Of a DNA stretch of 64,000 nt, positions 1 through 64,000 are shown piece after piece. The DNA comes from a virus. The position numbers were made by a program, and so were the translations under genes. The stretch covers positions 18,366-82,365 of the IMG/VR virus record IMGVR_UViG_3300032282_005530; one strand, 5' to 3'. Under the pieces are notes generated by a model. That model saw only the letters and a program-made list of their open reading frames with translations. It was not told the origin of the DNA and searched no databases. Every line of letters begins with the position of its first letter. Positions within the stretch are counted from its first letter, which is position 1.

Positions 1-2398
1 TACTTACAAACACTTCATCTTTATCAATTGCGCCACTTATACCTAAGTGATCTCCAAATGGACTATTTAACTGAAATTCTAAATCAGTAAAAGCACCATT
101 AGAATTATAAAAACTGGCTGTGCTATATGGATGATTAAAACTTTGATATTCTATTGGTTGCTGGTTTGAGCTTATAGAATCTGCAATCCACTTATATCTC
201 AAATCGGTTGCCGGTATTGAATGCTGAACCCAAAAATTGTCATGTCTTGAATAATTTAGTTCTTGTATTTGCTTTAATTCATTAACATATACAATACCAG
301 AATTATATCCTGCTGCGCTGGCTGCATCTTCATCTTGATAAGCGCCGACAACAAATACACTTGCATCTGAATTTAATTGAACTCTAAAACCAAAATAATC
401 ACCAGCATTTATTGCTAAAGAACCAGTGATTTTGAGAGTTTCTGTCCATCCAACACTACCAGATCTAAAAATATAGGCAACACCAGAAGAAGAAGCATTC
501 GGGTCTACTTCATCATCACGAGCACCTACTGCAAGTATATCACCAGATGAATTAAGAGAAACACTAGTACCAAATCGATCGTTTTCGTGGGCCAAGGAGC
601 CAGTTAAGGCAGCTGTTTCTATCCACCCAGAACTGCCAGAAGAGAATATATAAACAACACCAGAAAATAAATCATTCGGAACATATTCATCAGCCCAAGC
701 ACCAACAGCAAGAATATTGCCTTCAGAGTTTAAAGATAGAGAAATACCAAATTGATCGTCCACATCAGTTGCATAACTTCCTGTTAATACAGAACTTTCA
801 ATCCAGCCAGAACTACCAGAAGAAAACATGTAAACAACACCAGAACTTAATCCGTTCGAACCGCTTTCATCTTTATATGCTGCGATTGCAAGAGTGTTTC
901 CTACAGAATTTAAAGAAACTGTATAGCCAAAATTGTCGTCTGTATCTGTTGCTAAAGAACCGGTTAATCTTGCAGTTTCAATCCAGCCAGAACTACCAGA
1001 AGAAAATATATATGTAATTCCGGAATTATTTCCATTTGAACCACTTTCATCTTGATATGCACCAACAGCAAGAATATCACCTACAGAATTCATTGCAATA
1101 CTACGACCGCTAAAAAGTTCGCTTCCATCAATTGCAAGAGAACCAGTTATTATGGCATTTTCAGTCCATCCCGAACTTCCGGAGGTAAATATATAAACAA
1201 CACCAGAACTTAATCCATTTGAACCGCTTTCATCATTTTGAGCACCAATTGCAAGAATATTGCCAGCAGAATTTATTGCTAAACTATATCCAAAATTATC
1301 ATTAGCATCCGTAGCCAAAGAGCCGGTTAATCTTGCGGCTTCAATCCACGAAGAATTATTTTTGGTAAATATATAAACAACGCCAGAACTTAACCCATTT
1401 GAACCACTTTCATCTTCGACAGAACCAACAGCAAGGATGTTTCCTAAAGAATTTAGTGCAATACTACGACCAAAATAGTCATTCGTATCTATCGCCAAAG
1501 AACCGGTTAGATATATTTGATCATTTATTTCAGTTGATTGTATTCTTTGTTTTACTAATGTATTTCTATTTACACCATGTATCGTTACTGCATTAACAGA
1601 ACCACTATCTGGTAAAAGAGCATAAGTTGAACCAGAATTAAATTGTGCTGCGTGCTGAGTTAGTTGATTATAGTATGGCTGTCTTACTTTTATATTTCTT
1701 GTTGTAAGAGAATTGTTTGGTGAAAACTCTTCACCAGCTCTATCTAAAACACCTCTTGAGCTTTCTTGTTTGCCACCTGGAGCATTAAATCTTTGAACAA
1801 AAGTTGTTTTATCTTGATATTCTTTTCCTTTTGCATCTATTCTTGTTATATCAGGGAGAGAATATATTTGTTGTGATGAAGATGAAACGAATTGAGTAGT
1901 TAATACACCATTTGCTTCAAATCCATCAGCAATTAAATTATTGTTTAAACCACGACCAACATTTTGAATAACTTGATAATTGTATTCAAAATTACCTGCG
2001 ATATTTCCACTTGTTTGTATATTTTTAATATTTATTGGTGATTTAGCAGTAAAATCTCGGGTTAATATTGCTCTTGGTCTGTTTATATCTACTACATCTG
2101 GTCCATATATTTTTATAGAATTTTGTGAAGCAGAAATAAAATATCCTTCTGCTCTACTGTCACCATTATCAGTACTGGAATTTAAATTAATATGACGATG
2201 TTGATTGCCGCCAACATGTTGTTGAGTAAATGGACCTTGTAACGGTGAATTTTCTAATTGACCATATTCATCACGATGATGATTGACTATATCAATGTTT
2301 TGTCCAACAGCAGCAGTTAGTTGCGCTGTATATCCTGTATTAACAGAAGAACTTACAACAGTAAACGGAAGTTTACCTCTTGTATTAATATCAGTCAT
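1..2398 (-). CDS. Tail/virion protein with 7 FG-GAP-like repeats (beta-propeller); 3' end runs off the window; not in the ORF track
   Basis: Manual translation from ATG 2398 (GGAG RBS upstream): MTDINTRGKLPFTVVSSS..., open to position 1, with repeats LTGSLAxDxxDxFGxSxxLNSxGNILAVGAxxDExxxxxxxSGVVYIF. Confidence 0.85.
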   Translation of the reverse strand, partial: MTDINTRGKLPFTVVSSSVNTGYTAQLTAAVGQNIDIVNHHRDEYGQLENSPLQGPFTQQHVGGNQHRHINLNSSTDNGDSRAEGYFISASQNSIKIYGPDVVDINRPRAILTRDFTAKSPINIKNIQTSGNIAGNFEYNYQVIQNVGRGLNNNLIADGFEANGVLTTQFVSSSSQQIYSLPDITRIDAKGKEYQDKTTFVQRFNAPGGKQESSRGVLDRAGEEFSPNNSLTTRNIKVRQPYYNQLTQHAAQFNSGSTYALLPDSGSVNAVTIHGVNRNTLVKQRIQSTEINDQIYLTGSLAIDTNDYFGRSIALNSLGNILAVGSVEDESGSNGLSSGVVYIFTKNNSSWIEAARLTGSLATDANDNFGYSLAINSAGNILAIGAQNDESGSNGLSSGVVYIFTSGSSGWTENAIITGSLAIDGSELFSGRSIAMNSVGDILAVGAYQDESGSNGNNSGITYIFSSGSSGWIETARLTGSLATDTDDNFGYTVSLNSVGNTLAIAAYKDESGSNGLSSGVVYMFSSGSSGWIESSVLTGSYATDVDDQFGISLSLNSEGNILAVGAWADEYVPNDLFSGVVYIFSSGSSGWIETAALTGSLAHENDRFGTSVSLNSSGDILAVGARDDEVDPNASSSGVAYIFRSGSVGWTETLKITGSLAINAGDYFGFRVQLNSDASVFVVGAYQDEDAASAAGYNSGIVYVNELKQIQELNYSRHDNFWVQHSIPATDLRYKWIADSISSNQQPIEYQSFNHPYSTASFYNSNGAFTDLEFQLNSPFGDHLGISGAIDKDEVFVS
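290..1512 (-). repeat. Seven ~180-bp (60-aa) intragenic FG-GAP-like tandem repeats
   Basis: TGS-encoding units recur at about 1501, 1320, 1140, 957, 777, 597 and 420. Confidence 0.85.
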
Positions 2399-2412
2399 TA
2401 TTTACTCCCAAT

Positions 2413-5400
2413 TCATTCGTCGGAACAATCTTTTTTCTCAATAACTTTAAGTACATCAATCTCTAAATATCCACCCGAACCAATTTTTGTTGCAGGTTTT
2501 ACAACATCCATGTTAATAGGATTTTTATTTACATATATTTGTATATCTGTACCAAAATCTGCAACTCTTGTAAACTTCTTTTTATATTCAGAAGATAGTG
2601 CTTGAAATATTCCATTTAATTCACTGCTTCTTTCTTTTCTTTCTTTCCACCACAAACAATTATTTCTTTCGTTTAATGGTATAGGAGCGTGTCCGTGTTG
2701 CCAATCATATTTTAATTCACCTATAGTTTTAACAACTGCTATTGGTAAATCTGCTCCAAATTCTATTGAGGGCAGTTTCCACATGTATTTATTTCTTTCT
2801 AAAACATGACTTTCAACAACATCACTTATTTCATCAGAGAAATCCGCCGATGCTGGTATTAGTTGATATACCATTTTATTGATTGCATTATCGATCCATT
2901 TAAAATAATCTACATATTTTTCTAAATCTGGTTTATTTGAAACTTTTTCGAAAAACATTTCTCTTAGCTTGATTAATTCTCTATACTCTCTCTCAAATTG
3001 ATATTGGGGTTTTCCTATTAAATTATTAAATTCTGTTATAGTTCCAAAAAATCTAATCATTTCTTCTGAAATTGTTTGATACATACTCTTTTCCAGAGCA
3101 AAATAATAATTTAAAGGTCTTGTATCTTTTGTAAAAATTTCAACATCTTCTCTGATTATGTTTATAAGATCTGTATCTGATATATTTTCTGGCAATCTAT
3201 GCTTGGCAATAGAAACGTATCCGTTTTCGACCATGTCGATATTGTTTCTAAAAAAGAAATCTCCTACACCGGTATTTAAATTATTAACTACATCTCCGAT
3301 AATATCATAATTATTTTCTAAAGAACCGCTCGATATATCCATGATGAAAAATTTACCATCATATGTATTCGAAGGTCCGGTTCCACTTCCATTATCAGAA
3401 CCTGTAACAAGAGAGAAGTCCCAATTTAATGCAAGAGTTTTAATTTGCGGTATTTCTAAACTTGAACTAATAGGTAATGTTTCTAAATTGTTATATGGTC
3501 TATCTTGTCCATAATTTTTTGGATCTTTTGCATGTTGTATTAATATTTCATCATCCAAATATGAACACCAGTATCTAATATTTGATAGTTTTATATCACT
3601 ATTATGCAATATAGAGCCGGTAAAATTTTCTCTATGACAACCAGCATATATTCTTTTTGCTGCAGCAAAATGTTGTTCTGCAATATTTTGCGGAACAGAT
3701 GCAGTTAAGCGTATTTCTAAATCAACAATATCCTGCGTTGTATTGAGAGCATAAAATTCAAATACATAATCTCCTACAGTACCACTATTAATTTTTAAAG
3801 AATTAGGATATTTTTCATGTTTTATTTTTGCATTTAAATTCCATTTTTCATTATTATACAAATCTTTTATTAAACTTGAAGTAAGTTGAAATCCCATATA
3901 CGAAGAAGACACTAAAAAGTATCCATCAGACGATAAAATATCTGGTCTTACAATATAAACTTCTAAATTTGCCTCATCGGAACCATTCCATGTTGTATCT
4001 CCTGGCGAGAATGTATTTGCAGAATGCATACCAAAAACTGAAGATGTTAAAAAATATGTATCAAAAAATATTTTTTGTGATTGTTTAAACTTTTGTGGAA
4101 TAACAATTTCCGCTTCAAAAGTAGAACCATGATAGGATAAATTAGAATTTCCAGGTATATAAGAAATAGATTGCGGGTATAGACTTGAAGTCATCTGATA
4201 GATTGTTCCTTGAAATCTATCTGGATCATTGAAACTTATAAATTTTTTCTTATAATATGTATTTATAAATCTATCATCAAATGTATAAGTGGCATCATTT
4301 GAATATATATTCAACTTTACTAATTCTTCATCGACACCAAAGCATCTCAATAAATTTCTTATTGATTTTTCAGTACCCTTTGATTTATTTATATAAGCCA
4401 AATTATTATATATGTTTTGGTATATATGATTTTTTACATTAAAAAGCCTATCTTCATATAGAATATCTTCTGTTCTATTTCCTAAGTTTTCTAATATAGA
4501 AGAATTTGTAAATATATCTTGAGTAACAAAACCCATAGATTCTAATAGTTTCATTCCATATGGGAATGCTCTTCCGTTTGAATATTTAACCTCTTTTAAA
4601 GATGGTAAGTGCTTAATTTTAATAAAAAGATCATCAAAATATGAACCAATTATTTGTGTTAATTCATAAAGTTTATTACTTTCATTTATTTGATCTTCTT
4701 CAACTATCCAAGATGGAATAGTATAATAAATCATAGAGTTATTATTATTGTCATGAAGATTTCCAAGTTCTTCTTTTTCTTGTAACAATGATTGAACACT
4801 TGGGTGTGTTAAATATATAACTGGATCTTGAAATTCAGTTTTTGATGCACCAGAATCAACAATTGCAGAACCGGTATTCCTTGAACCAAGTGCATATCCT
4901 GTCCAAGAACCGTTTGAAAATCTACCTGAATAATCTAAAATCTTTGTATCGTATCTTGTATCGATTGAAGATGAATTGTAAATTCCTTCATTAAATTTAA
5001 AATATACTCCTAAATTAGTATTTGAAATATCTGTATTGGCTCCTCCATTAATTTGAGTAAACCAATATCTTGAAATATCTTTTTCACTTCTTTTTGTTTT
5101 CCAGTATCTAAATTCATCTAAAGAACCCGATAATTTTCCATAACCTAAAGCAGCGTTTCCACCGCTTACTTGAGTTCCAAGAGAACCAATCCAACCAAGC
5201 ATTGCTCCATATACTCTTCCTATTGAAGAGCCAGTAACAATAGTATCATTTAAATCGCCATTCTTAAATAATCTAAATTGTATATTACTTCCAGTATTTA
5301 CAGCGGTAATAGAATAAAAATTCCAATTTCCATCTGATAAATCTAGATTTTGTCCTATAGATATATTGTTATTAAAATTTGAACCGGAGGACATTTCTAA

Positions 5401-6099
5401 GAAAAATTTATTTTCTTCTCCAGAAACTCCAGGATGTATTTCTACTCTAAATCTTCCATAATCAGAGCCAAAACTCGCTGTATTCCAAAGATCAAAAATA
5501 ACTTGTTTATTGCTTCCGCTTAAATTATCTTTTTTCAGCCAAAATTCTATAGTCGTACCAAGATTACCATCCAACAATAAATTACTTTCTCTATTTTCTT
5601 GTGCATCTAAAATATTTGATGTACCAAATAAAGGTTGTAATTTAAATTGATCTAAATTTTCTGCGGTATTTGGACCACCTTTGACAAGTATATATTCCTT
5701 ATCAATTGGATTTGAATATCCATCAGAAGAAACTGATGAAGAAAGACCATATGAATATCCAAGATTTATGTAACCATTTTGTCTCGGATATTCATTTTCG
5801 AAAATATAATTTTGAATATCTGATGCTTCTTTGGTCCATTTAAGTTTTTCACTTGCACTTCCATCATATGGATATTTTTTACATATTGTTTCTATTGCAT
5901 CTGTATAATATTTTTTTGCTGAACCGAAAAAAGCAAAATTTTTAGGATCACTATAATCTATGTCTGGTTTTATTAATTTTCTTTCTTCTAGCTCTTGTAT
6001 AATATATTCTGCAGATTCAACATCACGAGAAGCATCTTCTAAATTAGTTGAAACAAGTATTTTACTTGATTTTTTACCAAACAGATTTATCAAAGACAT
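2413..6099 (-). CDS. Large virion structural protein with LamG/concanavalin-like domain (baseplate/tail)
   Basis: TIEFWLK...WNFYSIT...LDEFRYWK LamG motifs; YINKSKGTEKSIRNLLRCFG baseplate-wedge-like motif; context. Confidence 0.7.
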   Translation of the reverse strand: MSLINLFGKKSSKILVSTNLEDASRDVESAEYIIQELEERKLIKPDIDYSDPKNFAFFGSAKKYYTDAIETICKKYPYDGSASEKLKWTKEASDIQNYIFENEYPRQNGYINLGYSYGLSSSVSSDGYSNPIDKEYILVKGGPNTAENLDQFKLQPLFGTSNILDAQENRESNLLLDGNLGTTIEFWLKKDNLSGSNKQVIFDLWNTASFGSDYGRFRVEIHPGVSGEENKFFLEMSSGSNFNNNISIGQNLDLSDGNWNFYSITAVNTGSNIQFRLFKNGDLNDTIVTGSSIGRVYGAMLGWIGSLGTQVSGGNAALGYGKLSGSLDEFRYWKTKRSEKDISRYWFTQINGGANTDISNTNLGVYFKFNEGIYNSSSIDTRYDTKILDYSGRFSNGSWTGYALGSRNTGSAIVDSGASKTEFQDPVIYLTHPSVQSLLQEKEELGNLHDNNNNSMIYYTIPSWIVEEDQINESNKLYELTQIIGSYFDDLFIKIKHLPSLKEVKYSNGRAFPYGMKLLESMGFVTQDIFTNSSILENLGNRTEDILYEDRLFNVKNHIYQNIYNNLAYINKSKGTEKSIRNLLRCFGVDEELVKLNIYSNDATYTFDDRFINTYYKKKFISFNDPDRFQGTIYQMTSSLYPQSISYIPGNSNLSYHGSTFEAEIVIPQKFKQSQKIFFDTYFLTSSVFGMHSANTFSPGDTTWNGSDEANLEVYIVRPDILSSDGYFLVSSSYMGFQLTSSLIKDLYNNEKWNLNAKIKHEKYPNSLKINSGTVGDYVFEFYALNTTQDIVDLEIRLTASVPQNIAEQHFAAAKRIYAGCHRENFTGSILHNSDIKLSNIRYWCSYLDDEILIQHAKDPKNYGQDRPYNNLETLPISSSLEIPQIKTLALNWDFSLVTGSDNGSGTGPSNTYDGKFFIMDISSGSLENNYDIIGDVVNNLNTGVGDFFFRNNIDMVENGYVSIAKHRLPENISDTDLINIIREDVEIFTKDTRPLNYYFALEKSMYQTISEEMIRFFGTITEFNNLIGKPQYQFEREYRELIKLREMFFEKVSNKPDLEKYVDYFKWIDNAINKMVYQLIPASADFSDEISDVVESHVLERNKYMWKLPSIEFGADLPIAVVKTIGELKYDWQHGHAPIPLNERNNCLWWKERKERSSELNGIFQALSSEYKKKFTRVADFGTDIQIYVNKNPINMDVVKPATKIGSGGYLEIDVLKVIEKKDCSDE

Positions 6100-7526
6100 T
6101 ATTTATGCACCCTAAATTTAAATGTATCTTTTAGTTCATAAAACTCACCATTATATTCGAAACCAAAAAATAATTTATAAGAATATTCTGGTTCCAATAA
6201 ATTCATATCAAAATCAAAATAATTACCAATATTATCATACGATGTTAGAGTATGTTTAAAGCTTCCTGTTCCGTAAGGAATTACTTCATATCCATCTGCT
6301 ATTCTTATAATTTTATAATATAAATTTTCTATAATTGTAGTATCCGGTTCATAATATGCTACATGATATAAATTTGAATCCCAATTTCTATTTTTTATTT
6401 CTACTCTCAATCTAACATTATCACTGTTTCTATAATTTTGTTTTAATTGAGGCATAGACAATATGTATTCTGGTATTGAAAAATCATCTGAAGCATCTTG
6501 AGTTTTTGTATATATAAGAGAACCTGTGTGAAGTTCGGTTCCTCCTAAAGTTCTCCATACATCATATAAATACGAATAACTACCACTTATACCTATAGAA
6601 GCAGTATAAACACCAGTTGTATAATATCCTCCAGTTACAGTTGTCGTAGATCCATTTAATAAAGCCAAAGGTAATCCTGATGGACCATCGTCAACAGTTC
6701 CACTATACATACTTACCAATAAAGTTCCTGTACCTACAGTGGGAATATTTTTTAATTGCCCTCTAATATTATTGTACAAAAATAGAGTATTTAAATTATC
6801 TTGTGCTGAGACAAGCTCGCTACTCATATAGAAACTGTTTCTTTTATCTTTTATAGATGAATTACTTCTTACTTCAATCCAGGGTCTTTTATAAAAAAAC
6901 TGACTTCTTCTTGCGAAGAATTTTTTCGTGTAATAAGATTGATTGTCGTTTTCTAAAGAAGAACTAAGACAAATTAAAAATCCATTATTTGTTATTTCTG
7001 AATTTATCCATTTTTCTACAATATTAGTAACATCTACTTCTAAATCGTCAGTCGATAATTGAATTGTCGATATTGTTTCTTCGTTTTGTAGATAATCTCC
7101 ACCTTCAATTGTCCAACCTTGAGTAGAAGATGCACTTATCCAATTTGCTGGGCCAATATCTAAATATTGTTCCATATCAAGACCGTAACCTTCTGTCCAA
7201 GAACGAGATAATGGAAAAACACTAACAGTTATATTTTCCGGTGTTTCTTGTGAGTGAGAAGCGTTACTTAATTTTAAAATAAATTGACAACTTCCACTAT
7301 CCGCAATAACTTTATTATTTCTATCGCTAAGAATATTTGATATTGGAAACTGTACTAAAATTCTTGATTTTTCAGAAGATGTTTCACTTACTTGAGCATA
7401 TATGGAAAATATTTCTAATATGTCAGAAGCACCCATATTTGATTTAGTTGCCCTTGTAATATTATCATTTTTATAAGCATTTGTAATAGTTGTATCTTTT
7501 TCTGCTACATATCTTTTTATTGTCAT
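6099..7526 (-). CDS. Virion structural protein (DNRLRE-like N-terminal domain)
   Basis: AEKDTTI...SRILVQF...DVTNIVEKW...NNGF pattern; located in baseplate operon. Confidence 0.55.
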   Translation of the reverse strand: MTIKRYVAEKDTTITNAYKNDNITRATKSNMGASDILEIFSIYAQVSETSSEKSRILVQFPISNILSDRNNKVIADSGSCQFILKLSNASHSQETPENITVSVFPLSRSWTEGYGLDMEQYLDIGPANWISASSTQGWTIEGGDYLQNEETISTIQLSTDDLEVDVTNIVEKWINSEITNNGFLICLSSSLENDNQSYYTKKFFARRSQFFYKRPWIEVRSNSSIKDKRNSFYMSSELVSAQDNLNTLFLYNNIRGQLKNIPTVGTGTLLVSMYSGTVDDGPSGLPLALLNGSTTTVTGGYYTTGVYTASIGISGSYSYLYDVWRTLGGTELHTGSLIYTKTQDASDDFSIPEYILSMPQLKQNYRNSDNVRLRVEIKNRNWDSNLYHVAYYEPDTTIIENLYYKIIRIADGYEVIPYGTGSFKHTLTSYDNIGNYFDFDMNLLEPEYSYKLFFGFEYNGEFYELKDTFKFRVHK

Positions 7527-9325
7527 CAGCTTATTTCTCCAACTATGTCAGAATTTGGAAACTTCACTTCAAAAATAACATTGTTTGGAGCCTCTATATA
7601 TCTGCCATCTGGTGACATAAAACTTTCAACATCAAACAAAGTATCAGAATAGTCAGCGCCTCTCTTTTGAGAAACCTTAACCCACTTTACATCATTTACG
7701 CCAGTAACATTTTTAAGAGCAGTATATATATCGCTTATAAAAAATGATTCTCCAATATGCATCTTTACAGAATATAAAGTTGATAAAGCACTTATACAAC
7801 TTCTTAATACATCAACGTTGTCTGCTTCTATATCTGATACGATTTTAAAGTTAATTTCTAAATTAACTATTTTTGCATCTATTACATCTATTGTATCATT
7901 TATCATTCTATTTTTATTAAGCCAAGTTTTTATATTTTGTTTTATGGATTCATTGCAAACTTCCAAAGTTCTGTTTTGATTTTCACTAATAACATAAATG
8001 TTTAAATTTCTTTTAAACGAATCATTATCTCTTAGTATTCTTGCTCTTTTTATATTTCCATATTCTGGGGGCATATTATAAATTAATGCTTCATAATCTT
8101 TTTCTGTAACTGCTCTATTTTGAGAGCCGAATGTATTATAAACTCTAAATTTTAATTCTTCAGAAGTCATATTTGGTATATCACCAACTATTGGTTCTTC
8201 ATTGTTTACCTCTATAGATGATCTAACTAAATCGATTTTTTGTTGTTGAAGAGATCTCGTGTCTCCAAAATCAAAAATAGGATCATTCACATTTTTAAGA
8301 GTTCCGGCGCCGGCATTAACATTATTAGATGTATTTGCGCGCGCTATTATTTGCAGAATAGTATTTGAAGGAACAACACCTAGTTTATCTGATTTTATTA
8401 AATTGTTTGGATCAAATTCCTTGTCTGATATATAATTTTTACCATAATATTCTAAAGTAACAGATGCTGGGTCTACCAGATCTTGATTATAGGTTTCTGC
8501 AGACGAATCGCCAGTTCCGAATTGTAAATATGTACCTTCTCTATCTCGCAAAACAACAAATCTTCTCGGAACCGTGAAGGGTTTTAAGATATTTTTAACT
8601 TGATTATTTGTAGTATTATCTCTGTTTAATACTGGTTTATATACTATATCTTGACTTAAATAATCAACTTCATAATATTCATTTCCATCACCATCTTTGA
8701 CAGATATGATTTCAGTTAAAAAATCAATTTCAACTGGTATTTTTAAAAATCTTTGATACTGACCGACAGTATAGAATGTCTGAGCTAAATAACCAGATTG
8801 AACTCTTCCATAAGCTTTAATTGCATATGTTTCTGGTAAACCGGTTTGTTCATTGACGGTTCCAACTACTACCTCATTATCTTGTCTGTTAAAAAATACA
8901 TCTTCTACTAGTGTAAATGCTTCTCCAAATACTGTTGAAAATATACTATTTTTTCTTAAAACTGGAATATAATCCGGATCTGGTCTATCGCCTGTCACAT
9001 AAGCTGGGACTAATATGAAAAAACTTGCAATACCATGTGAAGAAGGATTTTCAGAATATTTAAAACCAAATGGTTTTGATAATTTTAATATATTATCAAA
9101 CTCTGTGGCAGTATCTAAAAAACTCTCATTTGCGTTATAATCTACATAAAAAGATAAATTATCGCCAATATATGAAACAGTATCTAGCATTAAACTACCA
9201 AAACCAACTTCACTAAAATCTTTATATGTTTCTGGATAGTATTTTTTGGCATGCTCTACTAAAGCATTTTTAATTGCTTGATAATCTCTTGCTAAATAAT
9301 CGATTGGTATATTCTTTTTTGGCAT
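7526..9325 (-). CDS. Baseplate wedge subunit (T4 gp6-like)
   Basis: DYQAIKNAL, DFSEVGFGSLMLD, ANESFLDTA and QNRAVTEKDYE motifs. Confidence 0.85.
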   Translation of the reverse strand: MPKKNIPIDYLARDYQAIKNALVEHAKKYYPETYKDFSEVGFGSLMLDTVSYIGDNLSFYVDYNANESFLDTATEFDNILKLSKPFGFKYSENPSSHGIASFFILVPAYVTGDRPDPDYIPVLRKNSIFSTVFGEAFTLVEDVFFNRQDNEVVVGTVNEQTGLPETYAIKAYGRVQSGYLAQTFYTVGQYQRFLKIPVEIDFLTEIISVKDGDGNEYYEVDYLSQDIVYKPVLNRDNTTNNQVKNILKPFTVPRRFVVLRDREGTYLQFGTGDSSAETYNQDLVDPASVTLEYYGKNYISDKEFDPNNLIKSDKLGVVPSNTILQIIARANTSNNVNAGAGTLKNVNDPIFDFGDTRSLQQQKIDLVRSSIEVNNEEPIVGDIPNMTSEELKFRVYNTFGSQNRAVTEKDYEALIYNMPPEYGNIKRARILRDNDSFKRNLNIYVISENQNRTLEVCNESIKQNIKTWLNKNRMINDTIDVIDAKIVNLEINFKIVSDIEADNVDVLRSCISALSTLYSVKMHIGESFFISDIYTALKNVTGVNDVKWVKVSQKRGADYSDTLFDVESFMSPDGRYIEAPNNVIFEVKFPNSDIVGEIS

Positions 9326-9353
9326 TTATAAAACCTCAATTATAAATATATTC

Positions 9354-9743
9354 TCAACTGATTATTAGTTGTCCGTCAGACTGTATTGTTATATTTTCAC
9401 TAGTACCCAAAGGTGTTATAAAAATACCTATATTTACAGACAAAAGATTTCCTTCTTGATTTAAGGAGCCATAACTTATATTCGTTAATTCAATATATGG
9501 TGCATATCTTGCTATTTGGGTTCTTAGTCTTGATTCAAAATTTATAATAAGTGTAGAGCTATAATTTTCAAATAGAATTCTTTTCAATCCAACCCCAAAA
9601 TTACTATCCATTATTCTTTCGCCAGGATTTGTTAATAATAACATTAAAAAATTTTGCCTAACCAGACTTTTTAAATCGCTGATCATATTGTAGCCTTGCT
9701 GACTACCGAGTTTTAGAGGTAATTTAGGACCAAATGCCGACAT
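9354..9743 (-). CDS. Baseplate wedge subunit (gp25/GPW-like)
   Basis: LLLTNPGERIMDSNFGVGL motif; adjacent to gp6-like gene. Confidence 0.9.
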   Translation of the reverse strand: MSAFGPKLPLKLGSQQGYNMISDLKSLVRQNFLMLLLTNPGERIMDSNFGVGLKRILFENYSSTLIINFESRLRTQIARYAPYIELTNISYGSLNQEGNLLSVNIGIFITPLGTSENITIQSDGQLIIS

Positions 9744-9762
9744 TTTTATTCACCTTAATTAA

Positions 9763-12700
9763 TTATTCAATAGTATATTTTTTATATCCATCTAAATCAA
9801 GACATAATTGTTTTAATTGATTTTTTATTTCTTGATTAATTTGTGTATTTTCATCGGCATATACATCATAACCTAATAAAAGTATCTCGGCGCCAAGCAA
9901 TATTAAACCCGGTATTGTAATCGGAGGCCCATATCCAAATCCTGCTGGTGGTATACCAAATATATTTACTGGCAACTGTGCTAAGGAATATGGCAACAAT
10001 GTATTAAATGGGAACATCAATTCTGATGGCGTAGATGAACCTGGAGATGAGTTTCCTTGAGAAGCAAAACTTGTAGCAATTTTTACAGCATTCCTTATCA
10101 GCATAGAAGTACTTATATTTGGATCTGTCAAAGAACAATAATATTGTAAAACATGTACTGCTGCTTTTGCTGCTACTTTAGTTGCTATGGCGGCATTTGC
10201 TTGATCGAAAGCAAAAGTACTTTTCCATACCTCACTTAATTCGTCCCAATCAATTTCGTTATTAAGTGAAATCATTTGTGTATTAATATCATTTAATATT
10301 GCAGTTTTTGTTTCGTCAAATGGCTGTTTTATTTGCATATTACCAAGTGTATAGACACTTGAAAATATTAATATATTTGATAATAAATTATTTATTTTAT
10401 AAATGTTATAAATATTTGTATATTCTGGATCACATAAAAAATCTTGTTTTATTTGTTCTGTCAAAGTTGTTAAAGTTGTCGACAAACTATTATTTTCTCC
10501 AATTTCTAAACAATTTAATAAATCTTGTGATGTCGAAATATTTTCAAATTCATTAATTAATCTAGCCTTTTCTAGAAATGGCAATACAGTTATAATACCC
10601 ATTTTATCTTTTTCAGTTTGTCCTGAAGAATTAATTTTAGATGGAATAAAATATGGAATAGCAAAACTTGAATAAAATTCATTCGCAGTAATATATTCTG
10701 TTGATCCTGGTGCTGTAAGAACTTTAATCCTATAATTATTACTTCCTAACCATACTTTATATTTTTCTCTTGCCGTTAATTCAGCAACTCCTCTTTGGAG
10801 TATCGAACGATTATCGCCAGAAACAGGTTCAGGAATTTCTAAAATACTTTGCGAGTTTGGTTGAGGATCTTTTATAAAAGTTAATCTTACTCCATATTTT
10901 ACTCCTTCATCAAATAATTCATTTAAGATATTTGTAACAGAATTTGTTTGAGATAATAAATTATGAATATATCTAACAAAACCGTACATTTTTTTTATAC
11001 TAACATAACCATAACATTTAAAATTATTTTGATATTCTTTTATTAAATTTAAATTATTAGAATTTATTATTGAAGATGAGATTTTTACAAAAGGAACATA
11101 AATATATCTTTCGGCTATAAAAGAAAATGAATCTGTAAATTTACTATTTTGTTTTTGTAAATATAAATCTATATTATTACGATTATCATCTAAATCAACA
11201 TTTTTTATATCATGTAGGTCAAATAATTTTTTAGTAAATAAATTATTAATTATAAAATTATCCAAGAATTGCTGTTCGTTTATATTTTCTTGACATGATT
11301 CACCAAGTTCTTCTATTACTCTTTGATTTGTTGAAGTTATATAAGAAAGTTTATTAAAAATTATATTAAGTTCATTAAAAGCAAGATTTCTGAGATGTAA
11401 TTTAAAAATTTCTATTTCATTTTTTTCTATTTCATTTTCAAGACATTGTATTGTAAAATCTAGCTTTTCTTCATATTCAGGCGTCATTGGCACATCATTT
11501 TCAATTTTATTTTTATATTTTATAAGAATAAATCTATCTGATGATAAAAGTTTATTAGTATCTTTTAAAAATTTTAATCTTTCAAATAATTCTGGTCTTT
11601 CATTATTATCGATAAATTGTTTAAAGTAGTAATCATGAATATAGCCAACGTGTTGTTTTATTAAAAGCAAATAAGCATTTCTATTGTTTTTTAAACCACT
11701 AGAAAAAGAAATAATTTTATTATATACATGTTCTGAAACATAAGATGCAAACATTAAATCTTGTATTATTTCTTTTTTAAATTTAAAAGTTCTTAAAACA
11801 TTAATACTTCTTAAGCAAAATTCAGAACAAGCAGTTCTCATTAATCCTATTATTAAGCCATCTATTATTGATAATATTAGACTATTATCCGAATCTGATG
11901 CTAGTTGTTGTATACTTTGTACACTTAAAGCATCTCTTTCTCTTTGAGAAGAAATTTGTAAAATTAATTTGGCTAATTCTTCTCTACCATATAAATTTGG
12001 ATCTAAATTCAACTGTTTTTGTTCTTCTGTTGGAACAGGACAAAAATTTATATATTTCATAGCATTATCGATAAATGCTGTATCTTTTAAAAGCGGTGGA
12101 TTAACTGAACCTTCATTATTTAAATTAGGAAAAATAGAAGATAATGTTCTTTTAAATTCACTATCGGGTGGAGGTGCGGGAATTTCTTTTAATAAACTAT
12201 CATTCATTATTTCATCAGTTATAATACCAAAGGAAGCCTTTAAAAATGAAGCATATCCATCTTGTACGTATAAATCGATAGTATTTAATATATTTTCAGT
12301 CTGAGAATCTACCGCTAAAAATATTGAATTTTTTAATATTTGTGAATATTGTGTTTTATAAGTTAAGTAATTACGATTAGAAGTTTGTGAACCGGTTGGT
12401 ACTTCGTATGAAAATACTACAGTATTTGGTCTTTCTAGATTATTTTCATATATTTTGTATATATTTTTTTCATTTGTTTGAACATTTTCTATTTTCCAAC
12501 TTCTATTCAAATTAGATAGAAATGCTTCATATATTTTTTTAGATTCTTCAGAAGTATAAATATATTGACCCTCTACATTGATTGATAAAGCATCTTGTTC
12601 TTGTGAATAGTTAAATTTAATATTATCATCTATATCACCGAATCCTTGTTTAAATATTCCACTTCCCACATATCTATGAGTATTATCAAATATATATCTG

Positions 12701-15700
12701 CCGCCGGCGGGAAATTCATCATCAGATGGATATATTCCACTAGGTGTTTCATTATCCGATTCTGGTGCATTAAATCCACCTTTATTTAATAAATCTTTAA
12801 ATTCTTGATTTTCTATCTTTTGTGTTTCTCCTTCACTATTATTTGTGACATTAAACTCATATACTTTTCTTTGAATTTTTTTCTTTAATACAGTATTATT
12901 GTAAAAATTATTTGTAGAATTTCTAAATTTATTATATGTTGATTTTAAATTGTTTCTTATCAATCTTCTACTAGATTCATCAACAATTTTTATAGATTTA
13001 CCGTCTGGTAATAGGCCTATTAATATTGGTTTATATACTTTATCTTGAATTTCTTTTTGAACTTTATCTGGACTAATTCTAAAAAGACTATCGATAAGAT
13101 CTGCATAATTATTGTTTGAACGATTGTTTAATTGTTCAATTTGTGACGGTGTAATTTGTATTGAAGGTTGCTGTGTGCGATCTGTTTGTGGCTGTTGATT
13201 CTGATTTATTTGCTCTTGTGTATCTAGAGAATTTTGTGAATTATCTCTACGAGGTATACAAAAAATGCCATTTTTTTGCTCTTCAGATGAAACTCTGGAG
13301 GAATATGCTGATGCGGCTGCAATTATTTCTTCTCTAGATTGTGAAATACCGGTAAGAGAACCAAGAGCAGAAAAAATACTTCTAACAGTTGCAGGTGCAG
13401 ATATTGAAGTTAATACCGGATCGTACTCATTCATCGAACGAGATATTAGTACTATATCTTGATCTGGTGCTCTGCCAGCCAAAACATTAAGAAAATTAGA
13501 GGGCTCCATAGAATTAGAAACCAGCTTTAAGAAACTTGTAAATTTTACATATATTTCTTGTTCAGAAATAACTGCTTGGCTATTTTGATCTTGATTATTA
13601 GCAAGTAATTTATTTACTGTTGTATTTTTGGCTTTTATTTCTACACCACCAACAACTGGATAATTCCACGATGCTGTTAGATTTGTTTGTTCTGTTACGA
13701 TTATCGATGATGTTAAATGAGAATTTAAAATATCAGTTATTTGCTCTACATAATTTGTTGGATTAATATCTGGGTTATTTTGTAAAAATCCGTCTAAATC
13801 AAACTGCCCATTTTTAATCTGTGTTATTAAGCTTTGCGATTCGGCGCCCAAAACAGAAGCAGCGATTTCATTCGTAGCTAAATCAAATATAGACTTCCAA
13901 CCATTGCATGTTGTTAATAGGTCAACTATTTTTAAAAATATTGATATGATTAAATCGTAAAATAATTTAATTATTGTAAAATCAATAGATACTTTTATAT
14001 CATTGTATATATCTATTTCTGGCAATGAAGGCCATCTAAATGAGCCAAAAATAAAACTTAAATCAAATATATCAAATAATTTTACTAAATCACATAATAT
14101 ATCTGTATTTATACCATACTCTGTTTCTAGTTTGTCTAACATTCCATCTATTAATTCAGAGTCAAAAAGTCGTTTCTCTTCATCTGTTAATGTTAGTTCT
14201 TGATTCAGTTTTAAATCTCTATATTCTTGTAATTTTGTTTCAAGTTTTACTTCCATAATTCTAGTATATGGATCTTCAGATAAATTACCTAATATTCTAT
14301 CGGCTTCTGTTAAAGCAAATCCAGGCTCAACTCTTAAATCTAATTGTTGAAAAATAATAGTTCTTCTTCTATTTTCAGCAATATTTTGTTCTAATTGTGC
14401 TATTTCTTCCAGTAATATTGCCTCTCTTTGATCTCTGGCCTTCTCTATTTTTACTCTATTAATTGATTGAAGAATAGTAGGATATACGCTTTGAGGAAAT
14501 GCTTTTTTAACTATTTCTTCAAGTTGAGAAAATCTGAAACTTTTTAAAACATCTCTGCAAGATGAAGTTTGTGGAAGAAAACATTTTTGTACTTCTTTTA
14601 AAAGACATGCAATATTTAATCTAGCCGTGACAATGTCTTTAAATCTGTCAATTAAATATTTGTCTGTTATAGATAAAAATTTATCTCCTAACTCTTTTAT
14701 TATAGATGGATCTCCTATAAAAGATAATGTATTTTGAGGAAGATTTGCAAAACCATTTCTTTTTATAATATTTTTAAAAAACTTATTAGCATTTTGATCT
14801 CGCGCTATTTTAGCAGCCGGCGTTTGATCTGCAGATGAATAATAATATCGAGTATGTTTTCTTATCAGTTCTTCTGCTTTTGATAAACTTATTTTATTTT
14901 CACTTAAAGTTTCTTTAAAAAATGCAGATGGACCTTGTAAAATATTTGGTATAAAATATAAATCTGGAAATGTATAATAATCAAATGCACCGGACTCTAC
15001 TTTGATTAACCATTTAGAAACGGCATCTCCTCCAAAAGCAATTTCTTGTCTAAGTAATTTATGTCTTGATTTGGTTACAATATCATTGTCAAGATACTCT
15101 TCATAAGGTATTGATGCTTCTGGATTACTTAAATCGGATGGCGGGCAAAAGGTCCAATCAATTTCTTGTATATTAAAATCAATATAATCAATATCAGATA
15201 ATATAGAAAGTATTGTTGGTTCAAAGAATTCTGTTAGAGGAGCTGAAGGATTTATTGCAAAATCTTCTGGTGATATTATAGCAACGAATTTTTGTTTTCT
15301 TTCTGGTGCTGTGCTTTGAAATGGATCGCTAAATGTTTTGATTCTAGTTGAAGAACCAAATTCAACTTTAAGTGGTGATGTATTCTCAATCTTTTTTTGT
15401 ATTATTACTTGTGGTTCTTCTTTATAAAATGTTAATTTAAAATAAAGTTGTTCTTTTCTTATTCTTTGCGAATCGTATTCTGCATTACTAACAATCTGAT
15501 CTGAGTTTAAATCAAGTATTTGTTGACCAATAAATGTTTGATCATAAAAATTATAACCAACATATTGTGATTTAAATTCATCTAAATTAGCGGTTTTTGC
15601 TAAAGCATTTTCAGCTAATTGTGCAAGTTTTTTTCTTATAATATTATCAATTACTTTTATTCTTGCTTTATTAAGTTTACTTTCCTCCATGTTTCTTTGC

Positions 15701-16500
15701 GCATTTGAACTATCTTCAAACTGGCTCAAAAATGAATGCGTTTCTGGTTCTACTTCTCTTAAAGAATTAAAGAATATTTCGTTTTCTTTAAAAATAAGTG
15801 AAGAATTATTAGCAAAATTATCAAGATTGTTTAAATCATCTATTTCGAATAATTCAGATAATGGCATTTCTAAATTAGAAAATTCATTTATTATTCTAGT
15901 ATAATAAACACTAGGTTTTTCGGTCCAGCCAAATTCAGGTATATATTGAGAAGTAATACTGTTTAGTTTACTTAATAAAAAAGTATATTTATCAGCGTCT
16001 AAAGAAATATTTAAATTTTGATTATAATTCTCAAAATCTATTGGAGATAAAATATCTACTTTTAATTTTATATAAGGTTTAACATTTAAAAATTGTAATA
16101 TTGCATTATCAGGATTTGTATTCGCAGCAGCAAATACATCAAACTCTGAGCCGAAATCATCTATTGGTAATATAGCATCTGGTAATATATCAGTTCCAAC
16201 ATAGCCACTTTCCTGAAGAGATTGTCGAGTACTAACATATCTTGCTGAATACAGTTCATTAACTAATTTAACTAAACTTTCTTTATATTTTTTATTTTGA
16301 AAACTTTCTCTTAAATTTTTATAAGTTACATTTTGATTAACAAATGTCAGTCCTGGTTTTTCTGGATTGACTGGGTTATTATTGTTTAAATCGATTTCGG
16401 AGTTTTGAAGAAATTTTATTAATTTTTCTATCTTTTTATCAATAGTTGATAAATCGATAGTAAAAGAAGTTGGTACAACATTTTTAAGTATTAAAGGCAT
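9763..16500 (-). CDS. 2245-aa protein of unknown function, probably structural
   Basis: Long ORF translationally coupled within baseplate operon; no recognisable motif. Confidence 0.6.
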   Translation of the reverse strand: MPLILKNVVPTSFTIDLSTIDKKIEKLIKFLQNSEIDLNNNNPVNPEKPGLTFVNQNVTYKNLRESFQNKKYKESLVKLVNELYSARYVSTRQSLQESGYVGTDILPDAILPIDDFGSEFDVFAAANTNPDNAILQFLNVKPYIKLKVDILSPIDFENYNQNLNISLDADKYTFLLSKLNSITSQYIPEFGWTEKPSVYYTRIINEFSNLEMPLSELFEIDDLNNLDNFANNSSLIFKENEIFFNSLREVEPETHSFLSQFEDSSNAQRNMEESKLNKARIKVIDNIIRKKLAQLAENALAKTANLDEFKSQYVGYNFYDQTFIGQQILDLNSDQIVSNAEYDSQRIRKEQLYFKLTFYKEEPQVIIQKKIENTSPLKVEFGSSTRIKTFSDPFQSTAPERKQKFVAIISPEDFAINPSAPLTEFFEPTILSILSDIDYIDFNIQEIDWTFCPPSDLSNPEASIPYEEYLDNDIVTKSRHKLLRQEIAFGGDAVSKWLIKVESGAFDYYTFPDLYFIPNILQGPSAFFKETLSENKISLSKAEELIRKHTRYYYSSADQTPAAKIARDQNANKFFKNIIKRNGFANLPQNTLSFIGDPSIIKELGDKFLSITDKYLIDRFKDIVTARLNIACLLKEVQKCFLPQTSSCRDVLKSFRFSQLEEIVKKAFPQSVYPTILQSINRVKIEKARDQREAILLEEIAQLEQNIAENRRRTIIFQQLDLRVEPGFALTEADRILGNLSEDPYTRIMEVKLETKLQEYRDLKLNQELTLTDEEKRLFDSELIDGMLDKLETEYGINTDILCDLVKLFDIFDLSFIFGSFRWPSLPEIDIYNDIKVSIDFTIIKLFYDLIISIFLKIVDLLTTCNGWKSIFDLATNEIAASVLGAESQSLITQIKNGQFDLDGFLQNNPDINPTNYVEQITDILNSHLTSSIIVTEQTNLTASWNYPVVGGVEIKAKNTTVNKLLANNQDQNSQAVISEQEIYVKFTSFLKLVSNSMEPSNFLNVLAGRAPDQDIVLISRSMNEYDPVLTSISAPATVRSIFSALGSLTGISQSREEIIAAASAYSSRVSSEEQKNGIFCIPRRDNSQNSLDTQEQINQNQQPQTDRTQQPSIQITPSQIEQLNNRSNNNYADLIDSLFRISPDKVQKEIQDKVYKPILIGLLPDGKSIKIVDESSRRLIRNNLKSTYNKFRNSTNNFYNNTVLKKKIQRKVYEFNVTNNSEGETQKIENQEFKDLLNKGGFNAPESDNETPSGIYPSDDEFPAGGRYIFDNTHRYVGSGIFKQGFGDIDDNIKFNYSQEQDALSINVEGQYIYTSEESKKIYEAFLSNLNRSWKIENVQTNEKNIYKIYENNLERPNTVVFSYEVPTGSQTSNRNYLTYKTQYSQILKNSIFLAVDSQTENILNTIDLYVQDGYASFLKASFGIITDEIMNDSLLKEIPAPPPDSEFKRTLSSIFPNLNNEGSVNPPLLKDTAFIDNAMKYINFCPVPTEEQKQLNLDPNLYGREELAKLILQISSQRERDALSVQSIQQLASDSDNSLILSIIDGLIIGLMRTACSEFCLRSINVLRTFKFKKEIIQDLMFASYVSEHVYNKIISFSSGLKNNRNAYLLLIKQHVGYIHDYYFKQFIDNNERPELFERLKFLKDTNKLLSSDRFILIKYKNKIENDVPMTPEYEEKLDFTIQCLENEIEKNEIEIFKLHLRNLAFNELNIIFNKLSYITSTNQRVIEELGESCQENINEQQFLDNFIINNLFTKKLFDLHDIKNVDLDDNRNNIDLYLQKQNSKFTDSFSFIAERYIYVPFVKISSSIINSNNLNLIKEYQNNFKCYGYVSIKKMYGFVRYIHNLLSQTNSVTNILNELFDEGVKYGVRLTFIKDPQPNSQSILEIPEPVSGDNRSILQRGVAELTAREKYKVWLGSNNYRIKVLTAPGSTEYITANEFYSSFAIPYFIPSKINSSGQTEKDKMGIITVLPFLEKARLINEFENISTSQDLLNCLEIGENNSLSTTLTTLTEQIKQDFLCDPEYTNIYNIYKINNLLSNILIFSSVYTLGNMQIKQPFDETKTAILNDINTQMISLNNEIDWDELSEVWKSTFAFDQANAAIATKVAAKAAVHVLQYYCSLTDPNISTSMLIRNAVKIATSFASQGNSSPGSSTPSELMFPFNTLLPYSLAQLPVNIFGIPPAGFGYGPPITIPGLILLGAEILLLGYDVYADENTQINQEIKNQLKQLCLDLDGYKKYTIE

Positions 16501-17408
16501 TAGTTTGTCCTATTATAACGACTATTTATATAGTTTAAGCCAGAAGTATTAAGATAATTTCTTCTCATAATATCTATTCTTGGAATGGCTACTTTTGTGC
16601 TTTTTAAAACAGTGTGTTGATGAATAACAGAATTTTGAGATTTTACAGTATTATTTAAATTAATATCTAGTTCTTTTATTAATGATTGTGCAGTAAAATC
16701 TGATAAATGTGTGTGCTCCATTATTGCATCATTAATTTTCATTTGTGCATCAAAAGAACTATATAATTTTTTATATAAACTTTCAATTTCTAATAAAATA
16801 TCTTTTAGTAATAATACTAAATTATCGCCTTTTACCATTGCTTGAGTTGTATTTTCAGCATCACCAGCAATTAAATAAATTCCTCTTATTGGTTTTGGAG
16901 TATGTGATGGATCTTCCTGTCTACCGGTTATTAGTTCTGCTGGTTGTTGATCTACGCCAGTTACAAGCTTTATTGCTCCTCGTGAAAAAAATCTTAATTC
17001 ATCTGCTTTTAAAATTATAGCAGACTGATTTACAGATTGTGAATCATAAAAATATCCTTTTGAACCCCAATATTTATCAGAATTTGTTTTCTCTATTATT
17101 GAAATAACTGCAGAGTCATAATAAAAATTTGGACTCAAATTCGAACAAGAAGTATATGGAACAGGCTGATCTTTGATTGCCGTTCCTAATCCAGCACATA
17201 AAGTTATGGTAGATGAATCAATTTTTTTATCTGCTATGTTGGCTGTAACCGGACCAAGTATTATGTGAGTATTTGCTTCTGAGGTTATGTGGTTTTCTCC
17301 GCTCTGTTTAACATATTTTACAGAGCCAGGAACCCTTACTTCCAATCCTTCAGAGATCGTACTTGCTTTTTTTAGCATTTCTTCATACTGTGCTGTAAAA
17401 GATGACAT
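16500..17408 (-). CDS. Putative baseplate spike / gp5-C-like protein
   Basis: IILKADELRFFSRGAIKL...AMVKGDNL...HTH pattern; context. Confidence 0.5.
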   Translation of the reverse strand: MSSFTAQYEEMLKKASTISEGLEVRVPGSVKYVKQSGENHITSEANTHIILGPVTANIADKKIDSSTITLCAGLGTAIKDQPVPYTSCSNLSPNFYYDSAVISIIEKTNSDKYWGSKGYFYDSQSVNQSAIILKADELRFFSRGAIKLVTGVDQQPAELITGRQEDPSHTPKPIRGIYLIAGDAENTTQAMVKGDNLVLLLKDILLEIESLYKKLYSSFDAQMKINDAIMEHTHLSDFTAQSLIKELDINLNNTVKSQNSVIHQHTVLKSTKVAIPRIDIMRRNYLNTSGLNYINSRYNRTN

Positions 17409-17409
17409 A

Positions 17410-18738
17410 TTATATACTCAATTTAAATGCATTTATTATTTTATAAGTAGCATTGTATAATTTTGAGCCTCGTTTAGAAGGTATAAAAGAAAACAAATTT
17501 TCTCTTCTAAAAATAAATGAACTTCCAAACATAGGATCATTACATATATAATTACCTTCTGGATCTTTTTTATATGCCATTATATAATGATCTCCTATTC
17601 CATCTTGTCCAAGATTAGTTTCACTTCCAATTTTGTAATCAACATGTAAAATGGCTACTGAATTACTATCAATGGTTTCATCGATAAATTTTTTTAAACT
17701 TTCTAAATCAGTAGAGGGGGCGCTTGAAACATATCTTATATTTAAAGAATTAGCAAGTTGCGTGCGATCAATTACAGCGCCAACAGAATTAAATATTTTA
17801 AAATTATAATTTTCTAATTTTTTTTGTGTTTCATATTTTTTAATTATTTCATATGATTCCTTCGGATTTATAGTTTCTCTTTTTAAAAGCCAATTTCTAG
17901 ACATAGTATAACAAGTAACAAGACAACCAATACTGCTGAAGCTTTTACTTGTATCGCCACCAAGTTTTAAGGTTCTCCAACCTTCTTCTGCTTGCCAATA
18001 AGCAGGTGTAGGTGGAGAATTTATGATTGTAACATCACAATTTTCTCTTTTTTCACAATTATCGATATTTTGTTTTGGTTTTGCTATTTCTTCATCTTGT
18101 TTATTAACTATATTTTCTTCTATCTGTGAAACGTTCAATTCAGAAATAAAACTTCTTTCTTCTTCTGTTAATTGAGTAAAAGTATTATTTTCTTTACTTA
18201 TAATTTCATAAAAACCCTTTATTCGCTCTCCGCTTTCTTCTGTTGCATTAAAATAATGTATCTTTACTCTCTCTCCTTCTAAAGGTCTCTTTTGAGAAGG
18301 ATCTAAAGGAGCAAACAAATCATGCTCTGATACTGAATTCATGAATTCGAATTTTAAATTTTCCCTTTCTTGTTTTGTTAATCTTGGAGTTATTTTATCT
18401 AAAATATTTTGTGGATTAGTTTTAGAAGACTTATCAAGTTCTGTTCTAGCATAAACACAGAAGCCCTCTAAATATCCTGGTGATTGTTGTTCACCCATTT
18501 GTTGGTTTAAATGATGTGATAATAATTTATATTTTATTTGAGTAACCGGAGATAATACTACTACTCCAACAAATGTTGATGGAAGAGGTGTTTTATCTTG
18601 CTCTTCAATAGTCTTTTGAAAATTATAAAATCCGCTTCTTGGCTGTTCTACTCTACTATCTGCTTTTCTCTTTCTATACCATGTAGATGTATCATGTGGT
18701 ATACTAAGGCCTTTTTTTCTATAAATATTTTCAGCCAT
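17410..18738 (-). CDS. Baseplate hub-associated protein with C-terminal peptidase C39-like domain
   Basis: SIGCLVTCYTM (Cys), DHYIM (His), CNDP (Asp) papain-like triad. Confidence 0.6.
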   Translation of the reverse strand: MAENIYRKKGLSIPHDTSTWYRKRKADSRVEQPRSGFYNFQKTIEEQDKTPLPSTFVGVVVLSPVTQIKYKLLSHHLNQQMGEQQSPGYLEGFCVYARTELDKSSKTNPQNILDKITPRLTKQERENLKFEFMNSVSEHDLFAPLDPSQKRPLEGERVKIHYFNATEESGERIKGFYEIISKENNTFTQLTEEERSFISELNVSQIEENIVNKQDEEIAKPKQNIDNCEKRENCDVTIINSPPTPAYWQAEEGWRTLKLGGDTSKSFSSIGCLVTCYTMSRNWLLKRETINPKESYEIIKKYETQKKLENYNFKIFNSVGAVIDRTQLANSLNIRYVSSAPSTDLESLKKFIDETIDSNSVAILHVDYKIGSETNLGQDGIGDHYIMAYKKDPEGNYICNDPMFGSSFIFRRENLFSFIPSKRGSKLYNATYKIINAFKLSI

Positions 18739-18743
18739 TTAGA

Positions 18744-19034
18744 TTATTCCTCTATCTCCTCTATTTCATTATAGAGTTTTTCTTTATCTTTATTATCTAA
18801 ATCGCCATATTTATCTTCATCTGACTTTTTCATCAAACCAATTAATTTAACCAATTGTTCATTGGAACGCTGAAGTGTTTCCAGATATTTAGCAGCAACC
18901 ATTCCAGTTGTAGCATACCTATCTTGTTGCTGTCCTATATATTGAGCAACATCTTCAAGTAATTCTTGTGCGGCTTCTCGATCTTTGTTTATATTTTCTA
19001 TTGCTTGTAGGATTAATTCATCTTTAGATTTCAT
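18744..19034 (-). CDS. Hypothetical coiled-coil protein
   Basis: ORF in operon. Confidence 0.6.
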   Translation of the reverse strand: MKSKDELILQAIENINKDREAAQELLEDVAQYIGQQQDRYATTGMVAAKYLETLQRSNEQLVKLIGLMKKSDEDKYGDLDNKDKEKLYNEIEEIEE

Positions 19035-19053
19035 ATTAATAATTATGGTCTAA

Positions 19054-19785
19054 TTAAATTTCTCCATTATCCCAAGTTTTCTTAAAATCTTTATATTTTT
19101 GTCTTATTTTATTGAGATTGTTCACAACTTGTTTTGTGTTTAAGTCAGTAATCTCACGTACATATAAATATATGGCTTTTTTATTAAAAATCTCTATAGA
19201 ATCAGGTTCTTTTAATAATATTATTATAGCATCCAGAACCTTTTTTTCATTTGCCTTTAAATCTAGTTTTTTCCAACCTTCTATCTCTAGCCATAAATGA
19301 TTCCAAAATTCTTCATTTTCTCTTTTTATATCAGTATCGTTATGTATAATTAAATTATCATAATCAACTTCTTTTTGATGCTCTGCATCATCCAGAAATA
19401 ATTCTTTTTTATTTTGACGACTTACTTTTTTAACTTTATGAATAAACCAATTTTTTGTAATAACAGAAAAATAACTAAACGCTTTGGAACCCTTAGACGG
19501 ATCGAATTTGTCTAATATTGTTGTGATCCAAATCTTACATTCTTCTTTTAAATCGTCGATATTTGGAAGATTGTTAAATTTATAGGTAAATACAATTTTA
19601 TTTACCATTTCATTAAAAGCCGGTCCAATAAGACTTCTGTATAAATGTTGTCTTACTTTTGGATCTTTTGTGAGAGAATATTCAATTATAGCATCCTCAT
19701 GATCCTGAGTAAAATACAGTTTTTCCTGTTGTTGAGGCGAATTTTTCTTTCTTCTCCTCGTTGTCTTCGGAGTCGTCTTCGTCAT
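19054..19785 (-). CDS. Phage RNA polymerase sigma factor (T4 gp55-like, late)
   Basis: KFDPSKGSKAFSYFSVITKN sigma region-2 motif; YFTQDHEDAIIEY N-terminus. Confidence 0.7.
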   Translation of the reverse strand: MTKTTPKTTRRRKKNSPQQQEKLYFTQDHEDAIIEYSLTKDPKVRQHLYRSLIGPAFNEMVNKIVFTYKFNNLPNIDDLKEECKIWITTILDKFDPSKGSKAFSYFSVITKNWFIHKVKKVSRQNKKELFLDDAEHQKEVDYDNLIIHNDTDIKRENEEFWNHLWLEIEGWKKLDLKANEKKVLDAIIILLKEPDSIEIFNKKAIYLYVREITDLNTKQVVNNLNKIRQKYKDFKKTWDNGEI

Positions 19786-20086
19786 CTGGTTCCTCTTCGA
19801 TAATTTCTTCTTGGTCTTCCAATAATTCCATGACTTCTTTATATTTTGTCATGTAATTTCTTAAATCTCGTGAATGACGAATAAGATTTTTTAAAGTTTC
19901 ATCGCCATAATACATTTCAAGTTCATAAATGAATTTAATATGTTGATCAAATTCACTTAATCTGCCATATAATTCAACTAGATTATTGGAAACAAAGTTA
20001 AGTCTAAATACCAATTTAAAACAAAACCATCCAAGAAGAGCGGTTGAAACGATAAATAAAATTAATAAGAATATTAGTATAGTCAT
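19697..20086 (-). CDS. Hypothetical membrane-anchored protein with acidic tail
   Basis: N-terminal TM segment; YYGDETL. Confidence 0.55.
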   Translation of the reverse strand: MTILIFLLILFIVSTALLGWFCFKLVFRLNFVSNNLVELYGRLSEFDQHIKFIYELEMYYGDETLKNLIRHSRDLRNYMTKYKEVMELLEDQEEIIEEEPDDEDDSEDNEEKKEKFASTTGKTVFYSGS

Positions 20087-20346
20087 TCAGGTTTATATTC
20101 TGTCTTGGTTAATTCTTTCTTTTCACGTTTTATTTCTTCACGGGCTTCTTCAATATAAGACTCAACTATAGAACCTACTTTTTGGGTAGATTGCTTTTTT
20201 ATTGTACCACTGAAATATGGAAGTTTTAACAAAGTTTGTTCTTTACAAACTTCACATTCATTCTTTTTGTCTGTCATCGCATGATAATATTCAAAAGTAT
20301 TATCACACTTTTCACAATGATATACGTATCTAGGCATATCATTCAC
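20083..20346 (-). CDS. FmdB-family zinc-ribbon protein
   Basis: MPRYVYHCEKC...CEVC. Confidence 0.75.
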   Translation of the reverse strand: MNDMPRYVYHCEKCDNTFEYYHAMTDKKNECEVCKEQTLLKLPYFSGTIKKQSTQKVGSIVESYIEEAREEIKREKKELTKTEYKPE

Positions 20347-20557
20347 TTACAAATTGAGGTACTTCTTCTTCGTCTTCTGGTAATTTTGCTCTCACTGATG
20401 GTGGATTTGAAACAACTAATTCTCCATCTGGTCCAGTAAATAGTTCAAAACCTTTTAACACTGGAACAATGTCAGTCTGAGTTAGTAGGCTATTCTGTAA
20501 AGCCATCATTACTGCTCCGAGAGCTTGATTTGATAATTTTAATTTTTCCATTTTCAT
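20339..20557 (-). CDS. Hypothetical protein
   Basis: Coupled ORF. Confidence 0.55.
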   Translation of the reverse strand: MKMEKLKLSNQALGAVMMALQNSLLTQTDIVPVLKGFELFTGPDGELVVSNPPSVRAKLPEDEEEVPQFVSE

Positions 20558-20892
20558 ACCCTTCCGTAAGAATCTTCGTATCTTACTATATCTTCTTCTG
20601 CAAATGAAGTGCCTGTTTGTACTTCTATTACTACGAGATCATCAGTTCCAACGTTTTCTAATCTGTGTTTTGTAGTTGCTGGAATAAAATATATCATTCC
20701 TGCTTGTGTTGGTGAAATTTCATCATCAAGAGTTATTTCACCATTTCCACTTATAACACACCACAACTCATTTCTATTTTGATGAGATTGTAGACTAAAC
20801 TTTTGTCCTGGCTTTACAACTAGTTTTTTTACTTTACATTTTTCTTCTTCGTGGAGAATTTGAAACGTTCCCCAAGGTCTTGTTTCTGTCAT
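20554..20892 (-). CDS. Cupin, mannose-6-phosphate isomerase type II C-terminal domain
   Basis: RPWG...SLQSH...HRLEN...IEVQTG...EEDIVRYEDSYGR. Confidence 0.9.
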   Translation of the reverse strand: MTETRPWGTFQILHEEEKCKVKKLVVKPGQKFSLQSHQNRNELWCVISGNGEITLDDEISPTQAGMIYFIPATTKHRLENVGTDDLVVIEVQTGTSFAEEDIVRYEDSYGRV

Positions 20893-21869
20893 TTACTGCT
20901 CCTTTTCACATATTCTAAATCACTTTCATACATTTCTTTTGCTAATTGTTTAATATCAGTTTTAGGTTGCCAATTAAGAACTTTTTTTGCTTTTTCTGCA
21001 TTTCCTAAAAGGAATGGAACTTCATGAGGCCTGAATAATCTTGGATCTATTTCTAAATATTTATACGGATCAAGTTGAGCATTGTTAAAAACTAATTCTA
21101 AGAAATCTCTAACAGATTTCGAAATACCAGTTGCTATTACATAATCGTCCGGTTTATCTTGTTGCAACATCAACCACATAGCCTCAACATAATCTCTTGC
21201 ATGACCCCAATCTCTTTTTGCATCTAGATTTCCAAGTTGGATCTTTGCTTGTAGTCCTAATTTAATTTTGGCGGCGGCTATTGTTATTTTTCTTGTTACA
21301 AAAGTCTCACCGCGTCTTGGCGATTCATGATTAAATAATATACCACTATTTGCATGAATATTATATGAATAACGATAATTTCTAGTTAGATTGTGTGCAA
21401 ATAATTTAGCACAAGCATATGGAGACGCAGGTGTCATCAAGCTAGTTTCTACGTATCCTATTTCTGGTGTTGGTGCATCTCCATACATTTCCGAAGAAGA
21501 AGCTTGATAAAATTTTGTATCTGGTTTTATATTTCTAATTGCTTCTAATATTCTCATAGGTCCCATTGCAACACTATCAACACTATGTTCTACTAAATCA
21601 AAAGAAACTTTTACATGAGATTGTGCAGCTATGTTGTAAATTTCATCTGGTTTATATTGTTGTATAAATCTATAAATCGAGCCATTATCATTTAAATCAT
21701 AATATTCTAACTTAAAATTAGAATCTGATAATATATGATCTATTCTATTGGTATTGATTAGACTTGTTCTTCTTTTTGTGCCAATTACTTTATATCCTTT
21801 AGACAATAAAAGTTCTGCTAAATAAGAACCATCTTGGCCAGTAACTCCAGTTATAAGTGCGGTTTTCAA
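20889..21869 (-). CDS. gmd: GDP-mannose 4,6-dehydratase
   Basis: ALITGVTGQDGSYLAE, AAQSHV, YQASSSEMYG, NHESPRRGETFVTRKI. Confidence 0.95.
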   Translation of the reverse strand: MKTALITGVTGQDGSYLAELLLSKGYKVIGTKRRTSLINTNRIDHILSDSNFKLEYYDLNDNGSIYRFIQQYKPDEIYNIAAQSHVKVSFDLVEHSVDSVAMGPMRILEAIRNIKPDTKFYQASSSEMYGDAPTPEIGYVETSLMTPASPYACAKLFAHNLTRNYRYSYNIHANSGILFNHESPRRGETFVTRKITIAAAKIKLGLQAKIQLGNLDAKRDWGHARDYVEAMWLMLQQDKPDDYVIATGISKSVRDFLELVFNNAQLDPYKYLEIDPRLFRPHEVPFLLGNAEKAKKVLNWQPKTDIKQLAKEMYESDLEYVKRSSK

Positions 21870-21895
21870 AATAGACTCCTAAATATTAATATCTT

Positions 21896-23056
21896 TTAAA
21901 TAACACAATTAATTAAATCACAAACTTGCTTAATATCATCATATGTTAAATTTTGATTATTTGGTACATATAAACCATATTTATGTATTAAATCACAATT
22001 TTTTAGATTTGTTATTCCATGATTTTTAATCCAAAATGGTTGTAATCCCATAGAGCCAGCAATCAATGGACGACACTCAATATTATTATTTTTTAATACA
22101 TCTATTATTGTATTTCTATTTTTAGAAACAATTGGAAATGCAAAATTTGATATTAAATTTTCTCTCATAGCAATATTAACATTATTATTTTTAATATTAT
22201 TTAAATAAGTTTTAAAATTTTCGAATCTTACTTTAGAAAAACTTTCTAAATTTTTTATTTGCCTCAAGCCTATAAAAGCTTGTAAATCCGTTGCTCTAAA
22301 ATTAAATCCAGAATAATAAAATGTATATAAAGAATCAAAACCGGTTATTTTCCACTCATCTCTAAGTTTATTTTTAAAATGTTCATTATTGTCTCGATCC
22401 CATCCGTGATTTCTGATACTCAATAGAACCTGATACAATTCTTCATCATTTGTATTTATGAAACCACCTTCTATTGTGCTAAGGTGATGGCCAAAATAAA
22501 ATGAATAAAAAGAAGCAAGTCCAAAATTTCCTAAATATGTATCTTTATATTTACTTCCAGCACTTTCGCAATTATCTTCCAATAATAAAACATCATACTT
22601 TTTACATAATTCCACAATTCTATTCATATCTGGAACTAATCCTAAAACTGAAACTAAAATTAAAGAAGATGGATTTTCTTTTTCGAAGATTTGCTCTAAA
22701 TGTTCTAGATCACAAGATAAATCTTGTAAATTACAATCACACAATATTACATCCATACCTAATATTTCCGGAGATGAAACATCAGTATGCCAACTTAAAG
22801 AAGGTACGACTATTTTATTGTTCTTCAATCTTCCCATTTGTTGAAGCGCACTTAGGGTTAAAAATATCGCAGAAGAACCAGAATTAACAAATACAGAATA
22901 TTTAGTACCTATTTTTTCTGCCCATCTATCTTGAAGTTCAACAGTTAATTTTCCTTTTGTTAGTTGAGGAGTATCTTCTGTACTCAACCATTCACAAAGA
23001 GATCTAATATCTTCTTTATTTATTGTATCATTTACAAGTTTTATCATAGTATTCAT
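21896..23056 (-). CDS. DegT/DnrJ-family PLP enzyme, ColD-like GDP-4-keto-6-deoxymannose 3-dehydratase
   Basis: VNSGSSA, LLEDNCES, SFYFGHHLSTIEGG (His in place of the catalytic Lys), RNHGWDR. Confidence 0.75.
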   Translation of the reverse strand: MNTMIKLVNDTINKEDIRSLCEWLSTEDTPQLTKGKLTVELQDRWAEKIGTKYSVFVNSGSSAIFLTLSALQQMGRLKNNKIVVPSLSWHTDVSSPEILGMDVILCDCNLQDLSCDLEHLEQIFEKENPSSLILVSVLGLVPDMNRIVELCKKYDVLLLEDNCESAGSKYKDTYLGNFGLASFYSFYFGHHLSTIEGGFINTNDEELYQVLLSIRNHGWDRDNNEHFKNKLRDEWKITGFDSLYTFYYSGFNFRATDLQAFIGLRQIKNLESFSKVRFENFKTYLNNIKNNNVNIAMRENLISNFAFPIVSKNRNTIIDVLKNNNIECRPLIAGSMGLQPFWIKNHGITNLKNCDLIHKYGLYVPNNQNLTYDDIKQVCDLINCVI

Positions 23057-23933
23057 ATACCTTTCTTATTCCATCAAATAGATTTATAAAATTATAATTT
23101 CCAATAATATTTAAAAGCTTTTTATTTGTTACATCTTTTCTATGTTGACCATTTGGCTTTGTTGTGTCAAAAATAATTTGCAAATTTTGATTATTAGTAG
23201 ACTTTAAAGCTATTTCCGCTATTTCTTTTATATTGTAAATCTCATTATTAGATACATTACAGTTTTCAGTTATATTATTATCTAAAAATATTTTTATTAT
23301 ATATGCTAAATCTTTAGCATGCATAAATTGCCTTATTGGCGTACCATCTCCATAAATTTCTATATTTTGTTTTTTATTTTTATTTGCTTCATGTATTTTT
23401 CTTATCAAAGATGAAACATAATGTGAGTTTTCATCAAATTTATCATATTCTCCATACAGATTACATGGTATTAAATAATTATATTTTTTATTATATTGTT
23501 TATTAATAGAGTCAATTTGTACTGCTAAAGTTCTCTTTGCATATGCATATGAAAAATTTGACTTAGCTGGTGGACCTTCGAATAGCATATCTTCATTCAT
23601 TGGATAATTCGCAACAATATCAGGATATATGCAGGTACTTAAAACAGACAAACAATCTTCTACTGAATATTTTACACAATTTTGTAATAAGAATGTGTTC
23701 ATCAATACATTTTCTTCTAAAAATTGTACTGGGTATTTTAGATTTTCTGTTATACCGCCTACTCTTGCTGCTAGATGTATTACTTTTGTTGGCTTAATAT
23801 CTTTAAAAAGCTTATCTACTTGTTGTTGACTAGTCAAATCACAGTCTTTTGAAGATAAATATATGCCTTCGAACTTTAATTCTTTAAGGAATTTGCCAAC
23901 CATTCCGGAACCGCCAGTTATTAAAGTTGTCAT
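23028..23933 (-). CDS. fcl: GDP-L-fucose synthase / ColC-type epimerase-reductase
   Basis: GGSGMVG, HLAARVGGI, LSTCIYP, YAYAKR, PCNLYG, GDGTPIRQFMH. Confidence 0.85.
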   Translation of the reverse strand: MTTLITGGSGMVGKFLKELKFEGIYLSSKDCDLTSQQQVDKLFKDIKPTKVIHLAARVGGITENLKYPVQFLEENVLMNTFLLQNCVKYSVEDCLSVLSTCIYPDIVANYPMNEDMLFEGPPAKSNFSYAYAKRTLAVQIDSINKQYNKKYNYLIPCNLYGEYDKFDENSHYVSSLIRKIHEANKNKKQNIEIYGDGTPIRQFMHAKDLAYIIKIFLDNNITENCNVSNNEIYNIKEIAEIALKSTNNQNLQIIFDTTKPNGQHRKDVTNKKLLNIIGNYNFINLFDGIRKVYEYYDKTCK

Positions 23934-24532
23934 TTATTTTTTCTCCAACACTCCCAAACAAAAGGAAAGTCATAAATTTTAATAAAATTATTTTCTATTA
24001 ATAAATTTTGTATATTATTACGACGATTTTGACAATTTTCAATAAAATCATGAAATTGAACTTGTATGGAATTTATTTTTTGAATTGTATATTTTAAATC
24101 AGCTAAATTTTCTAATAAACTATATTCTTCACCTTCTATATTTATTTGGATTAAATCAATTTTATTTAAAGAAAAAATTTCAAACAATTTTTCAATTGTA
24201 ATCATTTTTATGTCTATAAAATTATCAGTTTTTTTATAAACAGAACTAGCATCCTTGTCTAAATATATTTTTTGTGTAGTATTTTTATCTGAAATACCAC
24301 AATTTAAAATGTGAACCTTTTTATTGTTTTTATATTTTTCTACTAGTATATTATAAAATTCTGGTACAGATTCTAATAAAATTATATTAGGATTATATTT
24401 TTTAATAATTTTATCTGCCCATACACCAGTATACGCTCCTAAGTCAACAACATAACTATCTTCATTGAGCTCGTGTTGAACAGAAAATGTATTATCTCCA
24501 TTCGATGAGAACCAATTATTTATATTGCTCAT
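23930..24532 (-). CDS. FkbM-family methyltransferase
   Basis: VVDLGAYTG; IDLIQINIEGEEY; IQVQFH. Confidence 0.8.
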   Translation of the reverse strand: MSNINNWFSSNGDNTFSVQHELNEDSYVVDLGAYTGVWADKIIKKYNPNIILLESVPEFYNILVEKYKNNKKVHILNCGISDKNTTQKIYLDKDASSVYKKTDNFIDIKMITIEKLFEIFSLNKIDLIQINIEGEEYSLLENLADLKYTIQKINSIQVQFHDFIENCQNRRNNIQNLLIENNFIKIYDFPFVWECWRKNK

Positions 24533-24535
24533 AAT

Positions 24536-25354
24536 TCATATTTCCTTCAGTAGTAAAGAATATAACGCTCTCTCTAGCATATCATAGTTAAGACTAAGAT
24601 TAAAATTAATATCAATATGCTTTTTTTTACTTTCATAAAGTTTAAAATCTATCTTATTTATTATTTTTTCTAAATAAGATAAATTATCGAATGTTAATAT
24701 GCCATCTTTATTAAAATAATCACCTATATTTGGACAACCCCAATAAATTGGTATTGTACCAACTGCAATACAATCGATTATTTTTTCAGTAAAATACCCT
24801 TCTATTTTAGCATTTTCTACAATAATAGAAAACATATAATCATTTAATCCATCTTCTTTAAATTTTATTGGCTTTGTTGAGCTTCCAAAAAAATCTATGT
24901 CAAAATTATTAAATTTTTTATAAATATCGTGCCTTAATTTATGTCCTTCAAGAAAATTTTTTTCAGAAAATATCATAGATATTTTCTTACTCTTTTTTTC
25001 AATAACTTGTGGATTTTTTATCCAACAACCACCCAAAGGAAGATATAAACCATTTGAAATATTTTTTATTAAATTTATATCATGAGTATATATACGATCA
25101 AATTTAGTACAATTTTCTTCCAAATAATCATATACATGAGGTATTAATTTGCGGCACTCTAAAGGCATCGCAATTTTTTTACCAGAAATATTTTCTATAA
25201 AATTAGATCTAATAAAATTATCAGTAAAAATAAAAATATTTGAATTATTAAAATTATTTCTTTCATATTCGATTAAATTAAATTCTTTATTAGGAACAGA
25301 ATATTTAATATGAGAAAAGTTTGAATCAAATAAATTAACAGTAATTTTATTCAT
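24536..25354 (-). CDS. Glycosyltransferase family 10 (alpha-1,3-fucosyltransferase-like); likely start MNKITV
   Basis: YMFSIIVEN...GYFTEKIIDC...GTIPIYWG alpha-1,3 motif. Confidence 0.8.
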   Translation of the reverse strand: MNKITVNLFDSNFSHIKYSVPNKEFNLIEYERNNFNNSNIFIFTDNFIRSNFIENISGKKIAMPLECRKLIPHVYDYLEENCTKFDRIYTHDINLIKNISNGLYLPLGGCWIKNPQVIEKKSKKISMIFSEKNFLEGHKLRHDIYKKFNNFDIDFFGSSTKPIKFKEDGLNDYMFSIIVENAKIEGYFTEKIIDCIAVGTIPIYWGCPNIGDYFNKDGILTFDNLSYLEKIINKIDFKLYESKKKHIDINFNLSLNYDMLERALYSLLLKEI

Positions 25355-26130
25355 ATTTTTATCCAGTCTTCCGGAAAAAGATCTTGTGTATCTTGTGGAC
25401 CAAATTCGCCAAACCACTTGATGGGACAAATTACCTTTTTTTGTTTATTTTTATTTAACCATGCAGACCACCAACTAAAAGTACTATTTGCAATAACATT
25501 AAAAGAACATCTAGACATTAAATATAGATCTATATAATCTTGTTCGTTATTAATAAATTGTAAATTTTTAAATTTTAAATTATGTTTGCACCATTCTACA
25601 TCGTCACTGAACAATAAAATATTTTTATCTTCGTTTAAAATTTGTAATGCATTTTTATAATATTCAATATCACATACTGGATGTATTTTAGGATATCTCA
25701 AGTAATCGCCTCTTCTAACATGTAAAGAAATTGAATTATTAAAATCTATATTCGAATATTTTTTATTTATATAAGAACTTATTTCTTCTGTTTCTTCAAA
25801 TAATTTTTTAATGTCTTCTTTATGATCGATAAAATATTTTTCACTCTGAAAATATCCATCTAAAATTTGATTATTTTCAAGTGTAATTTGTTCATATGAA
25901 AATTTTTTTTCATTAAAAGATTTTAAATATAAATTTGGCTTTTCTTTTGATAATATAATTTTTGAAAAAATATTATTTTTATATTTATCAAAACTATATC
26001 CGTGAATTGAAGTATTGACATAGTTTTGATAAATGACTAATTCTGTTGAAAGATTTTTGGATAAAGAAAAAGCCGCAGCTATTTGAAATAGCTGATTTCC
26101 TAGTCCGCCTTTTAAATTGCAGGATATCAT
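25351..26130 (-). CDS. Glycosyltransferase family 11 (alpha-1,2-fucosyl/colitosyltransferase-like)
   Basis: GGLGNQLFQ, GYFQSEKYF, HVRRGDY, NSTFSWWSAWL. Confidence 0.9.
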   Translation of the reverse strand: MISCNLKGGLGNQLFQIAAAFSLSKNLSTELVIYQNYVNTSIHGYSFDKYKNNIFSKIILSKEKPNLYLKSFNEKKFSYEQITLENNQILDGYFQSEKYFIDHKEDIKKLFEETEEISSYINKKYSNIDFNNSISLHVRRGDYLRYPKIHPVCDIEYYKNALQILNEDKNILLFSDDVEWCKHNLKFKNLQFINNEQDYIDLYLMSRCSFNVIANSTFSWWSAWLNKNKQKKVICPIKWFGEFGPQDTQDLFPEDWIKI

Positions 26131-26861
26131 ATGTTTAATTTATTATATGGTATTTTATTTCTTATTTTACGATCGGTTGATAATTGTAGATTAAGATTTA
26201 CTTTATGATCATTTATTGGATTGCTAGTATTATAGCAATAAAGAATATCAGATACACATTTATGTTTTCCACCACTCATCTCTAACATCGGAAACATTAT
26301 GGCTAAATCCCACGCCATTCTATAAAATTCACCATCATCATCTTTTAAGTCTTCTATTTTTATATTTTTCCAAAGTTTATATTTAAAAGTTCTTAAATGA
26401 CTCGCTCTCCATGTGTCTTTTCTATAAAGATTATTTTTTATAACATTTTCTGAATACGAAGTAACATTTGAAGGTAAAATTCCTTGTGGATAATGTACAT
26501 AAGTTCCATATGTTAACAATATATCTTCGTTAGAATAATAATAATTTAACTTATACAAAGCAAAATCATCAAATAACCAGTCATCTCCATCTAATAATAC
26601 TATAACATCTTCATCGCTTGGTTTTGAATAGTTAATAGTATCATAAATATTTTTTAAAGCATATTTTTTTTCAGTATTCGTTATAATATTTAATTTAGGA
26701 TCCTTATATTTATTTAATACTTCTAATCCACGATCTGTAGAAATATCATCAGAAAAATAACATGAAAAATTATCATATTTTTGAGATAATAAACTTTCTA
26801 CCGTTTTAGACAACCATTTTTCTGTGTTATAAAATGGAATTATAATTTTAAAATTAATCAT
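26127..26861 (-). CDS. Glycosyltransferase family 2
   Basis: IIIPFYN, DDISTD, LDGDDW. Confidence 0.85.
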   Translation of the reverse strand: MINFKIIIPFYNTEKWLSKTVESLLSQKYDNFSCYFSDDISTDRGLEVLNKYKDPKLNIITNTEKKYALKNIYDTINYSKPSDEDVIVLLDGDDWLFDDFALYKLNYYYSNEDILLTYGTYVHYPQGILPSNVTSYSENVIKNNLYRKDTWRASHLRTFKYKLWKNIKIEDLKDDDGEFYRMAWDLAIMFPMLEMSGGKHKCVSDILYCYNTSNPINDHKVNLNLQLSTDRKIRNKIPYNKLNI

Positions 26862-26864
26862 ATT

Positions 26865-27500
26865 TTAATGTCCTACTTTATACATGATATAGTCTGAAAT
26901 ATAGATTTTTGCTTTATTGTCAATACTCTTCTTTAAGAAGAAAAAATCTTCTGCTTCACTAGATTCAAATAATATATTATTTTCTTTTAAAAAAGATGTT
27001 TTTATAGCAAAAGATATACCTACATTTCCAACATATAAAGAGTTATTTCCATATCTTGGAATTATTGTTCCATCTTTTAAAATCATTCTAAATATGCAAA
27101 AATCAAAATCATTTTTATTTGATTCCAATTTTAATGCTTCAACATAATCAGATGACAAAGTATCGTCATCATCTAAAAAGCCTATCCACTCGGAATCAAT
27201 CTGTTTGTTTAGTAAATGATTTCTAACGCCGCCGGCTTTACTGTGATTTTGTGCTTTAAAATCAACATTTTTTAAAAAACCTGTTTTAGGAAGATAAAAA
27301 TAATTTATTCTATCGTCTTGCATTGGTATTTTTATTTGTTGTTCAGTTAATCCATCAAATCCAACATAAGCACACCAATCATCTTGGCTTTGTTTTATTA
27401 ATGAATTTAAAGAATTATTTAAACTTTCTCTCGCTACACTTGGTATAATAAAAGTAATAAATTTTTTCATAATATTATTTTTGATATTTTGTTGTTCCAA
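26865..27500 (-). CDS. Glycosyltransferase family 2
   Basis: FIIPS, RN, GFLDDDD, ED motifs. Confidence 0.75.
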   Translation of the reverse strand: MEQQNIKNNIMKKFITFIIPSVARESLNNSLNSLIKQSQDDWCAYVGFDGLTEQQIKIPMQDDRINYFYLPKTGFLKNVDFKAQNHSKAGGVRNHLLNKQIDSEWIGFLDDDDTLSSDYVEALKLESNKNDFDFCIFRMILKDGTIIPRYGNNSLYVGNVGISFAIKTSFLKENNILFESSEAEDFFFLKKSIDNKAKIYISDYIMYKVGH

Positions 27501-28525
27501 ATTTTTCCAAACAATACATGATCGCTTATCATCTGTTTATCATTCTTTTTTTCTCCAACAGAATTAAATGTCAAAGATTCATCATGCCAAAAAAATAAAT
27601 CTTTTCCATAATACATCACTTTCTTATTGTCTTCAGAAACTCTCAGACAAATATCAACATCCTGAAAGTTTTTCGAAAGTGAAGGATTTAATCCGCCATT
27701 TTTAATAAACCAAAATAAATCATATAAATGAAAAGCACCGGTTATAAATGTTTCACCTTTATCGCAATTTACTAAATGATTATTGGGTTTAGAAAATCTT
27801 TTAAAATGTAGTGGATTATATAATATTGGATTATTTGCAAATTGTATCCAAGCTCCACCTCCAAATTGAACTGTTCCTCTCCATTTTCCATCTTTCATAT
27901 CTGGAAAATGTTGCTTCACATTTTCACTATCTTCTGTATGGCCTCTAAATGATTTAAGAGGATAAAGAAGTTTAGTTCCGGAAATAGTTGAACCATCTTC
28001 TCTGTGCTTTTTAATTATTGTTTCTAAGTATTCTCTTTTTTCAACCCATAAATCATTATTCCACAATATTATTTCTTCACAACCTAATTTGTTGGCGACA
28101 TATGCTCCAATATTACAAAGCATTGAAAAGTTGAAACCCTTTTGATTATCAACTTGTAATAAAGAAAGAGAAGAGTATTTTAAAAGAGACGAATAATCAT
28201 CTGTAGAACGATCATCAACTACCATTATATTACAAATCTCATCAACCTTGTTGATGAATAAATTATTCAAAGTATATTCAATTAAATCTAGATTATTCCT
28301 TGAAGGAATAATAATAAATGGTTTTGTTTTATCAAATTGTGTTTTTTGTTTTGTAAATTTGCAAATATATTCAACATCAATAGATTTAAATTTCGCTTGT
28401 TCTCCAATTACTTCATCAAGCAAGATTTCTTTTTGTTTGACTATAAATTTATCTGTAAAAATATCTATATCTTCATTAAATAAATTACACTCAAAGAATA
28501 ATTTCTGTTCCATCTGATTTTCCAT
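27467..28525 (-). CDS. Glycosyltransferase family 2
   Basis: IIIPSRN, VVDDRSTD, FNFS, WNND, QDVDICL, HDES. Confidence 0.8.
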   Translation of the reverse strand: MENQMEQKLFFECNLFNEDIDIFTDKFIVKQKEILLDEVIGEQAKFKSIDVEYICKFTKQKTQFDKTKPFIIIPSRNNLDLIEYTLNNLFINKVDEICNIMVVDDRSTDDYSSLLKYSSLSLLQVDNQKGFNFSMLCNIGAYVANKLGCEEIILWNNDLWVEKREYLETIIKKHREDGSTISGTKLLYPLKSFRGHTEDSENVKQHFPDMKDGKWRGTVQFGGGAWIQFANNPILYNPLHFKRFSKPNNHLVNCDKGETFITGAFHLYDLFWFIKNGGLNPSLSKNFQDVDICLRVSEDNKKVMYYGKDLFFWHDESLTFNSVGEKKNDKQMISDHVLFGKIWNNKISKIIL

Positions 28526-29723
28526 TCAATACTTGAACAAATTTTTGTACTTGTTTTTGTTCCGCAAATTCTTCTAAAATATATTCTTTTAATTTCCTTG
28601 CTGGAGCAAGAGCAGCACCATAGTTCTTTTGTACTTTTCTCATAGCGTCCATGACACTACTTTCTTTAACAAAGCACCACTGACTATCTGCTTGTATCAC
28701 GCCTTCCCAAACTGCTTCTTTGTTTACATTTGCCAAATCAAAATCGATACTTGTAAAATGATTTCTCATTCTTACCTTGCCGTCTTCTTTAAGCGGTGCA
28801 AGTAGAAAATCAACATGACCACTCCACTTAGGAGCGATTACCGGAAGTCCATTGCATACCGCTTCGAACAATGGTAATCCAAATCCTTCTCCGTGGGTTG
28901 TTGATACAATTGCCTTAATTTTTGGATGAGTATAAAGAGATTGCATTTCTTCATCGCTCATATTACCATGAAGGAGATATACTTTGCATTTTGCATCTGT
29001 AAATTCCTTCTTTAGTAGTTCAATTCTTTTTTCGCACATCAATCTGTCAGCGATACAGTTTTTGGCAAAGTTCAACTTCAAAACCAACCCAACATCAGCA
29101 TCATTTTTAAACTCTTTTAAAAAGGCTTTGATAGTTGTTTCGACATTTTTCCTTGGTCCCCACTGTGCAACAGAAAGGAAGTTAAAATCGGTTTTTAAAT
29201 CGAGATTAATTTCTTTTTGTTCTAATTTCTTAACCGGAAAATGAACCACTTCAACTGGAGTTGTATTTTTAAAATCTATTACTTGACCTGTTTGTGGGTG
29301 TTGTAATTTATACTCTGTTACATCAAATATCTGCTTCGAATGATTGGATACAACAATAATTTTATCCATTAATCTTGCTTTATCAATCCACTGTGGAGAA
29401 ACTTTTGTTGTTTCAATACCAGCTGTATATCCGATATTTACAGCCGCTATTTTTTCAAATTCGTTTGGTATAGTGATCTGAATACTTATATCAAATGGAC
29501 CTTTTTGTTGAATGTATCCATGAGTTTTGGCCATTAATCCTGCAAGCCATTCTGTTTCTTGTGATTGTTCAATTGTCCAACCGGTTTTTCCCCAAGGAAT
29601 ATTAACAAGATATATGTCGAATAGGTCTTCTCTTGTTCGTAGAGAACGAAGTGCAAATCTCGCTTGTTCTCCGTAACCACTTAAAGATAAAGCTGGTCCT
29701 TTTACTAAAACTTTCTTTCTCAT
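28491..29723 (-). CDS. Glycosyltransferase family 4 (GT-B)
   Basis: SGYG; RKN; EGFGLPLFEA. Confidence 0.85.
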   Translation of the reverse strand: MRKKVLVKGPALSLSGYGEQARFALRSLRTREDLFDIYLVNIPWGKTGWTIEQSQETEWLAGLMAKTHGYIQQKGPFDISIQITIPNEFEKIAAVNIGYTAGIETTKVSPQWIDKARLMDKIIVVSNHSKQIFDVTEYKLQHPQTGQVIDFKNTTPVEVVHFPVKKLEQKEINLDLKTDFNFLSVAQWGPRKNVETTIKAFLKEFKNDADVGLVLKLNFAKNCIADRLMCEKRIELLKKEFTDAKCKVYLLHGNMSDEEMQSLYTHPKIKAIVSTTHGEGFGLPLFEAVCNGLPVIAPKWSGHVDFLLAPLKEDGKVRMRNHFTSIDFDLANVNKEAVWEGVIQADSQWCFVKESSVMDAMRKVQKNYGAALAPARKLKEYILEEFAEQKQVQKFVQVLNGKSDGTEIIL

Positions 29724-30985
29724 GCGATCTCCTTAAAGGTCCAACGAGCATAATTTTTTCTATTTTCCCATGAACCACGCTCATTATACATTTTTGTAAA
29801 GATTTCATCCCACTTATTCATAAGAGTTGCAGTATTATAGTTTATTTGTAAATGATTTCTGCCGGCAGTTCCAAGTGCGCGTCTTTCTTGCTCGCTCATA
29901 TTATAAATTTTTAATAGAGCATTTATAAAATCATCTTTATTTACTCGATCTTCATAAATAAATGGAACTTCTTGAGAGCCAACAATCATTTGTGAAACAA
30001 TTGGCAATTCAACACCAAAATAATTTCCATTTTCATCTTTTACTTGTTCTTGTAGTCCACCGGTTCTTGGAACGATTATTGGAGTTTCACATGCTAAACT
30101 TTCCATGGTTGAAAGACCAAATCCTTCGGCATCAGATAGGCTTACTGTTACGTCGGCAAGATTATACATCGCTGCTAAATCTAATGGACCTACTCTTGAA
30201 GGAGAGAACATAACTTCTCCATTTGACAAACCTAATTCTGCGATGATTGCTTCAAGATTTGGCCCATGTACATCTTTAGGATCTGTGTGCATCAATAGTT
30301 TGGCTTTATCTTTTCCTACAATTTTTAGGAAATCAGCAAACCACCATACAACACTTCCAGGATTTTTTCTACGAGCATTTCTACTGTTCCAAAATACAGT
30401 AAATTTTTTAACCGGGTCTTTTGGAAAGATCATCTTTCTAAAATTATTTATTTGTTCCTCGGGCATCCTTTTAAACATATCCATGTCGACCGAATGAGGA
30501 ACATAATGTGTTTCTACTTCTGGGGCCACATTTCTAACAATATCATCTGTTACTTTTGATATTGTTGCTATTATATCGTTAGACACATAAAAAGGTTTAT
30601 TGAATTTTGGATATGGATAATTGTCCCATACATGATAATAAATCATGGGAACATTGCAACGAATTTCGTCTTCTATTTCCCATAACCAACCATAAAAACG
30701 AGGATCTGTCATAAACCAAAGAATATCTGGTTTTTGTTGCTTTAAAATTTGTCTTATAAGATCTTGCGTACCATATCCATCAACTGGGACTATGATAAAA
30801 TCATCGCCCCATTCATGGGTTTTTTGTGGGCGATAATCATTGTGCTTCATCGCACCACCAAGGCATATGAAAGAATACTTACCAGTCTTTAACATCGCCT
30901 CGATCATATATCTGGTTTGAGTTCCAACACCAGAAGGCGATAATGGATGATCTGATATTGTTAATATCTTAATTTTTTTATTCAT
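29720..30985 (-). CDS. Glycosyltransferase family 4 (GT-B)
   Basis: RNARRK; EGFGLSTMESLACETP. Confidence 0.85.
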   Translation of the reverse strand: MNKKIKILTISDHPLSPSGVGTQTRYMIEAMLKTGKYSFICLGGAMKHNDYRPQKTHEWGDDFIIVPVDGYGTQDLIRQILKQQKPDILWFMTDPRFYGWLWEIEDEIRCNVPMIYYHVWDNYPYPKFNKPFYVSNDIIATISKVTDDIVRNVAPEVETHYVPHSVDMDMFKRMPEEQINNFRKMIFPKDPVKKFTVFWNSRNARRKNPGSVVWWFADFLKIVGKDKAKLLMHTDPKDVHGPNLEAIIAELGLSNGEVMFSPSRVGPLDLAAMYNLADVTVSLSDAEGFGLSTMESLACETPIIVPRTGGLQEQVKDENGNYFGVELPIVSQMIVGSQEVPFIYEDRVNKDDFINALLKIYNMSEQERRALGTAGRNHLQINYNTATLMNKWDEIFTKMYNERGSWENRKNYARWTFKEIA

Positions 30986-30994
30986 TAAACTTCC

Positions 30995-31804
30995 TCAAGG
31001 ACAGTGCTGTGTTCTATGGAATGAACACGTTGAGCACGATAGTTTATTTTTTATAAACCTTTCGTGGTCAACATTATGCACACATTCTTGTAAAAGTTTA
31101 AGAGCATTATTTACTTTTTTCTCACCACTAGTAACGCGGAATAATTCTACTTTATCTTTCTTTGCTGTTCGCTTAAGAAGTCCGAAATGAGTTTCGATTT
31201 TATCTACTGGAATACCGTGTTTTTTCGAAAAGAAATGCTTATAATAAGTCAACTGATAAGTGACCATCGCATCACTTTTCTTTTGTGGTTCCCATCCCCA
31301 ACTACAAGTTTTCCAGTCGATAATATGATGAACACCGTCTTTTGTTTTTAGAACAAGATCGATATATCCTTTGTATTTATAATCATCAGCCTTATATTGT
31401 TCAATTTCTTCAAGTAAATCTTCTTCAGCAGAAAAGAATTGAAATTCACCAAAATACTGCTGTGCTGCTGGATATACTAGATCCACCAACTCACGACCTT
31501 GATTTTCAAAATCTTTTAGATCTTTTTCTGATATGCCTTCACGGATTTGTTTTGATAAGGCACTAATTTCTTTGGAGAAGTTAAATGAAAAGTCTTTTCC
31601 ATAATCAAAAGATCCTTCCTTCTCTTGCTTAAAGATTTTCTCGCTTGTTGAGTGAATTGCTTTTCCGAAAGCAGTATGAATAGACTCGCGGCCTGCGGCA
31701 ATACCATCAACCCGAGTGAGTTTATAGTAGAAAGGACAAAACTTCCAATCTTTGATTGAAGAATAACTAACATAATCAGGTTTTTTATTTTCTGTTTCAA
31801 GCAA
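30995..31804 (-). CDS. PD-(D/E)XK nuclease, Cas4/RecB-like with Fe-S staple cysteines
   Basis: SYSS..W..CP; GYIDLV; IIDWKT; QLTYY; C-terminal CxxC...C. Confidence 0.8.
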   Translation of the reverse strand: MLETENKKPDYVSYSSIKDWKFCPFYYKLTRVDGIAAGRESIHTAFGKAIHSTSEKIFKQEKEGSFDYGKDFSFNFSKEISALSKQIREGISEKDLKDFENQGRELVDLVYPAAQQYFGEFQFFSAEEDLLEEIEQYKADDYKYKGYIDLVLKTKDGVHHIIDWKTCSWGWEPQKKSDAMVTYQLTYYKHFFSKKHGIPVDKIETHFGLLKRTAKKDKVELFRVTSGEKKVNNALKLLQECVHNVDHERFIKNKLSCSTCSFHRTQHCP

Positions 31805-31817
31805 CGGACACCTCTCG

Positions 31818-32519
31818 TTAGGTTCCTAGTAAGAGTTCTATTTTTTCAAAAACAGCAGGAGAAATCTTTTTAACATTGTCGTATTCACGACGAGCAAAAT
31901 ATTCCTCAAAGCAATTAGCAAAATATTCTCTCAAGGAAGTTGCGCCATATGGCGATACAAATAAATTTGGTGTCAATTGTGTTAGAGTTGGATATCCTAC
32001 AATTAGGTAAAGAAACTCATCAAACTTTTGACTAAATTCTGTATTACCGTAAGACGCGTCGGACACCTGATTGTACCCGTATGCCTTCAGCAAGTCAAGC
32101 AAAGCACGTCTTTTGCGTAAAAATTCTTCCTCTATCTTGCCATCTTCATATATATCCATACCATAAGTTTCTTCTACGCAATGTGCTATTTCATGAACAA
32201 TATCTTCGTAAACATCTTGTTCGTCATCTTGTTCAGGAAGAACGTATATCGCTCCATCTTTATAAAGAGCATTTAAATCTCTCTTCAACAAGAAATCATA
32301 ATCTCCAATATAAATTCCATCTAAATTTTGAACAAAATGCTCTGGAATAATAATTTGTAATTTTTTTAAAATGTTATTTAAATTAATGTTTTCCGGCATT
32401 TCTTGTTGCTGAATTACATTAATATTACCAAATATAGTTTGTTCTATTAGTTTGACTTGATACGAAGATTTAAAATATCTATTGAAGTTTCTGCTCATTT
32501 TCAGCTCGCTCCATATCAA
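31818..32519 (-). CDS. Hypothetical protein with zincin HExxH motif
   Basis: VHEIAH...REYFA. Confidence 0.55.
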   Translation of the reverse strand: MIWSELKMSRNFNRYFKSSYQVKLIEQTIFGNINVIQQQEMPENINLNNILKKLQIIIPEHFVQNLDGIYIGDYDFLLKRDLNALYKDGAIYVLPEQDDEQDVYEDIVHEIAHCVEETYGMDIYEDGKIEEEFLRKRRALLDLLKAYGYNQVSDASYGNTEFSQKFDEFLYLIVGYPTLTQLTPNLFVSPYGATSLREYFANCFEEYFARREYDNVKKISPAVFEKIELLLGT

Positions 32520-32727
32520 GAAGACATTGTCTATATCCTCTTAAAAAATTTTCCTGTGCTACAAGTAGTAAAAAATCTGGAAATTCTTTTGCTAATACAT
32601 CTACACACATTTCGACGTTTACTTCGCCGTTTTCTGGTTTTAATTTTTCACCAACATATTGAACAAACATTTCTTTTAGTGGATTATCTTTTTGTACCAC
32701 TGTTTCTTCTAATTCTCTATCGTCCAT
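32479..32727 (-). CDS. Hypothetical protein
   Basis: ORF with GAGGAG RBS. Confidence 0.6.
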   Translation of the reverse strand: MDDRELEETVVQKDNPLKEMFVQYVGEKLKPENGEVNVEMCVDVLAKEFPDFLLLVAQENFLRGYRQCLLDMERAENEQKLQ

Positions 32728-32746
32728 ATTATCTCCTCAAAGTATT

Positions 32747-33403
32747 TTATTTATTATCTCTAACAATTCCATGACAGGAACAATTTGGTATTCCTAGATT
32801 ATCAAAATTAAGCGAAATAATTTGCTCTTTTGATACAAAATTTTTCAATTCTTCACTCATTTTATATTCACCATTTTCAAATTTTATTAAACCTTTTTTA
32901 TAAAGTTCAAAAATTAATTTTTCTGCTGTGTCGTGAGAGTGATTGTGAATTTGATTTGATTCTTTTCTATCTTGTCCGGAACATAAAAATAGATTTTCTG
33001 GTGTGTTATTTAATTTATCTCCGTCAATATGGTGAATTATTTCGTGCTCTTCTAGATGTCTTCCTATTTGTTTTTCTATAACTAAAATATGCTCCATAAT
33101 ATATCTACCGCCTCTATATGGTTTTGAACGAGGGTGATCGTCAACCAAAACTGCTTTATATCCACCGCCCTGTTTTCTCCAACCTTTTCTAATATTTCCC
33201 AAGCTTATCTTTTTTTTTAATTCTTTTGATAATTTTTTTCCCCAATTAGGATGATTTTCACCAGATACAGAACACTTTCTACATAAATGCTCTTTTTTGT
33301 ATTTTGCCGTTATGTATTTAACATTTCTTTCTTTATTACACTTTTCACATTTAACTTTTATTATATCTTTCCAAGATTTTTCTTCTATATTATCTAATAT
33401 CAT
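32747..33403 (-). CDS. Free-standing HNH homing endonuclease (NUMOD3-like segment)
   Basis: GENHPNWGKK; EHILV..IHHIDGDKLNNTPENL. Confidence 0.8.
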   Translation of the reverse strand: MILDNIEEKSWKDIIKVKCEKCNKERNVKYITAKYKKEHLCRKCSVSGENHPNWGKKLSKELKKKISLGNIRKGWRKQGGGYKAVLVDDHPRSKPYRGGRYIMEHILVIEKQIGRHLEEHEIIHHIDGDKLNNTPENLFLCSGQDRKESNQIHNHSHDTAEKLIFELYKKGLIKFENGEYKMSEELKNFVSKEQIISLNFDNLGIPNCSCHGIVRDNK

Positions 33404-33438
33404 TTCACTATCTCCTTTTTAGAAGTAAATAGTGAAAT
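33402..33438 (-). promoter_or_regulatory. RBS/start-sequestering hairpin containing putative late promoter
   Basis: Minus strand ATTTCACTAT-TTACTTCTAAAAAGGAG-ATAGTGAAAT(G): 10-bp perfect stem covering the start codon, SD enclosed. Confidence 0.6.
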
Positions 33439-33454
33439 AAAATATTTTCTACCT

Positions 33455-34771
33455 TTATAAAATACGAGCCGCCAAACTTGCAACAGCAGATCTTTCACCC
33501 TTGGTAAGGGTTACGTGGCCGGCTAATTGTGTTGATTTAAATTTTTCAACAGCGTAGGCAAGTCCGTTACTTGTATCATTAACATAGACATTATCTATTT
33601 GCTCTATATCGCCCGTTAAAACGATTTTGGTGTCTTCGCCTACACGAGTGACGATTGTTTTTAGTTCGTGCGCTGAGAGGTTTTGTGCTTCGTCTATAAT
33701 CATGAATGCCTTGGCGATGCTGCGACCACGAATATAGGTTAGAGCTTCAATTTCAATTTGACCCTTCATCATATATTCTTGTAATAATTCTTTATCATTA
33801 CCAAGAAGGAACTGAAGATTGTCTTGGATTGGACTTAACCATGGCAACATTTTTTCTTCCATGGTTCCGGGCAAATAACCAATATCACGACCAAGTGGCT
33901 GAACTGGACGAGATACAATTAAGCGAGTATAAAGACCTTTTGTAAGCATTTGCTCTAATCCAGCAGCAATCGCAGTTAGAGTTTTACCTGAACCAGCTTT
34001 ACCTACAAGGGTTACAACTGGAACGGTTGGATCCATCAATAGGTCCATAGCGAAACTTTGCTCTCTATTACGAGATTCAATTCCATAAATATTATTTCTT
34101 CCCTTAAACTCACCAATCTTGCGAAGTGGAGTATCTTTATTTATAAATCTGGCGAGAGCAGTTTTGTTTGGATTATTATTGCTTATCAAAGTTAGATACT
34201 GATGTGGGTAGAGATAAGATGCTGCCTTGTCTTCTAAAAACATTTGCTCACCCTTATAGTGGCGATCAATAAATTCGTCATCAACAACAATTTCTTTAAA
34301 TCCAGAATACAATTCTGAACTACTGGAGATTACTTGATTTGAATCATATCCTTCAGAACCAAGACCTATTGAATCGCAAATAACTCGCATATTAATATCA
34401 CGAGATACAACAACAACTTTTTTATCTTGATTATTTTTCCATACCGCATATGCCGTAGCAATAATAACGTGATCTGGAACTGTCAAATCTAAATCGGCTG
34501 GAAAGGTAGAAGGAGAAAATGCAACAGATTTAAGAAGACCTTTGCCTTTTTGTAATCTTACACCTTCTTGTAGAGAACCTTTTTCTCTTAATTCATCAAG
34601 AATTTTAATAAAGTTACGAGCATTTTGTCCAACACCGTCTTGACGATTTTTATGTTTATCGACTTCTTCAAGAACTTTTAATGGAATATAAACATCATCT
34701 TTGCCAAAACTATAAACAGCATTAGCATTAGCCAAACAAACACTTGTATCTAGCACGAATATTTTTTTCAT
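33455..34771 (-). CDS. phoH: PIN-PhoH fusion protein
   Basis: FVLDTSV PIN N-terminus; GKAGSGKT; IGYLPG; YIRGRS; IIDEAQN; GDIEQID. Confidence 0.9.
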   Translation of the reverse strand: MKKIFVLDTSVCLANANAVYSFGKDDVYIPLKVLEEVDKHKNRQDGVGQNARNFIKILDELREKGSLQEGVRLQKGKGLLKSVAFSPSTFPADLDLTVPDHVIIATAYAVWKNNQDKKVVVVSRDINMRVICDSIGLGSEGYDSNQVISSSSELYSGFKEIVVDDEFIDRHYKGEQMFLEDKAASYLYPHQYLTLISNNNPNKTALARFINKDTPLRKIGEFKGRNNIYGIESRNREQSFAMDLLMDPTVPVVTLVGKAGSGKTLTAIAAGLEQMLTKGLYTRLIVSRPVQPLGRDIGYLPGTMEEKMLPWLSPIQDNLQFLLGNDKELLQEYMMKGQIEIEALTYIRGRSIAKAFMIIDEAQNLSAHELKTIVTRVGEDTKIVLTGDIEQIDNVYVNDTSNGLAYAVEKFKSTQLAGHVTLTKGERSAVASLAARIL

Positions 34772-34834
34772 TTTGTTACCAACTTTTCTTTATAATAATT
34801 ATGTATTTTAACCTGCGGCAATATAGTTACATAT

Positions 34835-35587
34835 ATGCCGCAGTTTTTTAAACAACTATTTGGCATGATTTTACTAGTGATATTCTCTACTAGTTGCGGA
34901 TGTGTAACTGTATTAAATTCAGTTAATTTCAAAAATGCTCCAAGAGAATCGTTTGTTAAGGTTGAAATTCTCACTTCTGAATACGCCTCTATGGGCTCTG
35001 GAGTAATTATCAACCATATCGATAATTTGAACACGATTATTCTTACTGCTGGTCATGTTTGTGATTTTAACACAATAGCAATCAGAGTTTTAGATCTACA
35101 AGAAAATAAATATCCTGTTATTGGATTTGTAGTTTCTTCTGAAGACGATTTATGCTTGCTTATAACAGAAACAATAATACCAGCCAATCCATTAAAAATG
35201 GCTGAAAATGCTCCCGAAATAGGAGATCATATTTATAATATTGCTGCACCATTAGGATTACATGGTCCAAATATGGCATTAATGTTTGATGGATATTATG
35301 AAGGTGCTGTTCAACTGCAAGAAGAAGAATATAAATCTAGCGTTTATAAATTAGTTGGTGTTGGTGGAAGTTCTGGTTCTCCAATTTTTAATGAAAATTG
35401 GGAAATAATAGGAATTATTTCTCGTGGAGTTCCAGATTTTCAACATGTTATGTTGGCAACAAATCACGAAAGAACTAGTTTATTTTACAAATATTCTTTC
35501 ACTTATGATTTTAAAATAAAAATATTACAATCAAGAAAAATAAAAGAAAATTTTTCTGAAAAAGTAAAAGAAATATTTAATCAATAA
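34835..35587 (+). CDS. Trypsin-like serine protease with signal/lipoprotein-like N-terminus
   Basis: TAGHVC, DLCLL, GGSSGSP triad motifs. Confidence 0.8.
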   Translation: MPQFFKQLFGMILLVIFSTSCGCVTVLNSVNFKNAPRESFVKVEILTSEYASMGSGVIINHIDNLNTIILTAGHVCDFNTIAIRVLDLQENKYPVIGFVVSSEDDLCLLITETIIPANPLKMAENAPEIGDHIYNIAAPLGLHGPNMALMFDGYYEGAVQLQEEEYKSSVYKLVGVGGSSGSPIFNENWEIIGIISRGVPDFQHVMLATNHERTSLFYKYSFTYDFKIKILQSRKIKENFSEKVKEIFNQ

Positions 35588-35588
35588 T

Positions 35589-35771
35589 TTATTTATTTAA
35601 TTTTTTAATTATCTCACGAGAAACTAAAACTTCTTTAAATCCACCGGGTATTTCTAAAAACGCGCCACCGTCATATTCAGACCAGCCTTCAATTATATAA
35701 ATTAACTCTTCTATTTCTTCTTGAGTTAGTTGATCTTTAAATTCGAAATCAAAAGTTACTCGCAACTTCAT
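35589..35771 (-). CDS. Hypothetical protein (likely start MKLRV)
   Basis: ORF track 35589..35822; its extended 5' part overlaps a terminator. Confidence 0.5.
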   Translation of the reverse strand: MKLRVTFDFEFKDQLTQEEIEELIYIIEGWSEYDGGAFLEIPGGFKEVLVSREIIKKLNK

Positions 35772-35799
35772 ATAATATATAGTCTTTAAAAAAGACAAT

Positions 35800-35820
35800 A
35801 AAAAACCCCCTTTCGGGGGC
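35800..35820 (-). terminator. Rho-independent terminator after tRNA-Gln
   Basis: GCCCCC-GAAA-GGGGGT followed by T run. Confidence 0.8.
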
Positions 35821-35838
35821 AAATAATTATTAAGTTTT

Positions 35839-35912
35839 TGGTTGGGGAACAGGGACTCGAACCCCGATAAGTGGAATCAAAATCCACGGTCCTGCCATTA
35901 GACGATTCCCCA
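35839..35912 (-). tRNA. tRNA-Gln(TTG)
   Basis: Cloverleaf; anticodon arm GTGGA-TTTTGAT-TCCAC; CCA. Confidence 0.9.
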
Positions 35913-35921
35913 ATAAAATTA

Positions 35922-36503
35922 TTAAATATTATTAATTAATTCTTCAAACTTTTCGAATGATTCTCCAAAAATTATATGTGAATTATTTTTTATTTTTTCT
36001 CTACTCCAATTCCACCATTCTGATTTTAAAAGAATATCTATTTGTCTATCAGTAAATCTCTTCTTTACAACTTTTCCTGGATTACCAACAACAATAGAAT
36101 ACGGCTCTATATCTTTTGCTACTACGGCATGTGTTCCTATTACTGAACCTGTTCCTATTTTAACACCGGATAAAATTGTAGAAGATCTGCCTAGCCAAAC
36201 ATCATTCTCGATTATAATGTTTCCTTTAGTTAATAATTCTGTTGTTGTATCTGACTTCATATCTAAATCCGGTAGATATGTTGTTATACGTTTTATATTG
36301 TGGTTTCCTCCCAGAAAGAAAGATACTTGTGCTGCTATAGAGCAAAATTTTCCTATTTTTAATTTAGCCTGATGCTCAGTAGCTTGTTCGTAATAAACAA
36401 CAGAATTTAACAAAGAATTAAAACTAACAGTTATTCTTGTTGAAGAATCGATGTTTATTATGTGTGGTATATCTTTATGCTTGTGAAGTTCAACTGCCAT
36501 CAT
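35922..36503 (-). CDS. Hexapeptide-repeat O-acetyltransferase (CatB/Vat-like)
   Basis: IGKFCSIA, IENDVWLG, VVGNPGKVVKKRF, WWNW. Confidence 0.85.
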   Translation of the reverse strand: MMAVELHKHKDIPHIINIDSSTRITVSFNSLLNSVVYYEQATEHQAKLKIGKFCSIAAQVSFFLGGNHNIKRITTYLPDLDMKSDTTTELLTKGNIIIENDVWLGRSSTILSGVKIGTGSVIGTHAVVAKDIEPYSIVVGNPGKVVKKRFTDRQIDILLKSEWWNWSREKIKNNSHIIFGESFEKFEELINNI

Positions 36504-36528
36504 ATATTTATAATTTTATATTAATATT

Positions 36529-36615
36529 TGGTGCCCCGAGCCGGAATCGAACCGGCATGACCTTGCGGTCGGCGGATTTTAAGTCCGCTGCGTCTACCTG
36601 TTCCGCCATCGGGGC
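36529..36615 (-). tRNA. tRNA-Leu(TAA)
   Basis: GCGGA-CTTAAAA-TCCGC; long variable arm; CCA. Confidence 0.92.
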
Positions 36616-36627
36616 AGGAACGAGATC

Positions 36628-36656
36628 AGTATAACACCGATCTCCCGGTCTGTCAA
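36628..36656 (-). promoter_or_regulatory. sigma70-type promoter for tRNA-Leu
   Basis: TTGACA-N17-TATACT, GATC in spacer. Confidence 0.75.
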
Positions 36657-37192
36657 GCCGCTGCCATCTGCTTTGTGTATTCAAAGAGCATAATGTTACA
36701 CGCTTGCGCCGTATTTAAACAAAAACCTATTCCCGGCATTGGAATTTGTACAACTTCACTGTGCTGGAGAATATCGGATGGTACTCCTGTTTGTTCGTTC
36801 CCCACCACAATACAGACCTTACGATCTGTCGGATACGCATAATCATACAAACTCCTTGAGCTGTCTGTTAATTCCGCTGATACAATATGAATATTATTCT
36901 CTCTGCAATAAGTTAAAAAATGATGTGGATTAGAAAACTTTTGAAGTTCTATGAAGTCACTTGTAGTACCTGAAAGCTCTCTTAGTTCTTTTGGTTCCGG
37001 ACAACAACCAATCAGATTTACTTTACTTGCTCCAAAACAAGCAGCGGCCCTTATAACATAACCAATATTTGGTTCATGTTTAAAATTAATACAAGCAACC
37101 TCTACTGGAAACTTAACAGAGAGTTTTTCTTTGTTCTTATATCTTTCTCGACGAGTTTCACCGCGCATATTCACTCCATAAAAAGAAAACAA
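36653..37192 (-). CDS. SpoU/TrmH-family (TrmL-like) RNA 2'-O-methyltransferase
   Basis: NIGYVIRAAACFG; VVGNEQTG; IPMPG..CLNTA. Confidence 0.85.
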   Translation of the reverse strand: MFSFYGVNMRGETRRERYKNKEKLSVKFPVEVACINFKHEPNIGYVIRAAACFGASKVNLIGCCPEPKELRELSGTTSDFIELQKFSNPHHFLTYCRENNIHIVSAELTDSSRSLYDYAYPTDRKVCIVVGNEQTGVPSDILQHSEVVQIPMPGIGFCLNTAQACNIMLFEYTKQMAAA

Positions 37193-37491
37193 CTTGTTGG
37201 CATATTATCAGAGCATTCAATATTCCTTAGTTCTTCTTTACAAAGATAAATCATTTGCAAATCTGGTAGTTCTACGTTACACATTTCTCCATCTTTTACA
37301 ACTTTATCGCAATCTTCTACATCAAATCCAGTACAGGCATGTGCTTGTACACACAAAACTTCATATGCATCATTACAAGCAGATTTTTTCTTATTTAATG
37401 ACATTTGTAGTTCTACTGCATTTTTAGCAGTAATACCAAATAAAAAACCACCCGCTAATCCTATAATACAAAAAAGAATATTTTTTTTCAT
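37171..37491 (-). CDS. Hypothetical Cys-rich exported protein
   Basis: N-terminal hydrophobic segment; multiple Cys. Confidence 0.55.
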   Translation of the reverse strand: MKKNILFCIIGLAGGFLFGITAKNAVELQMSLNKKKSACNDAYEVLCVQAHACTGFDVEDCDKVVKDGEMCNVELPDLQMIYLCKEELRNIECSDNMPTSCFLFME

Positions 37492-38030
37492 GTATTTAAT
37501 CCTTTTCTCTTTGTTCCATCATTACCTTTATGAACTATGAAATCGGCAGCATAAATAGCAAAAATAGAATCAGGCTTACAGTATGCTTTAAATCCCATCG
37601 ATTCAGCATACCCAATAGCACCAGCAACAAGTCGACTCGATTCATAGGTAATATCTGGATTCAAATCAAAGTCAATACATTCAATATCTATTGAATAATC
37701 GTCTCTTAACGTCGTAGCAAACTCAATTGCTTTCTCGACCTCAACCCAAAGACGAACTTGTGGTTCTTCAATTTTAGCAATTTTTTCTTTTGAATAAAGA
37801 ATAAAAGCACCACTCTTGTCTGGATGAATTCCGACAAGAGTAGTAATAAAGACAGTTTTATCCTTGATGTTCATACTATCACATCCAACACGATATTTAA
37901 TATTTGGATGTTTTGAAATCACATCTTCTAGTGATACTTCTGAACCATCGTGTAAAGTTTTAATTTTTAGTTCCATAAACATTCCTAGGAATATAAACAA
38001 GACTGCCCTGTTTTTAGGCAGGGCAGTCAT
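37488..38030 (-). CDS. RNase H-like YkuK/DUF458-family protein
   Basis: VGCDS...RLWVEVEKAIE...KPDS..A..AAD. Confidence 0.7.
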   Translation of the reverse strand: MTALPKNRAVLFIFLGMFMELKIKTLHDGSEVSLEDVISKHPNIKYRVGCDSMNIKDKTVFITTLVGIHPDKSGAFILYSKEKIAKIEEPQVRLWVEVEKAIEFATTLRDDYSIDIECIDFDLNPDITYESSRLVAGAIGYAESMGFKAYCKPDSIFAIYAADFIVHKGNDGTKRKGLNT

Positions 38031-38041
38031 CTAATCATCTA

Positions 38042-38380
38042 TCAAGTAGCAGGCTTCCAACCAAGCTTTTTAAAGTGTTCTGAACGAGAACTAAACCACT
38101 CTCGTCCCTTCTCTGAATCATTGCGGGAGATAAATTTAATTCCTTTTGTAGTTACTGGATAAGCTACATGCTTCAATCCACTTAGATTAGCAAGTGCTAC
38201 TGTCTTTACTCGGAAAGGAATTTCATCAACCATAACAACCATTCCGTGTTGTGGAACGAAATTAGCCTCAACAGTCTTTACGAGTGTTGAATTCTGGTGT
38301 TCTTCACGACCACGAAGTTCAAGATCAAGATTTAGTTCAATTGTACGCTTATCAGACATAACATTTCTCCTTTTGTTCAA
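38042..38380 (-). CDS. Hypothetical protein
   Basis: ORF; AGGAG RBS before MSDKR. Confidence 0.55.
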   Translation of the reverse strand: MNKRRNVMSDKRTIELNLDLELRGREEHQNSTLVKTVEANFVPQHGMVVMVDEIPFRVKTVALANLSGLKHVAYPVTTKGIKFISRNDSEKGREWFSSRSEHFKKLGWKPAT

Positions 38381-38392
38381 GTGTCGGTAGTC

Positions 38393-38890
38393 TCAATCTA
38401 CCATGCACATATCATATCTTTCTACATCAATACCAGATTTTTTTAAGATGTCTAATCCTTTTGAATCTCGGTATTCATCACAAAAAATAACTTTTTTAAT
38501 TCCAGCATTAACAATCATACGAGCACAAACAGGACAAGGCGAATGAGTGAGATACATTTTTTTGTTTCTGTGATCTCCAAAATTCATCTTGATCAACGCA
38601 TTTGCTTCTGCGTGGATGAACCCACTTTTACCCGGCTCCATACTATCAGGTTGATTATTTCCACCTTGCTCGTCTCCGTTGTAACCAATAGCAAGAACAC
38701 TAGTATTGTCTTCTGTAACAATTACAGAACCAACTTTCAATCTGGGATCACGGGAACGTTCTGCGATATGCAGAGTTAATCCCATCCAGATTTCATCCCA
38801 CTTTGGTTTTTTCTTTGGTCTTGCCATACTTTTCCCCATAACATTCATCACAAAGTTTTTCTTCTTGTAATGTTGTCCATTCCCATTCAT
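38393..38890 (-). CDS. dCMP deaminase (likely start MARPKK)
   Basis: GYNG, HAEANA, SPCPVC. Confidence 0.9.
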   Translation of the reverse strand: MNGNGQHYKKKNFVMNVMGKSMARPKKKPKWDEIWMGLTLHIAERSRDPRLKVGSVIVTEDNTSVLAIGYNGDEQGGNNQPDSMEPGKSGFIHAEANALIKMNFGDHRNKKMYLTHSPCPVCARMIVNAGIKKVIFCDEYRDSKGLDILKKSGIDVERYDMCMVD

Positions 38891-39011
38891 TCATACAACA
38901 ATCACAAAGCTTTGATGGGTCTTTAATCGCCGCTCTATTCGCTTTTGACAAGACTCTTGCTGCTTTTAATGCTGCTTTAAGTATTTTGCCTTCTTTTTTA
39001 TTTTCATTCAT
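38793..39011 (-). CDS. Hypothetical protein with CxxC pairs
   Basis: CDCC...CDEC. Confidence 0.5.
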   Translation of the reverse strand: MNENKKEGKILKAALKAARVLSKANRAAIKDPSKLCDCCMNEWEWTTLQEEKLCDECYGEKYGKTKEKTKVG

Positions 39012-39015
39012 GATT

Positions 39016-39092
39016 TGGCGCTCTCGGAGAGATTCGAACTCCCGACCTTACGGGTAGAAACCGTCGGCTCTATCCAACTGAGCTACGAGAGC
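39016..39092 (-). tRNA. tRNA-Arg(TCT)
   Basis: ACGG-TTTCTAC-CCGT; GGATAGAGC D-loop; CCA. Confidence 0.88.
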
Positions 39093-39100
39093 ATTTCCTT

Positions 39101-39265
39101 TCACTTTCCTAATACACGATACAAATCAAAACATCCACTACACTGACCTATTGATAATACGATAATCAATAGGGTTGAAACGGCGCCCAACTGTCTTGAA
39201 AATTCTTTTACAGCACCGGCCCAAGTTTCAGTAACTACAATCGTATTTTTATTCTGTTCTGTCAT
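39101..39265 (-). CDS. Small 54-aa putative membrane protein (not in track)
   Basis: MTEQNKNTIVVTETWAGAVKEFSRQLGAVSTLLIIVLSIGQCSGCFDLYRVLGK fills the gap between two tRNAs. Confidence 0.5.
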   Translation of the reverse strand: MTEQNKNTIVVTETWAGAVKEFSRQLGAVSTLLIIVLSIGQCSGCFDLYRVLGK

Positions 39266-39278
39266 TTTCTTCTCTATT

Positions 39279-39355
39279 TGGCTGTCCAGGTTGGGGTCGA
39301 ACCAACGACTTCGTGATTAACAGTCACGCGCTACTACCAACTGAGCTACTGGACA
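39279..39355 (-). tRNA. tRNA-Asn(GTT)
   Basis: CGTGA-CTGTTAA-TCACG; CCA. Confidence 0.9.
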
Positions 39356-39821
39356 ATAAAATATTTCTTTCATTTTTGTCTATCATATTTCTGATATTTT
39401 CAATTTTATCAGAAAATCTTTTATCTGTTTCATATTTTTTAAATATGTATGAATTATTTTCTATGTGGGTTTTTATTCGGTGGCAATTTGCGCATAATAT
39501 TCTACATTTTGCTATTTCATTTTTTATAGCTTCAGACTTTACACCTATTCTTACCATTTCAGAAACAGACTCAGTTTTATTATCAATATGATCAAACTCT
39601 AAAACCATTGGATTTTGTTCTTCGCATATAAAACATTTGTGCGCTTCTTTTATTTCTAAAACTACATCTTGTAAACGATTTCTGTTATTTTTTACTCTTT
39701 CTTGTTGCTTTAATTTATTTTTATTCCACCAAATACTTTGATTTTTTTTATTACATGAACGACATTGTTTTCTTCCATTTTTGTAAACTACTTTTTCTTC
39801 ATTATGCTCTTTACAAATCAC
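39324..39821 (-). CDS. HNH endonuclease; 3' end overlaps tRNA-Asn
   Basis: CFICEE..LEFDHID..CRILCANCHRIKT. Confidence 0.8.
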   Translation of the reverse strand: MICKEHNEEKVVYKNGRKQCRSCNKKNQSIWWNKNKLKQQERVKNNRNRLQDVVLEIKEAHKCFICEEQNPMVLEFDHIDNKTESVSEMVRIGVKSEAIKNEIAKCRILCANCHRIKTHIENNSYIFKKYETDKRFSDKIENIRNMIDKNERNILLSSSSVGSSA

Positions 39822-39822
39822 T

Positions 39823-39898
39823 TGGTACTCCCGGTGGGATTCGAACCCACATTTGTACGCTTATAAGGCGCGCGCATTAACCGTAATGCTACAGGAGT
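39823..39898 (-). tRNA. tRNA-Ile(TAT)
   Basis: CGC-CTTATAA-GCG anticodon arm; GTTCGAATC; A-CCA. Confidence 0.8.
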
Positions 39899-39964
39899 AA
39901 ATAGTACTTATAACTTGTAAGAGACTTATAAAACTTCTACCGAGTTACGAGAGCACATGCATGC

Positions 39965-39993
39965 ATCATAGCAGAGATCGCTGGCCGCGTCAA
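39965..39993 (-). promoter_or_regulatory. sigma70-type promoter upstream of tRNA-Ile
   Basis: TTGACG-N17-TATGAT with extended -10 (TGC) and GATC. Confidence 0.7.
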
Positions 39994-40007
39994 GCACGGC
40001 ACAACGG

Positions 40008-40253
40008 TCATTTATTTTTTTTATTCTTTTTTGGCGTTTCTTCTGTTTGAACTAATGCTGGATTTGTTCTTACTTTGACTACAAATGTTTCAACTCCAGC
40101 AGCGTTTACAAAACGTTTTACTTTTACCTGTTTTGTTTCATCGGATAGAAAAGTTTTTCTAAATGTATCCGCTTCTCCGAATGTTGAAAACACTCGCTTA
40201 TTATCCCATGGTGGTCCATCTTTATGTGGAACTTTTTCAACTTGTTCTGTCAT
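40008..40253 (-). CDS. Hypothetical protein
   Basis: ORF. Confidence 0.55.
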   Translation of the reverse strand: MTEQVEKVPHKDGPPWDNKRVFSTFGEADTFRKTFLSDETKQVKVKRFVNAAGVETFVVKVRTNPALVQTEETPKKNKKNK

Positions 40254-40593
40254 TTTTTTTCTCTCTTTCTTTATTAAATTTCTCTAATCTAACTCGATGC
40301 TGATGTAACAAAACAATCAAACGATTGGTATTATCTTGATCGAGATTTACAACATCCCAATTTCCATATTTGCACTTATAGCCAAGTAGATATTTACCTA
40401 CTGTGACTAGTTTTCCAATAATATTTTTTGGCTGTATTAATTGAAAGTGAAAAAATAATTCTGGTGGCCATTCACCATCGCTTTGTTCACTTGTTACGCA
40501 AAATGTATGTTCCTTACTGGAACAAGTGCATTCAAAATAATCATTCATACCGGTTGGACCCATTTTTCTAAAAATAATTCTTCTTCGGTACAA
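40237..40593 (-). CDS. Hypothetical protein
   Basis: ORF (start possibly MNDYFEC). Confidence 0.5.
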   Translation of the reverse strand: MYRRRIIFRKMGPTGMNDYFECTCSSKEHTFCVTSEQSDGEWPPELFFHFQLIQPKNIIGKLVTVGKYLLGYKCKYGNWDVVNLDQDNTNRLIVLLHQHRVRLEKFNKEREKKNDRTS

Positions 40594-40790
40594 TTATCAT
40601 GAAAACCAATCCATATTTGTTGGTGAGAGCTAATAAATTTAAATATATCATTAAACTCACCACTAATAAGATATACTCTACCGGTTATTCCATTTTCGAC
40701 TGTATATTTTCCACAATCTTTTTCTACGAGAAGTGGAGGAAGAACAGGTTTTGTGAACTTGTCCATAAAAACAAACATACTGTAATGCAT
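40545..40790 (-). CDS. Hypothetical protein
   Basis: ORF. Confidence 0.45.
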   Translation of the reverse strand: MHYSMFVFMDKFTKPVLPPLLVEKDCGKYTVENGITGRVYLISGEFNDIFKFISSHQQIWIGFHDNCTEEELFLEKWVQPV

Positions 40791-40802
40791 TTTATTCTCT
40801 TT

Positions 40803-41396
40803 TCAGAAACATGTCTCTAAAAACAATTTTAACATTTTTTTTGAAGGTTTTAAAGTTCTTGTGAATGTTTTTGGCATATTAGAAAATATTTTATTTGTTC
40901 TAGATGGTGCAGTTTTAAACCATTTTCTTTTTATTTTGGCTGCTTCATATCCAAGAACATAACTATTTGCTTTCTGAATATAAAGTTTCTCATCTTTATA
41001 TAATTTATATTCTTTTATAAATTTTAAAGCTCTCTTCTCGCAATCCAATTCACATTTTTGTATTAATTCACAAGTTTTTTGTAATTTATTCTTAGAAAGT
41101 TCTATTTTTCCTTCAAGCCATTCATCAAAATCAACATAAGCATCAGAAGTAGCTTTATCTAAAAATTTATTTTCTTTCCATTGACAAAAATGACTATATT
41201 CATGTGCTAATACGGTAAGCCATTCATCACAATAAATAGCAACATTTAATCGTCGCTCATCGTCACTCCAATAACCAGAAACACCTATCTTTTTTGAGAG
41301 TTTTATTTCTTGTTTTGGATGAAAGACTATTTCAACCCCATGTCTTAAACAGTCTTCTTGAACCAATTCTAAGAACTTCAGGATTGAATTTTTCAT
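40803..41396 (-). CDS. Hypothetical protein with HExxH motif
   Basis: LAHEYSHFCQW...CELDCEKRA. Confidence 0.6.
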   Translation of the reverse strand: MKNSILKFLELVQEDCLRHGVEIVFHPKQEIKLSKKIGVSGYWSDDERRLNVAIYCDEWLTVLAHEYSHFCQWKENKFLDKATSDAYVDFDEWLEGKIELSKNKLQKTCELIQKCELDCEKRALKFIKEYKLYKDEKLYIQKANSYVLGYEAAKIKRKWFKTAPSRTNKIFSNMPKTFTRTLKPSKKMLKLFLETCF

Positions 41397-41424
41397 ATAT
41401 TTAACTAGTCATAACGAAAAATTT

Positions 41425-41498
41425 TGGTGGACCGGGAGAGAATCGAACTCTCAATTCAACGATGCAAACGTCGTGTTATCCCATTTAACTACCAGCCC
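41425..41498 (-). tRNA. tRNA-Ala(TGC)
   Basis: G3:U70 pair in acceptor stem; loop TTTGCAT; CCA. Confidence 0.88.
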
Positions 41499-41501
41499 AT
41501 A

Positions 41502-41592
41502 TGGCGGACAGGGTGAGATTCGAACTCACGATAGGCTATTAACCTACTCCGGGTTAGTAATCCGGTGCCTTCAGCCACTCGGCCACCTGTCC
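41502..41592 (-). tRNA. tRNA-Ser(ACT), unusual anticodon
   Basis: Ser-type long variable arm, G73 and CCA; anticodon arm CCGGA-TTACTAA-CCCGG. Confidence 0.8.
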
Positions 41593-41599
41593 ATTATAT

Positions 41600-41851
41600 T
41601 TACTTAGGTGGAAAAACCACTTTTACCATAACTAATTTAAAATCATCTTTACTATCTTTTCCCCAAAGTAAACTATCTACCATTCTACCAAGCCAATTTT
41701 TTCTTACAAGAGTTACAGAATAATTTTTCTTTATCATATCACCTTGTTCTGGTGTTAAAAATTTTTCTGAAACAAGCGCATCAACAAACCCCTCTTTTAC
41801 AAGGTTAAAATTGATTGGAAGACTTTCATCATATTGAACTATTTGTGACAT
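41600..41851 (-). CDS. Hypothetical protein
   Basis: ORF between tRNAs. Confidence 0.55.
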   Translation of the reverse strand: MSQIVQYDESLPINFNLVKEGFVDALVSEKFLTPEQGDMIKKNYSVTLVRKNWLGRMVDSLLWGKDSKDDFKLVMVKVVFPPK

Positions 41852-41878
41852 ATTTAAATCTCTCTAAAATTAAGTCCG

Positions 41879-41962
41879 ATGTTTAACCCGGATTCGAACC
41901 GGGATGCCATAACGGCGCTATAAACTACTTTATAGTGAGTCTACCAATTCCTCCAGTAAACA
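41879..41962 (-). ncRNA. Aberrant tRNA-Leu-like element (pseudo-tRNA)
   Basis: Intact D arm (GAG-GAATTGGTAGA-CTC), variable arm and T arm (CCCGG-TTCGAAT-CCGGG); non-canonical anticodon arm; no CCA. Confidence 0.6.
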
Positions 41963-41970
41963 TAAGACAG

Positions 41971-42045
41971 TGGTGACGGGTGCGGGAATCGAACCCGCGA
42001 TGCCTGGGTGAAAGCCAAGTGTTATAACCGTTTAACTAACCCGCC
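41971..42045 (-). tRNA. tRNA-Glu(TTC)
   Basis: CTTGG-CTTTCAC-CCAGG; CCA. Confidence 0.85.
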
Positions 42046-42688
42046 TTTTCTTTTTTATAAAACCTACAGCACTTTTATGAATATTAAATTTTTTAGCTAT
42101 CATACTATAACTATCTTGATCGTTTAAGATTGATAATATTTGTTCTTCCGAAAGTTTCGGTTTAAATCTCGTTTTTTTTCCGGATTCAATAAAATTATTT
42201 TCATTTTGTTTTTTTCTATATTTTCCACAACAAATACGACTACAAAAGTTTGTTTTTTTTGGTTTTCTTTCAGAGTTATAATTTTTTAAACAATGCATAC
42301 AATTTAAATTATATTTTGGATTATAAATATCGTACAATAAATAAAATTTTGTAGTATGATATTTGTTTTTTACATAATCAAAAATATGTTTTAAATCTTT
42401 TTTATATAAAACTTTAATTTTATATCCATTATCAATTGCTATTTGAGTTTTTATTTTAACAATTTCTGTTTCATATCCTTTAATTTCTACAATTTCACTC
42501 GTATCGGTTAAAATAAAATCTGGATAATATTTTATATTACCATCTGTTAAAAAACCCGGAAACCTACAAAAAGATATATTATTTTCTAAATTATAAATTA
42601 CCCAGCACAATTCATATGTAGAACCACAATATATACCTTTATAATATCCGGTCTTACTGCGACCAGTACCTTTTCTTATTCCGCCCAT
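42032..42688 (-). CDS. Putative PD-(D/E)XK homing endonuclease with Zn-finger and HTH; overlaps tRNA-Glu 5' end
   Basis: STYE..YYPDF..IVEIKGY; CxxC..FCSRIC; C-terminal IAKKFNI. Confidence 0.7.
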   Translation of the reverse strand: MGGIRKGTGRSKTGYYKGIYCGSTYELCWVIYNLENNISFCRFPGFLTDGNIKYYPDFILTDTSEIVEIKGYETEIVKIKTQIAIDNGYKIKVLYKKDLKHIFDYVKNKYHTTKFYLLYDIYNPKYNLNCMHCLKNYNSERKPKKTNFCSRICCGKYRKKQNENNFIESGKKTRFKPKLSEEQILSILNDQDSYSMIAKKFNIHKSAVGFIKKKRRVS

Positions 42689-42750
42689 ATTAAATTTCCT
42701 TTAATATAATTAGAATATTCCTAGCCATTAGACAATAAAAAATTAAAAAA

Positions 42751-42823
42751 AGCCGATACTCAGACTTGAACTGAGAACCTTCGCGTTACAAGGGCGATGC
42801 TCTACCAATTGAGCTATGTCGGC
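42751..42823 (-). tRNA. tRNA-Thr(TGT), CCA not encoded
   Basis: GCCGACATAGCTCAATTGGTAGAGC; loop CTTGTAA; T arm. Confidence 0.85.
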
Positions 42824-42825
42824 AA

Positions 42826-42849
42826 ATTGGCACACGAAAGTGTGCCAAT
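42826..42849. other. Perfect 10-bp hairpin between ORF stop and tRNA-Thr (processing or terminator-like)
   Basis: ATTGGCACAC-GAAA-GTGTGCCAAT. Confidence 0.55.
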
Positions 42850-42852
42850 ATA

Positions 42853-43131
42853 TCACTTTTTACGTAGACGAGTAACCGCTACAGCAAGAAGTCCTACAAC
42901 CAATACTAAAACTGCTCCAGTGGCAGGTGTAAGTTGAAGACCTTCATCATCAGTGTCAGTTACAGCAACTTGTACCCCTTCTACGGTTACAGCTACGTCC
43001 GGAACTGCTTCACCTTCACCAGCTACTACTGGTGCTGCTGCAACGACTTCTTCAGTTTTAGGTGAATCTGTAACTGCTGTAGCTGTATCAGTTGTTTGTG
43101 TAGTTGGCGTGTTTGTTGTTTGATTATCCAT
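42853..43131 (-). CDS. Hypothetical Thr/acidic protein with C-terminal TM anchor (likely start MDNQ)
   Basis: AAGGAG RBS; TM segment followed by RLRKK. Confidence 0.55.
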   Translation of the reverse strand: MDNQTTNTPTTQTTDTATAVTDSPKTEEVVAAAPVVAGEGEAVPDVAVTVEGVQVAVTDTDDEGLQLTPATGAVLVLVVGLLAVAVTRLRKK

Positions 43132-43489
43132 TTGTTTCTCCTTCAAAATAAGTAACAATATTATATTTTTTGATAGACTGCACGTATTCCATTCTATCAA
43201 TTCCTAACAGAGCAGCGGCTTCCCGATCTGATCTGGTGGCAGATGCAGCATACATTAGTAGTGCCGCCTTGGCAACATCTTTGAGACTCTTATAAATTGG
43301 TATTCCAAAAAGAGCAGTACCAGATGCTTTAATTGCTAATTCTAATTTTAAACCTATCAATTCTTCTATTGTTAGTGAATTTAACATTATTTCAAATTGT
43401 TCTGATATTTTACCATCGCGTTTTAATTTTTTCGACAACGAATAGTGTTCGCGTTTACCTTGAATTTTTCTTTTCTTCTTCCAAGTCAC
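43124..43489 (-). CDS. Hypothetical protein with Fis-like HTH
   Basis: EAAALLGIDR C-terminal motif. Confidence 0.5.
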   Translation of the reverse strand: MTWKKKRKIQGKREHYSLSKKLKRDGKISEQFEIMLNSLTIEELIGLKLELAIKASGTALFGIPIYKSLKDVAKAALLMYAASATRSDREAAALLGIDRMEYVQSIKKYNIVTYFEGETNG

Positions 43490-43748
43490 TTACTAATCCT
43501 AAAAGGGCATAACCCGCTATATCACGATATGGACTTTCACCAAACGCATCTTTTCTTGTAGCTATGCGAAACAATTTATCAATTATTCGTGTTATTGTTA
43601 ATAGATCTCTATAGTTTTCTGGTTTAACACCGTTAGGAAATAAAATTTTTATTATCTCTTCACTTTTCGAAAAACTATCGCCATAAGCTTCTTGTTTTTC
43701 TTTTACAAGTTTACCTATTTCAGTAGCAGTTTTTATATAGTCTCTCAT
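43455..43748 (-). CDS. Nucleotide-modification-associated domain (DUF1599-like) protein
   Basis: KQEAYGDSF..RIIDKLFRI..DIAGYALL. Confidence 0.6.
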   Translation of the reverse strand: MRDYIKTATEIGKLVKEKQEAYGDSFSKSEEIIKILFPNGVKPENYRDLLTITRIIDKLFRIATRKDAFGESPYRDIAGYALLGLVSDLEEEKKNSR

Positions 43749-43785
43749 GCCAATAAATTAGCACATGTTTAGAAACATGTAAAGA

Positions 43786-46700
43786 CTATCTACGTTTTCT
43801 TCTTTCCATGACTGGATTTGGAGAAGCCGGCGGTGGTTGTTCTAAATTAGAAGATGGCATTTGAGAAGTTGTATTTCCTTCTGGAGAGTTTGAATCAAGT
43901 TTTTGTTTTTCTTTTTCATAAGAAGGGGTTGTTGGCTCTTCTGGAGTTTTTGCCATATCATCTTCGAAAATATCCATATGTAACAATTCATTTGTTAAAA
44001 GATATTCAGAAAAAGCATCTTTGTCGCGCTGATCTGATAAAACATCATAAGCATCTTTTATTTGTTTTTTAATTTTATTAAACGTTCTTTGAGACATATC
44101 ACGACCAGTTGTATCAAGGCCATCATCTACTTCTGGTTCTGGTTTTAATTCTGTTTTATCAGAAACTTTTGGTTCGTTTTTCTTTGCAAAAGGATCAATA
44201 AATCTTGGATCTGATTTTGCTGCTTGGCGAGCTTGACTTAATTCCGCTTCGTCTTCTTGTTCCTTTAATTCAACATCAACAGAGACTTTTTCTTCTGGTG
44301 TTTCTGTTGCAGTAATTAAATTTTTTGTTGCTTTAACAAGATTTGCTCTGAATGAATCACGTTGTTCTTTACTGGTTGTTAATTGCTTATAACTATTTTC
44401 TATTGTTGGAACAATTTTTTTAAGAAGATCTCTAAGAACATTGATCCCGGTTATAGGATGTGGTGGTTCTTCATCTTTTTCCTGCAAGAGTTTTCTTATA
44501 ACTAATCGTAATTGTTTTTCTTCTTGAAGAATTTTTTCTTCACGCTCTTTCATTTTACGTTTTAATGCTTCACGTACTACTTTGCGTAATTTAATTTCTT
44601 CAATAAATTCTTTTCTGTTTACCATGAATTGTTCCTCTTGCATAATTAGCACTTTAATGCGTTCTTTTCTGGATGGTTCATCATCTCTTTTTTGAACAGA
44701 AATTCCAAGACGAGCATTATTATCACCACCGTAATTAACATTAACTTCATCAACTTCTTCTGTTTCTTCTAAATGATCTTGATTTACGTGCCCAGCAACT
44801 CCACCGCCGCTCATAGCCATTTCTTCTAGATCTTGTTCTTCTTTAATAGATTTAAAATATTCAACTTGACGAAGACGATTTTTTGCACCAGCACGACTAT
44901 TATAGCAACCTAATTTTTTCTTTTTTCCTTCTTTGGTTTTCTTTTTCGAAAAGACACACCATTTATTTCCAGATTTTCTTATAATTTCATTTAACAAAGA
45001 AGGGGACAAAGGTTCCAGAACTTTTTTTTTGTTGTCTTCAAGAATTTCAATTCTGGAACGGATCAAATTCATTAATCTGATGCCTTCTTCCAGTTCAAGA
45101 CGACCAGCAAAGTTCTTCATAAACGTTTCTACGTCGCCATCAATAGCGGCTTGACGCGCTTTACTGGCTGAAACTGACTGAACACCTTCGCCTTCATCAA
45201 GTCTTTCACCGGCAGAAACTATTTCAATAGATTTAAAATTATAATCTTTATTATACTTATTTAATACTTCAAACTGTTCTTTTCTATCAGAACCAACAAT
45301 TACTTTTAAATTCTTGTAACCTTGTTCTGATAGATATTTGGCAGTATCAAATATAGTATTAATATTAGTATTATTTAATATATTACTGTTATATTCAGGG
45401 AAGATTTTACTAAGATAAGAGATCTTTTCCTGGATTGTTAAGGGATTTTTTTGTTTGTCTGTTGTTTTTGTTGGAACAATAAAGAAATCAGCTTTATTTT
45501 GTTTTGCTAGATCTGAAGCGACTTTAAATACAATTTCATGACCGATCGTTGGTGGATTAAATCTACCAAATGAAATGATTGCTGTCTTATTTTCAGACAG
45601 TTTATTTAATGGAGGTATTGTACCACGTGAATATTTTTTCATACCTAATATCTGATTAAGAGGAGAAAATAATCCAGTGATTTTATAGACGTCATCATTA
45701 TATTTAAAAACAAACCCTTCACAAGCAGAGTTAATATTATTAACATCTTTTATTCTTTTGAATTGATTATTTAAAAAGTTTTGCGCTTCTACATTTCCAG
45801 TAGAACCAACAATATTAAAAATTTCATTTAATTCAGTCTTTAATCGATTAACTTCACTTAAGTGATCTTTAATATATGAACTTTGAAATTCTTTTAAAAC
45901 ACCAGCACCAAACTGGGTTGTTATTTCTTCTATTGGAGAAATGGCTTCTTTTAAAAGTTTTTTCTCTGAATTAATTATATTTCTTATTGTTTCTAATAAT
46001 TCTGGTTTTCCAGATTTAATTAAAGCATCATAAACATGTTTAGAGGTTGTATTACCCTCTTTCATTAATCTCTTTAATAATTCAATTTTTACTTTTTTAG
46101 GTAATTCTACTTTTTCATCAATCTTTTTATCTAATCGATTTAAAATGTATTCTGCTAAACTTGCCTTATCCGACAAGCCACATCCTTTTAACTCGTTTTG
46201 TAACGATTTTAATGAATTCTCATAGCATCTTTTATCTTTGAGAGGACCCACTTTTCTTATATCGTTTGAACGAATTATAAAACCATCGCCAGCTTGTTCA
46301 TTAAGCTGAACGTTTTCTTTTAATAATTTTTCTAATCTTAGAAATTCTTTCGAAAGAGTGTCATTAAAAACTTTTTTATTAAATTTATTTTGTTTTAAAT
46401 GACCGCTTCTGTGAACAGTTATGATTGGTCTTTCATAAACCAAAACATTTGGATTTTTTGGATCTTGAATTTCACAATTATAATAATAATTGGCATTAGG
46501 ACCAAATATATTGATTTGGTCTTCAATAGAAAAATTCTTAACAATATTCTCAAATACTTTTAGTGCTTCCAAAAAAGAAGACTGAACTTCTTTAACTTCT
46601 GTTAAATTAGCAACGTTGTCTGTTGATATACCGCCATTTAATATATCATCATTTTTTCTTGCTGCTTTGGCCTTTCCTTGTGTAACAGAAAAAGAAAGAA

Positions 46701-46836
46701 GTAGATTTTGTCCATCTAACTTCTCTGTTACTAACAATTTACCATCATTTATTTTTTTAAAAATATCTTTAATCTCTGTAAATGTCAAAGATGGATTTTC
46801 ATATAAATGCTTCATATGTCTGGAAAGACCGCCCAT
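43786..46836 (-). CDS. Multidomain protein: ligase-like N-terminal domain, phage cytidylyltransferase-like domain, low-complexity C-terminus
   Basis: VTEKLDGQN (KxDG motif I), EGFV..YKITG; FGRFNPPTIGH..VGSDR..SASKAR. Confidence 0.7.
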   Translation of the reverse strand: MGGLSRHMKHLYENPSLTFTEIKDIFKKINDGKLLVTEKLDGQNLLLSFSVTQGKAKAARKNDDILNGGISTDNVANLTEVKEVQSSFLEALKVFENIVKNFSIEDQINIFGPNANYYYNCEIQDPKNPNVLVYERPIITVHRSGHLKQNKFNKKVFNDTLSKEFLRLEKLLKENVQLNEQAGDGFIIRSNDIRKVGPLKDKRCYENSLKSLQNELKGCGLSDKASLAEYILNRLDKKIDEKVELPKKVKIELLKRLMKEGNTTSKHVYDALIKSGKPELLETIRNIINSEKKLLKEAISPIEEITTQFGAGVLKEFQSSYIKDHLSEVNRLKTELNEIFNIVGSTGNVEAQNFLNNQFKRIKDVNNINSACEGFVFKYNDDVYKITGLFSPLNQILGMKKYSRGTIPPLNKLSENKTAIISFGRFNPPTIGHEIVFKVASDLAKQNKADFFIVPTKTTDKQKNPLTIQEKISYLSKIFPEYNSNILNNTNINTIFDTAKYLSEQGYKNLKVIVGSDRKEQFEVLNKYNKDYNFKSIEIVSAGERLDEGEGVQSVSASKARQAAIDGDVETFMKNFAGRLELEEGIRLMNLIRSRIEILEDNKKKVLEPLSPSLLNEIIRKSGNKWCVFSKKKTKEGKKKKLGCYNSRAGAKNRLRQVEYFKSIKEEQDLEEMAMSGGGVAGHVNQDHLEETEEVDEVNVNYGGDNNARLGISVQKRDDEPSRKERIKVLIMQEEQFMVNRKEFIEEIKLRKVVREALKRKMKEREEKILQEEKQLRLVIRKLLQEKDEEPPHPITGINVLRDLLKKIVPTIENSYKQLTTSKEQRDSFRANLVKATKNLITATETPEEKVSVDVELKEQEDEAELSQARQAAKSDPRFIDPFAKKNEPKVSDKTELKPEPEVDDGLDTTGRDMSQRTFNKIKKQIKDAYDVLSDQRDKDAFSEYLLTNELLHMDIFEDDMAKTPEEPTTPSYEKEKQKLDSNSPEGNTTSQMPSSNLEQPPPASPNPVMERRKRR

Positions 46837-46839
46837 TTA

Positions 46840-47121
46840 TCATTCTCCGTTCGAAGCCTTGACTTCTTTCTTAGGTTGTTCTACAACTTGATCTTGTGAT
46901 TTTGCTGTTTCAACAACTTTACTTTCTTCTGCTTTCTTTGTTTCTACTAAAGCGTTTTTGGTTACTGATTTTTTTGGCTTCGGCTCTGATTCTACCACCG
47001 ATGGGGTCACTACTGCAACCTGTAGCTCAGGATTTTTTACAGTAAGGGTTTTTTCTGCTTCTTGTGCTTCTTTATTTTTTAAATAAATAGCTCTTTTTTT
47101 TCTTAATGCTGGTGAGGTCAT
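46840..47121 (-). CDS. Hypothetical protein
   Basis: ORF. Confidence 0.5.
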   Translation of the reverse strand: MTSPALRKKRAIYLKNKEAQEAEKTLTVKNPELQVAVVTPSVVESEPKPKKSVTKNALVETKKAEESKVVETAKSQDQVVEQPKKEVKASNGE

Positions 47122-47696
47122 TCCGTGTTTCCTTCCTTTTTAACTGGTTTGATGAATTTATCCATTAATTTTTTATTAAGTTTATTTCTTCTATCTTCAA
47201 ACATATCTGTAACAGCTTCGTCATCGTCTAGACGCTTACGAGCTTGTTTTGCTTCTTTATGTTCTGGTTCTTTATTTTCCATAATATTAATTAAAACCTT
47301 TCTTTTTTCACCTTTAAGCGTATCTGTCCAATCGCGGACAAGCATTCCACCTTGCATATATGCTTCTTCTTCAGCTTTTCTTAACAAGGGATCTTTTTGT
47401 GCGTATCCTTCTTCTGTTGATACTTCTTGACCATCAAAATCACCACGGCAATGTTGTGCATGGTGGGTTAATTCGTGAGCAAAAGATCTTAATATATCTT
47501 TTGGATGTCTGTTAAGTGTAAATAATGTAACACTATTTTGATCGGGATTGTAATAAGCAGTTTTGCCAAATGGATCTACTGAATTTTCTTCGGCTTTTGT
47601 AACATAAATAATTTTAACCGGTTTTTCGAAACCAAGTTGTTGTTTAGCATACGGATAAAATGCTCTTATGAGATTTCTAATGCGTTCAATATTCAT
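47118..47696 (-). CDS. Hypothetical HExxH metallopeptidase-like protein (start MNIER)
   Basis: RHPKDILRSFAHELTHHAQ..EEEAY. Confidence 0.6.
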   Translation of the reverse strand: MNIERIRNLIRAFYPYAKQQLGFEKPVKIIYVTKAEENSVDPFGKTAYYNPDQNSVTLFTLNRHPKDILRSFAHELTHHAQHCRGDFDGQEVSTEEGYAQKDPLLRKAEEEAYMQGGMLVRDWTDTLKGEKRKVLINIMENKEPEHKEAKQARKRLDDDEAVTDMFEDRRNKLNKKLMDKFIKPVKKEGNTE

Positions 47697-47727
47697 AAAA
47701 ATAAATAGTAATATTCTTGGTTTATCT

Positions 47728-49044
47728 TCAATATCCGCCTTCAGCCGCAGATGGAGCACTCTTGCTTTTCTTTAATTTTACTTGTTTTTGAAATTCTTGA
47801 ATTTCATTAATAAATTCAGTTATAACTATTTCGCCATGTTCAATATAATTGTCAACAAGAACCATAACTCTTTTCATTTCTTTAAATATCTGAACTAACA
47901 TTCTTACGTCTTCTATCGCCATGTGTGCGCCTGCAGGATCAATATTGATGGTTTTTGCTATATCACCAAGTTTAGCTGAATATTTTTGTTCTTCTTCTTT
48001 TATCTTTTCATCTATTATGGGTTTGCCACGTTGCAAGGCCCTATCTGTACTATCTAGCAAGACAGTTAATAAAAGTTTTGTCTTTTCTTCTACACTATCT
48101 TCAGTAGAGGCTTTTTGAACTTGTAGAGATAGATTTTTTATATCTTGTTCTGCTTCTTGTTGTACTTTTTTAGTTGATATTGATTTTAATTGTTGTTCTA
48201 AAGTAATTCTTAATTTTTCTAACGCTGGAACATAATTATTCTTACACAATTTAAGAGTATCAAGTAGGGTATGTATATTTTCACCTTCTTGTAATAGAGG
48301 AAGACCGTATAATTGATTTCTTCCGTTTACAAATCTAAAGTCGAATCCGATATTGTGAGCCACTAAAACACTATTCGGATTTTGATTTATAATAGACAAA
48401 AAATTAGTCAACATTTCTTTTTCTGTCATGGTTGCTTTGCTTTCATCATATCCAGTATATTGTAAAATATATTTTGGATCTGTTGCCATTTTTATATCTT
48501 TTTCTAAATGTTGAAATTCTCTTTTGGCTGTCTCTATTTCTTTTTTTAAATCTTTAAGTTCTCTTTTGACTGTATCTATTTCTTGAACAGAAAATTGTTC
48601 TTTGTTTTTTGTTTGCTCTATTTGTTGGAATTCTAATTCTTCCTTCTTTTTTAACATTAAAGAATACTTTTCTTCTTTTTCTTGTTTTTTCTTTATTAGA
48701 CTTTGAGAATATTTTGCATTTTTCTCATGCCACTTTAAATTTTCAGAAGTACCATCTTTAAATCTTCTTCTTGTCTCATCTGTTAGACGAGCAATTAAAT
48801 TTCCTTCTGTTGCGCCTTCTTTTTGACCGCCTTTAATAATTGTATATGCTAATTGAGTTATTTGATCTTCTTTGGAGGTTAATCCAAGAGTTTCTGTATC
48901 AAAATAAATAAATGTATTATTAGATAATTGATCTAATTCGGCAATAACTTGTTTTAAATCTTCCTTTTCTGCTTTAGAAGATTTCTTTTTTGTTTCAGAA
49001 TTTTCATTAATATATTTTTTCCAATTTTCTAATAATATTTTCAT
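47728..49044 (-). CDS. DEDDh 3'-5' exonuclease (DnaQ-like) with coiled-coil insertions
   Basis: YFDTETLG; VAHNIGFD; DTL; AHMAIEDV. Confidence 0.8.
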   Translation of the reverse strand: MKILLENWKKYINENSETKKKSSKAEKEDLKQVIAELDQLSNNTFIYFDTETLGLTSKEDQITQLAYTIIKGGQKEGATEGNLIARLTDETRRRFKDGTSENLKWHEKNAKYSQSLIKKKQEKEEKYSLMLKKKEELEFQQIEQTKNKEQFSVQEIDTVKRELKDLKKEIETAKREFQHLEKDIKMATDPKYILQYTGYDESKATMTEKEMLTNFLSIINQNPNSVLVAHNIGFDFRFVNGRNQLYGLPLLQEGENIHTLLDTLKLCKNNYVPALEKLRITLEQQLKSISTKKVQQEAEQDIKNLSLQVQKASTEDSVEEKTKLLLTVLLDSTDRALQRGKPIIDEKIKEEEQKYSAKLGDIAKTINIDPAGAHMAIEDVRMLVQIFKEMKRVMVLVDNYIEHGEIVITEFINEIQEFQKQVKLKKSKSAPSAAEGGY

Positions 49045-49053
49045 AAATATAAA

Positions 49054-49770
49054 TCACCATTTACGGCAAGACCAATAACGTGCCTTTGTTCTTGGTCCTG
49101 GATTAGCACAATTATGACGAGCGCGGAAAGATTTACGGCGTTTGGGATTGCTCTTTTTGATTCTCATCTTCTTGTCACCGAAATTAACTTTCTTTACATT
49201 TCCAGTCTTTGGATCTCTTACGAAGACTTTAAATTTCTTTACATCACCACGCATGGGTTTGCCCAGAGGAACTGTTCTACCTTTATATTTTGCTTCAGTT
49301 AATAATTTATCTGTTTTGCAGTATTTACATTCATTACAAGTTTTTTCTTCTTCCATTTCGTCATATGACAGTTCTACCATACAAGATTTACCACCTTCTT
49401 CCATTCCTTCGTGGCAACCGGATGCTTCTTCTAATTGTTCTTCGGTTAGTTCTTCTTCATCTAATATTTGATAAGGAACGTTGCCGACTGCTCCATCAGC
49501 AAGACCACCAACACTCATATTGTCCGCTTCAGTTGTAAGGCCAGTTGTTGGCTTTGGACTTGAAGTACCTGTTTTTATTTGTTGTTTTTTTAATTCTTTG
49601 GCTTCTTCTTGTTGTTGTTTCTTCTTATCTTCGGCTGCTTTTTTTAAAGCAGCTGCTTCTTCTGCTGCTAATTTTGCTTTGTCTGCGGCAATTTGATCTA
49701 ATGTTTTTGTCTCTATTAATATATTTTGTTTATATTTCTTCCATTCGGTTAGATAATTTTTCATTTTCAT
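49054..49770 (-). CDS. Hypothetical phage protein with conserved basic C-terminal domain
   Basis: KKVNFGD..RRKSFRARHNC..ARYWSCRKW. Confidence 0.65.
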   Translation of the reverse strand: MKMKNYLTEWKKYKQNILIETKTLDQIAADKAKLAAEEAAALKKAAEDKKKQQQEEAKELKKQQIKTGTSSPKPTTGLTTEADNMSVGGLADGAVGNVPYQILDEEELTEEQLEEASGCHEGMEEGGKSCMVELSYDEMEEEKTCNECKYCKTDKLLTEAKYKGRTVPLGKPMRGDVKKFKVFVRDPKTGNVKKVNFGDKKMRIKKSNPKRRKSFRARHNCANPGPRTKARYWSCRKW

Positions 49771-51056
49771 TCTTCCTTCTTAGATTTCCAAGAAACTTGT
49801 TTAGAACTCTTTTTACGCTTCATTCCGGCGCGAGTACACTGTGATGGTGTTGGACGGCACGCTGGATATTTGCTTCGTTTTTCACCTTCTCCACGACCGC
49901 AAGTTTTGCAGGTTTTCTTTCCTGTTTTCTTATCTTTACGGCAGGTATTACAATCTATCCACCCTTTGCTCTTACCTTTTTCACCATGGCGAGAAAACCA
50001 ACCACGAAGACCTTGTGATTTTTCTTTTGAGAAATCAGATTTTTTCTTTTTCTTTTTTTTCTCATCAAGAATATTGTTTAATTCTTCAATTATTTCTTCA
50101 TCAAGTTCCAATTCTTCATCAAGAATAGTTTCATCGATCTCAAATTCTTCTTCGTTTATTCTACCCTTCTTTTTACGGCATCTTACCAAATAGCCGGAAG
50201 CATAGGCAGAAGGCCATACTTTATATTTTGCTCTTGCTTTATAATAACAGGCATCTTTTTTCCGTTTTTTCTTTTTCTTTGCTTCTTCAAGAGTTTTTTG
50301 AAAATTAAGTATCTCTTCTTCGATACTCATATCACTATCATATGCTTGAAGTTTTAGATTTGACAAAGTCTCTAAGTATCCTTGATTACGAAGCATCTTA
50401 AATACAAGATTTTCGGTAGAATACTCACCTTCAGTCTCTAATCCTGCTTGACGATACTTTTTAATTTTCTTTTTAAGATTATCAATACCGGTTTTAGCCT
50501 TTTGATAATCTTTTTTACCTATTAGTTCCGAAAGTTTATTTATTTGTTCAATAAAACTTTCTGTTTTATTGATTACATCATCATAATTTACATCTTGTCT
50601 CTTAAACGTTGGTTGCGACACCCATTTATCGTTTAATATTGAATAAACACCAGTAGAATAATGTGGTTCATTAAGATCTTGTATATAAACTTCAACTTCA
50701 TGGCCAACAATCATAATATTGTGATTTTTATTCCATATTTCTTTTTTAGCATTAAAATAATCTTTAAATGCTTCGCGATATTCATCTGGAATTTCATTAA
50801 AATCTAATAAAACATGTAAATCTATGTCAGAAAATTGATTCCAATTGAAATTTGCTATAGAACCAGTTAAAATTATATCTTTTATTTTTAAAGGATACTC
50901 AAAGCCACGAATAAAGTCTTCAGCTATTTGTTTTAATTTTAAAACAACATTATGATTGAGTTTTTTAGTATTTGGATCCCACAATTTTGGATACAAATCA
51001 GCCTTTGGGGCCAAAACAGATGGATCAACTTGAGATTTTGTAGCGAGTTCGTTCAT
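49767..51056 (-). CDS. Pol-beta-superfamily nucleotidyltransferase fused to basic domains
   Basis: LTGSIANFNWNQFSDIDLH..EVEVY; KYKVWPSAYASG. Confidence 0.7.
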   Translation of the reverse strand: MNELATKSQVDPSVLAPKADLYPKLWDPNTKKLNHNVVLKLKQIAEDFIRGFEYPLKIKDIILTGSIANFNWNQFSDIDLHVLLDFNEIPDEYREAFKDYFNAKKEIWNKNHNIMIVGHEVEVYIQDLNEPHYSTGVYSILNDKWVSQPTFKRQDVNYDDVINKTESFIEQINKLSELIGKKDYQKAKTGIDNLKKKIKKYRQAGLETEGEYSTENLVFKMLRNQGYLETLSNLKLQAYDSDMSIEEEILNFQKTLEEAKKKKKRKKDACYYKARAKYKVWPSAYASGYLVRCRKKKGRINEEEFEIDETILDEELELDEEIIEELNNILDEKKKKKKKSDFSKEKSQGLRGWFSRHGEKGKSKGWIDCNTCRKDKKTGKKTCKTCGRGEGEKRSKYPACRPTPSQCTRAGMKRKKSSKQVSWKSKKEE

Positions 51057-51271
51057 TTTTCTATCTTTTTTAGTTTTTTATAATAATTAGGATCTTCACT
51101 CAAATGATCTTTGGCAATTTCTTTGGCTACTTGACGATCTTTTGTATGTTCCATTTCGTGTTTGATGCCATCTTCAAGATCTTTTTTATCAAAATCACTA
51201 TCGGGACGATAATCTCCCTTTCCACCGTGAAGTTTTTCTTTGTCTTTTATGATAATTTTAATTTTTTCCAT
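51053..51271 (-). CDS. DUF5661-like small protein
   Basis: GIKHEMEHT..AKEIAKDHLSEDPNYY. Confidence 0.6.
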   Translation of the reverse strand: MEKIKIIIKDKEKLHGGKGDYRPDSDFDKKDLEDGIKHEMEHTKDRQVAKEIAKDHLSEDPNYYKKLKKIEK

Positions 51272-51277
51272 AAATTT

Positions 51278-51874
51278 TCACTTTTTTGTTGGTAATATTT
51301 TTGAAATTTGTCTAAAAACTGGAGTATCATCTTCTAAAACGCTAAAAATTTCCCAAGTTGCTGCACAGACAGGTTCGCATCCGTATTTTTCTGCTGATTT
51401 TACTTGAAAATCTTCAATATTTTGGATTAAATTTGGATTTCCATAATCACACCAGAATAATTTTCCTTGAAAATCTTGAAAAACACATACGGCATGAGAT
51501 TGATATGTGTCATCCGGCCATTTACCCTTCATCGTATAGAAAGAAAGCCATACTTTTTTTGCTAATTTTGATTTTTTTATTGCTACACACCAATAAATCG
51601 CATGATCATCACAGTCTCCAAACATAACTTTGTTTTCTAAACGACACTGTATGGTTCTTGGGTGTATCATGTAATCTTTAAAGACATTTGCTACATTATC
51701 ATGTTTATAAAATTTTCCATAATTTAATGCTTTTATTATATCTTCAAATTTATAATAAATTGGAACTTCACATTTTGGAAGATTTTGTGAAATTTTTATA
51801 GTTATAACATAATATAGTCTGCTAAACCAAGTAAAATTATATATAAATTGTATAAATCTATCCTTAAAACTCAC
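51278..51874 (-). CDS. Transglutaminase-like cysteine protease
   Basis: GDCDDHA..HAVC..WCD. Confidence 0.6.
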   Translation of the reverse strand: MSFKDRFIQFIYNFTWFSRLYYVITIKISQNLPKCEVPIYYKFEDIIKALNYGKFYKHDNVANVFKDYMIHPRTIQCRLENKVMFGDCDDHAIYWCVAIKKSKLAKKVWLSFYTMKGKWPDDTYQSHAVCVFQDFQGKLFWCDYGNPNLIQNIEDFQVKSAEKYGCEPVCAATWEIFSVLEDDTPVFRQISKILPTKK

Positions 51875-52293
51875 TTTAAGTTCTCCAAGGCAGCAAATAT
51901 TATAGTTGGTAAATCTGGAACTATTTTGTATTTAGATAAATCTTTTGGATTTACCCACATAAAATCATCGTGTTCAAAATCTAGTTTTGGTTCTCCAGAA
52001 AATTTTGTTGTATAGAAAAAAGCGTGTTCTTTTTCTTTACTCACTTTTGGAAGCAACACTAAATCTGCCGGAGACACTGTTAAGTTTGCTTCTTCTTTAC
52101 ACTCACGCGAAGCTGCTTGTTTAGGATTTTCTCCAGCATCTAATTTTCCACCGGGAAGTCCATAATGTCCTGGCATCCAAGCATCAGTAGAAGAGCGTTT
52201 TAATATTAAGACATTACCATCTTTTATTATAACAACATGAGCACTGCTAAAATTGTTTTCTTTATTATTAATTTTTATTAAAATTTTAGACAT
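51871..52293 (-). CDS. NUDIX hydrolase
   Basis: PGGKLDAGENPKQAASRECKEEANL Nudix box. Confidence 0.9.
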   Translation of the reverse strand: MSKILIKINNKENNFSSAHVVIIKDGNVLILKRSSTDAWMPGHYGLPGGKLDAGENPKQAASRECKEEANLTVSPADLVLLPKVSKEKEHAFFYTTKFSGEPKLDFEHDDFMWVNPKDLSKYKIVPDLPTIIFAALENLK

Positions 52294-52333
52294 AAAAATA
52301 CCCCGGTAGACTAAATAAATAGTTTACCGGGGT
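52294..52333 (-). terminator. Terminator-like hairpin whose loop carries the ACTATTTAT motif
   Basis: ACCCCGGTAAAC-TATTTATTTA-GTCTACCGGGGT-ATTTTT. Confidence 0.6.
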
Positions 52334-52339
52334 GACTGA

Positions 52340-52540
52340 TTACGATATTTTTTCTATATAATCTATAGGTATATCTTTTAAGTATATATTTTCTGTTTGT
52401 ATTAATATGTCATATAATTTTAAAAGTTTTTTTCTTTTTACCACTATTGCTAATTGAATTTTTACTGCTGATAGAGGTTTATATATTACTAAATCTCCAA
52501 CATCAAATACATCAGTCCGGGTCTTTTTTGCTACTGTCAT
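52340..52540 (-). CDS. Hypothetical SH3/KOW-like protein
   Basis: FDVGDLV. Confidence 0.5.
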   Translation of the reverse strand: MTVAKKTRTDVFDVGDLVIYKPLSAVKIQLAIVVKRKKLLKLYDILIQTENIYLKDIPIDYIEKIS

Positions 52541-53087
52541 TTGTATCTACATAATAATTGTAATCTACATCAGTATTATTGACATATTCAAAAGTATAAC
52601 TTGATGGATCGTCATCATAATAAGTATCATATTTATCATCGTATTTTGTTTTATCAGTTTCTTTTATCTCCCACTGATTTGGGTCATCATTTTTTTTCTC
52701 TACTTTTTCTATTTTTGGTTCTGGAGCAAATATATGTTTCAACATTTTATCGGTAGATTTCTTTTTAAAATCTTCCCATTCTTGTAATTCTTTACCTGCC
52801 TTTGCCATATTGTTTCTAAGACTAGCAAGAGATTGAGAAGAGTGAATTAAATGATCAGACTTAAACCATTCATAATAATGACCTGGCTTGAGATGACCCA
52901 AACCATCAACAAACTCAACTCTCACAGCATATAAAAATTTTCCAGGACGATCTTCGTCTTCTGATATGTTGGATATGCATCCAATTTTATCTAAAAAATC
53001 TTTATAAATATCTTGTGAGTTTCTCCATTGTTCCCATTTTAAATCTGGTGTTGGTGTAATCTGAACCCAATCTCCTACTTTGAACAT
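52512..53087 (-). CDS. Hypothetical protein
   Basis: MFKVGDWV N-terminus; GGAG RBS. Confidence 0.6.
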   Translation of the reverse strand: MFKVGDWVQITPTPDLKWEQWRNSQDIYKDFLDKIGCISNISEDEDRPGKFLYAVRVEFVDGLGHLKPGHYYEWFKSDHLIHSSQSLASLRNNMAKAGKELQEWEDFKKKSTDKMLKHIFAPEPKIEKVEKKNDDPNQWEIKETDKTKYDDKYDTYYDDDPSSYTFEYVNNTDVDYNYYVDTNDSSKKDPD

Positions 53088-53185
53088 TTGTCTTCTCCGC
53101 TAATAATAAAAAATAAAAATATTAAATGAGGTACTGTTGTTATAATAATTAATATTATTAAATATATTGTAACATAGTCCACATA

Positions 53186-53515
53186 TTAAATATGTGTTTT
53201 ATATGTGCGTTTGCAATTTGGACATTTAGAAATTATATCATTATTTTCGATATTTAATAAAGAATATGTTTCTCGTGAACAATCTAGACAAATTGGATTA
53301 GCAAAAGCCAGTTGCTTTTCCATTAATTCTTCTGGTGTATCCACGAAAAAATCTTCTGATGAATATTCATCTTTTAAATATTCATTCCAATATTTATTCA
53401 GTTCTTCTTCTTCATCTTTATCCATTTTAATTCTCGTAAAATCCTTTGGTGACATAGAAATTTTATATGACGTCAATAATGCGATAAGTATATCATTAAA
53501 CATTTTTATGATCAC
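53186..53515 (-). CDS. Hypothetical zinc-ribbon protein
   Basis: CLDC...CPNC. Confidence 0.5.
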   Translation of the reverse strand: MIIKMFNDILIALLTSYKISMSPKDFTRIKMDKDEEEELNKYWNEYLKDEYSSEDFFVDTPEELMEKQLAFANPICLDCSRETYSLLNIENNDIISKCPNCKRTYKTHI

Positions 53516-53520
53516 TAATA

Positions 53521-54450
53521 TTAATTAATAATACCAAAATCATTTCGCATTTTTAAAACCGATAAATTTTTTCCTTTTGCTTCCACATCAACATCAATTT
53601 TATTTTCCATAATTAATTGTTTTTGAACTTCCGGAATTTGATGAATATAATAGCTATGTTTACGGCGTTCTGTAAACGAACCGTTTTCTAGACCAATCTC
53701 AGTATTACTTAGATGCTGAAGAGGCTTGATGTTTCCCCATGTTTTCATCGCTTCATAGCACGCAGTAGAAACGTCCATATCGCCCGTATTGAATGTGTAG
53801 TGGTGCGAATCCCATACGATCGGAGTGCCTGTTTTATCGTGGATTTTAAGAAGTTCTGGAACACTATAAGAACTTTCATCATTCTCAAGTGTTAAACGTT
53901 TACGTGTCTGTTCGGGTAGGGAATTAATTGTTGTAATTGCTCGTTCGATGTTTCCACGTTTACCACCATGAATATTAATTGCATAATAAGGCGAATGATC
54001 AAAGCCCATCTGATCAAACATCCAAGCATGATAATTTAATTCTTTAATTGTATTTTTAATTACATCATCACTGTCACTGCTGATCACAGCGAATTGACCG
54101 GGATGACAAGTTACACGAATATTGTTCTTCTTGAACATGTCGCCAAGAAGTTTAAACTTATTTAGTAATTCTACACTTGATTTAGCAATATCTTCACAAA
54201 ATTCAAATAACGGAAGAACATTGCTAGACATGCGGAATGATTTAATATTAGCCGCATTAAGTTTGGGAACAAGTCTCAATAATTCATTAACATTATTGAG
54301 ATATGTTTGACGTATCATTTCTTCGCTATACTTGCCTTTTTTGAAGGCACCAAGTTGAAGTAATTTTTCGTCAATTGAATTTTCATAAACAATAGAACCA
54401 TCTCGTTTTGTACGAGGTTCCAACCATTGACAACACACAGTTAAGCTCAT
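53521..54450 (-). CDS. uvsE: UV-damage endonuclease (likely start MSLTVCC)
   Basis: FRMSS..HPGQF..NIHGG..LTLENDE..WDSHH..QHLS..DVEAKGK. Confidence 0.88.
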   Translation of the reverse strand: MSLTVCCQWLEPRTKRDGSIVYENSIDEKLLQLGAFKKGKYSEEMIRQTYLNNVNELLRLVPKLNAANIKSFRMSSNVLPLFEFCEDIAKSSVELLNKFKLLGDMFKKNNIRVTCHPGQFAVISSDSDDVIKNTIKELNYHAWMFDQMGFDHSPYYAINIHGGKRGNIERAITTINSLPEQTRKRLTLENDESSYSVPELLKIHDKTGTPIVWDSHHYTFNTGDMDVSTACYEAMKTWGNIKPLQHLSNTEIGLENGSFTERRKHSYYIHQIPEVQKQLIMENKIDVDVEAKGKNLSVLKMRNDFGIIN

Positions 54451-54467
54451 GCAGCCTCCGAACCCGG

Positions 54468-54496
54468 AGACTAGCATGCCTAGGATGGCAAAGCAA
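54468..54496 (-). promoter_or_regulatory. sigma70-type promoter for uvsE
   Basis: TTGCTT-N17-TAGTCT with TGC extended -10. Confidence 0.5.
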
Positions 54497-54501
54497 GCAG
54501 A

Positions 54502-54765
54502 TTACTTTTGGATTGGATAGTGTAAAATATATCCGTCAAGGATCATTTTTCTTAGTGAAGAATTTATAATACTTGTCTTAGATAAATCGGTTGATGGATT
54601 TTCTCCATCAAGCGTCCACTCTATTGTTGAAATATTATTTTGTATATTTACAATTATTCCTCTTCTACGAATGAACTCTTCTGATTTTAATGGATTTATT
54701 ATCTGTTGTATCAACAGATCTCCAACATTAATATTTCTAAATTCGTATGGTGATTTCATTATCAT
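54502..54765 (-). CDS. Hypothetical SH3-like protein
   Basis: VGDLL..GII..W. Confidence 0.5.
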   Translation of the reverse strand: MIMKSPYEFRNINVGDLLIQQIINPLKSEEFIRRRGIIVNIQNNISTIEWTLDGENPSTDLSKTSIINSSLRKMILDGYILHYPIQK

Positions 54766-54962
54766 GCTTCGTATGTGGTCATATATATTTCAGATAATAC
54801 TTTAATTCTTTCAGCAGTTAATTTTAATATTTCATCTACGCTTTCTACATCAGCATCTTTTTTATTATAATTTTTTTTTGCTGCTTCCCACTTCTGATCT
54901 AGCTCTTCAAGTTGCAATTGTAACTCAAGTTGACGGAAAGGAGTAGAAGTATTTTTTTTCAT
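54762..54962 (-). CDS. Hypothetical protein
   Basis: ORF. Confidence 0.5.
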   Translation of the reverse strand: MKKNTSTPFRQLELQLQLEELDQKWEAAKKNYNKKDADVESVDEILKLTAERIKVLSEIYMTTYEA

Positions 54963-54973
54963 TAGAAGTACCT

Positions 54974-55201
54974 TTATTTAACTACTTTGTAATATCCAAA
55001 AATTTCATTTTCTATACGCCATTTTATTATCGATTCAAATATTTCTGTTTCTAAAGCCATATCATTCCACAATACTGAATATACGTATTCTCCATCTAAA
55101 GCATCAAAATATACGCCAGTTATTAATCCGGAAGACAAGTTTAATCCATCAACATATTCTGTTAATAAGTCTCCTATAGAATATAATGGCGGTTCATTCA
55201 T
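54974..55201 (-). CDS. Hypothetical SH3-like protein
   Basis: IGDLL..GLI..YSVLW. Confidence 0.5.
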   Translation of the reverse strand: MNEPPLYSIGDLLTEYVDGLNLSSGLITGVYFDALDGEYVYSVLWNDMALETEIFESIIKWRIENEIFGYYKVVK

Positions 55202-55517
55202 TTTTTATTATTTTACAACAAACTTTTAACTTTCTAGCAAGAGTGGTCTCAGAAAACAAATCATCCATTTGCGAACGAGACCAGTAGATTTTATAAAACA
55301 AAACATTATCACCATAGATATGATAAATTATTCCAATATCATGGCGAGAAGTTTCTAAATCATTTGGACAATAATGAATCAAGTCTCCAATAATTATATT
55401 TTTAAGAATTTGTTTTTTAGCTGTTGTCATTCTGCGGAACTTAGCAGAATTAATCTTGGCCGTCAAGATCTTCAAGTTCTTCTTCGTTTTCCATTTCTTC
55501 ATCGCTATTTTGCTCAA
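55194..55517 (-). CDS. Hypothetical SH3-like protein (start possibly MTTAKK)
   Basis: IGDLI..GII..YKIYW. Confidence 0.5.
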   Translation of the reverse strand: MSKIAMKKWKTKKNLKILTAKINSAKFRRMTTAKKQILKNIIIGDLIHYCPNDLETSRHDIGIIYHIYGDNVLFYKIYWSRSQMDDLFSETTLARKLKVCCKIIKNE

Positions 55518-55779
55518 CCATATATTCCATTACAGAATGCATATAATCACTAGCAAGAGTAATATAAGAAGAAACCCACCCTGGAAGTTCATCATTTTTA
55601 TCAAATGATTTATAAATGATTAAACCATTTTTGATCATATCACGAAGCTCGCCTTTTGCCATTTTGCCTTCATGATCTTGCATGTGTTTACGACCCATTT
55701 CAGCAGCTTCGGTTTTTTGCTGAGATTCTTCTACTGCTTGTTCGATCATTTCAAGTAATATTTTATTATCTGATTTCAT
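55450..55779 (-). CDS. Hypothetical phage protein
   Basis: DHEGKMAK..LPGWV..ITLASDYM. Confidence 0.6.
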   Translation of the reverse strand: MKSDNKILLEMIEQAVEESQQKTEAAEMGRKHMQDHEGKMAKGELRDMIKNGLIIYKSFDKNDELPGWVSSYITLASDYMHSVMEYMVEQNSDEEMENEEELEDLDGQD

Positions 55780-55788
55780 TTTAATTCC

Positions 55789-56262
55789 TCATTTAAATGG
55801 CCAAGCATCATCAACAGCAAGCATACGATTAAGTACATTTATTTCTTTATCTAATTCTGCTTTTGTTTTTTGTAACATAGGAGTATCAGCAGCTTGACCT
55901 GACATTATTGCTTTTAAATATTTAACTTCAAGTGCAATCATTTTTGTTATTTGAGAAACCAAATCTTTATGGCCCTTCATTTTAAGTTTAATTTTTTTGC
56001 CAGTTAATTTAGCAGAAACGATATTTCTTATATTATCTGTAAATTGTTGCAATGCATCTTGTCGAACTTGTTCATCACTTTGATCTTCGATACTGCCGGC
56101 GTCTTCACCTTCTCTTACGCCTATTTTTCCAATTCTAAATCCCTTTTGTCTGCCATCTCCAACTCCATGATCTTCTATAAAATGGGGTATTTGATATTTT
56201 GCCGGTTCTTCATTATAAGCAATAACCTTACCCATTTTATATTCTTGATTATGTTTTCTCAT
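55789..56262 (-). CDS. Hypothetical protein
   Basis: ORF with GGAG RBS. Confidence 0.55.
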   Translation of the reverse strand: MRKHNQEYKMGKVIAYNEEPAKYQIPHFIEDHGVGDGRQKGFRIGKIGVREGEDAGSIEDQSDEQVRQDALQQFTDNIRNIVSAKLTGKKIKLKMKGHKDLVSQITKMIALEVKYLKAIMSGQAADTPMLQKTKAELDKEINVLNRMLAVDDAWPFK

Positions 56263-56312
56263 TTAATTTCTCCAAATATCTTTATTAATTATTCCTTATC
56301 TAATTATAATAC

Positions 56313-56708
56313 ATGGGAACAAAAAAATTAATTACTCCTAAAATCATAAAAAGAATTTATCTCATAGTCTATGATCAGCAAGAGTTCTTTGGTTACGATC
56401 CAAATACGCCAATAAAAGCTTTTAAAACAAAAAAATCTGCAGAAATATACGCAGCAACAAGAAATTTTGAATTTCAAACAATTTGTATGCTTGATGAAGA
56501 AGACTATGAAAGTTATGTTCTATCTAACAATTATTCTGATTATGTTATTTCAGTAAGCGATTTTCGAGACGCCCACGGTTTTATTAAAGAAGAGATGTTA
56601 AGATTACAAAGAAATAAAATGTCATCAAATCTATGGGAAATCTTAAACAATATAAAGCCGTTTAAAGTTATACCGATTGAATATATAACTGATTCAAAAG
56701 ATCTTTAA
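56313..56708 (+). CDS. Hypothetical protein
   Basis: Plus-strand ORF filling the gap. Confidence 0.55.
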   Translation: MGTKKLITPKIIKRIYLIVYDQQEFFGYDPNTPIKAFKTKKSAEIYAATRNFEFQTICMLDEEDYESYVLSNNYSDYVISVSDFRDAHGFIKEEMLRLQRNKMSSNLWEILNNIKPFKVIPIEYITDSKDL

Positions 56709-57958
56709 ACATCGATTTGGTCAATAACATGTGTACTGCTAAAGGATAATTCGCGATAGAATTTTTTCACGAATTCCTTGGTTATTTTGGCAATTTCTTT
56801 TTTGGCGTCTTTATCTTTCAGCATTTTTTCGAATTCATCACGAACAAGCTTGCGGATCTCTTCTTTTGTGAGTTCTTCTGTAAGGATTGTGCTTTCTTTT
56901 AGTATAACTTTAATCTTGTTCATAATGATATTTTCCTGCAATTGATCGTTTACAGAAGTATATAGAATTGACAAAGCATAATTATAAAATTTCGGATTAT
57001 ATGTTTTTATCGTTTCTAAATTATCTTTTATATTATTCATATACGTTTTAATGTTTTGCTGTTCAAGTTCTTTGTATAACTGTTTTTCTTCGGCGGATAA
57101 TTGAGAGCCAACTAATTTCTTTAAAAGAACTTTTTTTGCAAAAGGTAGTTGCTCTGGTTCAATATTTAGAATATTGATCATGTCATTAAATAAAGTAACA
57201 GAATTCTGTGCATATGTTTGAATTTCATTTGGATTATCGTTTGGCGTAGCACCAAGAGAAGTTGCACGTGGTGCGGCTCCATATGATGATAATCCAGTTG
57301 CTTGTCTAACTATGTTGACAAATAAATGTTGAAACTCATGATAAACAGTTCTCTTTGTAAGAGATAATTCCTTATCGATAGTTTTAAACAATTCTTCAAC
57401 ATTACTTTGAAATACAAGACCTTCAAATGGTTCAACATTATAATTGACAGAGATGCTCATGGATTCATAATCCATAATTCCGTGATACTTATCTTCTTTT
57501 CTTGAAAGTTCTAGGAGCATTTTAATGTCTTTAAAACCGGTTGAATCAAGATAGGCTTGCATTGCCTTGGTTGCTCGCTTTTGACCCATCCCAGCTGATT
57601 TAAATGCGTTTACAGCTGTTTCTTGTTTTAAGATGTGTGGAATTATTTTTTCACTTGGCAGAGAAGCAATTTCATATATTATTTTTTGAGACAAATCAGA
57701 ATCTAAATTGCTTTTAAAATCTGCAGCAGATATAGGACTTTTACCAACAAGTAGATCACTATATTGTTCTTTAAATCTATCAAGAGCAATTTTGTATAAA
57801 TTGGTGCCTTTTTTATTTTTTGATTCTTTCTTATTATTATGAACCAAGAATATTTCAACAAGTTTTAAATAATTTAATTTATAGAAATTCGAAATGCCAT
57901 CAACCAAATCATCGCTGACGGATATTGTTCGTCTTTCTTGAAGTTTAACTTTTATCAT
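56705..57958 (-). CDS. Hypothetical protein with HExxH motif
   Basis: VYHEFQH..NEIQTY. Confidence 0.6.
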   Translation of the reverse strand: MIKVKLQERRTISVSDDLVDGISNFYKLNYLKLVEIFLVHNNKKESKNKKGTNLYKIALDRFKEQYSDLLVGKSPISAADFKSNLDSDLSQKIIYEIASLPSEKIIPHILKQETAVNAFKSAGMGQKRATKAMQAYLDSTGFKDIKMLLELSRKEDKYHGIMDYESMSISVNYNVEPFEGLVFQSNVEELFKTIDKELSLTKRTVYHEFQHLFVNIVRQATGLSSYGAAPRATSLGATPNDNPNEIQTYAQNSVTLFNDMINILNIEPEQLPFAKKVLLKKLVGSQLSAEEKQLYKELEQQNIKTYMNNIKDNLETIKTYNPKFYNYALSILYTSVNDQLQENIIMNKIKVILKESTILTEELTKEEIRKLVRDEFEKMLKDKDAKKEIAKITKEFVKKFYRELSFSSTHVIDQIDV

Positions 57959-58971
57959 TTTGCTTTAAATATAATAGTATCTTTTTCTTTTAATTGTTCT
58001 TCAGTTTCTGTTGCAACGTTTTCATTTCCGGGTTTACGCACACCAAAGAAAAACATTCCACCAGCAGATTTATAATTTACAATAACAAATTCTTGTCCTT
58101 TATCATTTTTTACATCAAAATGATTGTTCATTTCTTTTGTAAAATTATTTCTTAATTCATCTAATTTTAGCGTATTATTCATATTCTTATATGCACTAAA
58201 AACTTCACTCAATATTGAACCGATTTGACTATCTGCTGTAAACGTATAGCGTACCGGTGGCTTTGTTGGATCGATCGAAGGATAATATTTTTGTTTGAAT
58301 ACAAGTCCACCAGCAAGCTTTTTCTTTGCTTCTTCTAATTTATCGTGATATTTTTGTTTTTTATCTACATCTGTACCGGTGCCTTTATCTAGATTAGAAA
58401 ATGAACCAGGTGTCTTACTTGTTATTAAATCTTTTATGCCAATCTTAACGTTATAGGCTCCGGGAGCGTTTTGACCTTGTATTAGTGCGCCCGTTGTACT
58501 AGCAAGCAGTTCAGCAAGGCTTTTACCATCTTTAAAAGTTATTTTTGTTGCCAGACTTGCTCCGGATGTATCTCCAATATTATATATATTTGCTAGATTT
58601 CTTGCTCGTCCATGATGTTCAACAACTTGATACACCGGTGTATTATCTCTTTGCTTATCAAGTCCTCTCGGTTCCAATATAAGTTCTGGTGGTTCTGTTT
58701 TTACTATACTCGAAAGGGCTGACATCATTCTTAATGCTCGTCTTTGTATATCGAATTTTTCTTCTTTAGAAGCCAAGATTTGTTTCTGTTCTTCTTCGGT
58801 TGGTTTAATTATAATTCTTTCTATATCTGCCGGTGGAACAGTTAGTCTTAAGAATTGCTGAGAATTCACGTTTGCCATCTGTGGATTTAGTTGTTCTTCT
58901 TCAACAAGCAATTCACGTTTTGGTTTTGCAAAACTATGCCAAGCATTATAAAATTGTTTGTAATTTGTCAT
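57955..58971 (-). CDS. Hypothetical protein (likely start MTNYKQ)
   Basis: ORF; CTATTTAT motif just upstream of ATG 58971. Confidence 0.6.
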   Translation of the reverse strand: MTNYKQFYNAWHSFAKPKRELLVEEEQLNPQMANVNSQQFLRLTVPPADIERIIIKPTEEEQKQILASKEEKFDIQRRALRMMSALSSIVKTEPPELILEPRGLDKQRDNTPVYQVVEHHGRARNLANIYNIGDTSGASLATKITFKDGKSLAELLASTTGALIQGQNAPGAYNVKIGIKDLITSKTPGSFSNLDKGTGTDVDKKQKYHDKLEEAKKKLAGGLVFKQKYYPSIDPTKPPVRYTFTADSQIGSILSEVFSAYKNMNNTLKLDELRNNFTKEMNNHFDVKNDKGQEFVIVNYKSAGGMFFFGVRKPGNENVATETEEQLKEKDTIIFKAK

Positions 58972-59035
58972 ATGATATAAATAGGCAAAAAGAAAAATCC
59001 CGGAAAAATTCCCAGGAAATTTTTTTCGATGCCCG

Positions 59036-59104
59036 ATTTTTAGAGATGTTTTAGATTTTTTGAGAATTCTTGACGCAGTGCGAAAAGTCAAAATCTCTAA
59101 AAAT
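59036..59104. repeat. 12-bp perfect inverted repeat at the compositional junction
   Basis: ATTTTTAGAGAT (59036-47) and ATCTCTAAAAAT (59093-104). Confidence 0.6.
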
Positions 59105-59214
59105 TTCCCGTGTGTTGTGGGGGTACTTAGTACAGATCACCCACCCTCCCACCTATAGGGACATACATTCCGGGGAATGGGGGACCTGTGTCCCCCGTCA
59201 CAGTATACAGTTGA

Positions 59215-59385
59215 TCAATCGTTCCAGTGCGCAGTAGCAATAGTGATCACGCGACAAGGCCATTCACGATCAGCTGTAGGATAGATGCCAGCGTCACGCA
59301 TGCGCTCAACCTGAAACGCTGTATAGATCAAAGAGATGATCGGGTCACGGCTGAAAGGTGAACGGAGATACATAAAGTTTTGCAC
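59215..59385 (-). CDS. Small hypothetical protein (GTG start likely)
   Basis: AAGGA RBS; follows the 59397-59585 gene. Confidence 0.45.
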   Translation of the reverse strand: MQNFMYLRSPFSRDPIISLIYTAFQVERMRDAGIYPTADREWPCRVITIATAHWND

Positions 59386-59396
59386 TGTGTATCCTT

Positions 59397-59585
59397 TCAA
59401 GCGTTGGCAGCGGGGATATATTCGCACACTTCGTTGATCAGTTCATTGATCAGATCAGCACAATAGGCAATCTCATCGTGATCATCGTTGTCGAAAGCCA
59501 CAAGCAAACAGCAGTCAAGCTGACGGAAAGATTGCATCATGGCGATATTGGAGAACTGTTCGGCGAGGTGCTTGGCGTTGTTCAT
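59397..59585 (-). CDS. Small leaderless hypothetical protein
   Basis: TTGTGA-N17-TACAGT (59592-59620), then 6 nt, then ATG. Confidence 0.6.
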   Translation of the reverse strand: MNNAKHLAEQFSNIAMMQSFRQLDCCLLVAFDNDDHDEIAYCADLINELINEVCEYIPAANA

Positions 59586-59654
59586 GCGATCACTGTATCC
59601 CGATCACGTGGAGATCACAAGCGCAAGAACAGAAAGTTGTGATGCAGGTCACAC

Positions 59655-59713
59655 TTGCAAGGATCATGCCAGCGGGCACAAACCGGGTCGGCGCCCCTGG
59701 CATGGTTTATGCA
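59655..59713. promoter_or_regulatory. Divergent sigma54-type site pair, copy 1
   Basis: TTGCAAGGATCATGCCA-N26(ACCGGGTCGG)-TGGCATGGTTTATGCA. Confidence 0.75.
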
Positions 59714-59729
59714 AGGGGATCCGGTAGGG

Positions 59730-60011
59730 TCACAGATCCCAGTTGAAATCCCAGTTGACGGAACGCATATTCTGTGCGTTGGCGATCGTCAGTTGCGACT
59801 GATACACCCGAAAGGATGCATCGCCATCGTGATCCGCTTCTTCGTTGACAGCGTCAAGGATCTGTGCTGCTTCCGAGCGGCGGATCGCACGGTTCCACGC
59901 TGCCTTGGCATTACGACGCAGAGACGGCGTGCCGTTGCACATCGGGCACATGCACGACTGATAGCCCTTGCGGGCGTGGTTGTAGTTGGCGAGGGTGCGA
60001 GCGGTGTTCAT
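59730..60011 (-). CDS. Leaderless hypothetical protein (CxCxxC)
   Basis: TTGACA-N17-TAAGGA (60018-60046), then 6 nt, then ATG. Confidence 0.6.
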   Translation of the reverse strand: MNTARTLANYNHARKGYQSCMCPMCNGTPSLRRNAKAAWNRAIRRSEAAQILDAVNEEADHDGDASFRVYQSQLTIANAQNMRSVNWDFNWDL

Positions 60012-60046
60012 AGGTGATCCTTAGCAGAGAGATCGTGAGGTGTCAA

Positions 60047-60298
60047 TCAGTAATCGGCGGTGTTGTAGGCTTCCCAGATCAGGTGCTGCAACGCGCAATC
60101 GTATTCGTTGTGTTCCTGCTGATTCCAGATCTGGAACGCATAGGAATCAAAGAGCGGAGCACCGTCGTTGATCGTTTCGTCATCGTTGAAAAGAGCTTCA
60201 ACGTGCGAGCGGTCGCAGATCAAACGATCGTAATCGTTGCAACCGACAAAGAAGTTAGCGGGAGGAAGGACGGCACCGGGCTTGGTCGTGTTGTTCAT
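60047..60298 (-). CDS. Leaderless acidic hypothetical protein (start MNNTTK)
   Basis: TTGACG-N17-TACGTT (60305-60333), then 6 nt, then ATG; second promoter at 60378-60406. Confidence 0.6.
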   Translation of the reverse strand: MNNTTKPGAVLPPANFFVGCNDYDRLICDRSHVEALFNDDETINDGAPLFDSYAFQIWNQQEHNEYDCALQHLIWEAYNTADY

Positions 60299-60420
60299 GC
60301 GATCAACGTAGCGGCTCCCGTTCATACCGTCAAGCGGTGTTCTTGTGTTGTTGTGATAGCGGTCACATCGGCGGCGCACATTAGCAGATCCGTTCTGGGG
60401 TGTCAATCTTTCTTTCTCTC

Positions 60421-60479
60421 TTGCAGGAATCGTGCCAAGGGGCCAAAACCGGTTCGGCAGGCTTGGCACGTTTATTGCA
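60421..60479. promoter_or_regulatory. Divergent sigma54-type site pair, copy 2
   Basis: TTGCAGGAATCGTGCCA-N26(ACCGGTTCGG)-TGGCACGTTTATTGCA. Confidence 0.8.
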
Positions 60480-60511
60480 TACGTGATACAGATCACACAA
60501 GCCGGGTTGAC

Positions 60512-60538
60512 AAAACAAAACCCGCCATCTAGGCGGGG
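60512..60538 (-). terminator. Rho-independent terminator
   Basis: CCCGCC-TAGAT-GGCGGG-TTTTGTTTT. Confidence 0.7.
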
Positions 60539-60567
60539 TCTGCTCTTATTCCATTATGTGATCGCGA

Positions 60568-60894
60568 TCACGGACGCTTGCTGGGACACTTGACAGCGAC
60601 AAGACCGAGGCCAGCGGGCACCGTTGCCTGAGTTGCGAGACGACCGATCCACGCACCTTGCTTTGTCAAACGAATGTTGCGATTGCTTCCCGTCACAAGA
60701 CGCCGAGCACGCAACGCCGTCAACGACGTCTGACAAGCAGCGGGACCATGAAGGAAACGCAGCGTGTCAAGATCAACCGGCGAACCGAGCGAGGTCATTT
60801 CTGCGATGTGAGCGATCATCGCGGTTTGACGAGCACCGATCGTGGTCGTGGATCCGTAGTTCTGTGCAGCGAGGGTCTTGTAGTTGTTCGCCAT
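60568..60894 (-). CDS. Winged-helix-like DNA-binding protein, paralog A1
   Basis: LRARRLV..IRLTKQG wing motif; GGAG RBS; promoter TTGACA-N17-TACTCT at 60975-61003. Confidence 0.6.
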   Translation of the reverse strand: MANNYKTLAAQNYGSTTTIGARQTAMIAHIAEMTSLGSPVDLDTLRFLHGPAACQTSLTALRARRLVTGSNRNIRLTKQGAWIGRLATQATVPAGLGLVAVKCPSKRP

Positions 60895-61115
60895 TGTCTC
60901 TTTCTCCGTTGTTCTCTGCGTTGCGTTATGTGACGGAGGGCTAACCCGTCTTACTTACCGGCCCTCATGCGTACAGAGTACACGGTGATCGCTTGACTGT
61001 CAACGCTGGCGCACTCGCAGATCACTTTCGCTTGTGTGCAGGATCACAACGATCCGGCTTGCCTTGCTGGAATGTCTTTGCTAATGTCTGCAACTTTTTT
61101 TCTTTCTATCCCGCC

Positions 61116-61174
61116 TTGCAAGTTTCGTGCCAGCGTACACAAACCGGTTCGGGCGGCTTGGCATGGTTCTTGCA
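61116..61174. promoter_or_regulatory. Divergent sigma54-type site pair, copy 3
   Basis: TTGCAAGTTTCGTGCCA-N26(ACCGGTTCGG)-TGGCATGGTTCTTGCA. Confidence 0.8.
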
Positions 61175-61281
61175 TAGAGCCTGCTTTCTGGGGGCGAACA
61201 CTAGCAGAGAGATCGCGGACTGTCAACGGGCAAAGAGGTGATCCCGGTACAGTAGAAAGTGATCTCCCACGAGCACGACGC

Positions 61282-61310
61282 TTGACGGCAGAGCGATCAC
61301 CCGCTATACT
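61282..61310 (+). promoter_or_regulatory. sigma70-type promoter
   Basis: TTGACG-N17-TATACT; divergent partner TTGACA-N17-TAGTGT on minus strand at 61198-61226. Confidence 0.7.
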
Positions 61311-61375
61311 GGTCAGGTCGGAAGGGTTCGCGGTTGCCGCCGACACTAACCTAAACCGCTTGTCGGAGTCTGAAT

Positions 61376-61774
61376 ATGTCGCAGAATGTCGCCCCCGTCC
61401 GTAAGGTTCGCGTCACCGCTCAACACGTTGCGTTTCTCGCGTTGACTGAGACTGTAAACGCTGTCACGGCCCTGCACAATACTCCGGGATCGGAGATTGC
61501 CCCTGCCACGTTCGACGCTGCGGTTGAACTTCTCGCGGGTCGTCCCGATGTCCGCGAGGCTCTTGAGGGTCTGCGTTCCGACCTCTTTGGTGAGGGTGGA
61601 TCGGGTGAGCGTGGCCGTCCGGCTGCAAAGATCGGTGAGTCTCGCGGATACAAGGTTCAGCAGGTGGGAGATTCGGATCCGTTTATCCGTCTGCCCGTCT
61701 CGCTCCTTGGTCTTTCCAAGGGTGGAACCGCCACCGTGACCTTCGACAATGGTGTGATCCGCGTCAAGGGTTGA
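61376..61774 (+). CDS. 132-aa protein with C-terminal AbrB/MazE-like swapped-hairpin domain, paralog B1
   Basis: YKVQQVGDSDPFIRLPVSLLGLSKGGTATVTFDNGVIRV; GGAG RBS. Confidence 0.65.
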   Translation: MSQNVAPVRKVRVTAQHVAFLALTETVNAVTALHNTPGSEIAPATFDAAVELLAGRPDVREALEGLRSDLFGEGGSGERGRPAAKIGESRGYKVQQVGDSDPFIRLPVSLLGLSKGGTATVTFDNGVIRVKG

Positions 61775-61823
61775 CCTATTGACAAGGGTTTGCGGTCATC
61801 CTCCGAAACCGCTGTCCTCTTGC

Positions 61824-61862
61824 AAGCCTCCCGTCAAGGGGGGTTTTTGTTTTTCTTTTTTC
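61824..61862 (+). terminator. Rho-independent terminator
   Basis: GCCTCCC-GTCAA-GGGGGGT followed by T-rich tail. Confidence 0.7.
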
Positions 61863-61885
61863 TGCCCGTGATCTGAATCACAGGA

Positions 61886-61942
61886 GCAAGAATCGTGCCA
61901 ACCCGGGCGAACCGGTTCGGAAAGGCCGGCATAGTTTTTGCT
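61886..61942. promoter_or_regulatory. Divergent sigma54-type site pair, copy 4
   Basis: GCAAGAATCGTGCCA-N26(ACCGGTTCGG)-CGGCATAGTTTTTGCT. Confidence 0.75.
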
Positions 61943-61969
61943 ATGCCATTCCTTTCTGTATGTTGTGTT

Positions 61970-62335
61970 TTATTTTCTGACTGGCATGTTTGTTGCAACG
62001 AATCCAAGACCCTTTACAATACTGCTACGATGAACCATCATAGCAACGTCAAAGCCTCTTGCGGTGACTTGATAACAACGACCGCGACCACCAGCACGCT
62101 TGATAAGTTTACGACCGAGCAAAACCATGATCACGCTTTCAATAGTACTGACAGGATGATGATCTTTCAGACTTTCCACACTACAGTTTGCACCATTCTT
62201 GTTGGCGATGAAAATATCATAAATGACAGAAACCTGCCGTGGACCGATTGTGCTGGTTGAGCCGTAGTTTTGTTTGGCATACTGATCGGCCTTTTTGTTG
62301 CGACGGCGTTGGGCTTGCGTGTTAGTCGTTCCCAT
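61970..62335 (-). CDS. Winged-helix-like DNA-binding protein, paralog A2
   Basis: Shares AxQNYGSTxTIGxRQ and GLGxVA with 60568-60894; YQVTARG; promoter TTGCCG-N17-TATAAT at 62386-62414. Confidence 0.6.
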   Translation of the reverse strand: MGTTNTQAQRRRNKKADQYAKQNYGSTSTIGPRQVSVIYDIFIANKNGANCSVESLKDHHPVSTIESVIMVLLGRKLIKRAGGRGRCYQVTARGFDVAMMVHRSSIVKGLGFVATNMPVRK

Positions 62336-62503
62336 TTTCTCTTGCCTTTGCTGGGGTTTTCTGTTCGCCGGGACGGCTTGAGATCATTATACCCGGTGAT
62401 CGCTTGACCGGCAAGGGTGACGCTTCCGAGCCGGGGAAATAGTTTGTGGCGGTTTTCATCGTTTTATTTGGTGGGGGTGATAGAGATCACAAAAAATAAA
62501 ATC

Positions 62504-62562
62504 TTGCAATATTCGTGCCAGCCTCACAAAGCCGGTTCGGGCACCTTGGCATGGTTTATGCA
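62504..62562. promoter_or_regulatory. Divergent sigma54-type site pair, copy 5
   Basis: TTGCAATATTCGTGCCA-N26(GCCGGTTCGG)-TGGCATGGTTTATGCA. Confidence 0.8.
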
Positions 62563-62643
62563 AGACCTGAACTTTGTGATCCATAACACACTGTTCGCAC
62601 CGCAACGCTTGACGGCAGGGCAGATCGCTGCTACACTAACCCC

Positions 62644-62796
62644 ATGACGATCATGCACCTCTCTCTCGCGGAACTGGCAAACATGAACGATGACGCTTGG
62701 ATCTGGAAGGATGACATGATGGTGTGGCCGGAAACGGATCATCCCATCGCTGAGTGTTTCTCTGAAACCAACAGCGACGATTGCAGCGACGATTGA
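62644..62796 (+). CDS. Leaderless 50-aa highly acidic protein (not in track)
   Basis: MTIMHLSLAELANMNDDAWIWKDDMMVWPETDHPIAECFSETNSDDCSDD; TTGACG-N17-TACACT (62609-37), then 6 nt, then ATG; terminator follows. Confidence 0.6.
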   Translation: MTIMHLSLAELANMNDDAWIWKDDMMVWPETDHPIAECFSETNSDDCSDD

Positions 62797-62844
62797 TCGC
62801 CATAACATAGCCCGAAAGGGACAGCAATAGCAAAACCCTACACT

Positions 62845-62876
62845 AAGCCCCGATTACAGGGGCTTTTTCTTTTTTT
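62845..62876 (+). terminator. Rho-independent terminator
   Basis: AAGCCCC-GATTACA-GGGGCTT-TTTCTTTTTTT. Confidence 0.75.
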
Positions 62877-62894
62877 GTGTGCCGGAAACGTCGC

Positions 62895-62953
62895 TTGCAA
62901 GTATCATGCCAAGCCTGCCGAACCGGGTCGGAACCCTTGGCACGTATTGTGCA
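62895..62953. promoter_or_regulatory. Divergent sigma54-type site pair, copy 6
   Basis: TTGCAAGTATCATGCCA-N26(ACCGGGTCGG)-TGGCACGTATTGTGCA. Confidence 0.8.
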
Positions 62954-62966
62954 AGGGCCGTTTGTC

Positions 62967-63155
62967 TCAGTAGTTGTCGTTTTCCCGGATTGCATTCCAC
63001 AGTTCACCGGCGTTGCTGACAGTTCGCCAGCCCTTGGGAGTTTCAATATCCCACACCTTGTCCTTGTCGTCCCAGAAGAACTGCCAACCCTTTACGTTGA
63101 TCGTGGCGAAGCCGACGTTGATTGCCATCTTCTCTTGGATTTCGTTGTGGTTCAT
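62967..63155 (-). CDS. Leaderless Trp-rich hypothetical protein (start MNHNEI)
   Basis: TTGACG-N17-TACAAG (63162-63190), then 6 nt, then ATG. Confidence 0.6.
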   Translation of the reverse strand: MNHNEIQEKMAINVGFATINVKGWQFFWDDKDKVWDIETPKGWRTVSNAGELWNAIRENDNY

Positions 63156-63215
63156 AGGGATCTTGTAGCAGGTGATTGCTAATCCGTCAAGCATTGATCT
63201 TTTTTCTTCTATCCC

Positions 63216-63274
63216 CTGCAACATTCATGCCAACACTGCAAAGCCGGTTCGGCCGGGCTGGCACGCTTTTTGCA
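63216..63274. promoter_or_regulatory. Divergent sigma54-type site pair, copy 7
   Basis: CTGCAACATTCATGCCA-N26(GCCGGTTCGG)-TGGCACGCTTTTTGCA. Confidence 0.8.
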
Positions 63275-63511
63275 GGACCTGGACTCTATGATTCACGTCA
63301 CACTATGGCCCCGGTCACAAGGGGGCGGCACACTAGCAGATCACCTACAACCCGTCAACCCCCGATCCGTGTGACCAGTCGCACAGATAAAAGTGATCTG
63401 CAACGAGCACGACGCTTGCGCTTTCTACAGATCGCGGCTACAATGGGGAGGTCGGAAGGGTTCGCGGTTGCCTCCGACACTAACCTAAACCGCTTGCAAG
63501 AGGATCACACC

Positions 63512-63910
63512 ATGACGAACACGATCAACAACGCTCGCAAGGTTCGCGTTACCGCCCAGTCGGTCGCTTTCATGATGCTGACGGAAAGTGCCGATGCGGT
63601 GCTTGCTTCGCATAGCAAGCCCGGTCACGAGATCGCACCCGCTACCTTTGAGGGTGCCTTGGAACTCCTCGCGGGTATGCCTGAAAAGCGTGCAGCCCTT
63701 GAGGCTCTGCGTTCCGATCTCTTTGGTGAGGGTGGAACGGGCGAGCGTGGTCGTCCCGCTGCCAAGGTTGGCGAATCGCGGGGTTACAAGGTGCAACAGG
63801 TCGGCGATTCCGATCCGTTTATCCGTCTGCCGGTTTCTTTGCTCGGTCTGGCAAAGGGTGGTGTTGCAACCGTGTTCTTTGACAACGGTGTGATCCGCGT
63901 CAAGGCTTGA
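63512..63910 (+). CDS. 132-aa AbrB/MazE-like domain protein, paralog B2 (true start MTNTIN)
   Basis: Same length as and high similarity to 61376-61774; GAGGA RBS; promoter TTGCGC-N17-TACAAT at 63416-63444. Confidence 0.65.
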   Translation: MTNTINNARKVRVTAQSVAFMMLTESADAVLASHSKPGHEIAPATFEGALELLAGMPEKRAALEALRSDLFGEGGTGERGRPAAKVGESRGYKVQQVGDSDPFIRLPVSLLGLAKGGVATVFFDNGVIRVKA

Positions 63911-63922
63911 TCGCCTAGACGG

Positions 63923-63951
63923 TTGACAGCCGCTAGCCCCCCGGCTACAAT
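63923..63951 (+). promoter_or_regulatory. sigma70-type promoter
   Basis: TTGACA-N17-TACAAT. Confidence 0.7.
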
Positions 63952-64000
63952 AGGGGGCACCTAGCGGATCGGGAACGACATAAACAGTCCCCGAATCCGA

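Follow-up and report, generated by a model that had tools for sequence, protein, structure and literature searches.

Paired sigma54-type sites with fixed spacing at gene boundaries in a GC-rich island of large AT-rich freshwater myophages

To our knowledge, sigma54 is the sole bacterial sigma factor whose holoenzyme stays silent on DNA until an ATPase fires it. The enhancers bound by its AAA+ activators usually lie 80-150 bp upstream of the promoter, and divergent sigma54 pairs are known that share one enhancer, including hycA/hypA and zraP/zraSR of E. coli. Among viruses, the literature found names one phage, Pseudomonas phage YuA, as using sigma54: it was reported to depend on both sigma70 and sigma54 (Ceyssens et al. 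2008, cited in PMC10914365), and ONT-cappable-seq mapped a single sigma54-like promoter region, P015 (PMC10914365). The modules described below would resemble YuA as a case of a phage using host sigma54-type promoters, and differ from it, so far as the available portion of that report goes, in being paired modules of fixed spacing that bracket genes. In E. coli, orphan and intragenic sigma54 sites were found to bind the holoenzyme in an inactive state, many without a nearby gene start and some antisense (Bonocora et al. 2015, PMC4591121); genes overlapping the intragenic sites were unaffected, and the authors excluded roadblock repression. In contrast to our modules, the E. coli sites covered by the accessible text of that study are single, dispersed and mostly intragenic, without partner, core or fixed geometry.

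PeSL cassettes of T4-like phages were reportedly the subject of work by Arbiol and colleagues in 2010. The part of Comeau et al. (2014, PMC4122927) that we draw on describes the PeSL cassettes of T4-like myoviruses as a sigma70 early promoter joined to a terminator stem-loop. Like PeSL, the present modules are short, conserved cassettes of regulatory type that separate small variable genes in a hyperplastic region of large myoviruses and coincide with points of module exchange; unlike PeSL as depicted there, they pair two sigma54-type sites around a central palindrome and show no stem signal.

Seven paired elements between the genes of the island

The DNA analysed was a 64,000-nt stretch of a phage contig of roughly 30% GC (the window). 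Composition profiles delimited a GC-rich island of about 55% GC at 59100-64000, which contains all of the elements and is truncated, the window ending at the contig end inside it. The relatives G001 and G003 carry the same island internally, and phage contigs from other samples (about 30% GC) have an internal island of 55-59% GC with 8-14 such elements; the island is therefore not an assembly chimera. In the relative L014 it continues for about 1.3 kb with two further elements, here with a gap of 27 bp.

Seven 58-bp mirror-image elements (E1-E7) are found at 59656-63274, each composed of two outward-facing sigma54-type -24/-12 sites around a CCGG-centred palindrome. The -24 boxes (TGGCAYG) are exactly 26 bp apart in all seven copies and, together with the -12 boxes (TTGCW), form one rigid, two-fold symmetric unit; between them lies the 14-bp palindrome CCGARCC-GGTTCGG, centred at about -40 of both sites. 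Searching for TGCCA-N26-YGGCA returned 13 strand matches representing seven loci (six matched on both strands, E4 on the plus strand only) against an expectation of 0.01, and 13 or more matches were reached in 0 of 100 shuffles. The half-site pattern TGGCAY-N6-TGCW occurs 14 times in the whole 64-kb window compared with 0.39 expected, always within 59656-63274. Thirteen of these matches are element halves; the right half of E4 is missed because it reads CGGCAT...TTGCT, and the remaining match is a lone plus-strand site at 61982-61997, inside the 3' end of F121 and 55 bp past that weak half, which is also found in L014, L145 and L147. The mismatch-free core RCCGGKTCGG is present only inside the seven elements. 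These counts and shuffles confirmed the seven paired sites, invariant spacing and conserved core of the original prediction, and the halves, which it had assigned to the sigma54 -24/-12 consensus, matched the extended consensus as well. The elements share with bacterial sigma54 promoters the sequence TGGCAYG-N4-TTGCW, the GG-N10-GC spacing and the occurrence in outward-facing pairs; they differ in the invariant gap, in the conserved palindrome at -40 and in that 6 of the 14 halves lack a sense gene.

As predicted, nearly every intergenic gap holds an element: seven of the eight gaps between the nine small genes in the window, where the exception is the 35-bp gap between genes B and C, and likewise in L013. 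E1 (59656-59713) separates tandem minus-strand genes, with its left half toward the start of gene A and its right half toward the 3' end of gene B, and E2 (60422-60479) is directed on the left toward gene C and on the right toward a terminator and the 3' end of gene D. Three elements lie between divergent genes: E3 (61117-61174; 98% identical to its L014 counterpart) between D108 and E132 with both halves toward gene starts, E5 (62505-62562) between F121 and G50, and E7 (63217-63274) between H62 and I132. E4 (61885-61942), whose weakened right half retains GG and GC, and E6 (62896-62953), 14 bp from the H62 stop codon, are located between the convergent pairs E132/F121 and G50/H62. Both are preceded by terminator-like hairpins (61824-61846 and 62845-62865), in line with the earlier placement of these copies between convergent genes after terminators, and intrinsic terminators adjoin E2, E4 and E6.

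Altogether, 8 of the 14 halves have a gene start 70-220 nt ahead of them and 6 face gene 3' ends, the latter being as close to consensus as the former. The suggestion that neither half has a sense gene to drive therefore holds for E4 and E6 and not elsewhere. The claim that neighbouring genes have their own sigma70 promoters was supported by a consensus scan for the genes at 61376, 61970 and 62644, with one further promoter at 63923, and by reading of the sequence for the other island genes. Modules delimit nearly all of the small transcription units, so that each unit is flanked by an inward-facing half on either side.

Two paralogous pairs were recognised among the island genes. D108 (60568-60894, minus strand) is a small winged-helix-like protein that aligns with its paralogue F121 (61970-62335, minus strand), likewise winged-helix-like; the D108 model (pLDDT 72) matched MntR/DtxR/MarR winged-helix domains in Foldseek (E 0.018-0.13, prob 1.00, TM about 0.54), and D108 may bind one of the palindromes. 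E132 (61376-61774, plus strand) is a conserved protein of 132 aa whose N-domain is helical and whose C-domain is beta. The fold search gave no identification for E132; I132 (63512-63910, plus strand) is its paralogue with 76% identity.

Conservation, flanking palindromes and distribution

The phages carrying the element are a family of large AT-rich freshwater myophages, and their promoter-dense island looks like an early or regulatory centre. We compared 80 distinct element copies from 29 sources, in which GG was fixed by the search pattern and is therefore not independent evidence. The -12 TGC was present in 80 of 80 copies on both sides and was followed by A or T only (51/29 on the right side, 67/13 on the left). 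Central CCGG was likewise found in 80/80 and the core positions C5, G6 and G7 in 79-80/80, with the bases between blocks near random and drifting among copies. The secondary sigma54 positions (Y and R after TGGCA, TT before GC, W after GC) fit in all 160 halves. Pairing was also general: 260 of 286 half-sites are paired, and of the 130 pairs, some of whose loci overlap, 126 have a 26-bp gap, three have 27 bp and a single one has 16 bp. The conserved unit is the pair, rather than the single site. What the original prediction had expected of relatives, namely conserved GG/GC positions, N26 spacing and a constant core amid varying flanks, was thus observed for the -12 GC, for the gap and for CCGG. 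Orthologous elements of the window and L014 agree at 202/227 block positions versus 93/132 non-block positions (p = 2e-5).

No arm-to-arm covariation was detected at any variable position, complementarity of the arms being no better than in permutations (z ≤2.3, mostly negative), and Rfam returned no match below E 0.27, all matches falling far under gathering scores. With neither compensatory arm changes nor an Rfam family, a hairpin-type repeat (attC, REP or MITE) was rejected and structured RNA disfavoured, which points to sites for proteins and away from an RNA or cruciform fold. A dimeric DNA-binding protein most likely occupies the central palindrome, in keeping with the third factor of the original prediction.

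A second set of palindromes flanks the elements. All 11 TGTGA-N6-TCACA palindromes in the window (≤1 mismatch) fall in the island, versus 2.17 expected, and by sequence they match the CRP/FNR-type operator pattern. Across relatives, 71 sites lie near 73 elements, with their centres 39 bp (20 sites), 48-50 bp (23) or 57-59 bp (6) from the element centre, and the same ladder (39, 49, 58 bp) recurs in each divergent locus. In the window, palindrome centres lie, relative to the element centre, 39 bp to the left at E1 (59638-59653; CRP/NifA-like, with the gene A start about 60 bp downstream), 39 bp to the right at E2 (60482-60497), 39 bp to the left at E4 (61867-61882), 50 bp to the left and 49 bp to the right at E5 (62476-62491 and 62575-62590, the latter 61.5 bp upstream of the G50 ATG) and 49 bp to the right at E7 (63287-63302). 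Boxes, core and flanking palindromes are spaced about 11-12 bp on one helix face. In 38 of the 73 elements, the opposite half has a phased TGT-N10-ACA/CRP-like palindrome 79, 89 or 98 bp upstream of it, distances at which the enhancer of a bacterial sigma54 promoter could lie. Because these palindromes touch or overlap the start sites predicted for the half on their own side, an equally good reading is that they act as operators or as class I CRP sites of the sigma70 promoters.

Clustered sigma54 boxes are common in viral contigs, with at least 118 stretches in IMG/VR compared with 11 for a reversed control, and many unrelated viral contigs have like boxes around different centres. The N26 form was found in 35 stretches of 185,579 bacterial genomes against about 9 expected by arithmetic (18 fixed bases, 596 Gb); the N26 layout is near chance level there. 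The description of the system as undescribed thus stands for the fixed layout and not for phage sigma54 sites, given YuA and the clustered boxes of viral contigs: the fixed paired layout appears new, while phage sigma54 sites as such are already known.

Possible roles of the module

With moderate confidence, we read the element as a module at which host sigma54 polymerase docks stereospecifically or starts transcription in both directions, with a site for a dimer at its centre. Anatomy, conservation, strict spacing, missing hairpin signal and boundary position come from the sequence comparisons, while holoenzyme binding, the central factor, the part played by the flanking palindromes and firing are inferred. 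The sigma54 holoenzyme would dock on both halves as a closed complex. Firing, which would yield sense RNA from 8 halves and antisense RNA from the other 6, would depend on an ATPase activator not encoded in the phage fragments. The boxes being only 26 bp apart, there is no space for an enhancer between them, and the usual enhancer loop has no room once a factor occupies -40; the activator may act through the phased palindromes at 79, 89 or 98 bp, or from solution. Against such a module stand this lack of space for a loop, the closeness of the flanking palindromes to predicted start sites, the 6 of 14 halves that point into gene 3' ends and the outcome of the search for sigma54 machinery. Sigma54_activat and Sigma54_DBD had no match over cut-off in the phage records G000 and G001-G003 (16-46% complete), in which the one weak AAA+ match (13.5 bits) was a 353-aa ATPase with no GAFTGA motif seen. 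Sigma54_DBD also had no match in G011 (1.6 Mb), the one MAG carrying a contig of the family, a weak argument since binning does not establish the host.

Less probably, the modules are not promoters at all: back-to-back closed sigma54 holoenzymes on a fixed helical face around a phage-specified dimer, together with CRP-like proteins, would form a large nucleoprotein boundary around every early gene that insulates it topologically or captures polymerase. We know of no cell or virus in which sigma54 has been described as a non-firing boundary device. Docking without firing, in which two closed holoenzymes and a central dimer would serve as a boundary, insulator, topological barrier or read-through block around strongly transcribed early units, is a doubtful explanation. 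The symmetry, the strict spacing and a boundary position independent of gene direction, convergent genes included, are consistent with it, as are the lack of an activator match in G000-G003 and the sigma70-like promoter of each gene, located by scan or reading. It is opposed by the E. coli intragenic sites, which in the text available had no effect on overlapping genes (PMC4591121), and by the intrinsic terminators that already adjoin E2, E4 and E6. The antisense switches and genome-entry anchors named in the original prediction are conjectural.

It is unlikely that the boxes are read by a phage or host DNA-binding protein other than sigma54, such as the winged-helix or 132-aa paralogues of the island, their -24/-12 likeness being convergence. 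G011 is without an rpoN match, at least two families of small putative DNA binders are represented in the island by paralogous pairs, and the 11-12-bp phasing of boxes, core and palindromes on one helix face would suit such a protein; however, the secondary sigma54 positions fit in every one of the 160 halves, and like boxes occur with other centres in many unrelated viral contigs.

That the replicated array works as a sponge or decoy, titrating host sigma54 or its holoenzyme and silencing the host sigma54 regulon, seems improbable. Each genome has 14 to 28 strong sites, no activator was found in G000-G003, and the arrays are frequent in viral contigs over the reversed control and near chance in bacteria, but a sponge needs no invariant 26-bp gap, central palindrome, phased flanking palindromes or copy per gene boundary.

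As repeated cassettes, the modules would also serve as joints for gene-module exchange. Relative to L014, the segment 62954-63258 of the window has been replaced, and the replacement is bounded by E6 and E7; identity is mosaic (70-99% per segment), half-element types re-assort into 52 type pairs, and gene modules of the island are duplicated. As in PeSL, conserved cassettes separate small variable genes here and mark replacement breakpoints. The PeSL composite of early sigma70 promoter and terminator stem-loop was rejected, the boxes being sigma54-type and the arms without covariation. A primarily selfish or recombinogenic nature of the repeats (PeSL-like cassettes, MITE or attC-like), with a secondary regulatory look, is very improbable, despite the bounded swap, mosaic identity, re-assorting halves and duplicated modules, since conservation is confined to protein-site blocks, the arms show no complementarity, and the exact 26-bp gap with invariant GC and CCGG points to selection on binding.

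Consequences for phage regulation

A rigid, putative two-polymerase module is kept under strong selection at the gene boundaries of a likely early or regulatory centre. At about 60-120 bp it is small enough for direct in vitro work, and the 80 natural variants show which bases matter. If the modules fire, they would represent a compact bidirectional sigma54 promoter with a regulator at -40, challenging the distant-enhancer rule; if they do not fire, they would constitute a new viral DNA device made from a host enzyme.

A paired sigma54-type module in a GC-rich phage island

The window covers the last 64 kb of a single 82,365-bp IMG/VR virus record (CheckV completeness 44%, the complete genome being estimated at about 185 kb), whose composition stays at 22-37% GC up to ~59100 and then runs at ~55% to the record end, and all sigma54-type sites of the record lie within this 4.9-kb GC-rich tail (the island, window 59100-64000). 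Seven 58-bp mirror-image elements, each with two outward-facing -24/-12 half-sites around a central palindrome, are located at 59656-59713 (E1), 60422-60479 (E2), 61117-61174 (E3), 61885-61942 (E4), 62505-62562 (E5), 62896-62953 (E6) and 63217-63274 (E7). Pattern scans of the window confirmed these pairs, which had been noticed from the sequence alone in the original prediction: TGCCA-N26-YGGCA gave 13 strand matches at seven loci against 0.01 expected, while the half-site TGGCAY-N6-TGCW gave 14 matches against 0.39 expected in 64 kb, all within the element stretch, 13 being halves of the seven pairs and one a lone site at 61982. The core RCCGGKTCGG occurred without mismatch inside the elements only. 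E4 has a weakened right half (CGGCAT..TTGCT), which forms part of a small hairpin, GGCATAG-N5-CTATGCC (61928-61947); the related locus L014 retains this hairpin, which may terminate the converging gene F121.

An element-derived pattern retrieved three further IMG/VR contigs, with 8, 8 and 9 elements; 26 stretches from JGI and ENA metagenomes and one MAG contig matched a stricter pattern. The window and L014 share 85% identity over 3.4 kb of the island. An assembly chimera at the switch from 30% to 55% GC (~59100) was rejected, since the switch and the elements are internal to AT-rich sequence in the related contigs G001 (82.6 kb, island at 11.0-15.3 kb) and G003 (36.4 kb, island at 17.7-22.7 kb), and occur in many metagenome contigs. 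Outside the island the record codes for a baseplate wedge protein, PhoH, glycosyl- and cytidyltransferases and 10 tRNAs, indicating a large myovirus. No DNA match was found in the phages collection searched for known relatives; by baseplate protein the closest isolates were Microcystis phage Mel-JY01 and the Flavobacterium 'immuto' phages, at ~29% identity, too distant to indicate a host. A cyanophage reading was dropped after a Photo_RC search of the record and its three related contigs (G000-G003) returned no match. Outside the window, at the start of the record (G000:C1:1-110), a 27-bp unit is repeated in tandem about four times.

Conservation was evaluated in 80 distinct elements from the window and 28 loci, whose consensus reads cTTGCAa-N4-cRTGCCA-N6-CCGARCC in the left arm, joined directly to GGTTCGG-N6-TGGCAYG-N4-tTGCWag in the right. 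The -12 TGC, the T before GCCA and the central CCGG, none of them demanded by the search pattern, were each present in 80/80, the base following GC was exclusively A or T, and inter-block positions carried 0.1-0.6 bits. Six orthologous pairs from the window and L014 were identical at 202/227 block positions versus 93/132 others (p = 2e-5). Across the family 260/286 half-sites were paired, with some loci overlapping and many unpaired sites touching contig ends, and the gap was 26 bp in 126 pairs; three other pairs had 27 bp and one had 16 bp. The core, the 26-bp spacing of nearly all pairs and the -12 GC, which the prediction proposed to check in relatives, were conserved there. If the GC of the -12 box is numbered -12/-13, the palindrome centre falls at about -40 of both sites.

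Hairpin, cruciform, MITE and attC readings were rejected because the arms lack covariation. Arm complementarity at variable positions of family elements was no greater than in permuted arms, and Rfam found no known RNA family (three matches, E 0.27-0.8, all far under gathering scores), which argues for a set of protein sites. Overall, the cis-module proved to be genuine, with strong conservation. Sigma54-type sites in phages are already known, and the fixed paired module is a variation on them; phage YuA, reported to use sigma54 (PMC10914365), is a studied precedent, and our literature searches turned up no paper that describes phage sigma54 sites as pairs or arrays.

Genes and regulatory sites around the elements

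The island proteins retain 31-99% amino-acid identity across loci, indicating that they are real genes. Elements occupy 7/8 gaps between the nine small genes of the island (two tandem, three divergent and two convergent), in agreement with the prediction of an element in nearly every gap and of two between convergent genes. Eight halves point toward gene starts and six toward gene 3' ends, the two sets being equally consensus-like, and each transcription unit is flanked at both ends by an inward-facing half. Locus L013 appears to follow this pattern on an automated gene map, which is noisy and calls ORFs across conserved elements; the gene directions given here were based on other evidence. 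The further claim that island genes have their own sigma70-like promoters held for four by promoter scan, the rest being assigned by reading of the sequence alone. By similar reading, E132 (61376-61774, plus strand) and its paralogue I132 (63512-63910, plus strand) share a conserved 5' leader of ~65 nt with a stem GTCGGA...TCCGAC (61311-61375 and 63446-63511). Two minus-strand TTGAC-N17-TAGTGT sites (61198-61226 and 63332-63360), also found by eye and absent from the promoter scan list, point leftward through E3 and E7, which would put E3/E7 sequence into either a long 5' leader or an RNA of its own.

The elements are accompanied by eleven CRP-consensus palindromes (59187-63385), helically phased with the sigma54 modules: of the 11 window matches to TGTGA-N6-TCACA with ≤1 mismatch, every one falls in the island (2.17 expected), leaving the other 59 kb without any. 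For six of them the distance to the centre of an element is 39 or 49-50 bp, measured from their own centre. Across the family, 71 palindromes over 73 elements peak at 39 bp (20 sites), 48-50 bp (23) and 57-59 bp (6), a ladder repeated in each divergent locus. Counted from their own half, these positions correspond to about -1, +9 or +18; counted from the opposite half, they correspond just as well to -79, -89 or -98. The motif is compatible also with a NifA-type TGT-N10-ACA enhancer. Two genes that appear to be leaderless, starting at 59585 and 62644, each have a palindrome ~61 bp upstream of the start, the geometry of class I CRP sites. Inhibition of sigma54 promoters by CRP has been reported (PMC3900584 and PMC1865078). 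GATC is four-fold enriched in the island (78 versus 18.8 expected), in large part owing to the TGTGA-N6-TCACA palindromes, with GATCAC and GTGATC together at 28 versus 2.4 expected; it also occurs, partly by reading of the sequence, within the spacer of most island sigma70-like promoters.

Candidate binders and the question of firing

Because the consensus fit extends to secondary positions, the half-sites are probably bound by host sigma54 holoenzyme. The invariant gap, obligate symmetry and core argue that the selected unit would be a pair of holoenzymes assembled with a central dimer, and not two independent promoters. Such a unit may fire as a promoter pair, as the eight sense-facing halves and the palindromes at enhancer-like, helically phased distances suggest, or may be a non-firing docking device, which would suit the six antisense halves, the boundary position of the elements and the failure to find an activator in G000-G003. 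A roadblock role finds no support in E. coli (PMC4591121). A sponge would have no need of the element geometry.

Profile searches of G000-G003, all incomplete records, found neither a sigma54 activator nor a sigma54 gene, nor did those of five further phage records in which sigma54 sites cluster, all fragments except G010 (99% complete). The MAG G011 includes the family contig L197 and gave no Sigma54_DBD match, which is weak evidence on the host, binning not being host proof. The paralogues D108 (60568-60894, minus strand) and F121 (61970-62335, minus strand) were modelled as winged helices, with the DNA-binding domains of MntR, DtxR and MarR as nearest solved folds (weak E-values, probability 1.00), and are candidate binders. 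An 'AbrB-like' label for the 132-aa protein was left unconfirmed: it had no Pfam match at E up to 1 and no Foldseek match, and the Atlas lead (0.79) stood alone. A related-locus search with this protein returned three contigs, all already known. No weighty Pfam, PHROG, NCBIfam or PADLOC match was found for the island proteins.

Wider occurrence, module exchange and the host

In IMG/VR, at least 118 stretches contained sigma54 pairs set back to back 11-41 bp apart, versus 11 for the reversed control, and face-to-face pairs were as common (at least 120). Gaps in unrelated viral contigs fell into classes of 16-18, 20-21, 26-27 and 32-38 bp, and among the matches listed a gap of 23-25 bp did not occur; these classes are a lead only, as related contigs were counted separately and the N26 class was inflated by an earlier complete N26 scan. 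One unrelated viral family (L044, L056, L065, L122, L128 and others) has a GGCGCGCC palindrome at the centre of back-to-back pairs with a 20-bp gap, and a further family (L029, L046, L078, L096, L130) has a 37-bp gap. The N26 form occurred in 35 stretches of 185,579 bacterial genomes against ~9 by chance arithmetic, just one belonging to this phage family. A conserved intergenic N26 pair with a third perfect site was also observed in four cyanobacterial assemblies including Microcoleus (L185, L190, L194, L202). Cyanobacteria are not known to encode sigma54, and these contigs may derive from associated bacteria or phages.

Comparison of the window with L014 revealed a gene module replaced between E6 and E7; island identity is mosaic, and half-element types are re-assorted across the family elements. 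These findings indicate that the elements also act as exchange joints, in which they resemble the PeSL cassettes of T4-like phages (PMC4122927). The 13-bp half-spacers comprise few recurring types, one accounting for 43/160 halves, with many different partners (L013, L014, L140-L165), as if elements recombined at the central CCGG.

The phage tRNAs (35839-42823) mostly read A-ending codons, most of the 10 having T at the wobble position; next to tRNA-Glu, at 41878-41962, ARAGORN also called a tRNA-like gene in which the 'anticodon' (gtag) has four bases. Three strong sigma70-like promoters with GC-rich spacers lie in AT-rich sequence near the tRNA cluster at 36656, 39993 and 32098 (minus strand; genome coordinates 55021, 58358 and 50463, respectively), two carrying GATC, in the same style as island promoters. 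Taken with an island of 55% GC in a 30% GC phage, the codon reading and these promoters suggest that the host may have a higher GC content than the phage; the island may represent a host-like early region.
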